Shown here in pieces: positions 1 to 64,000 of a stretch of 64,000 nucleotides of DNA. Numbering within the stretch: position 1 is the stretch's first letter; the number at the start of each line of letters is the position of its first letter. The notes beneath the pieces were generated by a model, which searched no databases, had not been told where the DNA came from, and saw only the letters and a list, made by a program, of their open reading frames with translations. The stretch comes from Chloroflexus sp. (GTDB lineage: Bacteria > Chloroflexota > Chloroflexia > Chloroflexales > Chloroflexaceae). The DNA lies in the NCBI GenBank assembly GCA_017743535.1, contig JAGHYT010000002.1, forward strand, positions 22,736-86,735, in the 5' to 3' direction. Position numbers and translations under genes: made by a program.

Positions 1-2658
1 ATCGGCTTCCGTTCGGCCACTGCTCTGGCTCAGTTCGAGCAAGCAGTGAGTGAAAGTCGTCATTTAGCGGGTGCAACCTTTACCCCACCAATTGCGTTAC
101 CACTCGATCCCCGTGATCCAACCACAATCGATGCGATCTTCGACTGGGCGGGAGAGAATACCGGTGGCATTCACGCAGCAATTATTCTCCCTGCTTCTAG
201 CCGTGAACCGGCTAACCAGGTGATTGAGGTTGATGATGCCCACGTCATGCAATTTCTGGCCGATGAGATTGTTGGTACGATTGTGATTGCCAGTCGCTTG
301 GCCCGTTATTGGCAATCTCAGCGTCTGACGCCGGGCGCCCGTGCCCGTAGTCCACAGGTTATCTTCCTCTCGAATGGAGCGAATGCCGGAGGGAACGTGT
401 ACGGTCGCATTCAAAGTGCGGCTATCGAGCAGTTGATTCGGGTATGGCGTCACGAGGCCGAACTCGATTATGCCCGTGTGACTGCCAATGGTGAGCGGGT
501 GTTACCGGCGGTATGGACAAATCAGATTGTGCGCTTCGATAATCGCAGCCCTGAAGGGTTAGAATTTGCCTGTGCGTGGACGGCTCAGTTACTACACAGC
601 CAACGCCGGATCAGCGAAATTACTCTCAATATTCCTGCTAACGTTAGCGCTACTACCGGTGCGCGTAGTGCGTCAGTGGGTTGGGCCGAAAGTCTGATCG
701 GCTTACACCTGGGCAAGGTTGCGCTCATCACCGGTGGTAGTGCCGGCATCGGCGGCCAGATCGGTCGGCTACTGGCGCTCAGCGGTGCACGAGTGATGCT
801 GGCAGCCCGCGACCGTCATAAACTAGAGCAGATGCAGGCGATGATTCGGGCCGAACTGGCTGAAGTGGGTTACACTGATGTCGAAGATCGGGTACACATC
901 GCACCTGGTTGCGATGTCAGTAGTGAAGAACAGCTTGTTGATCTTGTCGAACGTACCCTGGCTACGTTTGGCACCGTGGACTATCTCATTAACAACGCTG
1001 GCATCGCTGGTGTCGAAGAAATGGTTATAGACATGCCGGTAGAGGGCTGGCGGAACACACTGTACGCTAACCTGATCAGCAACTACTCGCTAATGCGTAA
1101 ACTGGCGCCCTTGATGAAGAAACAAGGTAGTGGCTATATCTTGAACGTTTCCTCCTACTTTGGCGGTGAAAAAGAGGCTGCCATTCCCTATCCCAATCGG
1201 GCTGACTATGCCGTTTCAAAGGCTGGTCAGCGGGCAATGGCCGAGGTCTTTGCCCGCTTTCTGGGGCCAGAAGTGCAGATCAACGCGATTGCGCCGGGGC
1301 CGGTTGAAGGTGATCGCTTACGCGGTACAGGTGAACGTCCTGGTCTGTTTGCCCGTCGCGCACGGCTCATTTTAGAAAACAAGCGGCTTAATGAACTGCA
1401 CGCGGCACTAATAACCACTGCCCGTACCGATGCACGTCCGATGCGTGAGCTGGTGGAACTGCTGTTACCGAACGATGTGGTCGCACTAGAGCAGAATCCC
1501 GCGACGCCGCAAGCCTTACGTGAACTGGCCAAACGTATTCGTAGCGAAGGTGATCCAGCAGCTTCTTCGAGTAGCGCACTGCTTAACCGCTCGATTGCGG
1601 CGAAGCTCCTCGCCCGCTTGATAAACGGTGGCTACGAGCTACCTGCCGATATGTTTGCGCATCTGCCTCTTCCGCCCGATCCATTCTTCACCCGTGCTCA
1701 GATCGACCGTGAGGCGCGCAAGGTGCGCGATGGTATCATGGGAATGCTCTATCTACAACGGATGCCAACCGAGTTTGATGTGGCGATGGCTACGGTTTAC
1801 TATCTCGCCGACCGCAATGTCAGCGGCGAGACCTTCCACCCCTCGGGAGGGTTGCGCTACGAACGCACTCCTACCGGCGGTGAGCTGTTTGGCATGCCTG
1901 CTCCGGAACGGCTGGCCGAGTTGGTCGGTACAACCGTGTACCTCATTGGCGAACATCTTACCGAGCATCTGAATCTCCTTGCACGGGCTTATCTCGAACG
2001 CTACGGTGCGCGCCAAGTCGTGATGATCGTAGAGACAGAAGCCGGTGCAGAGACTATGCGTCGCTTGCTCCACGATCATGTTGAGGCCGGTCGGCTTATG
2101 ACGATTGTTGCCAGCGATCAGATTGAAGCAGCGATTGATCGGGCAATTGCGCACTATGGTCGCCCTGGGCCGGTAGTCTGTACGCCTTTCCGTCCTCTGC
2201 CCACTGCACCACTGGTTGGCCGTAAAGATAGCGACTGGAGTACAGTGCTGAGTGAGGCCGAATTTGCTGACTTGTGTGAACACCAACTGACTCACCACTT
2301 CCGGGTGGCGCGCAAAATTGCCTTGTGCGACGGTGCTAGCCTGGCGCTGGTCACACCAGAAACGACTGCTACGTCGAGTACCGAACAATTTGCGTTGGCG
2401 AACTTTGTCAAAACAACTTTACATGCCTTCACCGCGACCGTCGGCGTCGAAAGTGAACGTACTGCGCAGCGTATTCTGATCAATCAGGTAGACCTGACCC
2501 GTCGCGCACGTGCTGAAGAGCCACGCGATCCGCATGAACGCCAACAAGAACTCGAACGCTTCATCGAAGCGGTACTGTTGGTGACCGCGCCACTTCCACC
2601 CGAATCAGATACGCGCTACGCTGGCCGAATCCATCGTGGGAGAGCGATAACAGTGTAA
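1..2658 (+). CDS. mcr: Bifunctional malonyl-CoA reductase (3-hydroxypropionate bi-cycle), 5'-truncated by window edge
   Basis: Frame is open from base 1 (IGFRSATALAQFEQAVSESR...). SDR motifs TGGSAGIG, NNAG and YAVSK are present. The sequence, including the C-terminus RYAGRIHRGRAITV, is recognisably Chloroflexus Mcr. Confidence 0.97.
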   Translation: MGFRSATALAQFEQAVSESRHLAGATFTPPIALPLDPRDPTTIDAIFDWAGENTGGIHAAIILPASSREPANQVIEVDDAHVMQFLADEIVGTIVIASRLARYWQSQRLTPGARARSPQVIFLSNGANAGGNVYGRIQSAAIEQLIRVWRHEAELDYARVTANGERVLPAVWTNQIVRFDNRSPEGLEFACAWTAQLLHSQRRISEITLNIPANVSATTGARSASVGWAESLIGLHLGKVALITGGSAGIGGQIGRLLALSGARVMLAARDRHKLEQMQAMIRAELAEVGYTDVEDRVHIAPGCDVSSEEQLVDLVERTLATFGTVDYLINNAGIAGVEEMVIDMPVEGWRNTLYANLISNYSLMRKLAPLMKKQGSGYILNVSSYFGGEKEAAIPYPNRADYAVSKAGQRAMAEVFARFLGPEVQINAIAPGPVEGDRLRGTGERPGLFARRARLILENKRLNELHAALITTARTDARPMRELVELLLPNDVVALEQNPATPQALRELAKRIRSEGDPAASSSSALLNRSIAAKLLARLINGGYELPADMFAHLPLPPDPFFTRAQIDREARKVRDGIMGMLYLQRMPTEFDVAMATVYYLADRNVSGETFHPSGGLRYERTPTGGELFGMPAPERLAELVGTTVYLIGEHLTEHLNLLARAYLERYGARQVVMIVETEAGAETMRRLLHDHVEAGRLMTIVASDQIEAAIDRAIAHYGRPGPVVCTPFRPLPTAPLVGRKDSDWSTVLSEAEFADLCEHQLTHHFRVARKIALCDGASLALVTPETTATSSTEQFALANFVKTTLHAFTATVGVESERTAQRILINQVDLTRRARAEEPRDPHERQQELERFIEAVLLVTAPLPPESDTRYAGRIHRGRAITV

Positions 2659-2727
2659 GATACGTGCAAATTGTTCTTGTGTATGCCTGAAAAATCCCTT
2701 GCCGACGCCTGCTAACTCGCCCCTGTC

Positions 2728-2884
2728 CTCTCTCACTAGGTGAGAGGACGGGGGAAATGGAGGTGGCTGACACTTCTCTCACCTAGGAGAGAGGACGGAA
2801 AAAATGGAGGCGAGGCTGACACGCCTCACTTTCTCCCTGTCCTCCTTCCTCTCTCAGCAGATGAGAGAACGGAAAAATGGGGGG
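2728..2884. repeat. Three imperfect tandem copies of a palindromic REP-like unit (CTCTCTCAC-N-GAGAGGACGG-R-AATGG)
   Basis: Copies at about 2728-2763, 2775-2810 and 2849-2884, each with a CTCTC/GAGAG hairpin. Confidence 0.75.
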
Positions 2885-2979
2885 TGGGTTAGTACCTACC
2901 CCTTCCTCTCACTCCTCTTTCCTATTTCTTATCTCTTCACCTCGCCACTGTTGACTAGGAAAAAACTCTGAAGGCCTGC

Positions 2980-3230
2980 CGTGAGGGGGGCCAACGTTCT
3001 TTCTCTCCAGTCCCCACGTTCCCCCTTCCTCTCCCCGTGTGGGAGAGGAAGGGGGCCAGGGGGAAGGTGAGGGGAGCCAGGCGTGCTCGGCAGTACAGGC
3101 GCTGACATCGTTGCAACTCTGTTCCAGTGTGTCGCGGAGACGCATACGTTGCCAGCCAACGTTCCCCTGACGATTATGGAGATGCCATAATCGAGCCTCA
3201 TCAAAAGTCTAAGTTTTTTGATCATGCTCT
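2980..3230. repeat. Dispersed MITE/REP-like element, copy 1
   Basis: 3005-3150 aligns by eye to the reverse complement of 62134-62284. 2980-3075 resembles 28580-28670. Ends in the mini-palindrome GAGCCTCATCAAAA..TTTTTTGATCATGCTCT (3193-3230). Confidence 0.75.
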
Positions 3231-3297
3231 AAGTAAGACATCAAGCCCCCCTAGACAAACATCAGCTCTTTCTGTAAACTAAAACATAGGAGGTTCT

Positions 3298-4002
3298 ATG
3301 CACGTCTCACGCGAGCCGATCCTGGTCATTGCTGCACATGCCGACGATATTGAGTTTGCCGCTGCTGGAACGATTGCCGGCTGGGCAGCGGAAGGCTATC
3401 CCATCACGTACTGCATCATCACTGATGGGTCGGCTGGCTCGAACGAACCAGGGACACTTGCGGCAGACTTGATCAAGCGTCGCCAGGACGAACAACGTGC
3501 AGCAGCGCACGTCCTTGGGGTGCAGGATGTGCGCTTCCTTGGTTACCGTGATGGTATCCTCCAGCCAACACTCGAGCTACGACGCGAACTAACCCGCCTT
3601 ATTCGCGCTGTCCGCCCCTTCCGTGTCCTTTGTCAGGACCCAACGCTTGTCTTTGCCGGCAGCACCTACATCAACCATCCCGATCACCGTGCCGCTGGTG
3701 AAGCTGCGATCTACGCTGTTTTCCCGAGCGCTGAAACGCGCCCGATCTTCCCGGAATTGTTGGCCGAAGGGTATGAACCGCACAAAGTGCGCGAACTCTA
3801 TTTGATGTTCCCGGCTGCCCCTGATCTCTACCTCGACATTAGCGATCGGATTGAGCAGAAGATCGAAAGTCTGCTCTGTCATCGTTCACAGCTTGGCCCC
3901 GACGTTGCTGATTGGGTGCGTAAGTGGGACGCCGAGAACGGCGCACAGATTGGCGTTGCTTACGCCGAAGTATTCCGGGTTATTCGCCTCGTCGATAATT
4001 AA
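3298..4002 (+). CDS. PIG-L/LmbE family deacetylase
   Basis: AHADD motif, HPDH motif, RxxEQ; RBS AGGAGG upstream. Confidence 0.9.
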   Translation: MHVSREPILVIAAHADDIEFAAAGTIAGWAAEGYPITYCIITDGSAGSNEPGTLAADLIKRRQDEQRAAAHVLGVQDVRFLGYRDGILQPTLELRRELTRLIRAVRPFRVLCQDPTLVFAGSTYINHPDHRAAGEAAIYAVFPSAETRPIFPELLAEGYEPHKVRELYLMFPAAPDLYLDISDRIEQKIESLLCHRSQLGPDVADWVRKWDAENGAQIGVAYAEVFRVIRLVDN

Positions 4003-4336
4003 CCTCGCGACACCAGATTTACCTTTCACGAGCAGCAAACCGCTGTTCGCAGACGGTTTGGTGTACGCGCCGGTTTGTATTTGTTATTGCCGAAATATCG
4101 GCTAGAAAGGAACAACATTGGCAGATTGATTGGCATGAGGTGCGTGCGTGTCAGGGCCGCCCGCATCTCGGTCACACCGGTTTATCCAGACCGGTGTGTT
4201 GCCCTGTTCGTCGTGTCCGCGCCAGCGTCGGGGTATGTGCCCACGATGTGGTCTCCTTTCATGAACCTGCTGCGGTGTGGCAGCCGCGCATACTGCGCGT
4301 CAGAGATCACGGTTGCGGACGTAGCCAGGAGTTTAT

Positions 4337-5785
4337 ATGAGTACCATCACAAACAATCGACATCAGGCCCTCAGCGATAACGTTTGGCTGCACTTTTTCC
4401 AAATGGGCCACTTCTCCAGTACCAACGCGCGGCCCACGATTCTGGTGCGAGGTGAAGGGTCGCGCGTATGGGATCAAGACGGTAACGAGTACATTGACGG
4501 TCTCTCTGGTTTATTCACGGTAAATGTCGGTTATGGTCGTCGCGAAATCATCGAGGCGATCAGTGCGCAACTGAGCGATATCGCTTACGTCAGTCCTTTT
4601 AGCTTCCCCAGTCTTCCGCTCATTGATCTGTCTGCCCGTCTGGCAGCGATCAGCCCTACCGGCCCACGGTCACGAGTGTTCCTGACGACCGGCGGTTCCG
4701 ATGCCGTCGAGACGGCGCTGAAAATAGCGAAGGTGTACCAGCGTCGCCGTGGCTTCGCCGACCGGACGAAGATTATTGCCCGCCGTGTCAGTTATCACGG
4801 TACCTCGATGGGTGCCCTCTCGGTTAATGGTGTGACCTCGATCCGCAACGGTTTTGGTCCGCTCGTGCCCGGTGCACGCCATGTCCCGCTACCGTATCGC
4901 TTCCGCTGCGACTATTGTGCGGAACATAGTGCTTGCCAGGGTGTTTGCGTTGATGAGGTGGAACGCCTAATCGAGTTTGAAGGTCCCGAAACAATTGCCG
5001 CTATTATTATGGAACCGGTCCAAAACAGTGGTGGTGCAATTGTTTCACCTCCGGGCTACCTGCAACGTATTCGCCAGATCTGTGATCACTACGGTATCGT
5101 GATGATCATTGACGAGGTGATCTGCGGCTTTGGCCGGGTCGGTGACTGGTTTGGTTCGACTGCGATGGGTGTAAGCCCCGACATCATCACCTGCGCAAAA
5201 GGGATTACCAGTGGTTATGCGCCACTCGGAGCGGCTATTGTACGCAATACGATTGCCGATGTTTTCGTTTCTGAAAACGATGCCGATAAGTTCATGCATG
5301 GCATCACCTTTGGCGGACACGTTGCTAGTTGTGCAGCGGCGTTAGCCAATCTGGCGATTATCGAGCGAGAACATCTGCTTGAGCGTGCACGTGAGATGGG
5401 GGCTTACTTGATGCGCGAGTTGATCGCTGCCGTTGGTAATCATCCCAATGTCGGTGAGGTGCGTGGGATGGGGATGTTTATGGCGGTTGAGCTGGTTCGC
5501 GACCGGGTCACACGCGAGTCGTTGGAGGAAGAGCGTTTAATGGGCTGGTTGAGCGATCAGTTGAAGCAGCGCGGCCTGATCTGTCGAGCGGATGATCGGC
5601 TTGAACCGGTGATCCAGCTAGCCCCGCCATTGATCCTTACCAAAGATGAGGCTGATCGTTGCGTAAAGATCGTAGCGGAAGCCATCCATGCCCTTGGCCG
5701 ACGAGTAGGTAGCACGCCAACAGTGATCGCTCTTGGCGCTGCTCCTCTTCCTCTGGAAAAGACTACTGCGGCGGCGGCTGATTAA
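4337..5785 (+). CDS. Class III PLP-dependent aminotransferase (omega-amino acid/beta-alanine:pyruvate type)
   Basis: SYHGTSMG, DEVICGFGR and PDIITCAKGITSG (PLP lysine) motifs; RBS CAGGAG. Confidence 0.88.
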   Translation: MSTITNNRHQALSDNVWLHFFQMGHFSSTNARPTILVRGEGSRVWDQDGNEYIDGLSGLFTVNVGYGRREIIEAISAQLSDIAYVSPFSFPSLPLIDLSARLAAISPTGPRSRVFLTTGGSDAVETALKIAKVYQRRRGFADRTKIIARRVSYHGTSMGALSVNGVTSIRNGFGPLVPGARHVPLPYRFRCDYCAEHSACQGVCVDEVERLIEFEGPETIAAIIMEPVQNSGGAIVSPPGYLQRIRQICDHYGIVMIIDEVICGFGRVGDWFGSTAMGVSPDIITCAKGITSGYAPLGAAIVRNTIADVFVSENDADKFMHGITFGGHVASCAAALANLAIIEREHLLERAREMGAYLMRELIAAVGNHPNVGEVRGMGMFMAVELVRDRVTRESLEEERLMGWLSDQLKQRGLICRADDRLEPVIQLAPPLILTKDEADRCVKIVAEAIHALGRRVGSTPTVIALGAAPLPLEKTTAAAAD

Positions 5786-5818
5786 CTACCGGGAAAGCTA
5801 TTGAACAGTTAGCCCGAA

Positions 5819-5858
5819 GGATCCCCTTCCTTTCGCGAAATGGGGGGGAAGGGGGATT
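5819..5858. repeat. GC-rich palindrome (REP-like, possible terminator) after the aminotransferase
   Basis: ATCCCCTTCC...GGAAGGGGATT inverted repeat. Confidence 0.55.
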
Positions 5859-6030
5859 ATTAAATCCGCCGGCAGTCAGCGTGTCCAGGGTACACTATCT
5901 CGTGTACCTTATTTGCCGCGTGGATGTGGGCCAGTTGCTCTCCAGCCCCCCGCTTGCGGGGGAGCGGGAGACCTAGGGATGATGAGGCGCTGATGTGCTC
6001 CTCGGTGGGTGCTTGTCGTCCACCATACCT

Positions 6031-6210
6031 GCGGGCTAGAGGCCCGCGCACCCAGGTGACTTTGGGGTGGTATCACACACCTGCGCATCGGCGCAGGTGT
6101 CTGACGCGGGCCAGAGGCCTGCGCACGCAGGTGACTTTGGGGTGGTATCACCCACCTGCGCATCGGCGCAGGTGTCTGACGCGGGCCAGAGGCCCGCGCA
6201 CGCAGGTGAC
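6031..6210. repeat. 75-bp tandem repeat (2.4 copies) made of two hairpins
   Basis: Units start at 6031, 6106 and 6181. Each has GCGGGCYAGAGGCCYGC, and the two full units also have CACCTGCGC-ATCG-GCGCAGGTG. Confidence 0.9.
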
Positions 6211-6327
6211 TGCGTGGGTCAGAAGTTATCGGTAGCAGGATAGGATCGTTATCGGTATTCCGCTGCTGGTGCCTCGGTGACTCGCAGCAGAGAATGCTGA
6301 AACCCTTCTCTGATCCACGGTTTTGCT

Positions 6328-7599
6328 TCACACCGAAGCTGCTTCACTACGGTATTCGCGCCAGAGACGTCGTAATTCGGTGGCTGGATCACGCCAATAG
6401 CGCTCTGGATCAATCGGTAACGTAGGTAACGTCTTTGTCGTCGGCAACCGGTTGATAACTTCGCGCAAGGCATCCCAGGCGGCCTTCGGGCGTCCGTTTG
6501 CCGTCCATAACCCCCAGGTTCGCGCTACCCAACTACGGTCGAAGGGAGGTACGTTCCAATGTTGTTCAGATGGGTCAACCAGGCTGGCCAGCCAGACGGC
6601 GGCTGCTCCGGCGCGGGCCAGATTGACGAGCGACTCTTGCAAGGCGGTGGCAGCCGCCTCTTCGTCGGCAAGAAAGGTCTGGGTCGATTGAGCGAATATC
6701 TGATCAGCTTGCCAGCCGATCAGGTTACTGACCGGCGCTGTCGGCCATCCCAGGTCGGCAACGACTACCTGAGCCGCAGCAGAGTCGTTAATTTCTTCAG
6801 CTAGTAGACCGGCGACAATCGCATGGCAGAAACAGGCAGCCTCGCCGCGAGCTGGTGGTCCACCACTGAGGGGGGGCCATGGTCCGACACTGACAACTAC
6901 CGTGCCACCAGCCATAGCGATGTCGTAAGGACGCAGGCTGGCGCGATTACTCAGAGTGGTGGCATCAACATATCCAAAGAGCTGGTTGGCGCCATTTGCA
7001 CGGGCTTGTTCGGCCAAATCGGCCCACCAGGCTGCCATGTCGCGATGATCGGTTGGTGTGCGCACGCGCTCGAAACCGGCGGCTAGGAGCCAACCGGCGA
7101 TGACAGGATGATCGGCAAAATTGCCAACGACCTCCCGTAACAGGTATCGTTGTGCTGACCGCATGTCAGGGTCGGTATAGAGATCACGTACCGGTTCGTG
7201 ACGGTAAAACGAATTGTCAAGAATCGTCAACGGTGGTACGGTCAGCAAGGCCTGTACCGACTGAGTAGTCAAGGCCTGGGGTGGAATACCGAGCGCCCAA
7301 TCAGGCAAATGCAGGGTCGGCCCCAGCGTTGCACTCATAAGAGAGACAACCACCTGTAGATGATTAGATTGGGCCAGATCAAGCCCACGCTGAAAGCCAT
7401 TGAGGGCGGCAACCGAAATCCGTTGGGGACCTGGTTGTACTTCAGCCCAGCGCAGTTCAAACCGTACCTGTTGGATTCCAACATCGCGAGCACGCTGTAA
7501 AAACTCGCGTAGGGCGCCGTGGTCGAAGCTCGACCAGCTTGCGGCCAGCGCTTGTGGACGCGCCGGCATTGGTGGCCAGATGGTTGTTCCGATGTTCAT
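6328..7599 (-). CDS. Glycoside hydrolase clan GH-A-like TIM-barrel protein (GH5/GH42-like)
   Basis: VRFELRWAEVQP, HPVIAGW and a C-terminal WGLWTANGRPKAAW pattern typical of clan A enzymes. Confidence 0.65.
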   Translation of the reverse strand: MNIGTTIWPPMPARPQALAASWSSFDHGALREFLQRARDVGIQQVRFELRWAEVQPGPQRISVAALNGFQRGLDLAQSNHLQVVVSLMSATLGPTLHLPDWALGIPPQALTTQSVQALLTVPPLTILDNSFYRHEPVRDLYTDPDMRSAQRYLLREVVGNFADHPVIAGWLLAAGFERVRTPTDHRDMAAWWADLAEQARANGANQLFGYVDATTLSNRASLRPYDIAMAGGTVVVSVGPWPPLSGGPPARGEAACFCHAIVAGLLAEEINDSAAAQVVVADLGWPTAPVSNLIGWQADQIFAQSTQTFLADEEAAATALQESLVNLARAGAAAVWLASLVDPSEQHWNVPPFDRSWVARTWGLWTANGRPKAAWDALREVINRLPTTKTLPTLPIDPERYWRDPATELRRLWREYRSEAASV

Positions 7600-7807
7600 A
7601 GGCGTTTGCGAATGTCTTGTCCCATCTCCAACCCGGCATTGCGACCATGGCTCGTCATGAGCAGATTATTTCACGCAATCAGGTAACGTATCATCTGATA
7701 TGATGGTGCTAACATCGTCTTTTGCTGCCGGTTTATCGACAACAGGTATATATTCCATTATAGTATAACGTCTGCTACAGCATGGCGATAGGGGAATAGT
7801 AGTTGGA

Positions 7808-8839
7808 ATGTCTCAGCGCATTGAAATTGTCGTACCTGCTGGGCTTGAAGCAATAGCCCGTACAGAAATGCAGCGGATTACCGGATTACGGCTCGATCCG
7901 GTTTTTGAGGACGGAGTTATTCGTGCCACAATACACAGTTCGTTACAGGCACTTTTTCAGCTACGGTGCGTCACATCGATTTATGTAGTACGTCGCTTCG
8001 CAATCCCCCGCCCACGCGCACTGCTTGGTGACGAGCACTTGCGAGCTGTCTTAGCTACCATCGAGATGGTGCGTCGGCTGCATCCTGCTGGTACCTTTCG
8101 GACTCTGTTTCTCAGTGCAGCCGGTGCTGAGAGTAGTGTGTTACAGCGTTTTAAACAGGAACTCTGTACCCGGCTTGGCCTTGTGCCTGGTGAGGAAGAT
8201 GGGGATTTGCTGATCCGGTTACGGCCAGCGCCTGATCGCGATGGATGGGAGGTATTAGTTCGCCTCACACCCAGGCCATTGGCGACCCGCCAGTGGCGCG
8301 TGTGCAACCGCGAAGGAGCGCTCAGTGGACCGGTTGCTTATGCAATGGCGGTGTTAAGTAAGCCGCGAGATAACGATCGGGTTCTCAATGTAGGATGCGG
8401 ATCAGGATCGCTGATGATCGAGCGGTTATTTGCCGGATCGGCAGCTCGGGTTATCGGTTGCGATACCGATTCAGAAGCGCTAGCCTGTGCACGGCGGAAT
8501 CTTGCTGCTGCTGGTTTCAGCAATCGGGTCGAACTGTACGATTGGGATGCGTGCCATCTGCCGTTACCGTCAGGGAGTATCGATGTGGTGCTGGCTGATC
8601 TCCCATTTGGTCATTTGGTTGGCTCGCATACGGTCAATCTGACGCTCTACCCGGCACTACTAGCAGAAGCAGCTCGCGTGACCCGTCCTGGTGGTCGGGC
8701 GGTGCTGATCAGTCACGAAGTACGATTGATGGAACGTTCGTTAGCCGAACTACCAGTGTGGTGCATCGAACAGCAATTGCGCGTTAATCTCCGCGGGCTT
8801 CACCCGCGCATCTTTGTGTTACGGCGCAGCTCATTGTAA
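7808..8839 (+). CDS. THUMP-associated class I SAM-dependent RNA methyltransferase (Trm14/RlmL-like)
   Basis: LNVGCGSGS motif I and ADLPFG motif IV; N-terminal THUMP-like region. Confidence 0.75.
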   Translation: MSQRIEIVVPAGLEAIARTEMQRITGLRLDPVFEDGVIRATIHSSLQALFQLRCVTSIYVVRRFAIPRPRALLGDEHLRAVLATIEMVRRLHPAGTFRTLFLSAAGAESSVLQRFKQELCTRLGLVPGEEDGDLLIRLRPAPDRDGWEVLVRLTPRPLATRQWRVCNREGALSGPVAYAMAVLSKPRDNDRVLNVGCGSGSLMIERLFAGSAARVIGCDTDSEALACARRNLAAAGFSNRVELYDWDACHLPLPSGSIDVVLADLPFGHLVGSHTVNLTLYPALLAEAARVTRPGGRAVLISHEVRLMERSLAELPVWCIEQQLRVNLRGLHPRIFVLRRSSL

Positions 8840-8847
8840 GCTGGTCT

Positions 8848-9945
8848 CTACCCTTCGCCACTGCCCCCTGTCTCGATCTGGGCAGCACGCACAACTTCTA
8901 GCCGTTGACGTAGCATATCTAATTGAGCACCGAGTGTATCAATCTCGCGCCGTTCGAGCGCCATAATGCGTAAGAGATGAGCTTTCTGTTCTAACTCGAT
9001 CCGATCGGTGGTACGTGACAGGCGTTGCTCGAGTTCGCGCAACCAGCTATCTACGCGCTCAAGCCAGGAGGTGAGTTGCCGCAGGTATTGCTCGTCGGTC
9101 TCTTGTAAGGCGCTCATACGTTCGTCGGCCATCTGGCGCAACTCTTCGAGGCGCTCCTGATTCATCAGAAAACGCTCGGTCGAGAGTCGTTCAATCCGCT
9201 TGATCTCGGCATTGATGTCAGGAAGTTTGGCGGCTAACTCTTTTATTTGCGCCGGTAACATTTCAGCAAACAGATCAATCTGCTGTCGAATCTCTTCCAG
9301 ACGATCAACACGAGTGCGTAGCTCGTCAATTGGTGGGCGCAGGTCTGTAAGTAATTGCTGTGATTCGACGGCGAGGCGGCGCAAATGTTGTTTTTCAATC
9401 TGCAAGTCTTCGCTAACGCGCCGTACTTCTTGCATAACCGCAGCGTCAGCTTCGCGCAATCGTTCGAGTTGGAGGGCTAATTGTCGCTGCCGCTCATCAA
9501 GCTCTTTGATCTGTGACGCGAGTGCAGCAACTTGCCGTTCCACTTGCTCGATACGGTTGATCCAGCCCGCCAGGAAATCGCGGTCTTGTTTGCGCGCTTC
9601 GGCAATCTGTTGTATCTGAGCTTGCATATCACGGATTGGACGCAAGCCATCTTCGATTTTAACGAGGGCAGCGGCAACCTCGCGGCGTAGTGCGATGACA
9701 TCACGGCGCACGATTTCATTGGCCTGCGCAACGTCGCCAGTGTGTCGATCAAAGAGGCTCTGTATTTGTGCAATCGCCCCTTCGTTTTTGCGTACCTGTT
9801 CCATCGCCCATTGATACTTGTTGGTCTGGTCTTTCAACAGGCGGCGAAGCTCGTCAATCTGGCCTTGCAGGTAGACGAGTTGCGATTGTTCCTGCGCTCT
9901 CAGCCGCTCTTCTTCGTAGCGTGCGGTCAGGTCTGGATTTGACAT
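8848..9945 (-). CDS. Hypothetical long coiled-coil protein
   Basis: 365 aa rich in E/Q/R/L with heptad character throughout; RBS AGGAGAG upstream. Confidence 0.8.
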   Translation of the reverse strand: MSNPDLTARYEEERLRAQEQSQLVYLQGQIDELRRLLKDQTNKYQWAMEQVRKNEGAIAQIQSLFDRHTGDVAQANEIVRRDVIALRREVAAALVKIEDGLRPIRDMQAQIQQIAEARKQDRDFLAGWINRIEQVERQVAALASQIKELDERQRQLALQLERLREADAAVMQEVRRVSEDLQIEKQHLRRLAVESQQLLTDLRPPIDELRTRVDRLEEIRQQIDLFAEMLPAQIKELAAKLPDINAEIKRIERLSTERFLMNQERLEELRQMADERMSALQETDEQYLRQLTSWLERVDSWLRELEQRLSRTTDRIELEQKAHLLRIMALERREIDTLGAQLDMLRQRLEVVRAAQIETGGSGEG

Positions 9946-9977
9946 ACTCTCTCCTGATTGGTATGGGTTTAGTATTT

Positions 9978-10706
9978 TTACACGGTCGTTGTCTGGGCAA
10001 TGGCAATCGCTTCAGGTAATTTCACCGAGCCGACGTAAAGCGCTTTCCCAATGATGGCCCCTTCGACGCCAAGTTGCGCAAGGCGACGCACGTGTTCGAG
10101 GCTGGCGATGCCACCACTGGCGATAATTGCCGGGCCAGTGGGAGAGATCAGCTCGGCCAGGGCGGTGAAATTTGGCCCACTGAGTGCACCATCGCGGCTG
10201 ATGTCAGTATAAATGATCCGGCGAGCTCCAAGGTTAGTCATCTGTTCGGCCAGGGCGGTCGCCTTCACCGTTGACGTAACCGTCCAACCATCGGTCGCAA
10301 CTAGGCCGTTGCGGGCATCAATCCCGATCACGATCTGTTCTCCGAAGCGGTTGAGCAAACGGGCAACCAGTTCAGTCTCGACAATGGCCGCAGTGCCGAT
10401 GATGACTCGTTCGACACCCAACGCGAGCGCCGCTTCAACATCTGATTCACGGCGCAAGCCGCCCCCAAGCTGTACTGGAATCTGCACGGCCTGGGTAATG
10501 GCGAGGATGATGTCTACGTTCTGGGGGCGACCGGTGCGGGCGCCGTCGAGATCGACCAGATGTAACCGACCGGCACCTTGCGCTTCCCAATGACGGGCCA
10601 CTGCAACCGGATCGTCGGCATAAATAGTCATCTGCTCGAAATCACCCTGATACAATCTGACACAGCGACCATCTTTAATATCAATAGCAGGAATAATCTC
10701 CATCAT
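9978..10706 (-). CDS. hisA: ProFAR isomerase
   Basis: [33 protein letters not shown] and TDISRDG motifs. Confidence 0.97.
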
Positions 10707-11344
10707 GATGCTCCAACTGAATCAGAAGCTCCGCTCCAGCGCACAAAATTGGCTAGCAGGCGTAAGCCATAATCGCCACTTTTTTCTGGATGGAACTGAA
10801 CGGCTGCCAACCGATTGCGAATAATGACACTGGGGAAAGCGAGGCCATAATCGGTGCGTGCAGCAACCACCGACTCGTCGGCAACGGCACAGTAGTACGA
10901 ATGCACAAAGTAGACATCAGCGCCGTTGGGAATACCATCGAAGAGAGGGTGGTCACGAAAAGGCGGTGTGATATGAATTTGATTCCAACCGATCTGGGGA
11001 ATCTTGCCAGCGCTTTCGGGAAGACGGCGCACGGTACCCTGAATGATGTTAAGACAGGAATGGGGACCAAACTCCTCACTTTCACTCAGTAAGACTTGCA
11101 TACCGACACAGATGCCCAAAAATGGCGTTCCAGCAGTGATAATAGTCGGTAGCACCTCGGCAATGCCCAGGTGACGCAGGCTTGCCATCGTATCGGCGGT
11201 CGCACCAACACCAGGTAAGACAACGGCTTGCGCCGAGCGAATAACATTTGGATCATCGGTCACTACAAGCGGAGCACCGACACGTTGTAATGCGCGCACA
11301 ACGTTTGGCAGGTTGCCGGCGCCGTAATTAATCACTGCAATCAT
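10703..11344 (-). CDS. hisH: Imidazole glycerol phosphate synthase glutamine amidotransferase subunit
   Basis: YGAGNL, LPGVG, GICVGMQ, YFVHSY and QFHPEKS motifs. Confidence 0.97.
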
Positions 11345-12399
11345 GACACTCCTTGATACCCGGCATGCATTAACAACGGATGCTGATTTTGTAACGTCGT
11401 AATGATGTGATCAATGTTAGGTTCGGGGAAATCTCCGCCACCCATGGGGTCATGGCCGGGTGCCTTGCCAAGCAGCAGCCGTAAGGTTGCAACAACGCTG
11501 GCAGCCAGGGCAGAGAGACTATATCCGCCTTCAAGGACAAATCCAATCCGACCCTGACACAACTCGTTGGCCCAGTCGAGCAGATGCTGTACGATCTGGG
11601 CAAAGCCTTCGACCGAAAGAGCCATCGGCCCGATGGGATCACTCCAGTGAGCATCAAACCCGGCTGATACCAGGATAATTTCCGGTTGGAACCGGCGGAG
11701 AGCTGGCCCAATGATCTGCCGGAAGACGCGATCATATCCACTATCGCCTGTGCCATAAGGGAGAGGTACATTGAGCGTCGTGCCAGCCGCTGTTCGCGGA
11801 TCACCCATTTCGTAGATGGCACCAGTACCGGGGTAGAGAGGTGTGGCATGCGTTGAACAGAAGAATACTCGTCCATCGGGGTAAAAGATGTCCTGCGTAC
11901 CGTTGCCGTGATGCACATCAAAATCGATGATCGCGATCCGTTGAAGCTGGTAGCGGTCTAACAGAAACCTGGCCGCAACCGCGATGTTATTGAAAAGACA
12001 GAAGCCCATTGAGCGAAAATCAGTTGCGTGATGTCCCGGTGGTCGCACCAAGGCGAAGGCATTGTGACAACGTCCTTCTACCAGGGCTTCAGCCATACAA
12101 ATCGTTGCTCCCGCTGCCAGCAGAGCCACATCCCACGAGTCAGCCGTAACGTAGGTGTCGCTGTCAATCTGACCACCGCCATAACTGGCGAGTTGCCGGA
12201 CACGATGCAGCATCTGCGCGTTGTGTACCGCCAGCAACTCAGTCTCTGTAGCCGGCCGGATTGGCAATTGAACGAGATGGGGTAACAAACCGTCAGCCTC
12301 GATTGCCCGTCGAATAGCGTGTAGTCGTGCAGCCTGTTCGACGTGACCGTGCCATGTATGAAGATCAAATCGCTGATCGGTTAAAATAGCTGTGGTCAT
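11341..12399 (-). CDS. Histone deacetylase family protein (AcuC-like)
   Basis: [32 protein letters not shown] and LEGGY motifs. Confidence 0.93.
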
Positions 12400-12507
12400 A
12401 ACCTCTTCTGCGTCGTGATAACAAGCTGTGTGATCCGCTCACCGCCGTAATTTTTTTCCATTGTACCACGAGGGCTATCACCATCGGTTCAACAAACGTA
12501 TCACAAA

Positions 12508-12516
12508 TGGTATAAT
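12508..12516 (+). promoter_or_regulatory. Extended -10 promoter candidate for polA
   Basis: TGG-TATAAT 33 bp upstream of the polA ATG. Confidence 0.5.
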
Positions 12517-12549
12517 CCACTCGCAAATCTGTGCGAATGGAGACAGTCT

Positions 12550-15381
12550 ATGTCGCGTCCGCTTTTGATTTTGGTTGACGGTCATGCCCTGGCGTATCGG
12601 GCATTTTTCGCCCTGCGTGAGAGCGGCTTGCGTTCGTCACGTGGCGAGCCAACCTATGCCGTCTTCGGTTTTGCCCAGATTCTGTTGACGGCGCTGGCTG
12701 ATTATCGACCCGACTATGCTGCAGTTGCTTTTGATGTTGGTCGCACGTTTCGCGATGATCTTTATGCTGAATACAAGGCCGGGCGCGCCGAAACGCCAGA
12801 AGAGTTTTATCCACAGTTTGAGCGGATGAAACAACTGGTACAGGCGCTCAACATCCCGATCTACACTGCCGAGGGGTATGAGGCTGACGATGTGATCGGG
12901 ACGCTGGCTCGTCAGGCTTCTGCTCAGGGGATCGATACTATTATTCTTACCGGCGATTCCGACGTTTTACAACTGGTTGATGAGCACGTGCGGGTTGCGC
13001 TGGCAAATCCCTATGCTGGTAAGACAAGTGTCACCTTGTACGATGTTGAGCAGGTGCGCAAGCGTTACGATGGACTCGAACCGGCGCAGTTGGCCGATCT
13101 GCGCGGCTTGAAGGGTGATTCCTCTGACAATATCCCGGGTGTGCGTGGGATTGGTGAAAAGGGTGCAATTGCCTTACTCAAGCAGTTTGGTTCGCTCGAT
13201 CATTTGCTCGCGCATATCGATGAGGCCCCGAAGCGGTATCAGGCTCTGTTGCGTGAGCAAGGTGAGGATGCCCGTTTTTCGCGTCAACTGGCGACCATCG
13301 TGACCGATGTTCCTATTCAACTCGACCTGCATTCTTGTCGGTTGGGCACCTACGACCGGGCAGCAGTTATAGCACTCTTTCAGGAGCTAGAGTTTGGCGT
13401 TGCCTCTAACTTGATTAAGAAACTCCCACCGGTCATTCAATTGCCAACACCGGCGCCACTTCCGGCTGAACTTCCTGTCGCGCCACCCACCGATGAACCG
13501 ACGCAACTGGCACTCTTTAACGAGGACGGTGACTCGGCATCCAGTTTGCCAACCGCCGAGCCACCACCGGTGACGATTGTCCGCGATACGAGGGCATTAT
13601 CAGAACTGGTGGCACGATTGCGCGCAGCGCCTGCCTTCGCGTTCGACACCGAATGTACCAGTCTTCAACCAGTTATGAGTGATTTGGTTGGAATCTCGAT
13701 TGCGCTTGCCCCCGCTGATGTCTGGTATGTACCGATTGCTCATCGAGACGGTGAACAGGTGCCGCGCAACGAGGTGATTTCTGCCCTGGCGCCATTTTTT
13801 GCCGATCCGCAAAAACCGAAATTTGCCCACAATGCTAAGTTTGATATGGAGGTGTTGGCCGGAGCCGGGATTCGAGTTGCAGGGCTAACGTTCGATACCA
13901 TGATCGCAGCCGCCATGTTGGGGAAACGGCAAGGCTTAAAAGACCTCGCCTTCTACGAGTTAAAATTGCCTGAGCCGCCGACAACCATCGAGGATGTCAT
14001 CGGTCGGGGGAGCAAGCAGATCAGTTTTGCTGCGGTTCCTATCGAACAGGCTGCGCCGTATGCTGGCGCTGATGCGCTCTACACCCTACATCTGACCGAA
14101 CGATTACGCAGCCAGTTAGAGACTGATACGGCACTGCGCGATCTCTACTATCGGGTAGAGCTGCCGCTGATTGAGGTGCTGACCGAGATGGAGTTGGCCG
14201 GTATCTTGCTCGATCAGACGTATCTGCGCGAGTTGGGTGAACGTTTCGCCCAACGTATCAACGAAGTGGCCGAGCGTATCTACCAGCAGGCTGGCGGTCC
14301 GTTTAACATCAATTCGGGTCAGCGACTTAATGAAGTATTGTTTGAACGCATGGGCATTGATCCCCGTGCGCATGGATTAAGTAAGCTCAAAAGTGGCGGC
14401 TACTCGATCACTGCCGAGGTACTGGAAGAGCTGGCACAGCTCTACCCTATTGCGGCCGATATTCTAACCTATCGCCAGTTAACTAAGCTCAAGAGTACGT
14501 ATATTGATGCGCTTCCCGAACTGGTCAATCCGCGTACCGGGCGCATTCATACTTCGTACAATCAACTTGGTGCTGCCACCGGCCGTTTATCGTCAAATAA
14601 CCCCAATCTGCAAAACATTCCGGTACGCACTGAAGAAGGACGCGAGATTCGGCGCGCTTTTGTAGCTGCACCAGGATACCGTTTTATTGCTGCCGACTAT
14701 TCCCAGATCGAGTTGCGTGTCCTGGCTCATATCAGTGGTGATGAAAATCTGATTGCTGCGTTCAAGCAAGGGCTTGACATTCATGCCGCGACTGCGAGTC
14801 GGCTCTTTGGTGTAGAGCCGACAGCAGTCGATAAGAACCAGCGTCGGGTTGCCAAGACAGTGGTATTCGGCGTGATCTACGGCATCAGTCCTTTTGGCCT
14901 AGCGCAGCGGTTGGGCATCGAGCGCGATTTGGCCCGCCAATTGATCGATAATCTGTTTACTCAGTTCCCTGGTATCCGGCGCTACATCGATCAAACGCTC
15001 GACTTTGGTCGCCAACATGGCTACGTGCAAACCCTCTTTGGTCGCCGTCGCGTTGTGGAAGACCTGCGAGCCAGTGGTGCCCGTCGGGCTGCTGCCGAAC
15101 GAGAAGCGATCAATGCACCGATTCAGGGCACGGCTGCCGATCTGATGAAGATGGCGATGGTCAATGTCCATCGGGCGCTGCGTGAGCGTGGGTTGCGCAC
15201 CCGCCTGCTTCTACAGGTACACGATGAATTGATCGCCGAAGCGCCCGAATCAGAAGTGACAACGGCTGCGCAGCTCTTGCGTGATGTCATGAGTAATGTT
15301 TACAAGCTGGTCGTGCCACTGAACGTGAATCTTGAAACCGGCCCGAATTGGGAAGAGATGAGTCCGGTAGTGGTGGGGTAA
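12550..15381 (+). CDS. polA: DNA polymerase I
   Basis: 5'-3' exonuclease (LVDGHALAYRAF, GDSSDNIPGV), 3'-5' exo-like FDTE, polymerase motifs ADYSQIELR and QVHDEL. Confidence 0.98.
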   Translation: MSRPLLILVDGHALAYRAFFALRESGLRSSRGEPTYAVFGFAQILLTALADYRPDYAAVAFDVGRTFRDDLYAEYKAGRAETPEEFYPQFERMKQLVQALNIPIYTAEGYEADDVIGTLARQASAQGIDTIILTGDSDVLQLVDEHVRVALANPYAGKTSVTLYDVEQVRKRYDGLEPAQLADLRGLKGDSSDNIPGVRGIGEKGAIALLKQFGSLDHLLAHIDEAPKRYQALLREQGEDARFSRQLATIVTDVPIQLDLHSCRLGTYDRAAVIALFQELEFGVASNLIKKLPPVIQLPTPAPLPAELPVAPPTDEPTQLALFNEDGDSASSLPTAEPPPVTIVRDTRALSELVARLRAAPAFAFDTECTSLQPVMSDLVGISIALAPADVWYVPIAHRDGEQVPRNEVISALAPFFADPQKPKFAHNAKFDMEVLAGAGIRVAGLTFDTMIAAAMLGKRQGLKDLAFYELKLPEPPTTIEDVIGRGSKQISFAAVPIEQAAPYAGADALYTLHLTERLRSQLETDTALRDLYYRVELPLIEVLTEMELAGILLDQTYLRELGERFAQRINEVAERIYQQAGGPFNINSGQRLNEVLFERMGIDPRAHGLSKLKSGGYSITAEVLEELAQLYPIAADILTYRQLTKLKSTYIDALPELVNPRTGRIHTSYNQLGAATGRLSSNNPNLQNIPVRTEEGREIRRAFVAAPGYRFIAADYSQIELRVLAHISGDENLIAAFKQGLDIHAATASRLFGVEPTAVDKNQRRVAKTVVFGVIYGISPFGLAQRLGIERDLARQLIDNLFTQFPGIRRYIDQTLDFGRQHGYVQTLFGRRRVVEDLRASGARRAAAEREAINAPIQGTAADLMKMAMVNVHRALRERGLRTRLLLQVHDELIAEAPESEVTTAAQLLRDVMSNVYKLVVPLNVNLETGPNWEEMSPVVVG

Positions 15382-15470
15382 GACCTGGCGGAGATGGAGT
15401 TAGAGCCTGTCCGACCCTCACGCAATCTGCGACCAGGTTTAGGTAACGATGGGCATTATGCGGGCCATTT

Positions 15471-15556
15471 GTAGAGGCACGGCAGCGCCGTGCCCCAGGT
15501 GGTGCCAGGGCGGTGGTATGGACGTTTTGGTGGGGGGAAACTTGTTTCGCCCCTAC
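15471..15556. repeat. Inverted pair of GTAG-type REP palindromes (REPIN/BIME-like)
   Basis: GTAGAGGCACGGCAGCGCCGTGCCCC at 15471-15496, and the reverse complement of GTAGGGGCGAAACAAGTTTCCCCCC at 15532-15556. Confidence 0.75.
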
Positions 15557-15719
15557 CTACCGTTCATGCCATTAATCCCGTCAATACCGTCGATACGGTC
15601 AACGCATACGATTGTTGTAAACTGACGGCGTCGATACAATCGCTATCGGTGGTGCCGTCCACCGTCCGCGATGGACGCTCGCCATCATCCGGTTATCAAG
15701 AACTGGTACAGAATTGGAC

Positions 15720-16673
15720 CTATCGAGATTGAAGCATTTCAAGGAACGAATGCTGACTGACATCAGCATCGATTTCTAGCGATGCCAGCCGTGGAACCGC
15801 CTGGGTTGCCATCTCAACATAGGTGCGATGTCGTTCAACCCCAATACACGTCAGTCCCAACGATTCTGCTGCGGCGACCGTTGAGCCAGCACCCATAAAG
15901 GTATCAACAATGATCCCTTGACCAAGTGGCAGGACTGCGCGAACGAGCTGACGCATGAACGACTGTGGTTTGAGGCTCGGATGGTTAGCGATAGCCCGCT
16001 CGTTCTGTGGTGTTCGTTCACTGATGATCACGTCATTAAACGGTTGTTCTGTGCTGATACGGCGTAAGCCACCGGTACCATACGTGCGCAAGCAACCGCT
16101 GACCGTCATCCCCGGCGGAAGTGGGTTCCGGAAGATGCCCCATGGTTCGTAACAACTGCGTGGCAGCGAACAAACCTCTGGAAATTCGGCTTCAGCATGC
16201 TTGGGACGGTCGCCACCGCGAAATGTTCGCACGAGCCTGATAATAGCACCGCGGAATTCCAATCCTCCAGCTACCAGCGCCGAGAACACAAGCTGCGATA
16301 ATGAGGCGTTACTGGCGATAAAGATATGCCCCCCTGGCACGAGTGCGCGAGCTGCCAGCCTTCCCCATTCTTGAAAAAACGCAGATAGTCGCTCGCGTTC
16401 TTTAGGTGTGAGCGCCGTAAAGCGAGGCAGTGGTGCACGATGATGCCCATCGAATGATGGCGGTATTCGCCAGATACCGCCATTCCCATTGGCGCGTTTT
16501 TCAAGCTGTTCGAGGTCGAACTCTTTTACACCATAGGGTGGATCCGTTACAATTGCATGAACGCTTGCAGGCGGTATCCGGCGTAGCCATTCAAAACCAT
16601 CTGCCTGAATAACAACAGATGTGCTAAATGCATGAAATGGGTAATCAAAAGTAAACGGTTCCAGAGATTGCAT
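15720..16673 (-). CDS. Orphan amino-DNA methyltransferase (N6A/N4C, beta class)
   Basis: Catalytic TDPPY near the N-terminus, HPSLKP, and SAM-binding DTFMGAGST near the C-terminus (beta order). Start set at the ATG at 16673, one base after the upstream stop. Confidence 0.9.
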   Translation of the reverse strand: MQSLEPFTFDYPFHAFSTSVVIQADGFEWLRRIPPASVHAIVTDPPYGVKEFDLEQLEKRANGNGGIWRIPPSFDGHHRAPLPRFTALTPKERERLSAFFQEWGRLAARALVPGGHIFIASNASLSQLVFSALVAGGLEFRGAIIRLVRTFRGGDRPKHAEAEFPEVCSLPRSCYEPWGIFRNPLPPGMTVSGCLRTYGTGGLRRISTEQPFNDVIISERTPQNERAIANHPSLKPQSFMRQLVRAVLPLGQGIIVDTFMGAGSTVAAAESLGLTCIGVERHRTYVEMATQAVPRLASLEIDADVSQHSFLEMLQSR

Positions 16674-16674
16674 G

Positions 16675-16926
16675 TTATGCTGTGCCCCCTTCGATAGATG
16701 TACCAAGCTCGTAGACAGGGCTAAGTTCGTGGATCAGTTTTTCTAGTCGGCTTCGTTCTGTCGCATCTGCTGCCAGCAGACTCTTAAAATCAGCAATGCT
16801 TAGGATAATGGCCTGAGCAGTTTGTCGTCGGTAAACAACGTATCTTGTGTTCCGTTGAACAACGTCATCAAGGACGCGACCAAAGTTGTTTTGATCCTCT
16901 GTTGAGGCAATACGCTTTATGTTCAT
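16675..16926 (-). CDS. Phd/YefM family antitoxin-like protein
   Basis: N-terminus KRIASTEDQNNFGRVLDDV..R..YVVYRR..AQAIILS matches the Phd/YefM DNA-binding fold pattern. Confidence 0.75.
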   Translation of the reverse strand: MNIKRIASTEDQNNFGRVLDDVVQRNTRYVVYRRQTAQAIILSIADFKSLLAADATERSRLEKLIHELSPVYELGTSIEGGTA

Positions 16927-16944
16927 ATATGAAGAGTTGTGGTT

Positions 16945-16992
16945 ATATTAGCTAATATGGCTAATGATACAGATACACTTATCCGCTGACAA
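16945..16992 (-). promoter_or_regulatory. Sigma70-type promoter plus palindromic operator of the Phd-MTase operon
   Basis: Minus strand TTGTCA (16992-16987), 17 bp, TATCAT (16969-16964). Perfect 14-bp palindrome ATATTAGCTAATAT at 16945-16958. Confidence 0.65.
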
Positions 16993-17187
16993 CCTGGTAC
17001 CATGTACGCGCATTTGACCCCAGATACCCTCAAGGCACACTACACTCACGGTAAGCGTTCTGTACAGTAATGATCGTAGGCCAGCGTACAATTTTCGTAT
17101 TGTCAGGATGACCACGGACGTCGCCAGTTTTGTTATGATCAACACAATACGATGAATGACCATCACCATTGATGGTGTGGAGGCAGT

Positions 17188-18207
17188 ATGGATACCCAAC
17201 TACCAACCTTTTCCGTCGTTGCGCCGGTGTATAACGAAGAACAACTGATTGCCGAGTTTTGCCGTCGGGTGATCGCGGCGCTTGAACCACTCGGGGAGCC
17301 GTTTGAGTTGATCCTGGTAAATGATGGCTGTCGCGATCGTTCACCAGACATTATGCGTGAATTACATCAACGTGATCCGCGGATCAAAGTGATCAATTTT
17401 TCACGCAATTTTGGTCATCAGATCGCGATTACTGCCGGTACTGATTTTGCTAGCGGTCGGGCCGTCATTGTGATCGACTCCGACTTGCAAGACCCGCCCG
17501 AAGTCATTCCTGATCTGATAGCCCGTTGGCGAGAGGGGTATCAGGTCGTCTATGGCGTGCGCGAAGAACGTCAGGGTGAGACCTGGTTTAAGAAGACGAC
17601 CGCAGCGATCTTCTACCGACTGATTGTGCGGATCACGAATGTCAATATCCCGGTTGATACCGGTGATTTTCGCCTGATGGATCGTAAGGTGGTCGATGCG
17701 CTGAAACGCATGCGTGAGCATCATCGTTTTATGCGTGGTCTGTCGGCATGGGTTGGTTTTCGGCAAACAGGTGTGCTCTACCGTCGCCATGCCCGTGCTG
17801 CCGGCACAACCAAATATCCGCTGCGAAAGATGCTGCGCTTCGCGCTTGACGGTATTACCAGCTTTTCGTATTTACCGCTCCAACTGGCAACCTATGTTGG
17901 GTTCATTGTGGCTGCAATTAGCATCATCTTTTTGTTTGTGGTGTTCGTGATGCGGCTTTCTAATCCGGCAGCGACTGAACCGGCATTTTACGGTCAGGCC
18001 AGTACCCTGGCCAGTGTGCTCTTCCTTGGTGCTGTGCAGCTCATTTCACTCGGTATTATCGGTGAGTATGTTGGACGCATTTATGACGAAGTGAAGGGTC
18101 GGCCTCTGTACATTGTGGCCGAGACGTTAGGTATTGCTGAAACACCTGCAACATCGGCGGATGATGTTCGTACTACTCATAAGGAACAATCACCGGTAAT
18201 CAAGTAG
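17188..18207 (+). CDS. GT2 polyprenol-phosphate glycosyltransferase (GtrB-like)
   Basis: [36 protein letters not shown]; two C-terminal TM segments. Confidence 0.92.
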
Positions 18208-18228
18208 GAGGAAGTTACGAGTCAACGT

Positions 18229-19215
18229 ATGCCAAGAGGAGGAGCTATGAATTCGCGTTTGACATTTGTGAGTGGGTTCATTTTGTTGCTGATCATTGTC
18301 GGCGTCGGTCTGAGCACAATGAAGTACGTACAGGTCGACGAAGGCCAGGCTGCGATTGAATTGGTGCAGGGTCGGATTGTCGCTGTCCATGGGCCAGGAC
18401 CGATCTTCCGTCCGTTTGCGCCTTTCACCGAGATACAGCTCGTAAATATTCGTCGGCAAACCCGTCAGATTTCACAGAATGTCGCCAGTAGTGATAAGCA
18501 GTTGTACGACATTGACATTCAGGTTGATTTTCGGCGTTTACCTAACGAAGCTGCACTCAGAGCGGCGTATGCTGAAATTGGTGTCAGTGACCAGCAGTTG
18601 AACGAATTCCTCGATGGGTTCATTAACGATGCACTCAAGAGTGCCAGTACCCAGTTTACTCTCGATGAAGCACTCTCTGACCGGGGTGCATTTGCCGAAC
18701 GGATCCGCCGCTTTCTCACCACTTCTCCCGGTGATGGGCAGCGGGCGCCGGTCGATCAGCTTTACATCACGATTGAAGCAGTGAAGGTACTCGATATTAA
18801 GGTTGGTGAGACGTATGCGCAGTTGCTGGCCGAAAAGGCCAATCTCGAAGTACAGATTGAGACTGAACAGAAGCGACGGCAGCAAATTGAGGCCCAGCAA
18901 GCGAATAATCTGTTCCAGGCCGAGCAAGAAGCGCTAGTCGCGCTCACACGCGAGCGGGGTATCACAGCGGCTGCGCTTGAGGCAGCTAACCGCGAAGCTC
19001 AGATACGGGCGATTGAGGGTCGCTACTGGCGCGAAAATCCCGAGCTGTTTGAGCTGCGCAAACGTGAATTACTTGTCCAGATGATGAGCAAGGGGAATAT
19101 CTGGTTTGTCGATCCCAATACCAATCTGACCATTCTGCTTAATAATCAGGCTGCTGATGGTCAGGCATTGATGATCCCACAGCCAGCACAGCCTGCACCG
19201 TCGGTTACGCCATAG
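18229..19215 (+). CDS. SPFH/Band 7 (prohibitin-like) membrane protein
   Basis: N-terminal TM, SPFH-like core and C-terminal coiled coil. Start may be 18247. Confidence 0.75.
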   Translation: MPRGGAMNSRLTFVSGFILLLIIVGVGLSTMKYVQVDEGQAAIELVQGRIVAVHGPGPIFRPFAPFTEIQLVNIRRQTRQISQNVASSDKQLYDIDIQVDFRRLPNEAALRAAYAEIGVSDQQLNEFLDGFINDALKSASTQFTLDEALSDRGAFAERIRRFLTTSPGDGQRAPVDQLYITIEAVKVLDIKVGETYAQLLAEKANLEVQIETEQKRRQQIEAQQANNLFQAEQEALVALTRERGITAAALEAANREAQIRAIEGRYWRENPELFELRKRELLVQMMSKGNIWFVDPNTNLTILLNNQAADGQALMIPQPAQPAPSVTP

Positions 19216-19319
19216 GGTTTGACGCAAGTACAACAAACAGGTTTGTTCATGGTCGAGGAGGTCACGCAAATGGTCAGACCTCCTCGTATGCTGTTTTGCA
19301 GCTCTTGGTTAGAGTATCC

Positions 19320-19754
19320 TTACCGTTTGAGCAATGATGCGACTGTCGTGAAGAAAATGAGACCACCGATCAAGATGAGTAGTCCGCCAGCGAAACCAAA
19401 CAGTGCTGTTGGCAACCAGATTTCCCAGGAAATAACCATTGCTACCTGTGGAAGCTGTGGATTATACCTGACATCTACCTGATCTCCTATCTGGTATGCT
19501 GGGGGGTTGCCTCCCTGTTCGTTCTCGAATCGGATGATCTCGCCAGCAGCAGTCTGAAATTCTACAATGGGATAGTAGAAGGTTTTGTCGCCGCTGTTGG
19601 TGTTGATAATGCGAGGGTTCATGTCAACCACTGTGCCTCTAGTCGGGGTCGTCATTTTCAGGGTTTGAGTGATATTGGCATACGCCTGCCATCCTAATGC
19701 TGACAGGAACATGCCGAGGGCGAGCAAGAACAATCCAGCCAGAAAAGGTTTCAT
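19320..19754 (-). CDS. DUF3592-like membrane protein
   Basis: TM - beta-rich YYPIVEFQT..G / GDQVDVRYNP - TM architecture. Start trimmed to MKPFLAG. Confidence 0.7.
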   Translation of the reverse strand: MKPFLAGLFLLALGMFLSALGWQAYANITQTLKMTTPTRGTVVDMNPRIINTNSGDKTFYYPIVEFQTAAGEIIRFENEQGGNPPAYQIGDQVDVRYNPQLPQVAMVISWEIWLPTALFGFAGGLLILIGGLIFFTTVASLLKR

Positions 19755-20139
19755 TATGCACTCCGTATTCGCGATATTTTGTTGATCAAGAGACAAGGAA
19801 TTGTCAGAACAGATCATTGCTTGCTTCTGTAAGGATACCTGATCACTCCTTTTCCTGGTTGCGATGATCAAGAGTCACTTCAAATACGGATAAGACGATA
19901 TTTCCCTCGACCTAATCTGTCATTGTCGGCATAGGCAACTGATCCAGTCGCCTTGCTATCACAGTAGAGCATTGTCGCCATACCGATACGGGTTCGTACT
20001 CACGGTAATTTCGTCATTCCATCCGTGGGCGATCTGGTTCTCTACGCGAGCGTAATCCTGGGAGGATTGCAGTAACGTTTATGCGTCGTCGAAACGAGCG
20101 GAGGCCACTCCTGGTTTTGGGCTATATCTGCACCTCGCG

Positions 20140-20165
20140 GCGGGGAGGTTTGAAACCCTCCCCGC
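20140..20165. repeat. REP-like palindrome
   Basis: GCGGGGAGGTTTGAAACCCTCCCCGC between convergent gene ends region. Confidence 0.65.
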
Positions 20166-20182
20166 ACTTTTACTCCCCTATA

Positions 20183-20959
20183 TCACACCGTATGCCGGGC
20201 CAGCGCCTGATACAAGACCTGGTATGGCTGGGTACCCACTAAACGTTCAACAACCCGCCCGTCCTTGAATATGTACAGTGCTGGAATGCCGGTAATGCCA
20301 AACCGCTGTGCCGTATATGGGTTTTCGTCTACATTGAGCTTGGCGACCACAGCGCGTCCGGCAAACTCGTGCGCCAGTCGCTCGACTGCCGGGGCAACTG
20401 CACGGCATGGCCCGCACCACGGTGCCCAGAAATCGACTAACACCGGTTGCTTGCTCTGCCCAACGATCTGATCGAAAGTGGCATCACTGAGCACCACCAG
20501 TCCAACCTGTTGATGTCGCTCAGCCGTTGAGCCGTGCGTCGATGGTTTGGAATGAGTTGTACCATTTGCTGTAGCCGCTGATGATTGAAGTGGTACACTC
20601 GGCCCTTTTGGTAATGGCGGCTGCGATCCACCATCACTCAGATACTGTAACCACGTCTGCAATGCGGATTCAGACACTACACCATGTGTCTGCGCTACCG
20701 TTGCGCCGTTGCTGATAAAGACCAGACCCGGCAAATCGGTAATGTTGTATTTCTGTACTAATTGCGGATTATCATCAGCATCGATCCGTGCGAGCAATGC
20801 CTTTCCGGCGAAGCGTTGGGCTAGTCGTTCGAGTGTTGGGTCGAGCTGCTGGCAGGTCGGACAGTTCCGGCGCTCGAAGATCAGGAGTACGGGTAAGCCG
20901 GCCCTTAGCACGCGGTCGATGCTCTGTTCGCTCGTTCGGATTGGAGTTGAAAAGACCAT
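20183..20959 (-). CDS. Tandem two-domain thioredoxin
   Basis: N-domain CPTC and C-domain FWAPWCGPC. Start trimmed to MVFSTP. Confidence 0.88.
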   Translation of the reverse strand: MVFSTPIRTSEQSIDRVLRAGLPVLLIFERRNCPTCQQLDPTLERLAQRFAGKALLARIDADDNPQLVQKYNITDLPGLVFISNGATVAQTHGVVSESALQTWLQYLSDGGSQPPLPKGPSVPLQSSAATANGTTHSKPSTHGSTAERHQQVGLVVLSDATFDQIVGQSKQPVLVDFWAPWCGPCRAVAPAVERLAHEFAGRAVVAKLNVDENPYTAQRFGITGIPALYIFKDGRVVERLVGTQPYQVLYQALARHTV

Positions 20960-21253
20960 AGTTACCCTCGCTACTATGTACAATATGTTGCTATTTTGAA
21001 TGTACGCTGTACAGATAACGCCGGTCATTAAAGATTTGTTAATATCATGTCAGAACATATTGTGGAGCTTGTCCAACTTTTACCTGAGCTGTGCCACGGT
21101 GCATGTGGTAAGCTTCTACAATTTCTGCATTGAGGTAACCCTCGCAAGCAAAATCAGCAAGCTTCAGCGGTGACTTCCGAGGCTAGCCCTGTCGCTACGC
21201 CAACGGATATGATGGGTGAACCGCGCCATTTACACCGACATAGAGTCTTTCAG

Positions 21254-21303
21254 TGCAATCAAGATGCAAACTATTTGCAAAAATCTTGCAAACACGCTAT
21301 ACT
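21254..21303 (+). promoter_or_regulatory. Promoter with four phased TGCAA direct repeats
   Basis: TTGCAA (21275-80), 17 bp, TATACT (21298-303). TGCAA at 21254, 21265, 21276 and 21287. Confidence 0.6.
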
Positions 21304-21393
21304 AGACGCAGAAGTCGCGGCGACGGGGCCGCTCTGGTCATTGTTGCTGCGGCGCTTTTTGTTGCGCCCGGCGAAAATGTGTGGAGAGATTCA

Positions 21394-21660
21394 ATGCAAA
21401 CCTACTTTCGTCAGCGCATCGAAGTTCTAACGGCACGTCTGGACAATCTCCGTGCGAGTCTGGAACGGGCACGGCAGTCGGTGACACGCCTGGAAAACGA
21501 ATCTGTTCCGGCAGGGGCTACTGCATTGGCCCGCGCTGCACAACTTTCGGCAGCTCGGGCAATGGCCGCTACACTGGCTGATCGCGAGCGCCATCTGCTG
21601 ATTGCTATTCAATCGTTGCAGGCTGAGCTTGCCGATCAGCAGTTGACCGAACACGAATAG
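21394..21660 (+). CDS. Small hypothetical coiled-coil protein (88 aa)
   Basis: RBS GGAGAG before the ATG at 21394; helical heptad pattern. Confidence 0.65.
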   Translation: MQTYFRQRIEVLTARLDNLRASLERARQSVTRLENESVPAGATALARAAQLSAARAMAATLADRERHLLIAIQSLQAELADQQLTEHE

Positions 21661-21666
21661 AGCATA

Positions 21667-21695
21667 GTGGGGGCAGACCTGGCATCTACCCCCAC
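21667..21695. repeat. REP-like palindrome between convergent genes
   Basis: GTGGGGGCAGA-CCTGGCA-TCTACCCCCAC. Confidence 0.6.
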
Positions 21696-21756
21696 ATCAG
21701 CATAACAGTCTGCGGTCGAGTGATGAATCAGGTCTGATCTGGTGCTGCTGCTCGAC

Positions 21757-22791
21757 CTACGGATGTAAACCGGTAAACGTCAGAGCTGTTGTCTCGGCAA
21801 ATCCACACATCAGGTTCATGCACTGTACGGCACTCCCTGCCGCTCCCTTCATCAAGTTATCAATTGCACAGATGCTGACGATCCGACGTGACGCTGGTTC
21901 GTAGGCGAAGCCAATGTCAGCATAATTGGTCCCGGCCACAATTTTTGGTTCAGGGTAGCGATAAATGCCTTGTCGCTCTTTCACGATGCGGATGAACGGT
22001 TGTTCGCGCGCAAAGGCTCGGTAGGCTTGCCAGAGATCCTTCTCGCTCAGATCGCGGCTGGCGAAGACGTGCACGGTCGCCAGCGCACCACGAACCAGCT
22101 CAATGGCAGTGATTGATAGATGCACGTTGCGCAAACCGGTTACCTGTTCGATTTCGGCCTGATGACGATGACCGACTGGTGCAAAGGAGCGCACAGCGCC
22201 GGATCGTTCTGGGTGATGGCTAGCTTCACTGACGGTTGCGCCGCCTTCCGATGAACCGACCTTGACGTCGGCAATGATGGGCCGATCCCGATCGATAAGA
22301 TCGGCCTGAACCAGCGGTAAAAGGGCGAGGTTGGTGGCAGTGGCGTTACAGCCAACACCACTGGCATAGCGAGCACCGGTGAGGGCCTGTCGGTTTACTT
22401 CTGGGAGGCCGTACACAAAGCGCTCAAGCCACTCTGGTGCCGGATGTGCACTCCCGTACCATTGCTGGTAGACCGCCGGATCACGCAGGCGAAAGTCTGC
22501 CGAACAATCAATGATTCGTTCAGCCAGGCTGGCGTATCGTTCTATCGACTGGGCGGCTTCGCCATGCGGAAGGGCCAGAAAAAGCAGATCGCACGGTTGC
22601 AGTTGATCGGGGTGAACAAACTGAAGGTTAGTACGCCCACGTAGGTTTGGGTGTACCTGATACAGATAACGTCCTGCATTCCGGGCACTCGTGGCCTGGA
22701 GAATTGAGACATGAGGATGATCGAGCAAGAGACGCAGGAGTTCACCGCCTACATAACCGCTCGCGCCTACAATGCTTACGCGCAGTGTCAT
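21757..22791 (-). CDS. lysY: [LysW]-aminoadipyl-phosphate / N-acetyl-gamma-glutamyl-phosphate reductase (ArgC family)
   Basis: GASGYVGGEL, LALPHG, GVGCNATA and IDNLMKGAAG motifs; lies directly after lysX. Confidence 0.88.
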   Translation of the reverse strand: MTLRVSIVGASGYVGGELLRLLLDHPHVSILQATSARNAGRYLYQVHPNLRGRTNLQFVHPDQLQPCDLLFLALPHGEAAQSIERYASLAERIIDCSADFRLRDPAVYQQWYGSAHPAPEWLERFVYGLPEVNRQALTGARYASGVGCNATATNLALLPLVQADLIDRDRPIIADVKVGSSEGGATVSEASHHPERSGAVRSFAPVGHRHQAEIEQVTGLRNVHLSITAIELVRGALATVHVFASRDLSEKDLWQAYRAFAREQPFIRIVKERQGIYRYPEPKIVAGTNYADIGFAYEPASRRIVSICAIDNLMKGAAGSAVQCMNLMCGFAETTALTFTGLHP

Positions 22792-22919
22792 TGCTTGCCT
22801 CGTAAGAAAAAAGAGAGACGTTTAAGATATGCTAGCTGGCGGGGATACGTTTAGCACCCGTCCCTGCCTGTGCCGACAAGATTTTACAGCATTTCTCCAA
22901 AATACATCTTGTGATGTCT

Positions 22920-22944
22920 GGGCGGGCTGGAAACCCGCCCCTAC
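22920..22944. repeat. GTAG-type REP palindrome
   Basis: Reverse complement reads GTAGGGGCGGGTTTCCAGCCCGCCC. Confidence 0.7.
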
Positions 22945-22985
22945 CAGTACGATGGCTTGAGTGTGGCCGGAGAACAATCGCTCAT

Positions 22986-23834
22986 CTACCCACGACCACG
23001 CCCAACATCAAGGACATAGTCGATAATACGGGCCGGAATATCAACGCCGGTCGTGTCGATGCTATTCCGAAACTCCATCGTGTAATTCACTTCGTTTACC
23101 AGTAATTCCCCTTCAGGTGTTTCCAGAATATCGATAGCGAGCACACCACCTCCAACGGCATGCGCGGCGCGCACGCTGAGATCGGCCAGTTCGGGGGTTA
23201 CCGGGCAGTTTGTTGCAACTCCACCGCGCGCTGTGTTCGTGATCCAGTGTGGGCTGGTACGGTAGATTGCCGCAATGCACTCGTCGCCGATCACGAAACT
23301 ACGAATATCGCGCCCCGGTTTGTTGATGTACTGTTGAATGTAGAAGATAGAGTGCTGATAGTTTCCCAGGACATCACGGTGCTCTAAAATCGCTTCAGCC
23401 GCATCCCGATCGTTGATTTTACTCACCATCCGCCCCCACGAGCCAATAACCGGCTTGAGCACCACCGGGTATCCGAGCTGTTCAATCGCTTCCAACGCGC
23501 TTTCTGGCGTAAAGGCCAGCAAACAGCGTGGCGTTGGCACACCAGCGTGGATAAGGGCCTGCGTGGTCAGGAATTTGTCGCCACAGGTGAGGGCAACGTG
23601 GTACGTATTGACGGTTGGTATGCCAGCATCGTTGAAGATTTTGAGCATGTAGAGTGCACGACTGTGCTGGATACATCGTTCGAGAACGACGTCGAAGGGG
23701 TAGGTTGTGGTATGCAGGTCAAAGATTTGCTCGCGGTCATCAATTTTGACATAATCGAGACCACGACGCTCAAGCTCCTGGAAGAGGAGTTTCTCTTCAG
23801 CGCGAATACGCGAACAAAGGACGGCAATGCGCAT
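22986..23834 (-). CDS. lysX: Alpha-aminoadipate--LysW ligase (ATP-grasp, RimK family)
   Basis: [18 protein letters not shown] and [12 protein letters not shown] motifs. Start trimmed to MRIAVL. Confidence 0.93.
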
Positions 23835-23896
23835 AGTTGGTTTCTCCCTTGAAACGAGCGGAGCCGATAGTTGCAGCTCCGCACCACCTTTTGTCT

Positions 23897-24064
23897 CTAC
23901 TCGCCCCAATCCTCTTCGACCTCAGGCGCCAGGACAAGGGTCGGTGGATCGAGACTCACAACTTCCAGTTCGGCGCCGCAATCAGGACAGGCAATGATTT
24001 CGTTGGTGAGCGTACCATCGGGTAGAGCAATCTGGGCGCCACATTCCGGGCATTCGGCATGCAT
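23897..24064 (-). CDS. lysW: Amino-group carrier protein LysW (copy 2)
   Basis: MHAECPECG...[10 protein letters not shown]...EVEEDWGE; 55 aa; upstream RBS AAAGGAG. Confidence 0.95.
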
Positions 24065-24094
24065 AGGGGTTGCTCCTTTCAATTCTCTATGTGC

Positions 24095-24262
24095 TTACTC
24101 ACCCCAATCCTCTTCGACCTCAGGCGCCAGGGCAAGGGTCGGTGGACTGAGACTGATAACCTCTAGCTCAGCACCACAATCAGGGCAGGCAATGATCTCG
24201 CTCTCAAGGGTATTGGCCGGCAGAGTGATGAGTGCGACACATTCAGGGCATTCGGCATGCAT
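24095..24262 (-). CDS. lysW: Amino-group carrier protein LysW (copy 1; absent from ORF track)
   Basis: Hand translation: [55 protein letters not shown]; RBS AAAGGAG. Confidence 0.93.
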
Positions 24263-24276
24263 TGCAAGTTCTCCTT

Positions 24277-25275
24277 TCAGGGTTGGATCGTCAACTGTTC
24301 AAGAATGGCATCAGCAACTTCACGGGTGGTAGCCTCACCACCAACATCAGGGGTACAAATTCCTGCGGTAGCCACGGCAGCGATCGCTCGCCGCAGGTGA
24401 TCGGCAGCTTGTGGCCGATTGAGCCAATCGAGCAACATCACCACACAGTTGAGAGCTGCGGTTGGATTGGCAATTCCACGTCCGGCAATATCAGGCGCTG
24501 CGCCATGTACCGGTTCAAAGAGCGCCCGATCCTGACCGAGATTGCTGCTGGCAGCAACACCCAGACCACCACCGTGAATGCAGGCGATATCCGACAGAAT
24601 ATCGCCGAATAGGTTCGTGGTGACAATGACATCAAAGCGTTGTGGTTGGGCAGCCAGTTGCATCGCTGCTACATCAACCAGTCGTTCTTCAAAGGTAAGC
24701 TCAGGGTAGTCGGCAGCGATCTCAAACGCCACGGTACGGAACAGACCGTCGCTGACCCGTAGCACGTTGGCTTTATGGACAATAGTCACTTTGCCGGGAT
24801 GACCGGCCGTCTGGCGTGTGCGGGCCAGTTCGCAGGCGGTACGGACAATTCGAGCCGATGCGGCGCGGGTAATGACTCGTTCGGTGATAGCGGTATTGCC
24901 GTCGTCTTCAAGTCGTTCCCGGCCACTGTACAGGTCTTCGGTATTTTCGCGCACGACGACTAGATCGACCCCTGGGCCAGTGGTAGGTCGGATGTTTGCG
25001 TAGAGATCGAGGGTGCGGCGTAATTCGACGATAGGACTGCGGTAACCAGGTACCGGATAGCTAGGTGAAGCGACGGCGCCAAAGAGGATCGCCGTTGCCT
25101 CACGGGCTAGCTCTAGAGTTGCGTCGGGTAGCGCCGTCCCCGTGCGCTGAAAAACACCCCATCCGGCTTCAGCTTCAATGAGCGTAAGGTCAGGGGCCAG
25201 TCGCCGTAGAGCATCTGTTGCAACGGCCATCACTTCCGGGCCGATCCCATCACCAGGAATCACGCAGATGTTCAT
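24277..25275 (-). CDS. Homoisocitrate dehydrogenase (isocitrate/isopropylmalate dehydrogenase family)
   Basis: [30 protein letters not shown] and [12 protein letters not shown] motifs; lysine-cluster context. Confidence 0.88.
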
Positions 25276-25775
25276 TGCCCTACCTCTCCGGGAAAGCGAC
25301 CGTACTGACGGTAGAAGGGGACGATGCCACCGGCTGCCCAGACTTCACGCAAAAAGAGTGGCGGTGGCGGCAAATGTATCACCCGGCCATCAGCAGTAGT
25401 AATGCGACTTTGCTCCAGATCAAGTTCGACCTCATCACCATCGGCAAGTTCCTTGGTCAAATCGGCGGTAAAGCAGGGAATGCCGAGATTCAGCGCATTA
25501 CGGAAGAAAATGCGCGCAAAGAGCGGGGCGATAATTGCGCCAATACCGACCATACGTAGCGCAAGAGGTGCGTATTCTCGTGAGCTACCGCAACCGAAAT
25601 TTTTCCCGGCCACGATAATATCACCAGGGCGCACATTTGGGGCGAAATCGGGGCGATGTTCGATAAATGGATACCGACGCAATTCGCTCTCGTCTTTGAG
25701 CATATACGGCGCATAACGACCAGGAACAATCTGGTCGGTGTTAACATCAGGGCCAAAAAGCCAGACACGAGCCAT
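25272..25775 (-). CDS. lysU: Homoaconitase small subunit (LeuD-like)
   Basis: VNTDQIVPGRY and AGKNFGCGSSRE motifs. Confidence 0.85.
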   Translation of the reverse strand: MARVWLFGPDVNTDQIVPGRYAPYMLKDESELRRYPFIEHRPDFAPNVRPGDIIVAGKNFGCGSSREYAPLALRMVGIGAIIAPLFARIFFRNALNLGIPCFTADLTKELADGDEVELDLEQSRITTADGRVIHLPPPPLFLREVWAAGGIVPFYRQYGRFPGEVGQ

Positions 25776-25792
25776 TGGATACCTCTCTTTCT

Positions 25793-27043
25793 TTAGTGAG
25801 CGACAGCCGGCGACCTATCCATCACCGTGCGTGGATCAGTCAGATAACCGGTAAGCGCAGTTGCGGCGGCTACTGCCGGTGAGGCCAGGTAAATCTGCGC
25901 TTCAGGGCTACCCATTCGCCCACGGAAGTTGCGGTTACCGGTAAAGACACACACCTCACCGGGGGCCAGCACACCCATATGGCGACCGATACACGCACCG
26001 CATCCCGGTGTACCGATGGTTGCCCCAGCCGCCAGCAGGGTGGCAAGCGTGCCATCAGCCGCGGCACGCTGTAATGCCTGGGCACTGGCCGGGACGACAA
26101 TCATCCGCACTCCAGGGGCCAGTCGCCGTCCGGCTAAAATCTGGGCAGCAACAGCCATATCTTCATAGTGACCGTTAGTACAGGTGCCGAGATAGACGAC
26201 ATCAACTGCTACCTGCCCTAGCTCACTCAGATCGACAACATTGTCAACATAATGCGGCGCCGAAACCTGTGGCTCGAGTCGGCTTAGATCGATGTCGACC
26301 ACCTCTTGATACTGAGCGTCGGCATCGATTGTCGGGACAAGCGGGCCGGTTACAGACAATCCGGTTGGTGGTACGATACCTGCTTTCGCGCCCATTTCAA
26401 TTGAAAGAGTCGCCAACGTCATACGCTCCATCACACTTAGATGCTCGACACCGTGCCACTCAATTGCAGCATACGTTGCTCCGTCAGCGCGTAAGATACG
26501 GGCAGCGCGGAGCGCCAGGTCTTTAGGACCGACTCCAAAGCCAAACGTTCCGTGAGCGCGCACTACAATTGTTTCAGGAACTCGTAGCCAGGTCTTACCG
26601 GTCGCAAGCGCCAGTGCAATATCGGTACTGCCCATACCAGTACCGAATGCGCCGATACAACCGTAGGCAGTACTGTGACTGTCACTACCCAAAATGAGCA
26701 TCCCTGGTTGAGCCAGGCCCTCTTCCACTAACACTGGATGCGAAATGCCGCGACCGACATCAAACAGGTTCGGAATACCCTGAGCACGAACCCAGCGTCG
26801 CACCTCTTGCTGCTTCTCGGCTGTCTGGACACTGGCCGCCGGGGCAACGTGGTCGATCACAACAGCTACCCGTTGAGCGTCCCATACCCGGTCGGCTCCC
26901 AATTCATTGTGCAAGATGCGAATGATCCCCGGGGCAAGACTATCGTGAACCATCACCAGATCGACATTTGCCGTCACCACATCGCCAGCACGTACCGGTC
27001 TTCCGGCGACACGGCTTAAAATCTGCTCACTCATTGTTGGCAT
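25793..27043 (-). CDS. lysT: Homoaconitase large subunit (LeuC-like, 4Fe-4S)
   Basis: DSHST, GTCTNG, CGACIG and NRNFRGRMG motifs. Confidence 0.88.
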   Translation of the reverse strand: MPTMSEQILSRVAGRPVRAGDVVTANVDLVMVHDSLAPGIIRILHNELGADRVWDAQRVAVVIDHVAPAASVQTAEKQQEVRRWVRAQGIPNLFDVGRGISHPVLVEEGLAQPGMLILGSDSHSTAYGCIGAFGTGMGSTDIALALATGKTWLRVPETIVVRAHGTFGFGVGPKDLALRAARILRADGATYAAIEWHGVEHLSVMERMTLATLSIEMGAKAGIVPPTGLSVTGPLVPTIDADAQYQEVVDIDLSRLEPQVSAPHYVDNVVDLSELGQVAVDVVYLGTCTNGHYEDMAVAAQILAGRRLAPGVRMIVVPASAQALQRAAADGTLATLLAAGATIGTPGCGACIGRHMGVLAPGEVCVFTGNRNFRGRMGSPEAQIYLASPAVAAATALTGYLTDPRTVMDRSPAVAH

Positions 27044-27064
27044 ATATGTATCCTCCGTTTACGT

Positions 27065-28192
27065 TTACTCGGCGTAGCTGTACAGAATCTCATCGATCAT
27101 CGCGCCATCGAGGTCGTGTTCATCACCAAGTGCCTTGATACGGGCCGCAGCAGCACGCGCCTGTGCTTCACTGAGCGTAATCCCTAATTCGCGGGCACGT
27201 TCAGCTACTGCATGCCAGCCCACCAACCGATGGGCAATCGCAATCGTGCGTTGGCGACCAAATAGATTTGGATCGAGCACTTCATAGCTACGTGGATCGG
27301 CCAGGACGGCTTTCGTATGCATACCGGCTTTGTGGTGGAACGCAGTCGGGCTGGTGATGCACTGATTAAACGGAATCTCAATTCCAAGCATCGTCGCTAC
27401 CGTCTCGTCAATTTTGGGCAGGAGATCGAGACGGTATCGTTGGACACGGCTCGGATCGATGCTGGCAATCCGCGCAATCATTCCACTCAAGCTGGCAATC
27501 CCGTTACGCTCACCAATACCAAGCACGGTGACATCGAGATGCGTAGCACCGGCTTCATACGCTGTAAAGGTATTAGCAATAGCGCAGCCGCTATCGTTAT
27601 GACCGTGAAACTCGATGTCGCATGTCACTTCGGCACGTACTGCGCGAACGACATCGTAGACCTGCCGCGGGGTGGCAATCCCTACCGTATCGGCGAGACC
27701 AATACGTTGTACACCCATTGTTTCGACTGCGCGATAAATACGGATTAGGTCAGCGAGGTCGGTGCGGAAGCTGTCTTCACACGAAAAGCGAACCTCGATA
27801 TCGTGATCGCGGAGGTAGGTAATCACTTGTTCAGCTTCAGCCAGAATCTCGCTCAGGCTACGACCGTGGCTGACCGTGCGTAACGGTTCAGACGTGGCAA
27901 ACAGTAGGTTCGCGCCCTGCGCACCGTGTTCAACGGCCAGCCGGGCATCGGCCATATGACAACGGATATGAGTGAGGATACGGGCACGAAAGCCGTGTCG
28001 GGCAATGGTTGCCAGATCGCGAGCACTTTGTGGTGATGCAGCGGGGGAAGTGAGTTCGATATACTCGATGCCAAAGGCATCAAGCATTTCAGCGATAGCC
28101 AGGCGTTGGGCTGAGGTAAAACGGGCGCTGGCGAATTGCTCGCCTTCGCGCAAAGTCGTATCAACGAAAAATAAGCGCTCAGGCAGTGACAT
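27065..28192 (-). CDS. hcs: Homocitrate synthase
   Basis: DTTLREGEQ, FSCEDSFR, ADTVG, HGHNDSGCA and HKAGMHTKAV motifs. Confidence 0.93.
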   Translation of the reverse strand: MSLPERLFFVDTTLREGEQFASARFTSAQRLAIAEMLDAFGIEYIELTSPAASPQSARDLATIARHGFRARILTHIRCHMADARLAVEHGAQGANLLFATSEPLRTVSHGRSLSEILAEAEQVITYLRDHDIEVRFSCEDSFRTDLADLIRIYRAVETMGVQRIGLADTVGIATPRQVYDVVRAVRAEVTCDIEFHGHNDSGCAIANTFTAYEAGATHLDVTVLGIGERNGIASLSGMIARIASIDPSRVQRYRLDLLPKIDETVATMLGIEIPFNQCITSPTAFHHKAGMHTKAVLADPRSYEVLDPNLFGRQRTIAIAHRLVGWHAVAERARELGITLSEAQARAAAARIKALGDEHDLDGAMIDEILYSYAE

Positions 28193-28289
28193 AGCGGAGC
28201 ACCTCTCTCACTTGACATGAGCCAAAGAGTTCTGGTCGGCAGTAGCGTGGCGTGTAAGCGACTGGGCTGACAGTTACGTACCGTTTCAT
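28179..28289 (-). CDS. Putative 36-aa uORF overlapping the homocitrate synthase start
   Basis: GGAGGG RBS followed by MKRYVTVSPVAYTPRYCRPELFGSCQVREVLRYVTA*; overlaps hcs by 14 nt. Confidence 0.4.
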   Translation of the reverse strand: MKRYVTVSPVAYTPRYCRPELFGSCQVREVLRYVTA

Positions 28290-28311
28290 AGTTCCCTCCA
28301 TACAAACTGTT

Positions 28312-28386
28312 GACCCGGCGCACCGTTGGTCTGGTGAGCCGGGTCTTGTCTCTTGCGCGCAGCAGACAAGCGTAGCTAACCAGACC
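28312..28386 (-). promoter_or_regulatory. Putative attenuator with mutually exclusive helices
   Basis: 8-bp stem 28338-45/28312-19 competes with an 8-bp pairing 28379-86/28328-35; nested 7-bp hairpin 28364-70/28345-51. Confidence 0.6.
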
Positions 28387-28444
28387 TTTCGTCCGGCTTC
28401 TTCGCGTGCTTGTTCTGCTTGGCGGAAAAGGTTACGTTTCTCAT
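28376..28444 (-). CDS. Lysine-rich leader peptide (22 aa)
   Basis: Hand translation: MRNVTFSAKQNKHAKKPDERSG*. Four Lys codons, directly upstream of the lysine cluster. Confidence 0.7.
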   Translation of the reverse strand: MRNVTFSAKQNKHAKKPDERSG

Positions 28445-28453
28445 AGCGCCACG

Positions 28454-28482
28454 AATATACCAGGAGTCGGGGGTTGTGTCAA
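28454..28482 (-). promoter_or_regulatory. Sigma70-type promoter of the lysine operon
   Basis: TTGACA (28482-77), 17 bp, TATATT (28459-54); 9 nt before the leader ATG. Confidence 0.75.
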
Positions 28483-28520
28483 GTGTGGCAATGTCGAAGA
28501 GATGGCTGTGCAATGTCCTC

Positions 28521-28724
28521 AGAGCCTAATCAAAAACCGGATTTCTTATTGGGAACGTACCGTGCTCGCGCAACCATTGCGTGAGGGGGGGCCAACATGC
28601 TTTCGCCAAGCTACGTCACCCCTTCCTTGCCTCGTGTGGGAGCGGAAGGGGGCCAGGGGGAAGGTGAGGGTGGCACCAGCCTGCTGAGTGCCCGATCAAA
28701 ACCACGAGTTTCCGATCACGCTCT
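28521..28724. repeat. Dispersed MITE/REP-like element, copy 2
   Basis: Starts AGAGCCTAATCAAAAA and ends TTTCCGATCACGCTCT (imperfect inverted repeat). Shares the core GTGTGGGAG..GGAAGGGGGCCAGGGGGAAGGTGAGGG with copy 1. Confidence 0.7.
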
Positions 28725-28986
28725 CAGTTTTTGAGAGAGTGTCTTTCACAGACTCGTACAGTTTTCCGAAGCGTGTGCGCAGCCAGCCCAGATTGCGTGG
28801 TGCGTAGCAATCGGAACCCGCTCTGCATTGCGATGATGGCTATGATCGGCGCGACTCCCATCTCCTGGTGTCAGTACAGCCGGGTAGGGATGAAAATAGT
28901 TTTTCAGACAGACGTTCATAGCGCCGCGGTGATGTCTTTTATAACGAAATAGTATGAATACACTCTTGAATTTAGAAAGATTTATG

Positions 28987-29015
28987 TTGACAAATTTTTT
29001 ATATTAGCATATACT
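28987..29015 (+). promoter_or_regulatory. Near-consensus sigma70 promoter
   Basis: TTGACA, 17 bp, TATACT. Confidence 0.7.
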
Positions 29016-29192
29016 TGCACACAATGTTAGCCGGTTCGCAGTGGCGACATCGCCCATCTGATGTTTCGGTTCCTTACCGTGTCACGGTCTGTTTTCGTCA
29101 AGTCGTATGTTAAACCTGATTGTTCGGAAGCATTCTTCTCATAACTTGAATAATCGTCTCACAGTACGGCGGATGAAACCTGATACATGCAC

Positions 29193-29213
29193 GGGCACAG
29201 CGCCGCTGTGCCC
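29193..29213. repeat. REP-like palindrome
   Basis: GGGCACAGCGCCGCTGTGCCC. Confidence 0.6.
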
Positions 29214-29339
29214 CAACCCGATCTTCTTCTGCGATAGGGTATTCTGGATAGGCGCTAAACCTGCTAGCACACACCGAAGTGGGATACGCTTACTATGTTC
29301 ACGCGGCACACGATAGATCACGATTGACGCAGGTATCTT

Positions 29340-30152
29340 ATGCGTATGCCTCACAACAATACTACTGCGGCGCCATCAGCATCGGTACGTCTGCGTCTGG
29401 TTGCTTTACCGGTTGAACACGGCGGCTGGGGGATGATAGGCGCACCGATACTGTTGGGATTGTGGTTAGCCCCATCACCGGCCGGGTTCTGGTTGAGTCT
29501 TGCTGCACTGGGTATCTTCCTTGTTCGTCAACCGCTCAAGCTCGTCGTGAGTGACTATCGGCAGGGCAAGCGTTACCTGAGAACGGCATGGGCAGAGCGA
29601 TTTTTGCTCGGCTACAGTGTGATTGCCCTTGTTGCGAGTGTGATGGCCTTCTGGCAAGCGATAGCTCCCTTCTGGCAACCAATTGTCCTGGCGATCCCTT
29701 TTGCCATCGGTCTATTGTATTACGATCTGCGAAAACAAAGCCGTAAGTTGGCTGCCGAAGTGTGTGGTTCGGTCGCAATGAGTGCTTTAGTGTCAGCTAT
29801 CGTCATGGCTGCCGGTTGGTCGCTATTGCCAGCACTCTTCATCTGGTTGCTGCTGGCAATGCAAACGGTTGCTGCAATCATTTACGTGCGCGTTCGGTTA
29901 CGACTGGCGCGCAACAAACCAGCTCAACGGACATTGCCACTTCTGCTCCATGGTGTGATGCTCGTTGTCGTGATCGGGTTTTTGCTGAGGGGTTGGGTAA
30001 GCTGGCTAGTTCCACTCGTTTTTGCTTTCTTGATGGTGCGGTGCTGGTTAGGACTGTTGCCGCATAGTCTTGCCACACCAACACCACTGGTTGGTGTGCA
30101 AGAGTTGGTCGTAAGCCTGGTGACGGTGACTGGGATCAGGTTTGGCGTGTGA
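29340..30152 (+). CDS. YwiC-like integral membrane protein
   Basis: LPVEHGGWG motif near the N-terminus; multiple TM segments. Confidence 0.75.
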   Translation: MRMPHNNTTAAPSASVRLRLVALPVEHGGWGMIGAPILLGLWLAPSPAGFWLSLAALGIFLVRQPLKLVVSDYRQGKRYLRTAWAERFLLGYSVIALVASVMAFWQAIAPFWQPIVLAIPFAIGLLYYDLRKQSRKLAAEVCGSVAMSALVSAIVMAAGWSLLPALFIWLLLAMQTVAAIIYVRVRLRLARNKPAQRTLPLLLHGVMLVVVIGFLLRGWVSWLVPLVFAFLMVRCWLGLLPHSLATPTPLVGVQELVVSLVTVTGIRFGV

Positions 30153-30291
30153 TAACAATCAGTTGTAGCGATGCTTCCCCTCCGCTGACTCTTCTGTAGT
30201 GATGATTAAAAGCACAAGACGCTGACAAGGAACCAACACAGGATACCGTCGGTTACTGGGGGATGTCGGTTTTATTTTTATAGGTATTTAG

Positions 30292-30327
30292 TTGACAAAC
30301 TTGATTTATTAGTGTATGCTAACCTCG
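30292..30327 (+). promoter_or_regulatory. Promoter of the iron ABC operon with a DtxR/IdeR-like box
   Basis: TTGACA, 17 bp, TATGCT. TTAGTGTATGCTAACCTCG (30309-27) matches TTAGGTTAGCCTAACCTAA at 13/19. Confidence 0.55.
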
Positions 30328-30360
30328 TCAATGAGGTTCTTATAAGTAGGGAGGAAACAC

Positions 30361-31479
30361 ATGCTCTCCATACGAAGGAAAACAGTCGGACTTACCTTTA
30401 TCGGTGTGATGCTTCTTTTGCTCTCTCTGGGAGCCTGTACAAACCAGAGCGCAACACAGACTGTCCGCGAGACTGTTGTTGTGACTCAAGAAGTTCCAGT
30501 TCGGGAAACGGTTGTTGTGCGCGAGACGGTTGAAGTTCCGGTGGAGGAGCCAATTGTCTACGTATACTCTGCCCGTCATTATGGTCAGATGGAAACGGCA
30601 TTTGCCGAATTTACGAAGGAAACAGGCATTGAAGTCCGATTTACGTTTGGTAGCGATGCAGAGCTACGTGAGCGTTTGAAGGCCGAGGGACGTTTCACCC
30701 CTGCTGATGTGCTATTCACTGTTGATGCGGCAAATCTCTGGCTGGCTGCGCAAGAGGGTCTCTTACGCCCGATTAATTCAGACGTGCTAGAGAGCAATAT
30801 CCCTGATTATTTGCAGGACCCGAGCAATCAATGGTATGCTCTCTCGCTACGAATACGAACGATTGCCTATCATCCTGATCGCGTGAACCCTGAAGAAATT
30901 TCCACCTATGAGTCGCTGGCAGATCCAAAATGGGCAGGGCGTATCTGCTGGCGTCCTTCTACCAAGTCGTATACCCAGTCGCTCGTGGCCAGCCTGATCG
31001 TCCACCATGGCTACGACAAGGCGAAGGAAATTGTGTCCGGTTGGGCAAAGAATGGCAAAGAGTACATTGACAGCGACACGAAAATTCTCGAGGCGATTGC
31101 GGCAGGAGAGTGTGACATAAGTGTGGTCAACCATTATTATCTCGCCCGTCTCCTCGATAAGGACGCTAACTTCCCGGTGAAGCTCCTTTGGGCTAATCAG
31201 GATGATCGGGGCGTGCATGTGAATGCAAGCGGCGCTGGGGTAACAACGTATGCTCGTCATCCAGAGAATGCGATTCGTTTGCTCGAGTGGTTAAGCACCG
31301 AGCGCGGTCAGCGGCTGTTTGCTGATAGTAATTTCGAGTATCCGGCTAACCCTGCTGTGACACCGCACGAACTTATCAAGAGCTGGGGTGAGTTCAAGCG
31401 TGACACTGTTCAGATAAGTGAGATCGGAAGTTTGCAGGCTGATGCAGTCAAACTTATGAACGAGGCTGGTTATCAGTAA
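30361..31479 (+). CDS. Fe(III) ABC transporter substrate-binding lipoprotein (FutA/FbpA-like)
   Basis: Lipobox SLGAC; VYSARHY, PADVLFTVDA, VVNHYY and HVNASG motifs. Confidence 0.9.
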   Translation: MLSIRRKTVGLTFIGVMLLLLSLGACTNQSATQTVRETVVVTQEVPVRETVVVRETVEVPVEEPIVYVYSARHYGQMETAFAEFTKETGIEVRFTFGSDAELRERLKAEGRFTPADVLFTVDAANLWLAAQEGLLRPINSDVLESNIPDYLQDPSNQWYALSLRIRTIAYHPDRVNPEEISTYESLADPKWAGRICWRPSTKSYTQSLVASLIVHHGYDKAKEIVSGWAKNGKEYIDSDTKILEAIAAGECDISVVNHYYLARLLDKDANFPVKLLWANQDDRGVHVNASGAGVTTYARHPENAIRLLEWLSTERGQRLFADSNFEYPANPAVTPHELIKSWGEFKRDTVQISEIGSLQADAVKLMNEAGYQ

Positions 31480-31587
31480 GTTGGTCAATATCCGGTAGAC
31501 GTTTCCTCGCGAATCAACGGGAGTGACGGTACGCCGGCTCTCCCGTTGACTCGCAGGTATAGTACAGTCGTAGGGGCATCATTCATT

Positions 31588-33261
31588 ATGTTGATCGGAC
31601 GAAAACAACTTGCTAAAAGCTGGTCTTTCCCTTCCATAGATCGTTGGAGTATCATCGCGTTATTGATTGCCGGTCTGGCACTTTTGCCTATCGCGATCAT
31701 CCTGCGGATGCTTCTGCTGCCGGCACCTGATGTATGGCAACATCTCTGGGCGACGCGGCTGAGAGAGTTTCTGACCAACACAGTGATCCTCCTCGTTGGC
31801 GTGGGGACTGGTACAGTGCTGTTGGGAACCGGTCTTGCCTGGTTGGTAACTGCGTACCGCTTTCCCGGTCAACGATTGTTTGACTGGGCTTTAATGTTGC
31901 CGATGGCGGTGCCTTCGTATGTGCTGGCGTTTGTTTTCATGGCAACATTCGACTATACTGGCCCAGTGCAAAAAGCGCTGCGTGACTGGTTCGGCAGTAG
32001 TGTGTGGTTTCCATCTATTCGATCGGGCGGCGGTGCCGTATTTGTGATGAGCCTGACTCTCTATCCATACGTTTACTTGCTCACTCGTGCGGCATTTCAT
32101 GAACATGCATTGGGAACGTTTGAGGTTGCGCGTACACTTGGCGCCACCCGTCTGCAAGCCTTTTTCCGGGTTGTCCTGCCGATGGCAAGACCATCGTTGG
32201 TTGCCGGGCTTTCACTAGTGTTGATGGAAGCGCTGACCGATGTGGGAACAGTGCGCTTTCTGAATTTCCCTACCTTGAGTGATGGTATTTTTCGGATCTG
32301 GCACGGCATGATGGATCGGGATGCGGCACTGCAATCAGCCGCAGTACTGCTGTTGTTTGCCTTCGCGGCGTTGCTTCTCGAACGTCTGACTCGTGGGCGT
32401 GCCCGATATGTTCAAGAGGGTTCACGCGGCCACGGTCTTGTGAAAGTTCCGTTAACAGGTTGGCGTGCTCTGATGGCAACGCTGCTATGCTTCTTCGTGT
32501 TGGCAACTGCATTCTTGCTCCCTATTTCGCAGTTAATACTGTGGAGCGTTTACGAGTTGCAGCAGCGAATGCCCGAAGGTTTGCTGGCCGTTTACTGGCG
32601 GCATGCACGCGCTACGCTCATGTTGGCTGGAACCGGCGCCGCTATCTCCGTGTTAGCGGCAGTGTTGTTGGCATACGGTGTCCACCTGAGCCGCTCTCCA
32701 ATCACCCGCCTGGCTGCACGTGGTGCAATGCTTGGTTATGCTATTCCTGGTGCAGTAATCGGGTTGGGCGTTCTTATCCCCCTGGCCTGGCTAGACCACA
32801 CGTTGAACGATCTTACGTATCAATGGTGGGGAGTTCTCCCAGGATTAATTTTTACAGGCTCGATAACCGGTCTCATCTATGCGTATGTCGTTCGCTTTAT
32901 GGCCGTCGCTTATTCTAGCGTCGAGGCCAGTCTAGAGAAAGTCTCACCCAGTATTGAAGCAGCGGCACGCACGTTGGGCGCTAGTCCGGTGCGCGTATTG
33001 TTTCGCATTCATCTGCCCCTTATCCGGACAGGTATGTTGACCGGTGCGGTACTCGTCTTTGTTGATGTAATGAAGGAACTTCCCATCACCCTGCTGCTGC
33101 GGCCTTTTGGATACGATACACTGGCTCTTTGGATATGGCAGAATGTCGCTGAGTCTTTGTGGGGCGAAGCGGCTTTACCGGCGTTAACGATTGTTGTTAC
33201 AGACTTGCTGGTGGTGGGAATTCTTATTCGGTCGGCAACCCTGCGCTTCAGGGCACACTAG
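31588..33261 (+). CDS. Fe(III) ABC transporter permease (FbpB-like)
   Basis: Two EAA-type motifs (EVARTLGA, EAAARTLGA). Start uncertain (31546 or 31588). Confidence 0.9.
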   Translation: MLIGRKQLAKSWSFPSIDRWSIIALLIAGLALLPIAIILRMLLLPAPDVWQHLWATRLREFLTNTVILLVGVGTGTVLLGTGLAWLVTAYRFPGQRLFDWALMLPMAVPSYVLAFVFMATFDYTGPVQKALRDWFGSSVWFPSIRSGGGAVFVMSLTLYPYVYLLTRAAFHEHALGTFEVARTLGATRLQAFFRVVLPMARPSLVAGLSLVLMEALTDVGTVRFLNFPTLSDGIFRIWHGMMDRDAALQSAAVLLLFAFAALLLERLTRGRARYVQEGSRGHGLVKVPLTGWRALMATLLCFFVLATAFLLPISQLILWSVYELQQRMPEGLLAVYWRHARATLMLAGTGAAISVLAAVLLAYGVHLSRSPITRLAARGAMLGYAIPGAVIGLGVLIPLAWLDHTLNDLTYQWWGVLPGLIFTGSITGLIYAYVVRFMAVAYSSVEASLEKVSPSIEAAARTLGASPVRVLFRIHLPLIRTGMLTGAVLVFVDVMKELPITLLLRPFGYDTLALWIWQNVAESLWGEAALPALTIVVTDLLVVGILIRSATLRFRAH

Positions 33262-33286
33262 AGATTTGGCTAGAGGAGATATTCCG

Positions 33287-34390
33287 ATGCTTTGTAGCAC
33301 CGAACCCGGACTTCAATTACACCATGTCACCCGCCGGTATGGCAGCATTGTAGCGGTGAACGACATCTCTTTAGAGGTGTCACAGGGTGAATTCCTTGTC
33401 ATTGTCGGGCCGAGTGGTTGTGGCAAGACGACGCTGCTTCGTCTGGTTGCGGGTTTAGACGTGCAAGACGAAGGAAGCATTACGATACAGAACCGGATTG
33501 TAAGTGGGAACGGCGTCTTCGTGCCACCAGAAAAACGTCGCGTGGGACTGGTATTCCAGGATTATGCACTCTTCCCACACATGACGATTGCCAAAAATGT
33601 AGCTTTTGGCCTTCACCGCTGGTCTAAAGCAGATGTCAGACAGCGTGTGTACGAAATGCTTGATATGGTACAACTTACCCATCTGGCAGACCGCTACCCT
33701 CATGAGTTGTCTGGTGGTGAACGACAGCGGGTGGCTTTGGCCCGTGCGCTGGCACCGCGACCCGATATCCTGCTGCTCGATGAGCCTTTTTCAAACCTGG
33801 ATGCCGGGTTACGCACAACAATGCGCGAACATATCCAGCGTCTGCTGAAAGGCATCAACATTACGACCTTCTTCGTTACCCACGATCAGGAAGAGGCTCT
33901 CCTGCTGGGCGACCGAGTGGCTGTTATGAACCAGGGTCAGATCGAGCAGGTAGGTACACCTGAGCAAGTTTTTCACCAGCCTGCGACCTACTTCGTTGCC
34001 GAGTTTTTCGGCTACACGGCATTTATCTCAGGTCACGTAACCTCGGCTGGGTTGGAAACCGAGCTTGGTTTTTTATCGCAACGTCTCTCGCTTGCTCCGG
34101 GTTCTGAAGTGAATATCCTGGTTCGTCCCGATGATCTGTCGGTGTATCCAGACGAGGAAGGTACGGCGTATATCGTTCGTGCTGGTTTTCAAGGAATGCA
34201 CTGCATGTATCAGATCGCTTTGCCGTCAGGCCATACTGTCTATAGCCTGATGCCACATACGTCTGTCTATGCGCCAGGTACGCGAGTACGAGTTGAGTTG
34301 CAGCCAGGTCACGATCTGGTTTGTTTTACGAACAATCGTACTATTTCCGCGCAGGCTTCCAGAGTAGCTGATCATCATTTTGCTTATTGA
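33287..34390 (+). CDS. Fe(III) ABC transporter ATP-binding protein (FbpC-like)
   Basis: GPSGCGKT, LSGGERQR and LLLDEPF motifs; TOBE-like C-terminus; RBS GAGGAG. Confidence 0.92.
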   Translation: MLCSTEPGLQLHHVTRRYGSIVAVNDISLEVSQGEFLVIVGPSGCGKTTLLRLVAGLDVQDEGSITIQNRIVSGNGVFVPPEKRRVGLVFQDYALFPHMTIAKNVAFGLHRWSKADVRQRVYEMLDMVQLTHLADRYPHELSGGERQRVALARALAPRPDILLLDEPFSNLDAGLRTTMREHIQRLLKGINITTFFVTHDQEEALLLGDRVAVMNQGQIEQVGTPEQVFHQPATYFVAEFFGYTAFISGHVTSAGLETELGFLSQRLSLAPGSEVNILVRPDDLSVYPDEEGTAYIVRAGFQGMHCMYQIALPSGHTVYSLMPHTSVYAPGTRVRVELQPGHDLVCFTNNRTISAQASRVADHHFAY

Positions 34391-34790
34391 CCAAAAGCAG
34401 TAAGGTGGGTCTTTTCACAAGTTATAGCCATTAGTCATTGTTCATTTCATGCTCATTTCTCTATTGTGTGGCCGACTGCTATGTGTAGTTTGTTGGCCGA
34501 ATGGCTTATATTTTCACAAAAGCAGGAATGCTTACGGAAGTGTGGCTTATAATTGCAGAAACCTATGGTAGTTTGATCAATAATATCAAGGATTACCGCT
34601 AGAGCGTACAGTTCGCGGTGGAACAACGATCATCTCCCAAGAGTGTGTTTATGTGTTGGTGAGTCATGTGCATTTGCTCCTATTTTCGTTGTTGAACTCA
34701 GCCAAATCGTTTATCCAGACATACACGGTCAACGAACATAGCGAATTACACAAATTTTTTTGCTCCGAATCGTATCGCAAGGAGGAAGTC

Positions 34791-35198
34791 ATGTGTCGCA
34801 AATTAACAATTCTGGCTCGCGATAGCGCCAACCGCATCATCGCTCAGTGCGAGCATGGAACAATCCATCTCTATTGGGCACGGGCGGCGCTCTTTCTGCA
34901 TCCAGCCGAGCTGCTCCCTCTGCTCGCGCTGATTCAGTGTTGGAAGCCAGACTTCGACGAGGCGCGGAGTGAACCATTCCTCATAATCCGGCAGCTTGAT
35001 GGCTCTTTGCAGCTCTGGTACCGCGAGATTGGTGTGCATTTGAGCCAAAGTGATCTGTACGATCTAGCTGCTCTACTCTGGCACGCTGCGGCCCGTCTGA
35101 AGCTGTTTGGTCCTGAACCGTTAACGCCACCGAGTCATCCGCTAGAAGCGAGCCGTCCGGTGAATTGTGTTTTACCACGCCCTGAATGGCGGAATTGA
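34791..35198 (+). CDS. Hypothetical protein (135 aa)
   Basis: Strong RBS AAGGAGG before the ATG at 34791; CEHGTIHL motif. Confidence 0.7.
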   Translation: MCRKLTILARDSANRIIAQCEHGTIHLYWARAALFLHPAELLPLLALIQCWKPDFDEARSEPFLIIRQLDGSLQLWYREIGVHLSQSDLYDLAALLWHAAARLKLFGPEPLTPPSHPLEASRPVNCVLPRPEWRN

Positions 35199-35443
35199 GG
35201 TCTTCGTTGGCGGAATGAAGAGATGATGAGGATGTCTATGTGGTGTTTTTCCTGCTCTTCCACTTTGTGGGCGAAGAAGGTTGGGTAAAGATGATCGCCA
35301 CCTAAGGCTGTGGGCAGTACACGCCAAGGCGTATAGTCAGGCAACAGCTCAGCAAGATTCCACTTTGCTTACATCGGCACGAAAGCCAGAGATGCGCAAT
35401 GACGGCGAAAAGGAACGTCTTTCAGGTGCTCTTAACCCTGCGC

Positions 35444-36016
35444 TTAGTCATGGTACATCGTCTTCCCACTGCGGTCTTTTGGATCGGGTGGTAGTCCTAA
35501 ATATCGCTGACGTAAATCATCCCACAATGCCAGTCGTGACCAGTCAGGCTCCTTGCGGAACTTCATGTCGTCGGTGAGAAATGGATTGGGGAAGAAGATA
35601 TAAATCTGGTTCTCACCCTTACCATTGAATAGCCGTAATCCCCAACTGCCTACCGTTCCATCAGGGTTTAGCCGACGGTAAAATTCAGCTCGTCCTGTTC
35701 GCCGATGGCGGGCAAGTTCCGGATCGACAGGTTTCTGCTTGCTGCCTTTATGCTCACCGATGCACAGATGAAAGTGCCAGACTCCGAAATCAACGGTCAG
35801 GTACCCATCGAGCATACCAATTCGCTGTGGTGGCTGAGTAACTTTGATCTCGAATACTGAACCCTGAATAAGTGGACCAAAATGTATCTTGTCCCAATGA
35901 TCACGAAACAGTTCGGTCATCAGCGTGGTAAGTACTGACTCTTCTGGTTCGAGTGGAAAGATTTCGAGTGTCCCATTCCCTGGTTCTTCAACGATATAAG
36001 AGGATGGTGTTGTCAT
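35444..36016 (-). CDS. Hypothetical protein, possible ChuX/HemS-like fold
   Basis: RBS CAGGAGG. WHFHLCIG and SWGLRLFNGKGENQIYIFF segments; last gene of the B12 operon. Confidence 0.7.
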   Translation of the reverse strand: MTTPSSYIVEEPGNGTLEIFPLEPEESVLTTLMTELFRDHWDKIHFGPLIQGSVFEIKVTQPPQRIGMLDGYLTVDFGVWHFHLCIGEHKGSKQKPVDPELARHRRTGRAEFYRRLNPDGTVGSWGLRLFNGKGENQIYIFFPNPFLTDDMKFRKEPDWSRLALWDDLRQRYLGLPPDPKDRSGKTMYHD

Positions 36017-36032
36017 AAAAAATAACCTCCTG

Positions 36033-37064
36033 TCAGTTGCCACTCGGCGACATTTCGCGTACCAGTGTCACGAGATCGTGAAGTGAATACACACATCGTT
36101 CGGGATGTCCTTTCGCCTGGATATGCCAGCAAGGTTGTTGTTCAGTGCCACTAATGGTAATACGTAGCGCTGTCGGATTATCTGTTGAACTAGTCAGATA
36201 TCCGATTCGTTCAAGCGCATGAGATGTCCATTTGCGAATAAGACCTTCACCAAGAAGTGTTGCCCGATGCACTGGAGAATAGTGAAAGCGAAATTGGCCG
36301 TGATAGCGATCAAAGGTAATCTCGCAATTGGCGAAAGCCTTTTCAAATGCTCCGCTCAACACAAGATCTTCTGGTGCACCGGAATATACCGTACCATCAG
36401 TTGTCATCAACCATACTATATCGGCACTACGTAAAGCGAGATCAAGATCGTGGGTTGAAAGAATGACGGCTCGTTGCGTGTCGTGGGCCAGTCTGCGTAG
36501 GAGTTGCATCATCGCTACCCGGTGTGGCAGATCGAGGAAAGCGGTTGGTTCATCGAGCACCATAACCTGCGGCTCTTGAGCCAGGGCACGTGCTACCATG
36601 ACTCGTTGCCGTTCACCGTCACTCAATTCGTGGATATAGCGTCCAGCGAGGTGTTCTGCCTGAGTCGCTGCAATTGCCGTTTGCACGATTGCTTCATCGT
36701 GAGGTGTTAATCGCCCAAACCAATTCGTGTATGGATAGCGCCCAAGGGCAACTAGGTTGTACACCGAAAGCTGACCAACCTCAATGCGTTCGGTGAGAAC
36801 AACACTAATTCGGCGAGCAATCTCACGCGGTTTGAGCGTCGCCAGATCAGTCTTATCAAGGAACACTCGTCCGGCTAATGGCGGTTGCATACCGATCAGG
36901 GTTCGTAGGAGGGTTGATTTACCGACGCCGTTTGGTCCCATTAAGCAAACAACTTCACCGCTACGAAGCGTTAAATTGAGGTGATCGGCAATGATACGCC
37001 GTACCCCGCCTCTGCCAGAGTAACCAATGCGCAAGTTCTCAGTGGTTAAAACTGGTTCGTTCAT
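36033..37064 (-). CDS. Cobalamin/siderophore-type ABC transporter ATP-binding protein (BtuD/FecE-like)
   Basis: GPNGVGKST, LSDGERQR and LDEPTAFLD motifs. Confidence 0.9.
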   Translation of the reverse strand: MNEPVLTTENLRIGYSGRGGVRRIIADHLNLTLRSGEVVCLMGPNGVGKSTLLRTLIGMQPPLAGRVFLDKTDLATLKPREIARRISVVLTERIEVGQLSVYNLVALGRYPYTNWFGRLTPHDEAIVQTAIAATQAEHLAGRYIHELSDGERQRVMVARALAQEPQVMVLDEPTAFLDLPHRVAMMQLLRRLAHDTQRAVILSTHDLDLALRSADIVWLMTTDGTVYSGAPEDLVLSGAFEKAFANCEITFDRYHGQFRFHYSPVHRATLLGEGLIRKWTSHALERIGYLTSSTDNPTALRITISGTEQQPCWHIQAKGHPERCVYSLHDLVTLVREMSPSGN

Positions 37065-38143
37065 AAGCTAAAGGTTCCCCGATACCGCTGGAGGATAACC
37101 CAGATGACAATAGGCGCCCCAACGAGCGATGTAATGGCATTTAAGGGGAGGACAATACTAAACCCTGGTGCTTGAGCTATCAGATCGCCGACAAGGGCTG
37201 TCGTTGCTCCAACCCATATACATGCCGGGATCAGCACATTATGATCTGACGTTCGCAGCAGTGCTCGACAGAGGTGAGGCACCGCAACCCCAAGAAAAGC
37301 TATTGGACCACAAAAGGCGGTTACTGCTCCAGCAAGTACGGCACTGCTCAGGACAATCCCACTTCTAGTCATTTGGATGTTCATACCCATACTGCGTGCG
37401 TATGTCTCACCGAGCAGTAACGCATTAAGAGCTTTGGTCAGAAGGAAAGCCAAGAACAACCCAATACCGATGGTTGGCCCTAGAACCCACAGTTGACTCC
37501 AGGTTACACCACCGAAATTGCCAAAGCTCCAGGCAATGTATGCATGAATGCGCTCGGCAATACTAAAGTACAACAGCAGACTTACCACAGCACTGGTAAC
37601 ATAACTGATCATAAGCCCTAAGATAAGAAGAGTAATGCTGCTCCGCACTTGTTGAGCTATAAAGATAACAAGAATCATCACGATACCGGCACCGAAACTG
37701 GCGGCGACTACCAGGCTAATATTACTCAACAGTCCGGTAACAGCCAACAAACTTGTGTTGGCAGTACCAACGCTTAACACAACGATGGCAACCCCAAGGC
37801 TGGCCCCTGAACTGATGCCAAGAATAAATGGATCGGCTAGCGGGTTGCGGAAGAGGGTTTGCATTTGTAGGCCGCTCACGCCGAGTGCGGCTCCGGCTAG
37901 CGCCGCGGTGAGTGCTTTAGGTATGCGAAAGTCGTATATGATCGTTACCCACGTCGCTCGTTCAGCTTCCTTGTGGAAGAGGATTGTTAGAACCTGTTCC
38001 AATGGAATGGGTACTGATCCTGCACTGAGGCTTAATAAGAAACTCACTAGAGTAATACCAGACATGACGATGAGGATAACCATCTGTAGGTGTTGGTGTA
38101 AATGTACAGATGATTTGTTTGTGGTAGCGAATATTTTCCCCAT
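37061..38143 (-). CDS. FecCD/BtuC-family ABC permease
   Basis: QTLFRNPLADPFILGISSGA and GPIAFLGVAVPH motifs. Confidence 0.92.
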   Translation of the reverse strand: MGKIFATTNKSSVHLHQHLQMVILIVMSGITLVSFLLSLSAGSVPIPLEQVLTILFHKEAERATWVTIIYDFRIPKALTAALAGAALGVSGLQMQTLFRNPLADPFILGISSGASLGVAIVVLSVGTANTSLLAVTGLLSNISLVVAASFGAGIVMILVIFIAQQVRSSITLLILGLMISYVTSAVVSLLLYFSIAERIHAYIAWSFGNFGGVTWSQLWVLGPTIGIGLFLAFLLTKALNALLLGETYARSMGMNIQMTRSGIVLSSAVLAGAVTAFCGPIAFLGVAVPHLCRALLRTSDHNVLIPACIWVGATTALVGDLIAQAPGFSIVLPLNAITSLVGAPIVIWVILQRYRGTFSL

Positions 38144-38165
38144 ACGATTTTCGTACTGATTGAAG

Positions 38166-38492
38166 TTATCGTTTTAACCGATGAAAAATATATTCTTCCA
38201 CAGGGCTATTATGTATCAGATGTTCATGAATAATTCGTCTAATTACTACTTGGTCAACGTGGTGGTACCAGATGCCTTCAGGGTATACCACGACAATAGG
38301 ACCGGCGGAGCAGACACCAAGACACGGCGTCGTGCCCCGCTTGACTCTGTTCGGATTCTGGTAATCCCCTAACGGCCCAAGCAGGTGGGCTAATTGTGAG
38401 TACAATTGTGCTGCTTTGCCGTCTGGATCGCAATAGTGTCCAGTACAGATAAAGATATGGCGAGAATATGGGTTCATATGGGGTTTAGTCAT
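38166..38492 (-). CDS. Thioredoxin-like [2Fe-2S] ferredoxin
   Basis: [10 protein letters not shown]...[20 protein letters not shown] pattern. Confidence 0.88.
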
Positions 38493-38500
38493 ACCGTCCT

Positions 38501-39823
38501 CTATGGTGCAAGCTGTTGGTAAAAGAAGAGTTCGTGATCAGGTAGTAATTCTGGGTGCAATATCTTGATCAAGTCGGCCAGAATGAGATGAGGGTTAGTA
38601 ACACCGGTTTCCCAATAATCATTGCCGCCGTTCTCGTTCAATCGCTTGTTGTTGTTGAAGACGTTGCCTTTCTGAAAGGCGGTAAACTGCGAAAAGCGTT
38701 CGTCTATTTGCTGCAATTCGCTCAAACTCTTCGCACTACCAGGGTTCAGCCAGAAATCGGCATTCTGGGCGCGTTCAAAAACCTCTTCAAAGCTCAGTGG
38801 TTGACTTCCGCTCGATGTATCGTCAGCCCAGAGGTAGGTTGCACCGGCATCGGCTAGAAGTTGGGCCACATAGCTTTTACCACCGGGCATATACCATGTT
38901 CCCCGAAACGGAGCATTAGCAAGGACAGTAGGTTTGTTGGCTACTTCGCGGGCTTTAGCGGCTATCTCCCGATAGCGGTTAGCGATAGCGGCGTAGGCTT
39001 TATTGGCTGCCATTTCCTGGTTGAAGAATGCTGCGGTGAATTTAATCCATTCAGCGCGACCGAGCGGTGTGCTTTCCATGTATTCGCTGTTCAAGACAAC
39101 CTTTAGACCAGCCTCGAGTAACTTAGGATGGGCGTCGAACTCAGGATTACCAACCCCATACGTCATGATCAGATCGGGATTGAGATCGAGAGCTTGTTCA
39201 ACATTCACCTGGCCTCCACTCCCGATTTCCACCAGCTCTCCGGCAGCGATCTTCTGACGCACGGTCTCGTTGTTGATGTACAGGAAGCTATCGACACCGA
39301 CTAACCTATCAAGCAGGCCAAGTTCGTCGAGATGGGGCAGTTGTGTGGTTGACATTGCCACCACACGCTGTACCGGAATTTCGATCAGTAGCGTATTATC
39401 TTTTAGATCAGGTGGCGGAGTGCCGCACTGAAGCAGGACATACCGGAATTGAACATCAGCGTCGCGCCACGGATTGAGCACAGTGATGATCTTGTAATGG
39501 TTGAAATACTCAATCTTCCAACCAGTTGCCTCTTCCAGAGTAACTTTCTCTGGGAAGTAATCGACTTCCGGATCGAACTCAGTAACACACTCATCGGTAA
39601 GGTTGGTAAGCGGTGGTGTGAGCATGTCTGGAGTAGCCGTAGGTACAGCAGTCGGGATTGGTGTACCTATAGCTCCTAATGCCGTTGTTGGAACAGCGGT
39701 TGGCACAGGTCTGGTCGCAGTCTGATTTCCACACCCAATAAAGAAGATGACGAAGAAAAACGAAAGCATGTAATGTGCTAAACGATACATAGTTTTCCTC
39801 CAAAAATGCAAAAAATAATGCAA
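38501..39823 (-). CDS. Cobalamin-type ABC substrate-binding lipoprotein (BtuF-like)
   Basis: Lipobox FFIGC, P/T-rich linker, [10 protein letters not shown] motif, downstream of a B12 riboswitch. Start may be 39790. Confidence 0.85.
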
Positions 39824-39893
39824 GAGATCCTTCGCCGCTAGCAGAAAATGCTATCGGGTACTGGGAACGAGCGATCTGCTCAACGAATAGTCA

Positions 39894-40028
39894 CTATTGT
39901 TTGTCGGAAATTGGCGTAGTGGGCAGATGGTGCTGTTGATGATAACCATCAACAAAACAGCCCCAGTCTCTTCCGAGAGCTGGGGATATAAACACTGCCC
40001 GTTCAGTGGGGTAAACTACGGCAGGCAT
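39894..40028 (-). CDS. Putative 44-aa uORF after the riboswitch
   Basis: AAGGAGGAG RBS followed by MPAVVYPTERAVFISPALGRDWGCFVDGYHQQHHLPTTPISDKQ*. Confidence 0.45.
   Translation of the reverse strand: MPAVVYPTERAVFISPALGRDWGCFVDGYHQQHHLPTTPISDKQ
39951..39985 (-). terminator. Intrinsic terminator-like hairpin in the riboswitch leader
   Basis: Minus strand CCCCAGCTCTC-GGAA-GAGACTGGGG followed by CTGTTTTGTT. Confidence 0.55.
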
Positions 40029-40065
40029 GTTCTCCTCCTTAGCTCGAGAAGGGCCGAACATCATC

Positions 40066-40195
40066 GCATCGCGGCAGGCATCCTGGCTTCCGGTATTAGA
40101 ACCGGTTACAGTTGCGGCACAGCGCTGGACTTGCACCAGCTTCCACCTTTACGCCCTGGCATCCGGGCCTACGGGTCACCGCGACGATATAAGCT
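40066..40195 (-). ncRNA. Cobalamin (AdoCbl) riboswitch
   Basis: Minus strand AAAGGTGGAAGCTGGTGCAAGTCCAGCGCTGTGCCGCAACTGTAA...GAAGCCAGGATGCCTGCC: B12-box and the conserved core; upstream of a Btu-like ABC operon. Boundaries approximate. Confidence 0.92.
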
Positions 40196-40303
40196 TGTCA
40201 ATATTGCCCACATACTAGCACAACTGACACGATTTTGCAACTGTTCCCTGTCAGCGTGTAGGGGTTTTCAACGTTGTGCGGCGACGTGCGCCTAACACCC
40301 CTC

Positions 40304-40362
40304 ACCTTCTCCCCAACCCCCTTCCGCTCCCACAAAGGGAGCGGAAGGGGGAGGGTGAGGTG
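40304..40362. repeat. Partial copy of the dispersed CCCTCACC...GTGAGG palindromic element
   Basis: CCCTCACCTTCTCCCCAACCCCCTTCCGCTCCC-ACAAA-GGGAGCGGAAGGGGGAGGGTGAGG. Confidence 0.7.
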
Positions 40363-40883
40363 GGATTGGAACCCGCTCCTGATGGCTTGTTGATGGGATA
40401 AACGACGGATTTCAGCTTCACGCCGGAGGATGCAGGCCGGAGGCCCGCGCTCCAAGGGCAATCGCGCGAGTCGGGGATCGTCTCGCGCATGGATGACATG
40501 CATCGTGCATGTCTCCCCATTCGGTTACAGCGAAGTGGCTCTCGTGATACCAAAAGATGAAGACCTTGAAAGGCCCTGGTCAGCGTGTTTTTCAGAACCG
40601 ATGGCCATTATCGGGGTAAGTCATTCTGCACACGTGTGAGACGTTCTCATTTGGAAATCGTGACAGTGAGCGATGACGGCTCATCATTGTGTTTCATTCA
40701 TCTCTGTATTTTCCGTGTCTCTGTGTTGCAGAATCCGTCGTCTCAACAACGATGTACCGCACGCAGTGTCACTACTAGGGAGAGGCACGAGATACCGTAC
40801 CTCTCCATCTCAAGGTGGGATTGCACCAGATCGATGACAAAGTGCAGCCGTATTTACCCATTCCAACGAAACGGTCTTCAACT

Positions 40884-41816
40884 CTACTCACCACCTGCAG
40901 TTCCGGTCACCGGCTCACCATCTCGTGGTCGTGTCGCCGCCGGTGTATCACCTAGCATGCCGTCGCTTGGAATGCTCAGCATGGTCAACAGGCCATTATC
41001 GCCACTTACCAAGCGCGGCAAGACACCATCCCAGCGTTCGATAAAGCGCAATTGGAGCAATTGCGGAGAAACGACTTCACCGAGCAGGCGGAGCGATTCG
41101 GCTTCAGCGCGAGCAATTTCGAGGCGAGCCTTTGCCTCAGCTTCAGCACGAGCGACTTGCTGTTGGGCCTCGATCCGCGCCCGTTCAAGCTCGCGTGCGG
41201 CCCGTAGTGCGTCTTGCTCGGCAACCTGCTTCGCTTCGATAGCACGGGCAAACTCAGGACTGAAATTGAAGTCGGTGATCGAGACACTTTCAACGATGAC
41301 CCCACGGGGTGTTAGGCGTTCACTCAAAATGTTTAGGATCAAATCTGACACTTCAGGACGACGGGTGATCAGTTCTTCAGCCGTAAAGCGTGCTGTTGCT
41401 GCTTTGAGCGCCTCCTGAATGGCGGGATCAACCACGCGGCGTTCGTAATCTACACCGATCTCGCGTACCAGTCGATCAACCTGGCTGGCGTCAGGCCGGT
41501 AGTTGATGACCACCTGGGTGGTTACGGTTTGCAGGTCACGTGAAGCTGCGCTTGAATTGGACTCATAGCGCTGGGTGCGTACTTCCACGATGGTGACGGA
41601 GGTAATAAACGGTGGGCGAAAGTGTAGACCTTCGTCGAGCACACCGGTAATTTCGCCGAATGTCTTCAGTACGCCTCTGGTACCGGCTTCAATGGTCGTC
41701 ACCGAATTACTCACAATAAAGACTGCGACCATCAACAGGATAATGATGGAGAATATTGCTGACATTGACCATCCGCTCATGGTCGGCGTAGGAAAAGATT
41801 GACGTCTTTGGTTCAT
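40884..41816 (-). CDS. Prohibitin/SPFH family protein
   Basis: TM followed by EGLHFRPPF, ASRDLQTV and FARAIEAKQVAEQ motifs. Confidence 0.92.
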   Translation of the reverse strand: MNQRRQSFPTPTMSGWSMSAIFSIIILLMVAVFIVSNSVTTIEAGTRGVLKTFGEITGVLDEGLHFRPPFITSVTIVEVRTQRYESNSSAASRDLQTVTTQVVINYRPDASQVDRLVREIGVDYERRVVDPAIQEALKAATARFTAEELITRRPEVSDLILNILSERLTPRGVIVESVSITDFNFSPEFARAIEAKQVAEQDALRAARELERARIEAQQQVARAEAEAKARLEIARAEAESLRLLGEVVSPQLLQLRFIERWDGVLPRLVSGDNGLLTMLSIPSDGMLGDTPAATRPRDGEPVTGTAGGE

Positions 41817-42127
41817 CGTTCTGCACTTTCTATTTCAACAAGTGTCTCACCCTGTACAGATAAGGAAATAAGTTCCTACATGCAGTATACCTCATAAAGC
41901 TGCTCTATCATCGGGGATGAATTCCACATGTTGCAATGGGTTTCTTCAGGTGTATCCGGTGCGGCGCTGCTCAGATCGAGTATCATGACGATGGGGAAAC
42001 ATAGTCATTGCTACAAAGACATTCTAATACATTGTTAGCAAGCTGTTGATCAGCAGCTAATACCGTGCCATCATAATAGCAAGCAGATAGAAAAGGGCTG
42101 TTTCAGTGCCCGTATCGAGGTGTACGT

Positions 42128-42349
42128 ATGACGGAAATTGGCCGCTGGTTAATTGGCGTTGGTATCCTGCTGGTTGTGATCGGGCTAGTCATGATGGCTG
42201 CCGGACGTTTGCCATGGTTGGGTCGCCTGCCTGGTGATATTCTGATCGAACGCGACAACCTGACGATTTTCATTCCGCTTGGCACCATGTTAGTCGTGAG
42301 TCTGATATTGACGATCATCGCCAACGTGATTGCCCGCTGGTGGCGATGA
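42128..42349 (+). CDS. DUF2905 family small membrane protein
   Basis: LGRLPGDI...IFIPLGTMLVVSLILT pattern. Confidence 0.85.
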   Translation: MTEIGRWLIGVGILLVVIGLVMMAAGRLPWLGRLPGDILIERDNLTIFIPLGTMLVVSLILTIIANVIARWWR

Positions 42350-42369
42350 TTGTCAGAAAGGAAGTGCGT

Positions 42370-43551
42370 ATGATCGATCGGGAAGCAGTGCAACAGCTCC
42401 GCGCAGAGTTGAGTGAATTGCAGCCACCAGTGCTGTCGCTGTACGTTGAGGTTGATCCAACCAGGCCCGAAAACGAACGGCGAGCGTGGGTTTTGCGTGC
42501 ACGTAACGCAGTAAAGGCACTCGCAGCACCGGCAGAGATTGAACAGGCGGTGCTGACAGCGCTTGAGGCTGAATTTGCGCCGGAGGCGCGCACGCTGGCG
42601 CTGTTTGCCGCAGCGCCTGCTGCCGAACGCAAGAGCACCACCGTTGCGGTAACGAGGTTACCGCTCCATATCAATTTACCTTTGGTTGATGTGCGGAACG
42701 GACGGGTTGAGGCGCGCTGGGGCGAGCCGTATATTTCGCCGCTGATCTATGCTCTCGATCAGTACGAGCACACTGCCGTTGTCTGGTTGCGTGGCGAAGG
42801 CTGGCGCTTCTTTGAAGTCTTCCTCGGCGAGATCGTTGAGCACACTGATGTGTTCCGCAGTGTTGAGTCCGATCTCTGGCAGCAATTAACACAGTTCGAT
42901 CCGCGACGGCTGCGGGAGGCATTGCGGGCCCAGGCAATGGGGAATCGCGACCGATTTGCCCGACGTATGGAGAATATTGCGGTACGTTACCTGCAACGCT
43001 TGGCTGAGTTAACCGAGCGTGCGCTTGATCATCTACGGGTGCGTCGCCTGGTATTACTCGGTCGTGAAGAGGCAACCAAACAGTTTGCCGATCTGTTGCC
43101 CCGTTCTGTTCGACAGATGATTGTGGCGCATGTTGCCGATCTGCCGCATCCCGATGCCGCACCGGCTCATGTGCTCGCGAAAGTCATGCCGGTATTAGAA
43201 CAGGTTGAACAGACCCACGAGCAATCTCTGCTCGAACAGGTTGTGCGCCAACCGGGTGTATGGGGGGTTGATCCCACGCTCAATGCGTTGCAGGAGGGTC
43301 GCTTGAGTCTGCTGATCGCTCCCTGGTATCTGGACGCTCAGGTCTGGATGACCCCTGAAGGGCTATTGGCTGCCAGTCGTGAACAGGCCGTTTTACTGGC
43401 CCCCGACAGCGATCCGCAACCGGTTGCTCTCCGTGATGTGTTGGTCGATGCCTGTGCCGCCTTTGCTACCCGGCTGGAGTTCGTGACCGGTGCTGCTCAA
43501 GAGCGGCTGATACGCGATTTTAACGGTCTGGCCGGAATCTTCCGCTGGTAA
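42370..43551 (+). CDS. Bacterial archaeo-eukaryotic release factor (baeRF/VLRF1)-like protein
   Basis: VLSLYVEVDP N-domain, PYISPL..ALDQY, RFFEVFLGEI, LVLLG, C-terminal L7ae-like TRLEFVTG...GLAGIFRW. RBS AGAAAGGA. Confidence 0.7.
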   Translation: MIDREAVQQLRAELSELQPPVLSLYVEVDPTRPENERRAWVLRARNAVKALAAPAEIEQAVLTALEAEFAPEARTLALFAAAPAAERKSTTVAVTRLPLHINLPLVDVRNGRVEARWGEPYISPLIYALDQYEHTAVVWLRGEGWRFFEVFLGEIVEHTDVFRSVESDLWQQLTQFDPRRLREALRAQAMGNRDRFARRMENIAVRYLQRLAELTERALDHLRVRRLVLLGREEATKQFADLLPRSVRQMIVAHVADLPHPDAAPAHVLAKVMPVLEQVEQTHEQSLLEQVVRQPGVWGVDPTLNALQEGRLSLLIAPWYLDAQVWMTPEGLLAASREQAVLLAPDSDPQPVALRDVLVDACAAFATRLEFVTGAAQERLIRDFNGLAGIFRW

Positions 43552-43656
43552 GTGTACCGGTATGTGCCGGTAAGACGTGATACTGGTTGTCGAGAGGTCT
43601 TCCGTGCCTCACACGGGTAACATCGCTATCTTACAACATCACGTGTGTGGGAAACT

Positions 43657-44583
43657 ATGGAATTCAAGGATTACTACGCAATCTTAGGCCTTAACCCGGA
43701 TGCTGACGAACAAGCGATTAAACAAGCCTATCGCAAGCTGGCGCGGCAGTACCATCCCGATGTCAATCCGGGTGATAAAAAGGCTGAAGAGCGCTTTAAA
43801 GAAATAAATGAGGCCTATCAGGCGCTGAGTGATCCTGAACGGCGACGCAAGTACGACGAGCTGCGCTCATACTATCAGCGCTGGCAGCGCAGCGGTGGTC
43901 GTGGTGATTTCAACTGGAGCCAGTGGCAGGCGGCGCCTGGTCAACAAGTCTATACCTACAATGTGTCGCCAGAAGATCTCGAAGACTTGTTTGGCGCCGA
44001 CAGTCCCTTCTCCGACTTCTTCAGTTCGATTTTCGGTCAACCACAATTTCGGCGGACGAGCCGAAGTGCGCGTGGACGCGATCTCGAAGTTCCGGTCACT
44101 ATCACCCTGGAAGAGGCTTTTTCGGGGACAACTCGCTCCCTTCAGGTCGGTAACCGGCGGATCGAGGCGCGCATTCCGCGTGGGGTGCAAACCGGTACCC
44201 GTGTGCGTCTGAGTGGTCAGGGCGCGCCTGGTATCGGTGGTGGACCTGATGGTGATCTCTACCTGATCGTTGAAGTGGCGCCGCATCCGCAGTTTGAACG
44301 TGATGGTGATGATCTGCGATCAGTAGTTGAAGTTGACGCCTTCACTGCTGCGGTGGGTGGTGAAGTGCGGGTACCGACGATTGATGGGACCGTGACGCTC
44401 AAGATACCACCGTTAACCCAGGCTGACCGGGTGTTCCGGCTGCGCGGTAAGGGCATGCCACGTCTCGACAATCCGTCAGAGCGGGGTGATCTCTTTGTGC
44501 GGGTGAAATTGGTCTTGCCTGAACCGCTAAGCGAGGACGAGCTAGCAACACTCCGTGATCTGGTACGTCGTCGTAGGCGTTAG
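43657..44583 (+). CDS. DnaJ-class co-chaperone (CbpA-like; J domain + C-domain, no Zn finger)
   Basis: KDYYAILG and YHPD motifs; GDLY; no CxxCxGxG repeats. Confidence 0.92.
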   Translation: MEFKDYYAILGLNPDADEQAIKQAYRKLARQYHPDVNPGDKKAEERFKEINEAYQALSDPERRRKYDELRSYYQRWQRSGGRGDFNWSQWQAAPGQQVYTYNVSPEDLEDLFGADSPFSDFFSSIFGQPQFRRTSRSARGRDLEVPVTITLEEAFSGTTRSLQVGNRRIEARIPRGVQTGTRVRLSGQGAPGIGGGPDGDLYLIVEVAPHPQFERDGDDLRSVVEVDAFTAAVGGEVRVPTIDGTVTLKIPPLTQADRVFRLRGKGMPRLDNPSERGDLFVRVKLVLPEPLSEDELATLRDLVRRRRR

Positions 44584-44612
44584 AACGTTGTATCACTAAA
44601 CAAGAGGTTTCT

Positions 44613-45812
44613 ATGGAACGTCAATCGGGACGCGGACGGTGGATCATGCTGTTACTCGAACTGGCGCTCCTGGCTATGATTGCCGGTGCGTTTGTTTGGG
44701 CTGCATTGGTTGGCAATCGTCCGACGGCTGTTGCAGTTTCACCATCGCCGACGCCGGCGATGCAGATAGCGCCAACTGTTGGGCCAACGGTGATCCCGCT
44801 GTCCGTGACCGACCTTGAGGCTCGAATTGCAGACGTGTATCGTGAAGCCGGATCGAGCGTGGTGAATATCACTAGTCGCTCGGTCAGTTATGATTTCTTC
44901 TTCAATCCGATCCCACGTCAGGGTAGCGGTTCAGGTTTTTTCTACGATACTCAAGGTCATATTGTGACGAACTATCACGTGATTGCCGATGCCGATGAAC
45001 TACAGGTTACCCTGGCCGATGGGCAGACTGTTCCCGCCCAGATTGTTGGCAGTGATCCATCAAACGATCTGGCGGTGATCAAAGTTGATCTGCCCGCCGG
45101 GTCGATCCGTCCCTTGCCAATCGGTGATTCTACCCAAGTGTACGTAGGTCAATTTGTGTTGGCAATCGGCAATCCGTTTGGTTTGGAACGCACTCTTACC
45201 TTCGGTATTGTCAGTGCGTTGGGGCGAGTCATTGAAAGCCCTAACCAACGCTTCATCGGCGAAGTTATTCAATCTGATGTCGCGATCAATCCTGGTAATT
45301 CAGGCGGCCCGTTGCTCAATCTCGCCGGACAGGTGATCGGTGTCAATTCGGCTATTCTTAGTCCGAGTGGCGCCAATGCTGGTATTGGATTTGCCATCTC
45401 GGCACGCACTGTCCAACGAGTTGTACCGGTTTTGATCCGAGACGGTCGTTATCCACATCCATCGTTAGGGGTGCGCGTGATCGAATTGACGCCGCAGCGA
45501 GCTGCTTTATTCAGACGGGCTGGTGTACAATTGCCAGACCAGGGTTTGCTAATCGCTGATTTGGTTATGAATGGGCCGGCAGCACAGGCTGGGTTACGTG
45601 GCCCTGACCGTCTGGTACGGGTAGGTAACGTCAATCTACCACTTGGGGGAGACGTGATAATCGCTATTAACGATCAGCCAATAACGACCAGCCAGGATTT
45701 AATCGTCTACCTCGAAACGCAAACCCAAGTTGGCGAGACGGTGCAGGTCAAGGTGTTGCGTGATGGTCGCGAGCAGGTGTTGCCGGTAACACTGGCCGAG
45801 TTGCAATACTAA
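44613..45812 (+). CDS. HtrA/DegP-family serine protease with PDZ domain
   Basis: GSGSGF, TNYHV, DLAVIKV and INPGNSGGPL motifs; N-terminal TM. Confidence 0.93.
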   Translation: MERQSGRGRWIMLLLELALLAMIAGAFVWAALVGNRPTAVAVSPSPTPAMQIAPTVGPTVIPLSVTDLEARIADVYREAGSSVVNITSRSVSYDFFFNPIPRQGSGSGFFYDTQGHIVTNYHVIADADELQVTLADGQTVPAQIVGSDPSNDLAVIKVDLPAGSIRPLPIGDSTQVYVGQFVLAIGNPFGLERTLTFGIVSALGRVIESPNQRFIGEVIQSDVAINPGNSGGPLLNLAGQVIGVNSAILSPSGANAGIGFAISARTVQRVVPVLIRDGRYPHPSLGVRVIELTPQRAALFRRAGVQLPDQGLLIADLVMNGPAAQAGLRGPDRLVRVGNVNLPLGGDVIIAINDQPITTSQDLIVYLETQTQVGETVQVKVLRDGREQVLPVTLAELQY

Positions 45813-45830
45813 GATAAGGAGACGCCGCCT

Positions 45831-46148
45831 ATGTTAGTGCGACGGAGGAGTTTAGAAGACCTAGCGCTGACAGTGGGTTTGCCGGTACCGGTTTTGCAGC
45901 ATCTTGTTGATCTTGGGTATATTCATCCAATCCCTGAGTTGCCGGCGGCAGAGTTTGCCGAATTGCGTTTGATCCGCCGTTTGATCGATGATTTAGGGGT
46001 ACCGTCGGATGCCGTTGATGTCATTTTGCATATGCGTCGCCGTATGCTGGCAATGCAACGCGAAATTGCCCGTCTCCGTGCGGAACTGGCTTACCGACGT
46101 GCTCTGCAACCCGATATGAACTGGGTTGATGCTGATTGGTACGAATAA
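45831..46148 (+). CDS. CbpM-like chaperone modulator (MerR-like HTH)
   Basis: LVDLGYI...IRRLIDDLGV..AVDVILHMRRRM pattern; near the CbpA-like gene. Confidence 0.7.
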   Translation: MLVRRRSLEDLALTVGLPVPVLQHLVDLGYIHPIPELPAAEFAELRLIRRLIDDLGVPSDAVDVILHMRRRMLAMQREIARLRAELAYRRALQPDMNWVDADWYE

Positions 46149-46199
46149 GTGATCGGGTTGGACAGGCTGACGTGAACATATACCGTTAGGAGGTGTATT

Positions 46200-46460
46200 A
46201 TGCCGGTCTATTCTATCGATTTTCGACCGTTCGATTATCTAACTGCCGAACTATCGGCGCTTTGGTGGTTCTATCTCTTGCAGGGTATGGCCTTGATTGC
46301 TTTAGGTGTTGCAGTGATTATCTGGCCTGAACTCTTAGCTTTTCTGGCCGCGGCTTTTTTCATCGCTATCGGTAGCGTTTTGCTGGTGCTGGGCTGGCGG
46401 GTACGACAGGTCAAACGTCGTTATGAACTCTTCAAGCGCTCGTTTATCATCGAGCTATGA
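46200..46460 (+). CDS. Small two-TM membrane protein
   Basis: RBS AGGAGG; hydrophobic hairpin. Confidence 0.7.
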   Translation: MPVYSIDFRPFDYLTAELSALWWFYLLQGMALIALGVAVIIWPELLAFLAAAFFIAIGSVLLVLGWRVRQVKRRYELFKRSFIIEL

Positions 46461-46472
46461 CAGAAAAGGATT

Positions 46473-46880
46473 TTGGCAATGAGCGACTCATCGTATATTC
46501 GCATTTTGCGTACCCGACTGCCTTACGCTCAGTTCGATACTCGACCGTGGTCGCCACCGCTCAATATCTTTGAGACCGATCGCGAGATCATTCTGGTTAT
46601 CGAGCTAGCCGGTGTTGATCCGACCACGGTGCAGATTGAAGCCTATCCCGAACGGGTGCGAATCGCCGGGGTACGGCAGCTCACGCTGCCGCCCGGCCTA
46701 CGGCGATTGCACCGAATGGAGATCGCTGCTGGGATGTTTCAGATTGAGATACCATTCGAGCATGCCGTTGATCCCGAACAGAGCAGTGCTCGTTCCTTCC
46801 ACGGTCTGCTTGAAATTCGTTTACCCCTTGCCAGACATACTCTGCGCCAGGTCGTTATTCCAGTGCTGGAGGGAGAATAA
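46473..46880 (+). CDS. Hsp20/alpha-crystallin small heat-shock protein
   Basis: PPLNIFET...ELAGVDP...HGLLEIRLP. Confidence 0.85.
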   Translation: MAMSDSSYIRILRTRLPYAQFDTRPWSPPLNIFETDREIILVIELAGVDPTTVQIEAYPERVRIAGVRQLTLPPGLRRLHRMEIAAGMFQIEIPFEHAVDPEQSSARSFHGLLEIRLPLARHTLRQVVIPVLEGE

Positions 46881-46882
46881 TC

Positions 46883-49255
46883 GTGAGCGACAGTGCCTCT
46901 CCTCAACGTTTACCAATGCCGGACATTCCGGAAGTATTGCCGGTATTACCGATAAACAATGCTGTGCTTTTCCCAGGCATGTTCTTGCCGTTAGTGGTTA
47001 GTGGTGATGCCTGGGTACGTTTAGTCGATGAAGCAGCGCTCTCAACAAAGATCATCGGCGTCTTTCGTCGGGTTCAAACTGGGGCCGAGTTTGAACCGGC
47101 AATGCTGGCTTCGACCGGTACCGCCGCGCTGATCGTGCGGATGATGCGCCTCCCGCAGGGTGGCGTTCAATTGCTGTTGCAGGGTCAGGCCCGGATTCGG
47201 GTACAGCAATGGATTACGACCAAACCGTATCCGCAGGCCCGAATCACTGTTGCTATCGACCCGGTTGATGTCTCGATTGAGACGGCTGGCTTGGCACGGG
47301 CGGCACTGGCTGGCTTTCAGCAGATCGTCGAGCAGAGTCCGAATCTACCCGATGAGCTAGCTATTGCGGCCGCGAATGCACCGCATCCTGGAATGCTGGC
47401 CGATTTGATCGCTGCCAATCTCAATTTGAGTCTTGATGACCAGCAGACGGTGCTTGATACCTTCGATGTCGCCGAGCGACTGCAACTGGTCTTGCGTTTC
47501 CTCGAACGCGAACGAGAGATTCTACTCATCGGTCGTAAAGCTCAGGAAGAGGTCTCGAAGAATCAGCGTGAATATGTATTACGCCAACAACTCGAAGCGA
47601 TTAAGCGTGAATTGGGCGAGACCGATGATCACGCTGCTGAGATCGCTGAGTTGCGGCGTCGGATTGAAGAGGCCAATCTTCCGGCTGAGGCGCGTCAGGA
47701 AGCCGAGCGTGAATTGTCGCGTCTGGAACGGATGCCACCCGGTGCGGCTGAATATACGGTCGCACGGACGTATCTCGATTGGTTACTCGATTTGCCGTGG
47801 CACACCAGCACTGAAGACAATCTTGATATTGTCCAGGCTCGACAGATACTTGATGAGGACCATTTCGATCTTGAGCGCATCAAAGAGCGCATTGTCGAAT
47901 ATCTGGCGGTGCGTAAGCTTCGCCAGGAAGAAGGGCAAGGCGGCGAAGCCCGTGGTCCGATTTTATGCTTCGTTGGGCCGCCCGGTGTTGGGAAGACGAG
48001 CCTCGGCGCCTCGATTGCCCGTGCGCTCGGTCGTAAGTTCGTGCGGGTTGCCCTTGGCGGTGTACGCGATGAGGCCGAAATTCGCGGCCATCGACGAACC
48101 TACATCGGTGCGTTACCCGGTCGTATCATCCAAGGCTTGAGTCGCGCTGGGAGCAACAATCCGGTTTTGCTGCTTGATGAGGTTGACAAGCTTAGTATTG
48201 GCTTCCAGGGCGATCCGGCAGCGGCATTGCTCGAAGTGCTTGATCCTGAGCAAAATGTCGCTTTTGTTGATCGCTATCTCGACGTTCCGTTTGATTTGAG
48301 CAAAGTGCTCTTCGTTTGTACGGCAAACCGGGCCGATACCATCCCGCCTGCGCTGCTTGATCGGATGGAATTACTCGATCTGGCTGGTTATACCGAGCAA
48401 GAGAAGACCGAGATTGCCCGCCGTTACCTAATTCCGCGTCAACGGAAGGAACAGGGCATGGTTGATCGGGGACCGGTATTGACCGATGCCGCTTTACAAC
48501 GTCTGATTCGTGAATATACCCACGAGGCAGGCGTGCGTGATTTGGAACGCCGGATTGGGGCTATTTATCGAAAAATGGCAACTCGACTGGCTAGCGGCCA
48601 AGATTTGCCAACTCAGATTGATGCCTCCGATCTCGATGAACTGCTGGGTCCACCGCGCTTCCGCAGCGAATCCATCCTCGGCGAAAATGAGGTCGGCGTA
48701 GTTACCGGTCTGGCCTGGACACCCACCGGCGGTGATGTGCTCTTTGTTGAAGTGAGCGTGATTCCGGGCAATGGGCAATTGATCCTTACCGGTCAATTGG
48801 GCGATGTGATGAAGGAATCGGCACGGGCGGCGGTAACTTACGCTCGTTCGCGGGCTCACGAATTGGGGATTGACCCAGAAATCTTTCAGAAGCGTGATAT
48901 TCACATTCACGTTCCTGCTGGAGCTGTACCGAAAGATGGGCCTTCAGCCGGAATTACGATGGCGAGTGCGCTGATTTCGGCTCTGACCGGGCGTGAAGTT
49001 GATAAACGGATCGCAATGACCGGTGAAGTAACGCTTCGTGGTAAGATCTTACCCATCGGTGGGGTGAAAGAGAAGCTGCTAGCGGCTCAGCGGGCCGGAG
49101 TGCGGAAGGTACTGTTACCGAAAGAGAATGAAATCGATCTCCGCGAAGTTCCTGCTGAGGCCAAAGAGCAACTAGAGATTGTGCTGGTGAAGCACATGGA
49201 CGAGGTTCTGCGCGAGTTAGGTCTGGTTGTTGCACCGCAAGAAGTGAGTGAGTAA
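46883..49255 (+). CDS. lon: ATP-dependent Lon protease
   Basis: GPPGVGKTS Walker A, LLDEVDK Walker B, PKDGPSAG catalytic Ser. Confidence 0.97.
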   Translation: MSDSASPQRLPMPDIPEVLPVLPINNAVLFPGMFLPLVVSGDAWVRLVDEAALSTKIIGVFRRVQTGAEFEPAMLASTGTAALIVRMMRLPQGGVQLLLQGQARIRVQQWITTKPYPQARITVAIDPVDVSIETAGLARAALAGFQQIVEQSPNLPDELAIAAANAPHPGMLADLIAANLNLSLDDQQTVLDTFDVAERLQLVLRFLEREREILLIGRKAQEEVSKNQREYVLRQQLEAIKRELGETDDHAAEIAELRRRIEEANLPAEARQEAERELSRLERMPPGAAEYTVARTYLDWLLDLPWHTSTEDNLDIVQARQILDEDHFDLERIKERIVEYLAVRKLRQEEGQGGEARGPILCFVGPPGVGKTSLGASIARALGRKFVRVALGGVRDEAEIRGHRRTYIGALPGRIIQGLSRAGSNNPVLLLDEVDKLSIGFQGDPAAALLEVLDPEQNVAFVDRYLDVPFDLSKVLFVCTANRADTIPPALLDRMELLDLAGYTEQEKTEIARRYLIPRQRKEQGMVDRGPVLTDAALQRLIREYTHEAGVRDLERRIGAIYRKMATRLASGQDLPTQIDASDLDELLGPPRFRSESILGENEVGVVTGLAWTPTGGDVLFVEVSVIPGNGQLILTGQLGDVMKESARAAVTYARSRAHELGIDPEIFQKRDIHIHVPAGAVPKDGPSAGITMASALISALTGREVDKRIAMTGEVTLRGKILPIGGVKEKLLAAQRAGVRKVLLPKENEIDLREVPAEAKEQLEIVLVKHMDEVLRELGLVVAPQEVSE

Positions 49256-49257
49256 TC

Positions 49258-50043
49258 ATGCATCAGCAATGGCTCGTATTGAGCATCTTGATCTGGCTGA
49301 TCGGCTGTACGGCGGCGGCGCCGGTACCGCCGCCACCTACCATTCCGCGCCTCCCAACGGTGACTCCTGAACCCCTCCTTAAAGTTACTCCTACCTCAAG
49401 GATTATACGACTGGCCGAAAACCCAATCCCTGCCTTTACCCCAACCTCACGACCAACAGCAGTTCTTTCGACAGCGGGGGTCATCACTGCTGCGATGGCG
49501 CAGCTCGGTTTGAGCGCCGAACCCTATGCGATACTTGGCGATCCTGATGCACTGATCACCATCGTTGAGTTTACGGATTTTGGTTGCTCCTTTTGCCGTC
49601 GCCATCACCAGTTTACCTTTCGGCAATTGGTTGACGAATTTGTTGAAAGGGGACAGGTGTTCTACGTAGTTAAACAGTTCCCGATAACCAGTCCGCAAGG
49701 AGAACTGGCAGCGCTAGCCGCGATCTGTGCTGGTGAACAGGGTACTTACTGGGCGATGCACAATGCACTCTTTGCCGCGGGTGATGTCTGGGATAGTGAT
49801 GCCAGCACCGCACATCGTCAAATAATGACCATCGCGGCTGATCTTGGTCTTGATCGAGCGGAATTGCAAGCCTGTATCGAGCGTCCCTCAACGCAGGACG
49901 TTATTGCGCGCCACGTAAGCGAGGCGCACGCACTGCACATCTTCGGTACACCGGTCTTCTTCGTCAATAACCAACTGCTTTCCGGCGCCCAGCCGATTGA
50001 GCGCTGGCGCGAATTATTGCAGTTTATCGCCGAGGCGGAATGA
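49258..50043 (+). CDS. DsbA-family thioredoxin-fold lipoprotein
   Basis: Lipobox LIGC; EFTDFGCSFC; GTPVFFVN. Confidence 0.88.
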   Translation: MHQQWLVLSILIWLIGCTAAAPVPPPPTIPRLPTVTPEPLLKVTPTSRIIRLAENPIPAFTPTSRPTAVLSTAGVITAAMAQLGLSAEPYAILGDPDALITIVEFTDFGCSFCRRHHQFTFRQLVDEFVERGQVFYVVKQFPITSPQGELAALAAICAGEQGTYWAMHNALFAAGDVWDSDASTAHRQIMTIAADLGLDRAELQACIERPSTQDVIARHVSEAHALHIFGTPVFFVNNQLLSGAQPIERWRELLQFIAEAE

Positions 50044-50394
50044 ACGTTCTCGCAATAGCCGTTGGATAACGAGATGCCTGTACTCTATCGCAAATCAGGC
50101 GAGCATTTCTGTTTACTAACTAACTGCGACCAGCGTGTTAATAACTAAGGCACCTATCTCCGAATACCTCGTCATTACGTCTACGACGTGATGAACCCCG
50201 TCAGTGGCTCCCGCCTGATGGGCGACCAGCCTAGCGCCGTCGTACCCTTTCCAATCGGACCTGCCCACTAGCGCATCGAAAATGACCACGATGCCTAACC
50301 CGCATGTTCTGGAATGAGATAGTTCTCGTAGGCTCTAAGGTGCCATATAAGCAAGAGGACAATCTCATTCTTATTTGAACTGTGATTACCCCGA

Positions 50395-51099
50395 TCAACG
50401 CTCTAATTCCCATCTGATAATCACAAGATCGCGGATGAAGAGCATCAGACGGGCTAGAAAGTAGATTACTCGATACAATGCGTGACGTCGAACTTCATCG
50501 TAGTCGATTAACACAAGGCGCGGTAGTTGCTCGTTAGTAGGCATTAAGTTTTGCGAACGCAGAATTGTACACTTGACGAGAAAACTCCATATCCGTTCGG
50601 GCAAGTAGCGTAACTGCTTACGACGCCGACGCTCTTCGGGGTTTGTACTCACTCGCCCGTAGAGATCGGGTAAGTGACCAGTGCGAAACAGGCAGCCGAT
50701 AGCGCGTTTGATGATCTGTCGCAGGTCATGACCTATCTGACGCCGTTGCTCACGAGGAATGGCCTTCCAATCAACGTTGGCCAAGACCTGCGCGCTGTGG
50801 AGGTAAGGTTGAATTGTCAACACGTGTACGAAACCAGCCTGATCGCGACTCAGGACGAAAAAAGTGGGGATAGAATGCTTTGCGCCAAGACACGCGGCAA
50901 AACGTTGTGCAGCCTGCTTCATCTGCCGGGCAATGGCAAGCATTGCCGCTACGTCGCGACTCCCCATCTCGCCTTTTAACTTAACGACAAAGCGATGATC
51001 ATCACTTCGATACACCTCTGTCTCGTTGCCGCCTGCCACGCGCTCAAGCACATGATCGATATCAATCGGCGCAAAGACCTCATCCTGGTGTTTGTTCAT
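50395..51099 (-). CDS. Hypothetical protein, possible protein-kinase-like fold
   Basis: GGNETEVY..FVVK, QPY, PDL, NL and LIDYD segments. Confidence 0.65.
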   Translation of the reverse strand: MNKHQDEVFAPIDIDHVLERVAGGNETEVYRSDDHRFVVKLKGEMGSRDVAAMLAIARQMKQAAQRFAACLGAKHSIPTFFVLSRDQAGFVHVLTIQPYLHSAQVLANVDWKAIPREQRRQIGHDLRQIIKRAIGCLFRTGHLPDLYGRVSTNPEERRRRKQLRYLPERIWSFLVKCTILRSQNLMPTNEQLPRLVLIDYDEVRRHALYRVIYFLARLMLFIRDLVIIRWELER

Positions 51100-51483
51100 A
51101 GCGAATTCAGATAAACGAATCTTACGTCCTCACATATCTGGTGCGCTTCTCTCAGAAACATGTATATGCCGGTATAGCAGTCGAGGTGACCTCTTGCCCC
51201 ATCGTTGTTGAGTGTACGATTCTGAAACCATCTTACCTCTTCAGACCGGCTCTGCTGCGGCTGAAAGGAGGGGGTTTCAACGTGTTTCCCTCTCTAGCAG
51301 TGAGGATGGCGGATGCAAGAGGGGGCAGTAGGTGTACCCTGCTCCGATGGTGTATTGTGTTGATGCAGCGCGTGATGAGTTCTCCCTCGCATCGTCGGAG
51401 GTAGGCCAGCAGCCCGCCCCCTTTAAGCAACCAGGAACATACCTTAAACACTTAGACTGGATTCACCAGCGTTATGTTGCAGA

Positions 51484-54400
51484 TTACCGATAAATAATTG
51501 GCAGTATGATCTGATACGGTGCCGGATTACCCTCGTTCAGACGAATCCGCGCAACTGTTACCGGGCGCTGCGGATCATTACTGATGATACGGAGTCTCGC
51601 TTGCTGTGTAGCATACAGTGGCCCAATCCAGCGACTCGCGAGTTGGACATTCACCTGTTCGCCGACATTGATATTCCCACTACTGGCTGAGCTGATGCTC
51701 AACCAGACCTGCGGGTTGATTTGTGGTCGCAACTCGATGACCAGACCATCGGTGAGTGTCAGTGGTAACTGATTGGCACCGGCAATGTCGCAAGCAATTG
51801 ATTGCGTCACCTCGCCTAACTGTAGACCAATGGCCCCCATGTCGTTCTTTTGCAGGTTGGCAACGTTGCGATAATGGAAGCGAATAATACCGTTCGATTG
51901 TAGCAGTGCCTGCACACTCAGCCTACGGTTCGTGCCGTAGATGGGCACGTTATCCCATGTAATAAGTGCACCGGTGCTCATGCGCGCAATGTTGATCTGA
52001 CCACCTTCTGCACTATTGAAATCGACATGCAGAGGCACGATGGCTGGTGCAGTGGTTTCGGCAAGGGGTAGACATCTAGGTTCAAAGTAGATGGTCGAGT
52101 TGCTAAACGGGGCAAAGGCGATAATCCCGTTGGCGCTAATGTAAATAGTTCGGTAGTACGCACCACCGAAGGGAAAATCAAAGCCGAGATCAATCCCCGT
52201 ACTGGTTCCATCATCGAACAGCGTTAGATTTTGCGCATCAAGTGGTGGATCAATCCAGCCTCCAGTCGGTCCATCTGGCTCATCACTCCGCCAGACACCG
52301 TATGGCTCTGGATCGATCTGTAGCGTGTAACTGAGGGGAAGATTACCATCGTTTCGCAGTGGCAATGTGATCGGTGCAGTCTGATTGAAATCAACCGTTG
52401 CGGTCAGCAGGTCTTGGACAACAGTCAACCTGGGCCGTAACGGATCAAGGGCTGCATTAAGCGTCACTGAACTTCCCGCAGATGGTGTAACAGATTGCGT
52501 GTACGGCGCAAAACCACTGGCACTTATCGTCAGGTGCTGCGTCACGCCGCCAGGTACCGTCATACTGTAGACGCCGGTGGCGTTGGTTGTTACGGTCAGG
52601 CCATGTGCAGTCGTTACGGTACCGCGCAGCGGGTTACCCGTCTCACTATCAGTAACGGTTCCGCTGATCGTTGCGTGGGTTGCACGAACCGGTACGGTCA
52701 TGGTGACCGGTACCACAATTGGTGGATTCGTGAGATCGTTGTCGTATATGAGTAGTCGGGCGGTATAGATACCTGGACCTGCTACGCGGCGGGCATCGAG
52801 CGTAATCTCGATATCTAGACTCCCGTTGCTAGCCAGCGTTGGCGATGTTGAAGATGGTAAAACCAGCCACGGCACCGTCACGCGGGCAGCAGCGACAGCC
52901 TTAAAGATGTCAAGTCGGCCATATCCATAAATGTTATTCGGTACCGTTGTTGGCCGGCAGTTGCTGTGTGATGAACCCATATATCGGTTATCTACGGTAA
53001 TCGGCAGGGCAGTACTGGTAAGCAGGGAATAGGTGGCATTGTAATCACCGATCAGCTCAGGTTTCGCCGCCCAGAGTAGGGCCACTGCACCGGCCACATG
53101 CGGGGCGGCCATCGAAGTGCCAGAGAGTGAACCGTAGAGATTTGAATTTGATACGGTAGCGACAATACTGGCGCCAGGGGCGACCAGATCGGGCTTGATA
53201 CGACCATCAGTGGTTGGTCCAATCCGGCTAAAGTTCGTTACGAGATCATTTTGATCGGTAGCGCCAACCGCAACGACGTTCGGATAATCACCGGGTGACG
53301 CAACTGAACTACAGCCGGTGAAGTTACTATTGATATTGCCAGCGGCAAATACAACAAAGATACCGGCTGCTTGCCAGGCAGTGGCATAGCCGCTATACAC
53401 CTGATTACCGCCCGTGTCAAATGCCCATGAATTGTTCAGCACGTGGGGCCGCAGACTGGGGCGCGGGTTATTGCCGTTGAGATCGGTAGGCGCCAGCATC
53501 CATTGCGCGGCAGCAATAATATCACTATCGTTGCAATTGGTCACACTACAAGCACGGGCCGCAATCCATCGTGCGCCTGGCGCAACGCCCATAGCCGGTT
53601 GACCAGGCGGATCGGCAACCATGATGCCCATCACATGCGTCCCATGGTTTCCCGAGTCGACCGGCGCCGGTTGGTTTCCAACCGGATCGAACCAGTTGTA
53701 GTTGTGATCAAAACTGCCGCCGCCGAGATTGCCACGGTACTGATTCACGAGGGCTGGATGGGTATATTTGACCCCACTATCAATATTGGCGACGGTGATC
53801 CCACTGCCGGTGATACCAAACTCGCGCCAGACTCGATCGGCGCCGATGCGAGCAATATTCCAGCACACGTTGTTGGAGGTGGCAGAACAGGATACCGTCG
53901 ATGTCGTGGCCGGTGGAGTCATCTGCAATTCGTGATCGGCGGTGAGCATTGCGACGTCGCTGTGAGCGGCCAGGGCTTGCGCCAGTGTCGCATCACCTTC
54001 GACCAGCAGTGCATTCACAATCCAGAGTGGCTGGTAACGAACGCCGAGTGCGTCAAGCATCGCCCGCACCCTTTGTTGACTCCGTTCGGCATGGCTGGTA
54101 AGTGTTTGGTACACATATTCACCGCGTGCTTCCCAATCACGGATGAGAAAGGCTGCACCTAGATCTGGACGGTCGGCAAAAAAGACGAGGAAGCGTGTCG
54201 TGCCGTTGCGCAATTCTGCTTGCAGATCAGGATCGATCCGTTCTTGCTGCTGAGGTAGCGGCACCGGAATACTGAGCGGTGTGGCCATCATTGCCGGGGC
54301 TGCTGGTGGTGGATAGCCGGTGTAGAGATGGATCGTCGATGGATTACTGTCAGTATTGGTAATCGTGAGGTTGAGCGTTGTGGTACTGCCAAGCTCGACT

Positions 54401-54531
54401 GTAGCCGAAAGGCTGGTCGGCGTCACGCTAAGACGTGGTAGATCGGCATAAACCGCTGCTGGCGGAATGAATAGCAACAAACTGATCAGGAAGGCGATGA
54501 TGGTGAAGATAAACCGGCTGATGCGTTTCAT
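51484..54531 (-). CDS. Secreted S8 subtilase with carboxypeptidase-regulatory-like domain
   Basis: Signal peptide; catalytic NIDSG, HGTHVMG and GTSMAAPH; C-terminal YQIILPIIYR. Confidence 0.93.
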   Translation of the reverse strand: MKRISRFIFTIIAFLISLLLFIPPAAVYADLPRLSVTPTSLSATVELGSTTTLNLTITNTDSNPSTIHLYTGYPPPAAPAMMATPLSIPVPLPQQQERIDPDLQAELRNGTTRFLVFFADRPDLGAAFLIRDWEARGEYVYQTLTSHAERSQQRVRAMLDALGVRYQPLWIVNALLVEGDATLAQALAAHSDVAMLTADHELQMTPPATTSTVSCSATSNNVCWNIARIGADRVWREFGITGSGITVANIDSGVKYTHPALVNQYRGNLGGGSFDHNYNWFDPVGNQPAPVDSGNHGTHVMGIMVADPPGQPAMGVAPGARWIAARACSVTNCNDSDIIAAAQWMLAPTDLNGNNPRPSLRPHVLNNSWAFDTGGNQVYSGYATAWQAAGIFVVFAAGNINSNFTGCSSVASPGDYPNVVAVGATDQNDLVTNFSRIGPTTDGRIKPDLVAPGASIVATVSNSNLYGSLSGTSMAAPHVAGAVALLWAAKPELIGDYNATYSLLTSTALPITVDNRYMGSSHSNCRPTTVPNNIYGYGRLDIFKAVAAARVTVPWLVLPSSTSPTLASNGSLDIEITLDARRVAGPGIYTARLLIYDNDLTNPPIVVPVTMTVPVRATHATISGTVTDSETGNPLRGTVTTAHGLTVTTNATGVYSMTVPGGVTQHLTISASGFAPYTQSVTPSAGSSVTLNAALDPLRPRLTVVQDLLTATVDFNQTAPITLPLRNDGNLPLSYTLQIDPEPYGVWRSDEPDGPTGGWIDPPLDAQNLTLFDDGTSTGIDLGFDFPFGGAYYRTIYISANGIIAFAPFSNSTIYFEPRCLPLAETTAPAIVPLHVDFNSAEGGQINIARMSTGALITWDNVPIYGTNRRLSVQALLQSNGIIRFHYRNVANLQKNDMGAIGLQLGEVTQSIACDIAGANQLPLTLTDGLVIELRPQINPQVWLSISSASSGNINVGEQVNVQLASRWIGPLYATQQARLRIISNDPQRPVTVARIRLNEGNPAPYQIILPIIYR

Positions 54532-54633
54532 ACACTAAATCCAGATTGCAGCGAGAGTTGTTGCTGGAGGTCATCATAGCATAATGGTGATAGTTTGTGT
54601 CTTTCAATTCCGTCAGATTGTGCACTGCAAGTT

Positions 54634-55701
54634 CTATTCGCCCCACGTCAAGCGCAACACGCGCAGCCAGTTCTCGTAAGCCAATTTCCGTAGTTCAGCC
54701 GGTGTGAATCCTGCATCGGCAAGCGCCTGCAAGAGGACGGGTAAGCCACTCGCATCATGAATGGCTTGCGGCATGAGGGCGCCATCGAAATCCGATCCAA
54801 AGCCGACCCGGTCTATACCTAACCGTTCAACCAAATACTGCACGTGCCGAACCATCACGTCAATTGGCATACTGGCATCACGACGGCCATCAGGACGCAG
54901 AAACGTGACGGCAAAATTCAACCCAACCATTCCATCAGAATCACGAATGGCAGCAAGCTGACGATCGGTAAGGTTACGACTGCTTGGACAGATGGCGTGT
55001 GCATTGGAGTGGGTTGCCACCAGTGGCGCATCACTCAGTCGAGCCACGTCCCAGAAACCGGCTTCGTTCAGATGAGAAACATCAATCAGAATGCGTAATT
55101 GATTACAGGCTTTGATCAGCGCCTTACCGGCGTCAGTCAGCCCCGGCCCGATGTCCGGTGAGGCGGGAAAGGCAAAGGGAACGCCGTACCCAAAGATATT
55201 TGGCCGACTCCAGACCGGCCCTAGTGAACGTAATCCGGCCTGGAAGAGTACCTCTAGTTCATCGAGATCGGGACCAATCGCTTCAGCGCCCTCGATATGG
55301 AAAACGGCTGCGATGACACCGTTAGTAAGGCATTCATGGATTGCATTGGCTGTACGACACAGTCGCACCTGACCGTTGGATTCCTGTGTTAATCGAAAGA
55401 GGCGTGCTGCCATGGCCAGGGTTGTTTGCAATGCGTAAGAGTGATTGAGGGTCGGTGGTAGTGGCAAATGATATGGAGGATCGGGCAAATGGTCTGATGG
55501 CATCTCGGCAGCAGGTGGTGGAGGGACGTAAATAGCAAAGAATCCGCCACCGAATCCACCTTTGCGGGCACGCGGGAGGTCGAGATGTCCGTGTGGGCTA
55601 CTCTCGAAAAAGCTACGCTCTGTACCGGGGCGTGGTCGATACAGATCGAGGATCACGTCGTTGTGTCCATCGAAGATTGGTGGCCACATGGTCGTTGTCA
55701 T
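54634..55701 (-). CDS. Membrane dipeptidase (peptidase M19)
   Basis: FDGHND, HIEGAE, DVSHL, THSN and GSDFDG motifs. Start trimmed to avoid overlap with the upstream gene. Confidence 0.92.
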   Translation of the reverse strand: MTTTMWPPIFDGHNDVILDLYRPRPGTERSFFESSPHGHLDLPRARKGGFGGGFFAIYVPPPPAAEMPSDHLPDPPYHLPLPPTLNHSYALQTTLAMAARLFRLTQESNGQVRLCRTANAIHECLTNGVIAAVFHIEGAEAIGPDLDELEVLFQAGLRSLGPVWSRPNIFGYGVPFAFPASPDIGPGLTDAGKALIKACNQLRILIDVSHLNEAGFWDVARLSDAPLVATHSNAHAICPSSRNLTDRQLAAIRDSDGMVGLNFAVTFLRPDGRRDASMPIDVMVRHVQYLVERLGIDRVGFGSDFDGALMPQAIHDASGLPVLLQALADAGFTPAELRKLAYENWLRVLRLTWGE

Positions 55702-55711
55702 AAGCACGTCC

Positions 55712-56746
55712 TCACAACAAGAGAGCACGAATCTGGTTGGCAGCCTGCCAGCCACTTTCAATCGCAAGATGGACCCGTCCCTGTCCACCGATCAGGTCGC
55801 CGGCGATCACAATGCGCTCGTAGCTTCGCAAGGGGGTGGCAGTATCGGGCAGCGCGTAACGCCAGCGTTGGATATTAATCCAGTATGGTGCTCCTAAATT
55901 ACCGATCAACGACTTGATGTCAGCAAGTGCCTCGATAACTGGTGATGGGGCTTCGCTGAGCGTATATGTTCCTTTTTGCAACTCATCCCAGTGGGCTGTA
56001 GCCCAGGCATCGCTCATCTGGGCGATCAACAGGCCGTGATCGGGTGGAGCACGGTTTGGTTTATCGTGTTCGCATGCCAGCCAACTGATCGTATGTTGGC
56101 GATCAACGTTGACCAGAGCGTACCACGGGACTACTGGTCGTTGCGGAAAGGCGACCGTGATACTGATTGAACGCCGGTATTGTACTGCTTGTAACGCCTC
56201 GACCAGATCGTTCGCTTCGCTGAAATTGCCCGCCATCAAGATTGCTGCCGACTGTGGTGCAGGCGCCGTAAGCACGACTGCGGCAAAGTTGCCTAATACC
56301 TGACCATCGTCGGCGAACAAGCGATAGGCGTCACCCTCACGGTTCAAGCTGGCAACGGTGGTCTCTATACGAACATCAATCCCGCTGGCCAGATACTTTG
56401 CCAGTCGGGTAATGCCGGTCGGCCAGGTCCATTTCTGTTCATCGGCCAAAGCGACATCGCCGGGTGCAATCGTATTTGAGCGAGTGAAGGTCCAGACCGG
56501 ACGATCAATGGTTACCGCATCGCCAGTAGCGACGATCAAATCGCGGATGGCAGGAGTTGGTGCCTTAACATACTGCGCGCCGTGGTCGAAGCAGAAATCG
56601 CCGATACGCCGGGTAGCAGCTCGTCCCCCAACGCCACGACTCTTTTCAAAGACAACCGGTACAATATCGGTATAAGCATCAACCAGCGAACGGGCAGCCG
56701 CTAATCCGGCAACACCGGCGCCAACGATTGCTACCCTCTTAACCAT
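55712..56746 (-). CDS. Renalase-like NAD(P)/FAD-dependent oxidoreductase
   Basis: GAGVAG, EKSRGVGGRAATRR, FDHGAQY and RWRYA motifs. Confidence 0.88.
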   Translation of the reverse strand: MVKRVAIVGAGVAGLAAARSLVDAYTDIVPVVFEKSRGVGGRAATRRIGDFCFDHGAQYVKAPTPAIRDLIVATGDAVTIDRPVWTFTRSNTIAPGDVALADEQKWTWPTGITRLAKYLASGIDVRIETTVASLNREGDAYRLFADDGQVLGNFAAVVLTAPAPQSAAILMAGNFSEANDLVEALQAVQYRRSISITVAFPQRPVVPWYALVNVDRQHTISWLACEHDKPNRAPPDHGLLIAQMSDAWATAHWDELQKGTYTLSEAPSPVIEALADIKSLIGNLGAPYWINIQRWRYALPDTATPLRSYERIVIAGDLIGGQGRVHLAIESGWQAANQIRALLL

Positions 56747-56752
56747 GGGGCT

Positions 56753-58051
56753 TTACCCTTCTAGCAAGGCTTGCAAATCGGCTTGATCCTCATCGTTGTA
56801 CGGTCCAACTACCGCCAGCCACTGTTGTTCGCTACCGATCAACCGCTGTGCAGCTCGTTGCAAATCGGCCAGCGTCAGCGCATCGAACTCGGCGATAATT
56901 TGTTCGACCGGCGGTACCGTTTGGTAACGCAGCAGACTGACGGCGTTGCGCGAGGCAATTGACCAGGTGTCTTCAAGCGAGAGTAATAAACTTCCCTTGA
57001 GTTGCTCTTTCACAGTGACCAGTTCTTGTTCGGTGGGACCATGCTCTGCCAGATCGTGAAGTACCGTGCGTGTCATCGCTACCGCATCACGAAGTGCTTC
57101 TGGTTCAACACCGGCATAGATGACCCACATACCGGTATCGGCAAACTCGTTGTGGTACGAACCGATGTTGTAGCTCAGGCCATGCTCCTCGCGAATTTTC
57201 TGAAAGAGGCGTGACGACATACCACCACCGAGGAGTGCGTCGAGCGCCTGGACAGCCCGTCGATCAGGATCGTGATACGACACACCGGGCATGCCGAGGC
57301 AGAAATTCCCCTGTTCAATATCGCGTGGTAGTAAACTGAGTCTAGGCTGAGACGGTAATGGTGGCGCGGCCAAGGCCGTTGGCCGCTGACCGGTTGGCAG
57401 ATCGGCGAATGACCGTTCAATTGCCGGAATAACCTCTTCGTGATGAACGTTGCCGGCAACTGACACGATCAGATTACCAGCGTGATAGCCCTGGCTGAAG
57501 AACTGTAAGAGTTCAGTGCGCGAGATGGCGCTGACCGTGGCAATGCTACCGGTAATATCGCGGCCAAATGGATGATCGCCCCACATCGTATGTTGTAGTA
57601 ATTCGTGAACTACCTCAGTCGGATTATCTTGAATGCCGCGAATCTCTTCGATAATCACCCGACGTTCTTTTTCTAACTCGCTTGCTTCAAAGAGTGGTCG
57701 TTGGACCATTTCGCTCAACACATGCAACGCACGGGCGAAATGAATTGCCGCAACTTTTGCATAGAAGACGGTCGTTTCATAACTGGTAGAAGCGTTGAGA
57801 TAGCCGCCAACGCCTTCAATGGCCAGCGAGATAGCGTGTGCCGTCGGGTATGCCCTGGTTCCCTTGAAGAGCATATGCTCGATAAAATGGGCAGCCCCGG
57901 CCAGCTCTGCCGGCTCGTACCGGGCACCGATGTCGATGAAACAACCGATCGCGACCGAGTATGTGTGTGGCAGTTCTTCGATCAGGATACGAATCCCGTT
58001 TGGTGTAATGTGCAAGTATGGCATTGCAGGTATGGGTCTGTTTACAAACAA
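56753..58051 (-). CDS. M16 family (pitrilysin-like) zinc peptidase
   Basis: HFIEHMLFKGT inverted zinc motif; GGGMSSRLFQKIRE. Confidence 0.93.
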   Translation of the reverse strand: MFVNRPIPAMPYLHITPNGIRILIEELPHTYSVAIGCFIDIGARYEPAELAGAAHFIEHMLFKGTRAYPTAHAISLAIEGVGGYLNASTSYETTVFYAKVAAIHFARALHVLSEMVQRPLFEASELEKERRVIIEEIRGIQDNPTEVVHELLQHTMWGDHPFGRDITGSIATVSAISRTELLQFFSQGYHAGNLIVSVAGNVHHEEVIPAIERSFADLPTGQRPTALAAPPLPSQPRLSLLPRDIEQGNFCLGMPGVSYHDPDRRAVQALDALLGGGMSSRLFQKIREEHGLSYNIGSYHNEFADTGMWVIYAGVEPEALRDAVAMTRTVLHDLAEHGPTEQELVTVKEQLKGSLLLSLEDTWSIASRNAVSLLRYQTVPPVEQIIAEFDALTLADLQRAAQRLIGSEQQWLAVVGPYNDEDQADLQALLEG

Positions 58052-58054
58052 CGG

Positions 58055-59593
58055 TTACACTTCGCGACGCCAGAGTTCGAGTCGTGATGCAGGCTGCCCA
58101 TGCGAGGGCGGAATCTCTAATCGTTCGATAAGATACGAACGTTCACCTTCCGGTAAAGCCTGTCGTATACGCAGATGCTGGTGCTCTTGACGCTGGGCAA
58201 GAAATTCAATCGCTGTCGGTGCAGCTCGTTCCAGTATTCGTAGCAGTTGGGCGTATGTTTTGCCGACCAGTTCTCGTGGATGACGGCCAACTATCTGGTT
58301 GGCGAACACAGTATTAATAGCGACCAACCGCTCAGTCTCATCAAAGAGGGCAATCCCTTCTGGCAGGCTGTCGAAGACGATGCGGAGCAGATCACGTGAG
58401 CGCTGCAATTGGTTGGTACGTTCGGTAACCAGCTCTTCCAGCAACTGGGTTTGTTCTCGTAAGCGGGCCACTAATTGCAGCGTTGCACAAATGGTTGCTG
58501 TCTGACGGGCAAACAAGTCTAGCAGATTCCAATCAATCGTCGATGGGTTTAGTTGGGTGCCGCTGTAGCCTAAAGCCAGCCCCCCAATCGCATGACCGTC
58601 GTGCATGAGTGGTATCGCAATACAGGTTTGCTCATCGGTGAGCGCCATTGTAACCACACTTTGACTCTCGACCGTCAGCTTGACGGCGCCACCCGCTGCC
58701 GCTACAGGCGCTTCAAGTGACACATTGGTAGGGATAATCCATTCAGGCTGACCCTGTGGTGTTGGGCGTAGGAAGAGCAGGCCCCAGCGGGCAGCAAATA
58801 CTTCCTTTGCAATCTGATGGCATTGCCCAGCCACATCACCCGCTGTATGATCGCTGCCGGCCACCTGACGGAAGTTGAGCAGCGTTAACATATGCTGCTG
58901 ACGGAGCCGGTGCTGCTGATGGAAACGAGCTGCACTGATAGCTATCCCGATCTGGGCAGCGATACTTTCGATCAACATCAGCTCGTGGCTGCCAAAAGCG
59001 TGAGTCGCCAGTCGATAGACCGTCAGTACCCCAATGGTCGCGGCTGATTGGCGGATCGGTGTGGCAATTAGGCTGCCATTGCTCGGTTCGACAGAGCCAG
59101 TTGCGGTCGCTGCTTCACGCAACTGAAACCACTGCGTTTCACCGGCAAGATCGAGCAAGATGACACTGCTACCGTGACGCAAGGCCCAACCTGCACTCCC
59201 GTGTGTCAGAAGTTCGGCAGCCCGCTCGTTCGACAGGGGACGCGGTGCACCCAAGGAGACGGTCAATGCGTGTTGTGGAGTCTGGTCAGGCCCGACGAGG
59301 ATAATCGTGGCTTCATCTGCCGGTAGGTGTACGGTAATGCTCTGGAGAACCTGTTGCACGAGTGCTGTTGGATCCATATCCTCACGAAACTCGATACCGA
59401 GCCGCGTGAGCAGTGCAGTCTGTCGGATCAACTCTTCGGTCAATGCCTGAGCAGCCAGTGGTGGCCCAAGCGGGCGTAGCTGCCGACGCAGTTGGGCATT
59501 TGCATGACGCAATTCACGCACGTGCTCGACTAGTTCGGCAACTGTCAGAGCAGCAAGATTGTCTGCATCCAGCATAGCGGTTCTCGTGTGCAT
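58055..59593 (-). CDS. GAF-GAF-PAS-like sensory protein
   Basis: Two GAF-like regions (LIATPI..IGVLTV; IAIPL..AIGGLAL) and a PAS-like C-terminus (VFDSLPEGIALFD). Start uncertain. Confidence 0.7.
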   Translation of the reverse strand: MHTRTAMLDADNLAALTVAELVEHVRELRHANAQLRRQLRPLGPPLAAQALTEELIRQTALLTRLGIEFREDMDPTALVQQVLQSITVHLPADEATIILVGPDQTPQHALTVSLGAPRPLSNERAAELLTHGSAGWALRHGSSVILLDLAGETQWFQLREAATATGSVEPSNGSLIATPIRQSAATIGVLTVYRLATHAFGSHELMLIESIAAQIGIAISAARFHQQHRLRQQHMLTLLNFRQVAGSDHTAGDVAGQCHQIAKEVFAARWGLLFLRPTPQGQPEWIIPTNVSLEAPVAAAGGAVKLTVESQSVVTMALTDEQTCIAIPLMHDGHAIGGLALGYSGTQLNPSTIDWNLLDLFARQTATICATLQLVARLREQTQLLEELVTERTNQLQRSRDLLRIVFDSLPEGIALFDETERLVAINTVFANQIVGRHPRELVGKTYAQLLRILERAAPTAIEFLAQRQEHQHLRIRQALPEGERSYLIERLEIPPSHGQPASRLELWRREV

Positions 59594-60235
59594 ATTAGTA
59601 TCTAACCATGTAGTATAACACGACCGGGGTGCTATCGGTCTGTTGAGAAGTGGCTCATTAGGGCTTTTCCTCGTTCTCAGTTTCAGATTCCATTCGATGA
59701 CCGAATGGCTCAACAAAGAAACGATACCGACGAACTCAAGCCCCTACTGGCGGCAATCCCTGACCCATGCGGTTTCCCTCAGATTAGAACTGCTGGTTCA
59801 CGTCCTGCGCGGGTAGTCATAGGAGTGGGTTCCCATCCCGTCCCTATCGATGCGGTGACGGGCATATTGGGCAAGACAATAAGAGCTTAGCCGCAGACCA
59901 CCTTGCGACAGGAAGCTGCGCGCCTTTGCCCTTTCCGCATTTCCATTCCGCTCTCGTATGGGGAGCGGGAGGGGAGGATGAAACCGGTTGAGAACTGCTT
60001 TCGCGATATTCTCTTTTGCGTATCTGAACGTTCCTTTGCCGACGGTTGCTTGTGACCACTTCTGTTCGTGGCACGTGCTTCACGTTTCCGAGTCGTGCTG
60101 ATGCTCGTCGCCACGACAGCAGGGACGGTTTCCAACCACTCGATGGTGTTCCCAGAGACAGGCGCGGGTTCCATCGATACTACAGAATGCGAAGCAGAAG
60201 CATCGTTCAGACACACTTCCACATTCTTTAACCAA

Positions 60236-60946
60236 CTATCCCTCAGATGACTGCGAATAGCCCATCTTAATCCAGCCCTTTTTGATCGCAACAATCACCG
60301 CCATTGTTCGATCATTAACCTGTAGCTTAGCGAGAATCGAGGTAATATGATTTTTAACAGTTTGACCGCTAATGCTTAATTCATTGGCAATCTCTTTATT
60401 TGAGAGGCCACGGGCAATGCAATCGAGAATCTCAATTTCGCGTGAGGTAAGCGGTGCGAACAGATTCGTGCCATCTTCTTCATCTGTTGCGGCCAGTTCG
60501 CGAAACTGATGTAACACGCGGGCCGCGACATTTGGGCGTGCCAGTACGGCATCATTTATCAGGTAGCGACCACGTGCGACCTCACGGATCATGTGGACCA
60601 GTTCTTCAGGGCTAATATCTTTTGACGTAAAAGCCGCAGCGCCGACTTTAATCGCCTGAAACAGTTGCTCATCGTCTTCGTAGACACTGAGCACAATAAT
60701 ACCGGTTCGCGGTTCACGCCGCTTGATTACTCGTGCCACTTCCAGGCCATTCAAGCCAGGGAGGTTAATATCGACGAGGACAACATCGGGAAAGAGCCGT
60801 TCTGTGAGCTTAATTGCTTCTTGTCCATTCTCGGCTTCTCCCACCACTTCAATATCAGATGCGCTTTCTAAGCTCCAGCGGACACCCTGACGAAAGAGCG
60901 GGTGATCGTCAATGACCAATACTTTTATTTTTGCCGATGTTGCCAC
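60236..60946 (-). CDS. NarL/LuxR-family response regulator
   Basis: IDDHPLFRQG receiver domain, DINLP, LTSREIEIL...TVKNH HTH. Confidence 0.95.
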   Translation of the reverse strand: MATSAKIKVLVIDDHPLFRQGVRWSLESASDIEVVGEAENGQEAIKLTERLFPDVVLVDINLPGLNGLEVARVIKRREPRTGIIVLSVYEDDEQLFQAIKVGAAAFTSKDISPEELVHMIREVARGRYLINDAVLARPNVAARVLHQFRELAATDEEDGTNLFAPLTSREIEILDCIARGLSNKEIANELSISGQTVKNHITSILAKLQVNDRTMAVIVAIKKGWIKMGYSQSSEG

Positions 60947-61003
60947 AGGCGACTCCTCTGCTGTTTATTTCCTCGTAGGTAATGGTCAATACCCTATCGC
61001 ATA

Positions 61004-62020
61004 TCAAGGTAAGGGCATGGTCACCTGTACTTCGGTACCGGCGCCGCGACGAGTAATGACCGTTAGTTGTGCGCCAACCAGTTCGGCACGTTCGCGCATA
61101 CTGGTCAATCCCCAGCTTTCTCGACCGGCGCGACGGCTTACTTCGCGGAGATCAAAGCCTGGCCCTTCATCACGAATCGATAGGTATAGTCGGTCTTTGC
61201 GTACCGTAAGGGTTACTCGTACCGGGGCGCCGCGTGCGTGTTTGCGTGCATTCTGCAATGCTTCCTGTACGATACGGTACAGGACAATTTCGACTTCGCC
61301 AGGGAGTCGTGGCACTGAATCTGCTTCAAAATGAACAGGATTCGTTACTGTATCCCGGTAACGGCGAATATATTCGTGAAGTGCAGCCACCAATCCCTGT
61401 TCTTCAAGTTTTCCAGGACGGAGATCGGCAATAAAGCTACGTACTTCGCGTAACCCCTCACGCACGCTATCGCCCAATTGACTTAAGATCGCGCCTAGTC
61501 GATCCAGTTGTTGCTCTTGCAACAGATTCTGACAGACTTCGACACCCATCATTGCATTGGCAAGCACCTGCGCCGGGCCGTCGTGCACTTCACGGGCCAG
61601 ACGGATGCGCTCTTCTTCGCGTCCCTTAATAATCTGAGCACGTAACGCCTGGACCCAGGGATCGGCTGCGACCCCCTCTGCGTTACGGGTTAGGGTTGTA
61701 CTACTCATTTCGATCTGACGAATGAGCTGGTCAAGCTGGCGCAGTGCCCGTCGCAGTTCGGATTCGGTTGTCGCAGCGGCAGTGTGCTCGGTGCGTAACT
61801 GATGAACTCGTGCTGCTGCAGCCACGGTTGACAGACCACGTTCACGGGCAAATTGTTCTTGAATGACCGCTTCATCAAGTTGCCGTGAAAGTAGACGTAC
61901 TCGTTGTACCAGGCTCTCTTGTTGTTGCAGCGCAGCCTGGTATAACTGGCGCAGTTCGGTGAGTTGGGCGTTGACGATTGCTGTAGCGCGTTCAAGCAAG
62001 ACGGCTGGCTCCGTGCTCAA
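61004..62020 (-). CDS. Soluble HisKA_3 sensor histidine kinase (DegS-like)
   Basis: ERIRLAREVHD, QEALQNARKH, DEGPGF and GLTSMRER motifs; N-terminal coiled coil; no TM. Confidence 0.9.
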   Translation of the reverse strand: MSTEPAVLLERATAIVNAQLTELRQLYQAALQQQESLVQRVRLLSRQLDEAVIQEQFARERGLSTVAAAARVHQLRTEHTAAATTESELRRALRQLDQLIRQIEMSSTTLTRNAEGVAADPWVQALRAQIIKGREEERIRLAREVHDGPAQVLANAMMGVEVCQNLLQEQQLDRLGAILSQLGDSVREGLREVRSFIADLRPGKLEEQGLVAALHEYIRRYRDTVTNPVHFEADSVPRLPGEVEIVLYRIVQEALQNARKHARGAPVRVTLTVRKDRLYLSIRDEGPGFDLREVSRRAGRESWGLTSMRERAELVGAQLTVITRRGAGTEVQVTMPLP

Positions 62021-62133
62021 GGCCGTACTCCCTCATCTGGTCTCATTGATGGTTTAAGTATAGCACGCAACCGATTATCAATGAAGGGGCACAAGATGAT
62101 CAAAGCGTCATCTTGCTTTGATGCGCGAACGTT

Positions 62134-62303
62134 AACGTATACGTCTCCTCTTCGCGCCAGAACAGGGGTTCAACGGTTTCAGCACTTGTACTGCGGAGCA
62201 CGCTTGGCAGCCCTCACCTTCCCCCTAGCCCCCGTCTGCTCTCCCACGGCGGAGGGGAGGACGGGGAACGTGGGGTGGCTGGAGCGATTTTTGATTAGGC
62301 TCT
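62134..62303. repeat. Dispersed MITE/REP-like element, copy 3 (inverted)
   Basis: Reverse complement starts AGAGCCTAATCAAAAA (identical to 28521-36) and aligns to 3005-3150. Confidence 0.75.
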
Positions 62304-62371
62304 TAGCACCCGCCCCTCCTGATTGGGCAGTAGTGCTTGTCGAGGAGCACGTGATGTGTGCAGGTTGAGAA

Positions 62372-62398
62372 CCCGTCACTCCTGATGGAGTGACGGGC
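62372..62398 (-). terminator. Perfect hairpin downstream of the S9 peptidase (terminator/REP)
   Basis: CCCGTCACTCC-TGAT-GGAGTGACGGG, 11-bp stem. Confidence 0.5.
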
Positions 62399-62446
62399 AT
62401 GACCGGCGGTGGGGTGGGGAGACGATCGTTCTGTTAAGCCGATACC

Positions 62447-64000
62447 TTATAAGGCCGGTGTAAATCCGAGCACCTTCCCGTAGAATGCCAGTTCGCGCTC
62501 GATAGCCGTAATAATATTTTCCGCCTTACGAAAACCGTGTTGCTCACCAGGAAATGGTACGTACTCGGTATAGATGCCTCGTGACCGTAGGGCTTCGTAC
62601 ATTCTTTCCGATTGATCAGGAGGGACCACCTTATCCTCCAACCCTTGAAAGAAAATAACCGGGCTAGTAATCTGATCGGCGTGGTGCAATGGCGACCTGG
62701 CCTGATACAGGTCGGCCCGTTCAGGATACGGGCCAATCAGCCGGTCGAGATAGCGTGACTCGAACTTGTGCGTATCACGCGCCAGCGCGGCCAGGTCTGC
62801 AACCCCGAAATGGCTGGCTCCAGCCCGGAAGACACGATGAAAGGCCAGGGCTGCCAAAACGGTAAATCCACCCGCACTGCCACCGGTTATCAAGAGACGG
62901 TCAGGATCGGCCCGGCCGCTGGCCGCGAGAAATTGAGCACCGGCAATACAGTCTTCGACATCTACCACACCCCACGCCCCATTGAGTAATTCGCGGTAAG
63001 CACGCCCAAATCCAGTGCTACCACCATAGTTCACATCAAGCACACCAATTCCGCGACTCGTCCAGTATTGGATCGAGAGCCGGAGCGTCGGCAGCGCAGC
63101 GGCTGTCGGCCCACCGTGGATCATCACCAGGAGTGGCGGTCGTTCATCTTCCGGTGCGGCAAAATCGGGATTGTGGGGTGGGTAGAAGATACCATAAGCG
63201 GTACGGCCGTTGGCGCTAGGGAAGCTGATCATCTCAGGCAACGAGAGATACGCTGGGTCAACCGGTAAATCACCACTGCAACGAATCGGAGAAATTGTTT
63301 GATCGGTGAGGTCAAGGAGAAACAGCGTGGTCGGAGTTGTAGGTGAACTGCCAATAAATACAATCCGATGATCCGATCCATTAACAATATGAATGACTGA
63401 GACCGGCAGATCAATCGGTTGTCGCTGACCGGCACGGTCGATCACAACCATATACCAGCGACCCTGCTGGAAGAACGTTGCCAGAACACGACCATCGGCC
63501 AACGGCACGTAGGTGCGCATTCCCAATTGCCAGAGCGGTTGACCAAATTCAGCTTCGAGCGGGTATAGGGGTGTAACAGAACCGTCAAGGTCAAGGCGAT
63601 AAAGATTCCACCAGCCAGTACGTTCGGCTACCACCAACAGGTGACCATCGGTTGTCCATTCAGGTTGAAAACACGAGTCACCTGGTCCACCAGCAAGCTG
63701 GCGGCCCTCGCCAAGGCTGCCGTCGGTCTGGATCGGTGCCACCCATAGCTCGGCTGCATCCCAAGGCATATTGGGATGATCCCATGCCAACCATGCCAGC
63801 CAGGCTCCATCAGGACTGAGACGTGGTGCAGCGACGAAATCACGTCCGGTGCGCAGTGGGGTTATCATACCGTCGGTCAGGTCAACCGCCGCGAGGTAGT
63901 TTTGGGGTTCGCCGCGCTCGCGATGATCTTCGGCAACTGCAATCAGCCGGTTGCGTTGGCGATCAACCAGCATCTCGGCAAAGCGCACTCCCGCTGGAGT
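62447..64000 (-). CDS. S9 family peptidase (acylaminoacyl/prolyl oligopeptidase), 5'-truncated by window edge
   Basis: HGGPT, GGSAGG nucleophile, DKVVP and EQHGF motifs; frame is open to base 64000. Confidence 0.93.
   Translation of the reverse strand, partial: TPAGVRFAEMLVDRQRNRLIAVAEDHRERGEPQNYLAAVDLTDGMITPLRTGRDFVAAPRLSPDGAWLAWLAWDHPNMPWDAAELWVAPIQTDGSLGEGRQLAGGPGDSCFQPEWTTDGHLLVVAERTGWWNLYRLDLDGSVTPLYPLEAEFGQPLWQLGMRTYVPLADGRVLATFFQQGRWYMVVIDRAGQRQPIDLPVSVIHIVNGSDHRIVFIGSSPTTPTTLFLLDLTDQTISPIRCSGDLPVDPAYLSLPEMISFPSANGRTAYGIFYPPHNPDFAAPEDERPPLLVMIHGGPTAAALPTLRLSIQYWTSRGIGVLDVNYGGSTGFGRAYRELLNGAWGVVDVEDCIAGAQFLAASGRADPDRLLITGGSAGGFTVLAALAFHRVFRAGASHFGVADLAALARDTHKFESRYLDRLIGPYPERADLYQARSPLHHADQITSPVIFFQGLEDKVVPPDQSERMYEALRSRGIYTEYVPFPGEQHGFRKAENIITAIERELAFYGKVLGFTPAL

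Follow-up and report, generated by a model that had tools for sequence, protein, structure and literature searches.

The locus lies in a 64,000-nucleotide stretch of Chloroflexus sp. DNA, called the window here and always meaning the whole stretch that was analysed. Its genes and features, ordered by coordinate, are the following.

12550 to 15381, plus strand: polA, convergent to the DNA methyltransferase (M) gene, with 338 bp to the stop of the latter
15404 to 15685, no strand: filler of 282 bp, standing in place of 752 bp of the locus of Chloroflexus sp. MS-G
15686 to 15732, plus strand: remnant of a restriction endonuclease (R) gene, its last 15 codons (SSGYQELVQNWTYRD) and the stop, with a 13-nt overlap with the 3' end of the methyltransferase gene
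15720 to 16673, minus strand: methyltransferase gene, 317 aa, with ATG at 16673, stop at 15720 and an intact frame; PF01555
16675 to 16926, minus strand: Phd/YefM-like gene, 83 aa, identified as an open reading frame with a PF02604 match
16940 to 16964, minus strand: predicted operator, with an exact palindromic TTAGCTAA at 16948-16955 and degenerate boxes on its flanks, spaced in a 9-bp phase (TTAGCCAT at 16957-16964)
16964 to 16992, minus strand: promoter of the Phd-M operon from a promoter scan, with -35 TTGTCA at 16992-16987, a 17-nt spacer and -10 TATCAT at 16969-16964

The junction of the two minus-strand genes reads GGC ACA GCA TAA C ATG, with the methyltransferase starting 1 nt past the stop of the Phd-like gene. 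Coordinates and junction sequence thus agree with the initial annotation, in which the small reading frame ended one base ahead of the methyltransferase ATG, and the ribosome-binding site that it located inside the upstream gene is present there as AAGGGGG. It was also right in placing a convergent polA beyond the methyltransferase gene and in noting no RelE, PIN or Doc toxin beside the Phd-like gene, where no toxin family is found and the downstream gene is the PF01555 methyltransferase. As for the approximately 340 bp of repeats that were described before polA, the length is correct but the repeats are minor, the gap holding, besides a weak 9-bp tandem of 3.2 copies at 15574-15602, just a single imperfect direct repeat of 17 nt.

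The methyltransferase carries the motifs TDPPYG and DTFMGAGST in the order of the beta class (DPPY first, FxGxG last), and its PF01555 match of 68 bits bears out the family to which it had been assigned. By profile it is predicted to be an ordinary type II N6/N4 DNA methyltransferase (PADLOC MTase_II PDLC03215, 1.4e-101). It shares 97% identity with its orthologue in MS-G and is spanned by metatranscriptome contigs, which are assembled, strandless and possibly contain DNA. It is noted that its distribution is patchy, with 55 of the 401 phylum genomes sampled having it, 10 of them among the 13 from the genus, in part as pseudogenes; together with the endonuclease that accompanies most homologues, this sets it apart from CcrM and Dam, since it is not a clade-wide orphan lacking an endonuclease.

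The assignment of the 83-aa protein can be considered as follows. In the Phd/YefM fold, a beta-alpha-beta-beta-alpha dimer is combined with a C-terminal helix or tail. The window protein matches PF02604 with E=1e-6, and the profile check of the initial assignment is in this respect positive, but its 28.8 bits fall 1 bit short of the gathering score of 29.8. The same family is matched by all 26 aligned members of the subfamily (best 1.9e-11) and appears as a precomputed match on 30 of 31 database homologues; it is the sole significant Pfam family of the protein, which matches no helix-turn-helix (HTH) family. The AF2 monomer computed from the 26-sequence alignment is poor (pLDDT 51), too poor for a fold search, and the order of its elements (E4-6, H11-25, E29-31, H44-52, H55-68) is compatible with the Phd/YefM fold. 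The fold assignment, which is compatible with the data, thus rests on the Pfam profile and on the order of the secondary-structure elements. A profile search with the protein against PDB sequences gave noise only and no Phd/YefM chain, and no homologue was found at E<=1e-5 in the plasmid and phage collections. Two other PF02604 genes of the genome, considered as canonical controls, did not serve as such, since no toxin partner is evident in the short stretches around them. The subfamily itself is a tight clade with invariant motifs of its own, namely an N-terminal IASTExQNNFGR and a C-terminal PxYxxG, and the A11D change of the window protein is unique among 80 homologues. The C-terminal segment is strongly conserved in the longer form (R/K)E-x-x-P-x-Y-x-L-G. 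As a side observation, this motif is not accounted for by simple DNA binding and hints at a protein partner.

In Chloroflexus sp. MS-G, the closest relative, methylase and polA at this locus are separated by a convergent gene for a 206-aa restriction endonuclease of the PD-(D/E)XK type. The two loci are collinear (97.9% and 91% identity) save that 752 bp with the intact 206-aa reading frame, comprising the endonuclease body and the region upstream of it, are swapped for the unrelated 282-bp filler; collinearity picks up again at 15686, and tblastn with the MS-G endonuclease gives 11 of 15 identities at the exact C-terminus. The initial annotation, in which no endonuclease lay nearby, therefore holds for an intact gene but missed the 3' trace at 15686-15732. 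A second copy of the endonuclease was not detected in the genome (98.5% complete), with both positive controls, G327 and G263, being detected. The methylase, whose own frame is intact, was on this comparison evidently orphaned by deletion of its endonuclease gene. In 15 other Chloroflexus genomes no homologue of the filler exists. Metatranscriptome assemblies of hot-spring mats, the contigs of which are strandless and may contain DNA, include the filler allele as well as the endonuclease-bearing one. The filler was considered as a mobile or repeated element and rejected as such, having only short partial matches of 25-43 nt elsewhere in the genome.

The 206-aa protein is itself found by none of the sequence searches in Pfam, NCBIfam and PDB, and its nuclease identity comes from the fold search and, weakly, from PADLOC (REase_II, 3e-6). 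Its P99-D100...E120-x-K122 residues are invariant in 36 sequences, its AF2 model reaches pLDDT 91.8, and the best PDB fold matches of this model are the restriction endonucleases NaeI (E=1.3e-3, probability 1.0) and SfiI. Based on motif and model, we predict with confidence that it is a restriction endonuclease.

How general this arrangement is was surveyed in 80 loci with the same Phd-like subfamily, one per species. A DNA methylase lies directly downstream of the Phd-like gene in 76 of the 78 assessable loci, the two-gene order thus being conserved well beyond this genome and the pairing being far beyond chance. The methylase belongs to the present family in 64 of the 80 loci; in 12 more it is another PF01555 methyltransferase accompanied by a convergent endonuclease, among which are RE_Eco29kI types (1e-49 to 2e-62) and PADLOC REase_II PDLC03531 (6e-33), while two loci (L108 and L119) keep the Phd-like gene, promoter and box with no methyltransferase at all. 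Intact triads of the form Phd→M←R number 39 among the 52 loci assessable for the endonuclease; in 13 loci an intact M is accompanied by a partial or absent R, and in 6 loci M is broken. The layout is also constrained, with the gap from the Phd stop to the M start being -11 to +23 nt in 50 of 55 loci and the 3' ends of M and R overlapping by 4-57 nt in 41 of 42. From these neighbourhoods the Phd-like subfamily is evidently dedicated to restriction-modification (R-M) systems, several of which are unrelated. It is also evident that a downstream endonuclease is normal in homologous loci and decayed here, which is just what the initial annotation had named as speaking against its own reading.

On the other side, methyltransferases 52-72% identical to that of the window stand without any Phd gene in 24 of 29 loci sampled from the phylum, most with their own endonuclease. 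Relatives of this M-R pair have, in the place of the Phd-like protein, an XRE HTH fused to the methyltransferase N-terminus (HTH_31, 7e-17; locus L025), another N-terminal extension of about 80 aa, or nothing. As far as these sequences tell, the regulators of homologous M-R pairs are interchangeable.

We now consider the control region. The -35 hexamer TTGTCA of the window is the consensus TTGACA in the orthologous MS-G promoter, and a near-consensus sigma-70 promoter of the form TTGACA-N16-18-TAnAAT, with at most 3 mismatches, occurs at the same position in 75 of the 80 homologous loci, 27-56 nt and in most cases 32-46 nt ahead of the Phd ATG. The TTAGCTAA box follows it closely. With at most 1 mismatch it is present in 75 of the 80 loci, and it lies upstream of the Phd-like gene in R-M contexts of types A, B, C, D and E. 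The exact word occurs once only in the 64 kb of the window, and in 565 kb of related loci 71 of its 73 occurrences fall within 70 nt upstream of a Phd-like ATG, at a phasing of 0/+9/+18 nt after the -10 hexamer. It is absent as an exact word from the 24 Phd-less M-R loci, and no box is recognisable in a small number of loci that do have the Phd-like gene, namely the L071/L072/L074 type, L014 and L023. No operator was found upstream of R, where only two one-mismatch boxes lie near R starts, a number consistent with chance; if R is controlled at all, this can only be in an indirect way. In the window the predicted operator begins at the -10 and spans the expected transcription start, predicted at about 16957, and from its conservation we infer that the TTAGCTAA array is the operator of the Phd-like protein. 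It is noted separately that TTAGCTAA is rare genome-wide, with 10 copies versus 74 for the reversed control, and that it holds CTAG/TAG-type words, which are generally rare.

Taking these together, we consider it probable that a type II R-M cassette has decayed at this locus and that the Phd-like protein is a dedicated, autorepressing R-M regulator rather than the antidote to a protein toxin. Based on this reading, the ancestral form would have consisted of the promoter with its operator, the Phd-like gene and the M gene, followed by a convergent R gene with its 3' end overlapping that of M; in this Chloroflexus the R gene would have been deleted, with 282 bp in its place, leaving an orphan methylase with its regulator in the Phd-M operon. 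The Phd-like protein, as a dimer or higher oligomer, would bind the phased TTAGCTAA palindromes from the -10 hexamer over the transcription start and would thereby repress the synthesis of both itself and the methylase, which is translationally coupled to it. DNA binding and repression are presumed here from the sequence features described above, and autorepression of the Phd-M operon, analogous to the action of a controller protein, is the most likely role. Repression would at first be lacking in a naive host, and the strong promoter would give rapid methylation; convergent read-through from it into the overlapping R gene would meanwhile keep R down. With increasing amounts of the Phd-like protein, the operon would go down to a maintenance level and the expression of R would be relieved. 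The timing role of convergent transcription, which we suppose rather than observe, is the weakest step of this scheme.

It is useful to compare this arrangement with known systems. The C proteins include C.PvuII, C.BamHI, C.AhdI, C.Esp1396I, C.Csp231I and C.Kpn2I. Like them, the Phd-like protein would be a small dedicated DNA-binding autoregulator inside an R-M cassette, it is reused in a modular way by unrelated R-M systems, and the TTAGCTAA boxes at its own promoter, conserved across different R-M systems, would be the analogue of the C-box. By contrast, C proteins are of the XRE helix-turn-helix type whereas the protein here has a Phd/YefM antitoxin profile; the C gene normally precedes, is co-transcribed with and activates R whereas the Phd-like gene precedes M with R convergent; and the 9-bp phased TTAGCTAA is unrelated to C-boxes as generally known. 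Repression of the M promoter by the C protein, in a convergent C-R / M layout, is known from Esp1396I and certain other systems (PMC3488213; PMC12707154). The resemblance to M.SsoII, M.Ecl18kI, M.EcoRII and M.MspI lies in a DNA-binding module immediately 5' of the catalytic methyltransferase that represses (here, would repress) the M promoter; there it is a fused N-terminal HTH domain whereas here it is a separate, translationally coupled polypeptide of another fold family. With Phd-Doc and YefM-YoeB the locus shares the PF02604 match, the first position in a tight bicistron and, as seen in the operators of yefM-yoeB and phd-doc, paired or phased palindromes over the promoter, but the downstream gene is an R-M DNA methyltransferase instead of a Doc, YoeB, RelE or PIN toxin, and the lethal component (R) is convergent and unrelated to TA toxins. 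YefM and Phd are themselves autorepressors acting on paired palindromes, according to references cited in PMC3874152. In the loss of its endonuclease with the methyltransferase frame intact, the window is like other orphan methyltransferases arising from R-M decay, with the difference that its methylase retains a dedicated regulator.

It was proposed in the initial annotation that the methyltransferase might be the toxin or anti-phage effector, with the Phd-like protein as its antidote. The gene order does mimic antitoxin-toxin operons and the genes are translationally coupled, but we regard this two-gene module as scarcely credible: the cognate endonuclease accompanies the methylase in most assessable relatives and has left its remnant here, the methylase has the profile of an ordinary type II enzyme, and the many related methyltransferases lacking a Phd gene argue that it needs no antidote. 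If the toxin were instead the endonuclease, which the Phd-like protein would bind and inhibit directly, e.g., during establishment in a new host, one could appeal to the action of R-M systems as addiction modules with R as the toxin, to the classical role of the Phd family in neutralising toxins and to the conserved C-terminal motif. This is nevertheless very unlikely, since the same subfamily with the same motif stands beside unrelated nucleases (the 206-aa PD-ExK, GIY-YIG Eco29kI-type and 292-aa PDLC03531 types), the gene is coupled to M and not to R, homologous R genes are intact in Phd-less loci such as L010, L013 and L019, and the Phd-like gene is kept where R is gone, in 13 loci and the window.

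The other possibility, which does not conflict with DNA binding, is action of the Phd-like protein, in addition or in the main, through a protein partner, with its C-terminal PxYxLG segment binding the PF01555 methylase as a co-repressor ('conditional cooperativity') or modulating the methylase activity, so that the module would sense the M:regulator ratio. The motif is conserved across members serving different R-M systems, the directly downstream partner is always a tightly coupled PF01555 methyltransferase, and the canonical Phd/YefM C-terminus binds the downstream product, a co-repressor, according to references in PMC3874152. However, the methyltransferases range from 273 to 464 aa and differ in whether DPPY/SPPY or FxGxG comes first, therefore offering no evident common docking surface, and L108 and L119 have retained gene, promoter and box with no such partner; we thus hold this possibility to be rather unlikely. 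The second proposal of the initial annotation, that Phd was co-opted as the controller of a solitary methylase, fares better in favour of the autorepressing regulator: an R-M-dedicated subfamily upstream of M with conserved palindromic boxes at its own promoter agrees with it, but the methylase is not primarily solitary, having lost its endonuclease by deletion.

For this genome alone the result is an ordinary one, a decaying R-M system minus its nuclease. Across Chloroflexota, the Phd-like protein has the appearance of an R-M controller of a non-HTH kind that has so far not been described. In the reviews consulted, all R-M controllers described are helix-turn-helix proteins or an HTH domain fused to the methyltransferase (PMC12707154), and no description of a Phd-type controller was found in the searchable literature. 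We think it fairly plausible, if less assured than the reading of the locus itself, that R-M controllers include a second, hitherto unrecognised family, made up of Phd/YefM-fold proteins and having a conserved operator of its own (phased TTAGCTAA), recruited by at least 4 unrelated type II R-M systems in Chloroflexota and always placed ahead of the methylase gene, with the methylase perhaps serving as co-repressor and convergent M/R transcription perhaps delaying restriction. A comparison of R-M and TA regulation in 2013 expected that homology between both kinds might yet emerge (PMC3874152); a Phd/YefM regulator with its own operator, common to several R-M systems, would if true be that direct link. 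It would also offer a compact, testable genetic switch, in which a consensus promoter and an operator of phased palindromes are combined with M and R genes that converge and overlap.

Finally, we note that the 206-aa nuclease family comprises at least 3,596 sequence clusters, with all named matches annotated as 'hypothetical' and none having a Pfam model; thousands of complete R-M systems would therefore be miscalled as orphan methylases by annotation pipelines, and the Phd-like genes beside methylases would likewise be miscalled as orphan antitoxins.

The two-gene layout given in the initial annotation is borne out in its coordinates, its 1-nt gap between the Phd-like gene and the methyltransferase (MTase, M) gene, its convergent polA and its two gene families, both of which have profile matches.

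Genes at the locus
16675..16926, minus strand: Phd-like ORF of 83 aa, matching PF02604
ATG at 16673 to stop at 15720, minus strand: MTase of 317 aa, matching PF01555 and PADLOC MTase_II PDLC03215
12550..15381, plus strand: polA, convergent with the MTase gene, with a stop-to-stop gap of 338 bp
Start at 17188, divergent: glycosyltransferase

The junction of the pair reads GCA TAA C ATG, with a purine-rich AAGGGGG lying within the Phd-like gene. The match of the Phd-like protein to PF02604 (PhdYeFM_antitox; E=1e-6, 28.8 bits) is one bit below the gathering score, and the same profile is matched by 26 of the 26 closest relatives in the Phd-like alignment, with a best value of 1.9e-11. The MTase, which matches PDLC03215 at 1.4e-101, has TDPPYG close to its N-terminus and DTFMGAGST close to its C-terminus. 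The gap before polA, described before as ~340 bp of repeats, is not notably repetitive. It is also noted that the same genome has two other PF02604 genes (C22:1401-1625 and C66; loci L005 and L006), listed as 74 aa and up to 109 aa, and that neither has an evident toxin gene next to it in the short flanks retrieved.

In the flanks of the MTase homologues there is a conserved ORF of ~206 aa, which is convergent to the MTase gene and runs into its 3' end. Chloroflexus sp. MS-G (G327, NZ_JPIM01000046), the closest relative, provides the decisive comparison: with it, window positions 18173-15686 and 15403-14690 align at 97.9% and 91% identity, respectively, while between these blocks MS-G has 752 bp with an intact 206-aa ORF (L047:5195-5815) and the window has 282 unrelated bases.

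Remains of the predicted restriction endonuclease (REase, R) gene in the window
15686-15732, plus strand: last 15 codons and stop (SSGYQELVQNWTYRD*), with a 13-nt overlap with the MTase stop
15404-15685: filler of 282 bp replacing the gene

The earlier statement that no REase lies nearby holds for an intact gene; a 15-codon remnant is present. No second REase copy was found in the 98.5%-complete genome of the window, the positive controls giving the full gene in MS-G and fragments with stops in a third Chloroflexus genome (G263). For the filler, which contains a weak 9-bp x3.2 tandem (15574-15602), no homologue turned up in 15 further Chloroflexus genomes, and elsewhere in its own genome there are only partial matches of 25-43 nt. 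In G263 (C1:3041772-3043763, locus L024), the cassette occupies the same place next to polA, and each of its three genes is broken, the Phd-like gene being split, the MTase gene having stops and the REase gene being fragmented, so that three decay stages are seen in one genus. What the window holds is a Phd-M-R cassette in a decayed state, and for this genome it represents ordinary restriction-modification (R-M) decay.

The 206-aa protein has no match in Pfam, NCBIfam or the PDB sequences, and its family comprises at least 3,596 sequence clusters, the named hits being all annotated 'hypothetical'. P99-D100 ... E120-x-K122, the PD-(D/E)XK signature, is invariant in 36 homologues, and the confident AlphaFold2 model (pLDDT 91.8, pTM 0.89) has as its best PDB fold matches two restriction enzymes, NaeI (E=1.3e-3, probability 1.0) and SfiI. 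These features, together with a weak PADLOC REase_II match (3e-6) and the constant convergent place beside a type II MTase, argue for a classical type II R-M pair, in which the 206-aa protein is the predicted restriction endonuclease. As the nuclease has no Pfam or NCBIfam model, standard annotation reads complete R-M systems of this type as orphan methylases.

Homologues of the MTase are very numerous, filling over 8,000 clusters at ~70% identity, and are patchy in the phylum (55 of 401 genomes), occurring in 10 of the 13 congeners of the phylum sample, where several are pseudogenes. When the Phd-like alignment was scanned against one genome per GTDB species, 80 loci were obtained, nearly all in Chloroflexota (Chloroflexaceae, Roseiflexaceae, Caldilineaceae, Anaerolineae and Ardenticatenaceae), and their unrelated genomic neighbourhoods fit a mobile module.

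States of the 80 Phd-like loci
39: Phd-like gene, M and R all intact
13: M intact, R partial or absent (the window's state)
6: M broken
14: MTase family of the window absent
8: cut by contig ends

Where the window's MTase family is absent, 12 of the 14 loci have a different PF01555 MTase directly downstream of the Phd-like gene. Four of them encode an SPPY-type MTase of ~290 aa, facing a convergent REase gene (PADLOC REase_II PDLC03531, 6e-33); six encode an MTase of ~450 aa, in some of them truncated or cut by a contig end, with a convergent Eco29kI-family REase (PF09517, 1e-49 to 2e-62) where the flanks are intact; one has two MTases and one a 438-aa MTase. The remaining two loci (L108:4001-4252, followed by a P-type ATPase, and L119:2614-2895, with no evident downstream gene) hold solo Phd-like genes with promoter and box (described below) intact, which may be all that is left of a lost cassette.

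Conversely, the Phd-like gene is absent from 24 of the 29 homologous M-R loci sampled in the phylum, which argues that the MTase needs no antidote and that the nuclease is independent of the Phd-like protein. Some of these MTases, such as that of L025 (G335:C112), have an XRE-type HTH fused to the N-terminus (HTH_31, 7e-17), and others (the L033/L026/L029 group) have an N-terminal extension of ~80 aa (GRVRDGILQVMSFTSKGLTAKEI...) that matches no Pfam family and may be a winged helix, the MTases with these extensions being homologues of 52-55% identity. The slot 5' of M is thus filled by interchangeable DNA-binding modules.

A near-consensus sigma-70 promoter, TTGACA-N16-18-TAnAAT, is present in 75 of the 80 Phd-like upstream regions, with its end 27-56 nt (mostly 32-46) upstream of the ATG. 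Directly after the -10 there are 1-3 copies of the perfect palindrome TTAGCTAA, a predicted operator, with a 9-bp start-to-start spacing (offsets 0/+1, +9/+10 and +18), so that the expected transcription start is covered. The box is exact in 59 of the 80 loci and has at most one mismatch in 75. Across 565 kb of locus sequence there are 73 exact boxes, 71 of which are no more than 70 nt upstream of a Phd-like start codon; boxes precede the Phd-like gene regardless of the R-M type downstream. No exact box occurs in the 24 Phd-less M-R loci, and none was found upstream of R.

Promoter and box in the window
16992..16964, minus strand: Phd-M promoter, TTGTCA-17-TATCAT
16948-16955: exact box, the sole exact copy in 64 kb

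The near-invariant N-terminus of the subfamily, K-x-I-(A/S)-S-T-x-A-Q-N-N-F-G-R-(V/I)-L, fits one shared operator. In a few loci (L071, L072, L074, L014 and L023) the Phd-like gene is present and the box absent, with TGGCTAA...TTAGCCA-like inverted repeats after the -10, which may be a variant operator co-varying with the protein. In the 4.46-Mb window genome the box has only 10 copies versus 74 for the reversed control word AATCGATT, which may come from a general avoidance of CTAG/TAG-containing words.

The Phd stop lies -11 to +23 nt from the M start in 50 of 55 loci, and in 41 of 42 the 3' ends of M and R share 4-57 nt, leaving no space for a terminator between them. We propose that the Phd-like protein would be an autorepressor of the Phd-M operon: on entry into a naive cell, a burst of M would come from the consensus promoter, together with convergent transcription into R, until the repressor builds up, the operon is throttled and R is relieved. 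DNA binding and repression are strongly suggested by the promoter and box architecture, while the timing of R via convergent transcription, suggested by the gene overlap, is more tentative. The autorepressor model leaves unexplained the conserved C-terminal motif (R/K)E-x-x-P-x-Y-x-L-G, a conservation that may hint at a role with a protein partner, most plausibly with the methylase acting as co-repressor. That the Phd-like protein neutralises R directly is unlikely, since the same motif is found with unrelated nucleases and the gene is kept where R is lost. On these sequence comparisons the Phd-like protein is part of an R-M cassette, not the antitoxin of a toxin-antitoxin pair. Of the two readings offered initially, the MTase as toxin is refuted by the REase in homologous loci and its decayed remnant in the window, whereas the Phd protein as co-opted controller is supported and extends across R-M types.

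Canonical members of the Phd/YefM scaffold autorepress their own operons at paired palindromes, according to literature cited in PMC3874152. A 2025 review of R-M regulation describes promoter methylation, MTase-repressor fusions, antisense RNA and HTH C proteins, with no mention of Phd-type regulators (PMC12707154), and a full-text literature search on Phd/YefM/prevent-host-death with restriction-modification, REBASE lying outside it, gave nothing pertinent; the cassette is therefore classed as a type II R-M system whose proposed controller sits before M and has a different predicted fold. We propose for the Phd-like protein a function akin to that of the controller proteins of R-M systems and of the repressor domains found at the N-terminus of some MTases, but on the Phd/YefM scaffold. 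What makes the locus of interest is the regulator family it brings to light, not the R-M decay of this one genome.

The window's MTase gene has an intact frame, with two substitutions relative to MS-G in the first 285 codons and a cluster in the last 30, next to the deletion breakpoint. The Phd-like protein has A11D (window 16895), a change within the near-invariant STEAQNNFGR motif that is seen in no other of the 80 homologues, and the -35 is TTGTCA, not TTGACA (position 16989). Neither variant is seen in the metatranscriptome contigs, which have the MS-G bases at both positions; these are strain-specific changes, relaxed selection after R loss, or assembly errors. The hot-spring mat assemblies hold both the R-bearing allele, in which 748 letters separate 15403 from 15689 (runs X17 and X1), and the R-less allele of the window (runs X2, X5 and X1); being strandless assembled contigs that may include DNA, they show no more than the presence of the alleles and, probably, expression. 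One R-less contig (run X2) has a 1-nt deletion at 16329, inside the MTase gene, which may mean that some of the population has a frameshifted MTase, or may be a mistake of assembly.

What the first reader, a model, noticed from the sequence alone, without database searches (positions are those of the whole stretch)
28312..28482. Unannotated Lys-rich leader peptide and attenuator controlling the aminoadipate lysine operon
Seen: promoter TTGACA-17-TATATT, then after 9 nt an essentially leaderless ORF MRNVTFSAKQNKHAKKPDERSG* with Lys at 9, 12, 15 and 16. Its last codons (GGTCTGGT) can pair with ACCAGACC inside the loop of a downstream 8-bp GC stem (GACCCGGC/GCCGGGTC). The logic fits ribosome-mediated attenuation: stalling at Lys frees the anti-terminator, while full translation lets the GC stem form. 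Known: leader-peptide attenuation of the hcs cluster is described in Thermus thermophilus. I know of no demonstration in Chloroflexota. The U-tract after the stem is weak (AACAGTTTGT), so the output may be Rho-dependent or translational.
Basis: partly seen in the sequence, partly recalled or inferred. Interest (0 to 1): 0.72.

Follow-up and report, generated by a model that had tools for sequence, protein, structure and literature searches.

The report
Lysine leader-peptide attenuator before hcs operon
A 22-codon, lysine-codon-rich mini-gene and a set of competing RNA hairpins sit in front of the lysine-synthesis operon of this Chloroflexus genome and most likely turn the operon on when charged lysine tRNA runs short; this is a classic type of switch, conserved across the order but not yet catalogued.

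Summary
Everything lies on the minus strand.

**What is there**
- A consensus promoter (28482-28454) sits 9 nt before a 22-codon ORF (28444-28376) with Lys at positions 9, 12, 15 and 16.
- After it come a strong hairpin (28345-28312) and a poor U-tract.

**Conservation**
- The leader is present in all 30 hcs loci fetched from 41 Chloroflexales genomes.
- A covariance model found 76 copies in 96 loci, reaching Anaerolineae, Caldilineae and Fimbriimonadales.
- Lys codons interchange AAG/AAA.
- 11 of 12 terminator pairs show compensatory changes.
- Leader tails pair best with their own terminator.
- In other genera the same leader precedes hacA, or a lysE-like gene followed by lysX and lysY.

**Mechanism**
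Folding with a ribosome mask gives the antiterminator only when the ribosome stalls at K15/K16. All other states give the terminator.

**Limits**
- There is no experiment and no transcript-end data.
- Chloroflexus lacks the clean U-tract seen in sister genera.
- Homology to the Thermus leader could not be tested.

**Verdict:** a well-supported new member of a known kind, of moderate interest.

The parts
28454..28482 (-). Sigma-70-type promoter: TTGACA, 17-nt spacer (with TG extension), TATATT
   Evidence: scores it 11 of 12. The arrangement TTGACA-17-TATAnT-9-ATG is identical in 15 of 16 Chloroflexus species.
28376..28444 (-). Leader ORF MRNVTFSAKQNKHAKKPDERSG*. It starts 9 nt after the -10 box and has no Shine-Dalgarno sequence, so it is leaderless or nearly so.
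   Evidence: Sequence. Conservation.
28397..28402 (-). Tandem Lys codons K15-K16 (AAG AAG), the predicted sensor codons. K9 is at 28420-28418 and K12 at 28411-28409.
   Evidence: These are the most conserved Lys positions, in 46 and 43 of 49 distinct leaders, with AAG/AAA interchange. Masking a ribosome at K15 or K16, and at no other position tested, gives the antiterminator as the lowest-energy fold.
28391..28398 (-). Segment 1 (AGCCGGAC). It pairs with segment 2 to form the 1:2 hairpin.
   Evidence: Predicted by RNAalifold. Paired in 100% of cells in 20 distinct Chloroflexaceae sequences and in 96% of cells in 74 distinct sequences.
28375..28386 (-). Segment 2 (GGTCTGGTTAGC). It holds the last leader codons, the stop codon and one more base, and forms the 5' strand of the antiterminator.
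28345..28370 (-). Middle hairpin, CTTGTCT paired with AGACAAG. It is enclosed by the antiterminator. Its 5' arm can instead pair with the Lys-codon region AAGCAGAACAAGC in untranslated RNA.
   Evidence: Folds. All seven of its pairs show changes on both sides in the 74-sequence alignment, but only 67% of cells are paired because the alignment is poor there.
28328..28339 (-). Segment 3 (GCTCACCAGACC). It pairs with segment 2 and lies in the terminator 5' arm and loop.
   Evidence: Cells paired: 97.7% in the family alignment; the 7-bp core helix is 92% paired across 74 distinct sequences.
28312..28345 (-). Terminator-like hairpin, GACCCGGCTCACC paired with GGTGCGCCGGGTC, -23.9 kcal/mol
   Evidence: Eleven of 12 pairs show changes on both sides and 95% of cells are paired.
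28300..28311 (-). Weak, interrupted U-tract (AACAGTTTGTAT)
   Evidence: Sister genera have TTTTTTGT directly after the stem.
28179..28299 (-). Second small ORF (sORF2). Its RBS GGAGGG is at 28299-28294 and its ATG at 28289. It reads MKRYVTVSPVAYTPRYCRPELFGSCQVREVLRYVTA*. Its stop lies 14 nt inside hcs.
   Evidence: In the 15-codon core, all 15 third positions vary, against 5 first and 3 second positions. No conserved RNA structure was found. Only three protein clusters match it in the protein database.
21757..28192 (-). The controlled operon: hcs, hacA, hacB, a homoisocitrate dehydrogenase-like gene, lysW, lysW, lysX, and a lysY/argC-type reductase
   Evidence: NCBIfam matches.

Best explanation
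This is a ribosome-mediated (leader-peptide) transcription attenuator that senses charged tRNA-Lys. It controls the aminoadipate-pathway lysine operon, from hcs to lysY.

Transcription starts about 2-4 nt before the leader AUG (inferred from promoter spacing). Four outcomes follow from where the ribosome is.

1. Lysine scarce. The ribosome stalls at the tandem AAG AAG (K15-K16) and covers segment 1 (AGCCGGAC). Segment 2 (GGUCUGGUUAGC) is left free. It pairs with segment 3 (GCUCACCAGACC) as soon as that is transcribed. The resulting antiterminator encloses the middle hairpin and uses 7 of the 13 positions of the terminator's 5' arm. The remaining six could pair only as a pseudoknot. RNA polymerase then reads on into sORF2 and hcs.
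2. Lysine plentiful. The ribosome reaches the UAG and covers segment 2. The 12-bp GC-rich hairpin forms and transcription stops.
3. No translation. Segment 1 pairs with segment 2, the Lys-codon region pairs with the 5' arm of the middle hairpin, and the terminator again forms.
4. Stalling at K9 or K12 leaves segment 1 free, so it is predicted not to give read-through.

What is shown: the sequence anatomy, its conservation and covariation, and its association with lysine genes.

What is inferred: translation of the leader, the start site, stalling, and termination. How efficiently the Chloroflexus hairpin terminates with its poor U-tract is the weakest step.
For: 1. All 30 hcs loci fetched from relatives carry a short ORF of the form ...K-Q-x-K-R-x-K-K-P-x-x-R-S-G*, followed by a strong hairpin.
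2. In 49 distinct leaders, Lys is kept at the four positions in 41, 38, 46 and 43 cases, with AAG/AAA interchange. The N-terminus varies in both sequence and length.
3. A covariance model built from 21 sequences finds 76 elements in 96 loci, all upstream of hcs or other lysine genes. It finds exactly one strong copy in the window's own genome.
4. Eleven of 12 terminator pairs show compensatory changes. The covariation score is 0.361, against 0.143 for shuffles (0 of 500 reach it) and at most 0.087 for slid controls.
5. The core of the antiterminator is 92-98% paired. In divergent lineages the leader tail pairs best with its own terminator: L025 -25.6 kcal/mol with its own versus -14.8 to -20.4 with others, and L024 -20.8 versus -12.0 to -15.6 outside its own genus.
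6. In Roseiflexus the same leader precedes hacA. In another genus it precedes a LysE-family gene followed by lysX and lysY.
7. Ribosome-masked folding gives the antiterminator as the lowest-energy fold (-33.3 kcal/mol) only for stalls at K15 or K16. It gives the terminator for no ribosome, for stalls at K9 or K12, and for a ribosome at the stop codon.
8. A weak second model hit in the same genome is a leader ending ...ARSG*. Relatives have runs of Arg codons there (HRRRRRCRR), and it sits upstream of argJ. The same scaffold therefore carries different sensor codons in front of a different amino-acid gene.
9. No Rfam family matches the region.
Against: - There is no experimental or transcript-end evidence. 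Only assembled metatranscriptome contigs were available. They span the leader and hcs and run on upstream of the promoter, so they show neither the start nor the stop.
- In the genus Chloroflexus the tail after the stem is AACAGUUUGU or AAUUGUUUGU, not a U-run.
- The antiterminator overlaps only the upper half of the terminator's 5' arm. It is roughly equal in energy to the terminator (-33.3 versus -33.8 kcal/mol), so the switch must be kinetic.
- Most antiterminator pairs are conserved rather than covarying.
- The alignment used for the covariation counts was fitted to the model's structure, which favours that structure.
- The leaderless start is inferred from promoter spacing alone.
Confidence: 0.8

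Rival explanations
1. The sensing is the same (ribosome stalling at Lys codons), but in Chloroflexus the output is not intrinsic termination. The untranslated, hairpin-bearing RNA after the leader stop would be a target for Rho. Alternatively, the hairpin acts as a pause or processing site.
For: The U-tract is weak in all 16 Chloroflexus species. The genome encodes two Rho proteins that score above the family cut-off. Genome-wide, only about 10% of strong perfect hairpins are followed by 5 or more T in the next 8 nt.
Against: Sister genera with a homologous leader have canonical hairpin-plus-T-run terminators, so intrinsic termination is probably the ancestral output. The roughly 95 nt between the leader stop and sORF2 are almost fully base-paired, which makes them a poor Rho loading site. 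The weak T enrichment after hairpins in this genome peaks at +5 to +10, and that is where the UUUGU lies.
Confidence: 0.12
2. The conserved peptide tail (K-K-P-D-x-R-S-G) is itself a stalling or arrest sequence. A polybasic stretch followed by proline could depend on EF-P. The switch would then report general translation capacity, or a small molecule sensed in the exit tunnel, rather than tRNA-Lys charging.
For: Pro after KK is present in 45 of 49 leaders, and the S-G end is nearly invariant. An earlier follow-up note on another genome raised the same idea, but it is unchecked.
Against: The conserved non-Lys codons coincide with segments 1 and 2 of the RNA structure (GCCGGAC and GGUCUGG), which accounts for their conservation. 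Caldilineae-type variants end in ...PDHTVW* but keep the Lys codons. The paralogous scaffold upstream of argJ replaces the Lys codons with Arg codons. The element is restricted to lysine genes.
Confidence: 0.05
3. The RNA is regulated directly by a ligand or a protein (a riboswitch or an RNA-binding regulator), and the ORF is incidental.
For: The leader RNA is highly structured and conserved.
Against: There is no match to the lysine riboswitch, to the T-box, or to any other Rfam family, even at E up to 10. The reading frame, the stop position and the Lys codons are conserved with synonymous changes. No helix beyond the four attenuator segments and one spacer hairpin is conserved.
Confidence: 0.03

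Closest known systems
Leader-peptide attenuator of the Thermus thermophilus lysine (aminoadipate) gene cluster (Tsubouchi et al., J Biol Chem 2005; cited from my own knowledge, the paper is not in the searchable library)
   Same: Both lie upstream of hcs in a bacterial aminoadipate-pathway lysine cluster. Both have a short leader ORF with tandem Lys codons, alternative stem-loops, and a terminator before the first gene.
   Different: The phylum is different. Sequence homology could not be tested because no Thermus sequence could be fetched. This leader is 22 codons with four Lys, appears leaderless in Chloroflexus, has an extra middle hairpin, has a degenerate U-tract, and is followed by a conserved translated small ORF that overlaps the hcs start.
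Classical attenuators of enterobacterial amino-acid operons (trp, his, leu, thr, pheA, ilv)
   Same: Both use four-segment logic (1:2, 2:3, 3:4). The regulatory codons lie just upstream of segment 1. The stop codon lies in or next to segment 2. Termination results both without translation and with complete translation.
   Different: The regulatory amino acid is lysine; no lysine attenuator of this kind is known to me in Enterobacteria. Only two tandem codons act as the predicted sensor. Translation probably starts without a Shine-Dalgarno sequence. The antiterminator overlaps only part of the terminator arm.
Lysine riboswitch (L-box, Rfam RF00168)
   Same: Both would give lysine-responsive control of lysine genes through a terminator in the 5' leader.
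   Different: There is no match to that model, and no five-helix aptamer is present. Sensing here would go through translation of Lys codons.
Tandem lysine leader attenuators noted earlier in this scan in Anaerolineae and related Chloroflexota (unpublished AI notes)
   Same: The leader family is the same (...KKPDxxSG* followed by a terminator, upstream of hcs). My model hits both copies in Anaerolineae loci L076 and L077 and in loci L085 and L087, labelled Caldilineae and unclassified Chloroflexota.
   Different: Chloroflexus has one attenuator only. The place of a second unit is taken by sORF2, which has no terminator of its own and overlaps hcs.

Membership tests
Ribosome-mediated leader-peptide transcription attenuators | A short ORF in the 5' leader, enriched in codons for the end-product amino acid | tested here: met
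   Four Lys in 22 codons. The four positions are kept in 38-46 of 49 distinct leaders, with AAG/AAA interchange.
Ribosome-mediated leader-peptide transcription attenuators | An intrinsic terminator (GC-rich hairpin plus U-run) between the leader ORF and the first structural gene | tested here: inconclusive
   The hairpin is -23.9 kcal/mol and 11 of 12 pairs covary. The tail in Chloroflexus is AACAGUUUGU. Sister genera have clean T-runs.
Ribosome-mediated leader-peptide transcription attenuators | An antiterminator formed by the 3' end of the leader ORF and the 5' arm of the terminator, mutually exclusive with the terminator | tested here: met
   An 8+3-bp helix is 98% paired within the family. 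Cognate pairings beat non-cognate ones in the divergent lineages, most clearly L024, L025 and L028. The overlap with the terminator arm is partial (7 of 13 positions). The remaining pairs would need a pseudoknot.
Ribosome-mediated leader-peptide transcription attenuators | A 1:2 hairpin that sequesters segment 2 when the ribosome is absent or stalled too early | tested here: met
   100% of cells paired; 96%.
Ribosome-mediated leader-peptide transcription attenuators | Geometry: a ribosome stalled at the regulatory codons masks segment 1 but not segment 2, and a ribosome at the stop codon masks segment 2 | tested here: met
   Masking 13 nt downstream of the first base of the A-site codon at K15 or K16 ends 0-3 nt before GGUCUGG. 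The antiterminator is the lowest-energy fold only in that case. This is modelling only.
Ribosome-mediated leader-peptide transcription attenuators | Amino-acid-dependent read-through shown by experiment | not testable with these tools
   Only assembled RNA contigs were available, and they do not resolve transcript ends.
Thermus thermophilus lysine-cluster leader attenuator | Located in the 5' leader of the hcs-headed aminoadipate lysine cluster, with tandem Lys codons | tested here: met
Thermus thermophilus lysine-cluster leader attenuator | Sequence or structure homology to the Thermus leader | not testable with these tools
   No Thermus locus was among the 80 returned. The control genomes carry no handles. 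The paper is not held in the library.
Lysine riboswitch (RF00168) and T-box leaders | A match to the Rfam covariance model | tested here: not met
   cmscan at E up to 10 over 27900-29400, both strands, found only two chance-level hits elsewhere in that stretch.

The most novel reading that the evidence does not exclude
The hcs leader of Chloroflexaceae may be a two-tier device built from a reusable scaffold.

- Tier one is the leaderless Lys-codon attenuator.
- Tier two is sORF2, a translated micropeptide under purifying selection with the core (Y/W)TPR(Y/R)(C/V)RPELFG(S/A)CQ. Its stop lies 14 nt inside hcs. Its ribosomes would gate hcs translation. Alternatively, the peptide itself may act on homocitrate synthase or as a nascent-chain sensor.

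In more basal Chloroflexia the N-terminus of sORF2 is Lys-rich (MKSLKKQLKSKR...), which suggests a translational lysine checkpoint that Chloroflexus has since repurposed.

The same '...RSG*' scaffold carries Arg codons upstream of argJ. This points to modular evolution of attenuators by swapping the sensor codons.
Probability: 0.2. Interest if true: 0.6.

Novelty: new member of a known kind. Interest (0 to 1): 0.4.

Why it matters
Leader-peptide attenuation has been tested experimentally almost only in Proteobacteria, Actinobacteria and, for lysine, Thermus. I found this lysine attenuator family in neither Rfam nor the searchable literature.

- It gives a concrete, testable regulatory element for the aminoadipate lysine pathway in Chloroflexota.
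- It gives annotators a reason to call two small ORFs that are almost never annotated.
- It offers a natural series in which to study how much U-tract an attenuator needs: clean U-tracts in Oscillochloris, Chloroploca and Roseiflexus, and a degenerate one in Chloroflexus.
- The apparently leaderless leader ORF raises the question of how transcription and translation are synchronised when the ribosome loads on a 5'-terminal AUG.

Tried and rejected
- **Rfam scan of 27900-29400 at E up to 10.** Nothing relevant was found, so a riboswitch or T-box is rejected.
- **RNA evidence.** Three searches for RNA runs found only assembled contigs.
  - Contigs from hot-spring mat metatranscriptomes cover the leader and hcs in related strains. 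They continue upstream of the promoter and show no ends, so they are uninformative about the start site or termination.
  - In C. aurantiacus, two small runs give a contig that starts at L005:1402, just after the attenuator. Another contig spans 1271-1536. Depths are only 5-14, so I draw no conclusion.
- **Equilibrium folding of the whole leader.** It always shows the terminator. Only masked and co-transcriptional folds show the antiterminator.
- **Thermus comparison.** The control genomes of the genome search give no sequence.
- **Literature.** Seven searches found no description of a lysine leader in Chloroflexota, and the Thermus paper is not held.
- **Conserved RNA structure in the sORF2 region.** None was found; the consensus energy is -1.4 kcal/mol.
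- **Masked folding of the Arg-run leader.** It did not give a clear antiterminator, so that element stays a side observation.
- **Chance ORF.** Rejected on conservation.

Full report
**Observation**

The finding lies on the minus strand.

- The pattern scan gives TTGACA (28482-28477), a 17-nt spacer ending in TGG, then TATATT (28459-28454). This is 11 of 12 matches with a TG extension, the best promoter-like site in a 20-kb stretch.
- Nine bases later, with no Shine-Dalgarno sequence, ATG 28444 opens MRNVTFSAKQNKHAKKPDERSG*, which stops at 28376. Lys AAG codons are at positions 9, 12, 15 and 16.
- GGTCTGGT (28386-28379) is complementary to ACCAGACC (28335-28328).
GACCCGGCTCACC pairs with GGTGCGCCGGGTC (28345-28312) in 12 pairs with one mismatch, at -23.9 kcal/mol.
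- The tail is AACAGTTTGTAT.
  - a hairpin between AGCCGGAC (28398-28391, directly after K16) and GTCTGGTT;
  - a middle hairpin, CTTGTCT with AGACAAG (28370-28345);
  - a second small ORF (RBS GGAGGG, ATG 28289, TGA 28179) whose stop lies 14 nt inside the next gene.

**Context**

- The downstream genes are homocitrate synthase (above the equivalog cut-off), the homoaconitase large and small subunits, a homoisocitrate dehydrogenase-like gene, two lysW genes, lysX, and a lysY/argC-type reductase.
- This is the aminoadipate lysine operon, spanning 28192 to 21757.
- The organism is a Chloroflexus. The closest named record is Chloroflexus sp. MS-G, with 99% HCS identity.

**Conservation**

- A protein search found an hcs ortholog in 33 of 41 related genomes, and I read the upstream regions of 30.
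- Every one has a short ORF of the form ...(S/T/A)K-Q-x-K-(R/H)-x-K-K-P-(D/A)-x-R-S-G*, followed by a strong hairpin.
- Outside the genus Chloroflexus the hairpin is followed directly by a T-run (GGGTTTTTTGT and similar). Within the genus, all 16 species have (C/T)AATTGTTTGT or the like.
- In 49 distinct leaders aligned on the stop codon, Lys occupies positions -14, -11, -8 and -7 in 41, 38, 46 and 43 cases. AAG and AAA both occur; at -8 the split is 32 to 14. The N-terminal part varies freely in sequence and length.
- This is the pattern expected if the codons are read as lysine codons. It is not what a nucleotide motif alone would give.
- The promoter arrangement TTGACA-17-TATAnT-9-ATG is exact in 15 of 16 Chloroflexus species. 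Other genera have longer 5' leaders, some with a Shine-Dalgarno sequence.

**RNA structure**

- RNAalifold on 21 Chloroflexaceae sequences predicts the 1:2 hairpin and the terminator.
- On that alignment, cells paired are 100% for the 1:2 hairpin, 92% for the terminator and 97.7% for the antiterminator.
- A covariance model built from this alignment found 76 elements in 96 loci.
- On the resulting 74 distinct sequences:
  - 11 of 12 terminator pairs show changes on both sides, and 95% of cells are paired;
  - the covariation score is 0.361, against 0.143 for shuffles (0 of 500 reach it) and at most 0.087 for slid partners.
  - That alignment was fitted to the model's structure, so these numbers lean towards it.
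- The antiterminator core is 92% paired, mostly by conservation. Nineteen cells have double changes, against 8.0 ± 2.3 in shuffles.
- Independent support comes from lineages too divergent to align well.
  - In L025 and L029 the tail GGTCTGGC pairs with GCCAGACC.
  - In Herpetosiphon (L024, L028) the tail GCGAGTCT mimics the terminator's 3' arm.
  - In the duplex-energy matrix these divergent tails pair best with their own terminator. L025 gives -25.6 kcal/mol with its own versus -14.8 to -20.4 with others. L024 gives -20.8 versus -12.0 to -15.6 outside its own genus.

**Link to lysine genes**

- The model finds one strong copy in the window's own genome.
- It finds a copy in 37 of 151 genomes sampled across the class.
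- In Roseiflexus the same leader (MHSLFVKQVKQSKKPDSWSG*) and terminator sit directly before the homoaconitase large-subunit gene. I identify the strain as Roseiflexus sp. RS-1 from the contig length, 5,801,598 bases, which I know from memory.
- In another genus the leader precedes a LysE-family gene followed by lysX and lysY.
- The leader type also occurs before hcs in Anaerolineae (often twice in tandem), in Caldilineae (a variant ending ...VW*) and in Fimbriimonadales of the Armatimonadota. It is absent from the Limnocylindria loci.

**Mechanism by modelling**

I masked the RNA from the 5' end to 13 nt past the first base of the A-site codon and folded the rest.

| Ribosome state | Lowest-energy fold once the terminator's 3' arm is transcribed |
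|---|---|
| No ribosome | The Lys-codon region pairs with the 5' arm of the middle hairpin, segments 1 and 2 pair, and the terminator forms (-59.3 kcal/mol) |
| Stalled at K9 or K12 | Segment 1 is free, the 1:2 hairpin forms, and the terminator forms |
| Stalled at K15 or K16 | Antiterminator (segment 2 with segment 3) enclosing the middle hairpin (-33.3 kcal/mol) |
| At the stop codon | Segment 2 is covered and the terminator forms |

- Before the 3' arm is transcribed, the antiterminator is the best fold in every case in which segment 2 is free.
- The two states are close in energy (-33.3 versus -33.8 kcal/mol for the longer RNA), so the decision must be kinetic, as in classical attenuators.
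- The tandem K15-K16, the most conserved Lys pair, is therefore the predicted sensor.

**The weak U-tract**

- The genome encodes two Rho proteins above the family cut-off.
- In a crude genome-wide survey, only about 10% of 792 strong perfect hairpins are followed by 5 or more T in the next 8 nt. T enrichment is slight and peaks at +5 to +10.
- Poor U-tracts may therefore be the norm in this organism, and UUUGU at +6 to +10 fits that pattern.
- I cannot decide between intrinsic and factor-assisted termination.

**Internal control**

- The only other model hit in the genome is weak (E = 0.125). It is a 33-codon ORF ending ...QPVARSG*, followed by a hairpin, upstream of a histidine-phosphatase-family gene and argJ.
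- In other Chloroflexus species the ORF carries runs such as HRRRRRCRR.
- The same tail and layout, with Arg codons before an arginine gene, is what codon-sensing attenuation predicts.
- Masked folding of that element was not clear-cut.

**The second small ORF (sORF2)**

- The core (Y/W)TPR(Y/R)(C/V)RPELFG(S/A)CQ is kept across Chloroflexaceae.
- All 15 third codon positions vary, against only 5 first and 3 second positions. Pairwise codon differences are 2349 synonymous and 641 non-synonymous.
- No conserved RNA structure was found there.
- It is therefore a translated peptide.
- Only three clusters in the protein database match it, and no Pfam or NCBIfam family does.
- Its stop always lies about 14 nt inside hcs. 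In deeper Chloroflexia lineages its N-terminus is Lys-rich (MKSLKKQLKSKR..., MATLKQLKR...).
- Its role is open. Possibilities are translational coupling to hcs, occlusion of the hcs start, or an activity of the peptide itself.

**Comparison with what is known**

- The mechanism matches classical attenuation. The closest specific case is the lysine leader of Thermus thermophilus.
- I cite that case from memory. The paper is not in the library, and no Thermus sequence could be fetched.
- No Rfam family matches, and seven literature searches found no description in Chloroflexota.
- Earlier notes of this scan describe the same leader family, often in tandem, in Anaerolineae. My own data show the tandem form in L076, L077, L085 and L087.

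**Verdict**

I rate it a new member of a known kind, of moderate interest. The most interesting loose ends are the output mode in Chloroflexus, the leaderless start, and sORF2.

Noticed in passing
window 28179-28299 (minus strand): A conserved translated small ORF (36 aa, core YTPRYCRPELFGSCQ) lies between the attenuator and hcs. Its stop is 14 nt inside hcs. It is under purifying selection, matches no known family, and is almost never annotated.
   Followed up: partly
L032:1470-1680 minus strand (own genome, contig C62:82170-82380): A second attenuator-like unit on the same scaffold. The leader is MSVIIQHCNTHSSLAVCHNRRHRRHSQPVARSG*, with runs such as HRRRRRCRR in other Chloroflexus species. 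A hairpin follows. It lies upstream of a histidine-phosphatase-family gene and argJ, and is probably an arginine attenuator.
   Followed up: partly
window 28633-28670: A G-rich motif of about 38 nt (GGGAGMGGAAGGGGGCYRGGGGGAAGGTGAGGG) lies upstream of the promoter. It is a dispersed repeat with at least 58 copies in the genome, allowing up to 6 mismatches. It appears at very high depth in mat metatranscriptome contigs.
   Followed up: partly
window 23897-24262 (minus strand): Two adjacent lysW genes (55 and 61 aa by ORF call) both score above the LysW equivalog cut-off. They lie between the dehydrogenase gene and lysX.
   Followed up: partly
L005:1190-1250 (C. aurantiacus-like genome G007): The -10 region and start of the leader (ATATATTCGTGGCA) are duplicated in tandem. 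This is the only one of the 16 Chloroflexus species that lacks the exact TTGACA-17-TATAnT-9-ATG spacing.
   Followed up: no
L033:280-480 and L034:350-1110: The same lysine leader and terminator precede hacA in Roseiflexus. In another genus of that family they precede a LysE-family translocator gene followed by lysX and lysY. The regulon's first gene therefore differs between lineages.
   Followed up: partly
L036:265-410: A weak model hit has a similar tail (..GRTSG*) and terminator, but the leader is rich in Asn and Gln and has no Lys (MRHISFNRISGGNQSQQGNQPGRTSG*). It lies upstream of an AzlC-family gene.
   Followed up: no
window 28987-29015 (plus strand): A second promoter-like site scoring 11 of 12 (TTGACA-17-TATACT) faces the opposite way, about 325 nt before the ORF that starts at 29340.
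   Followed up: no
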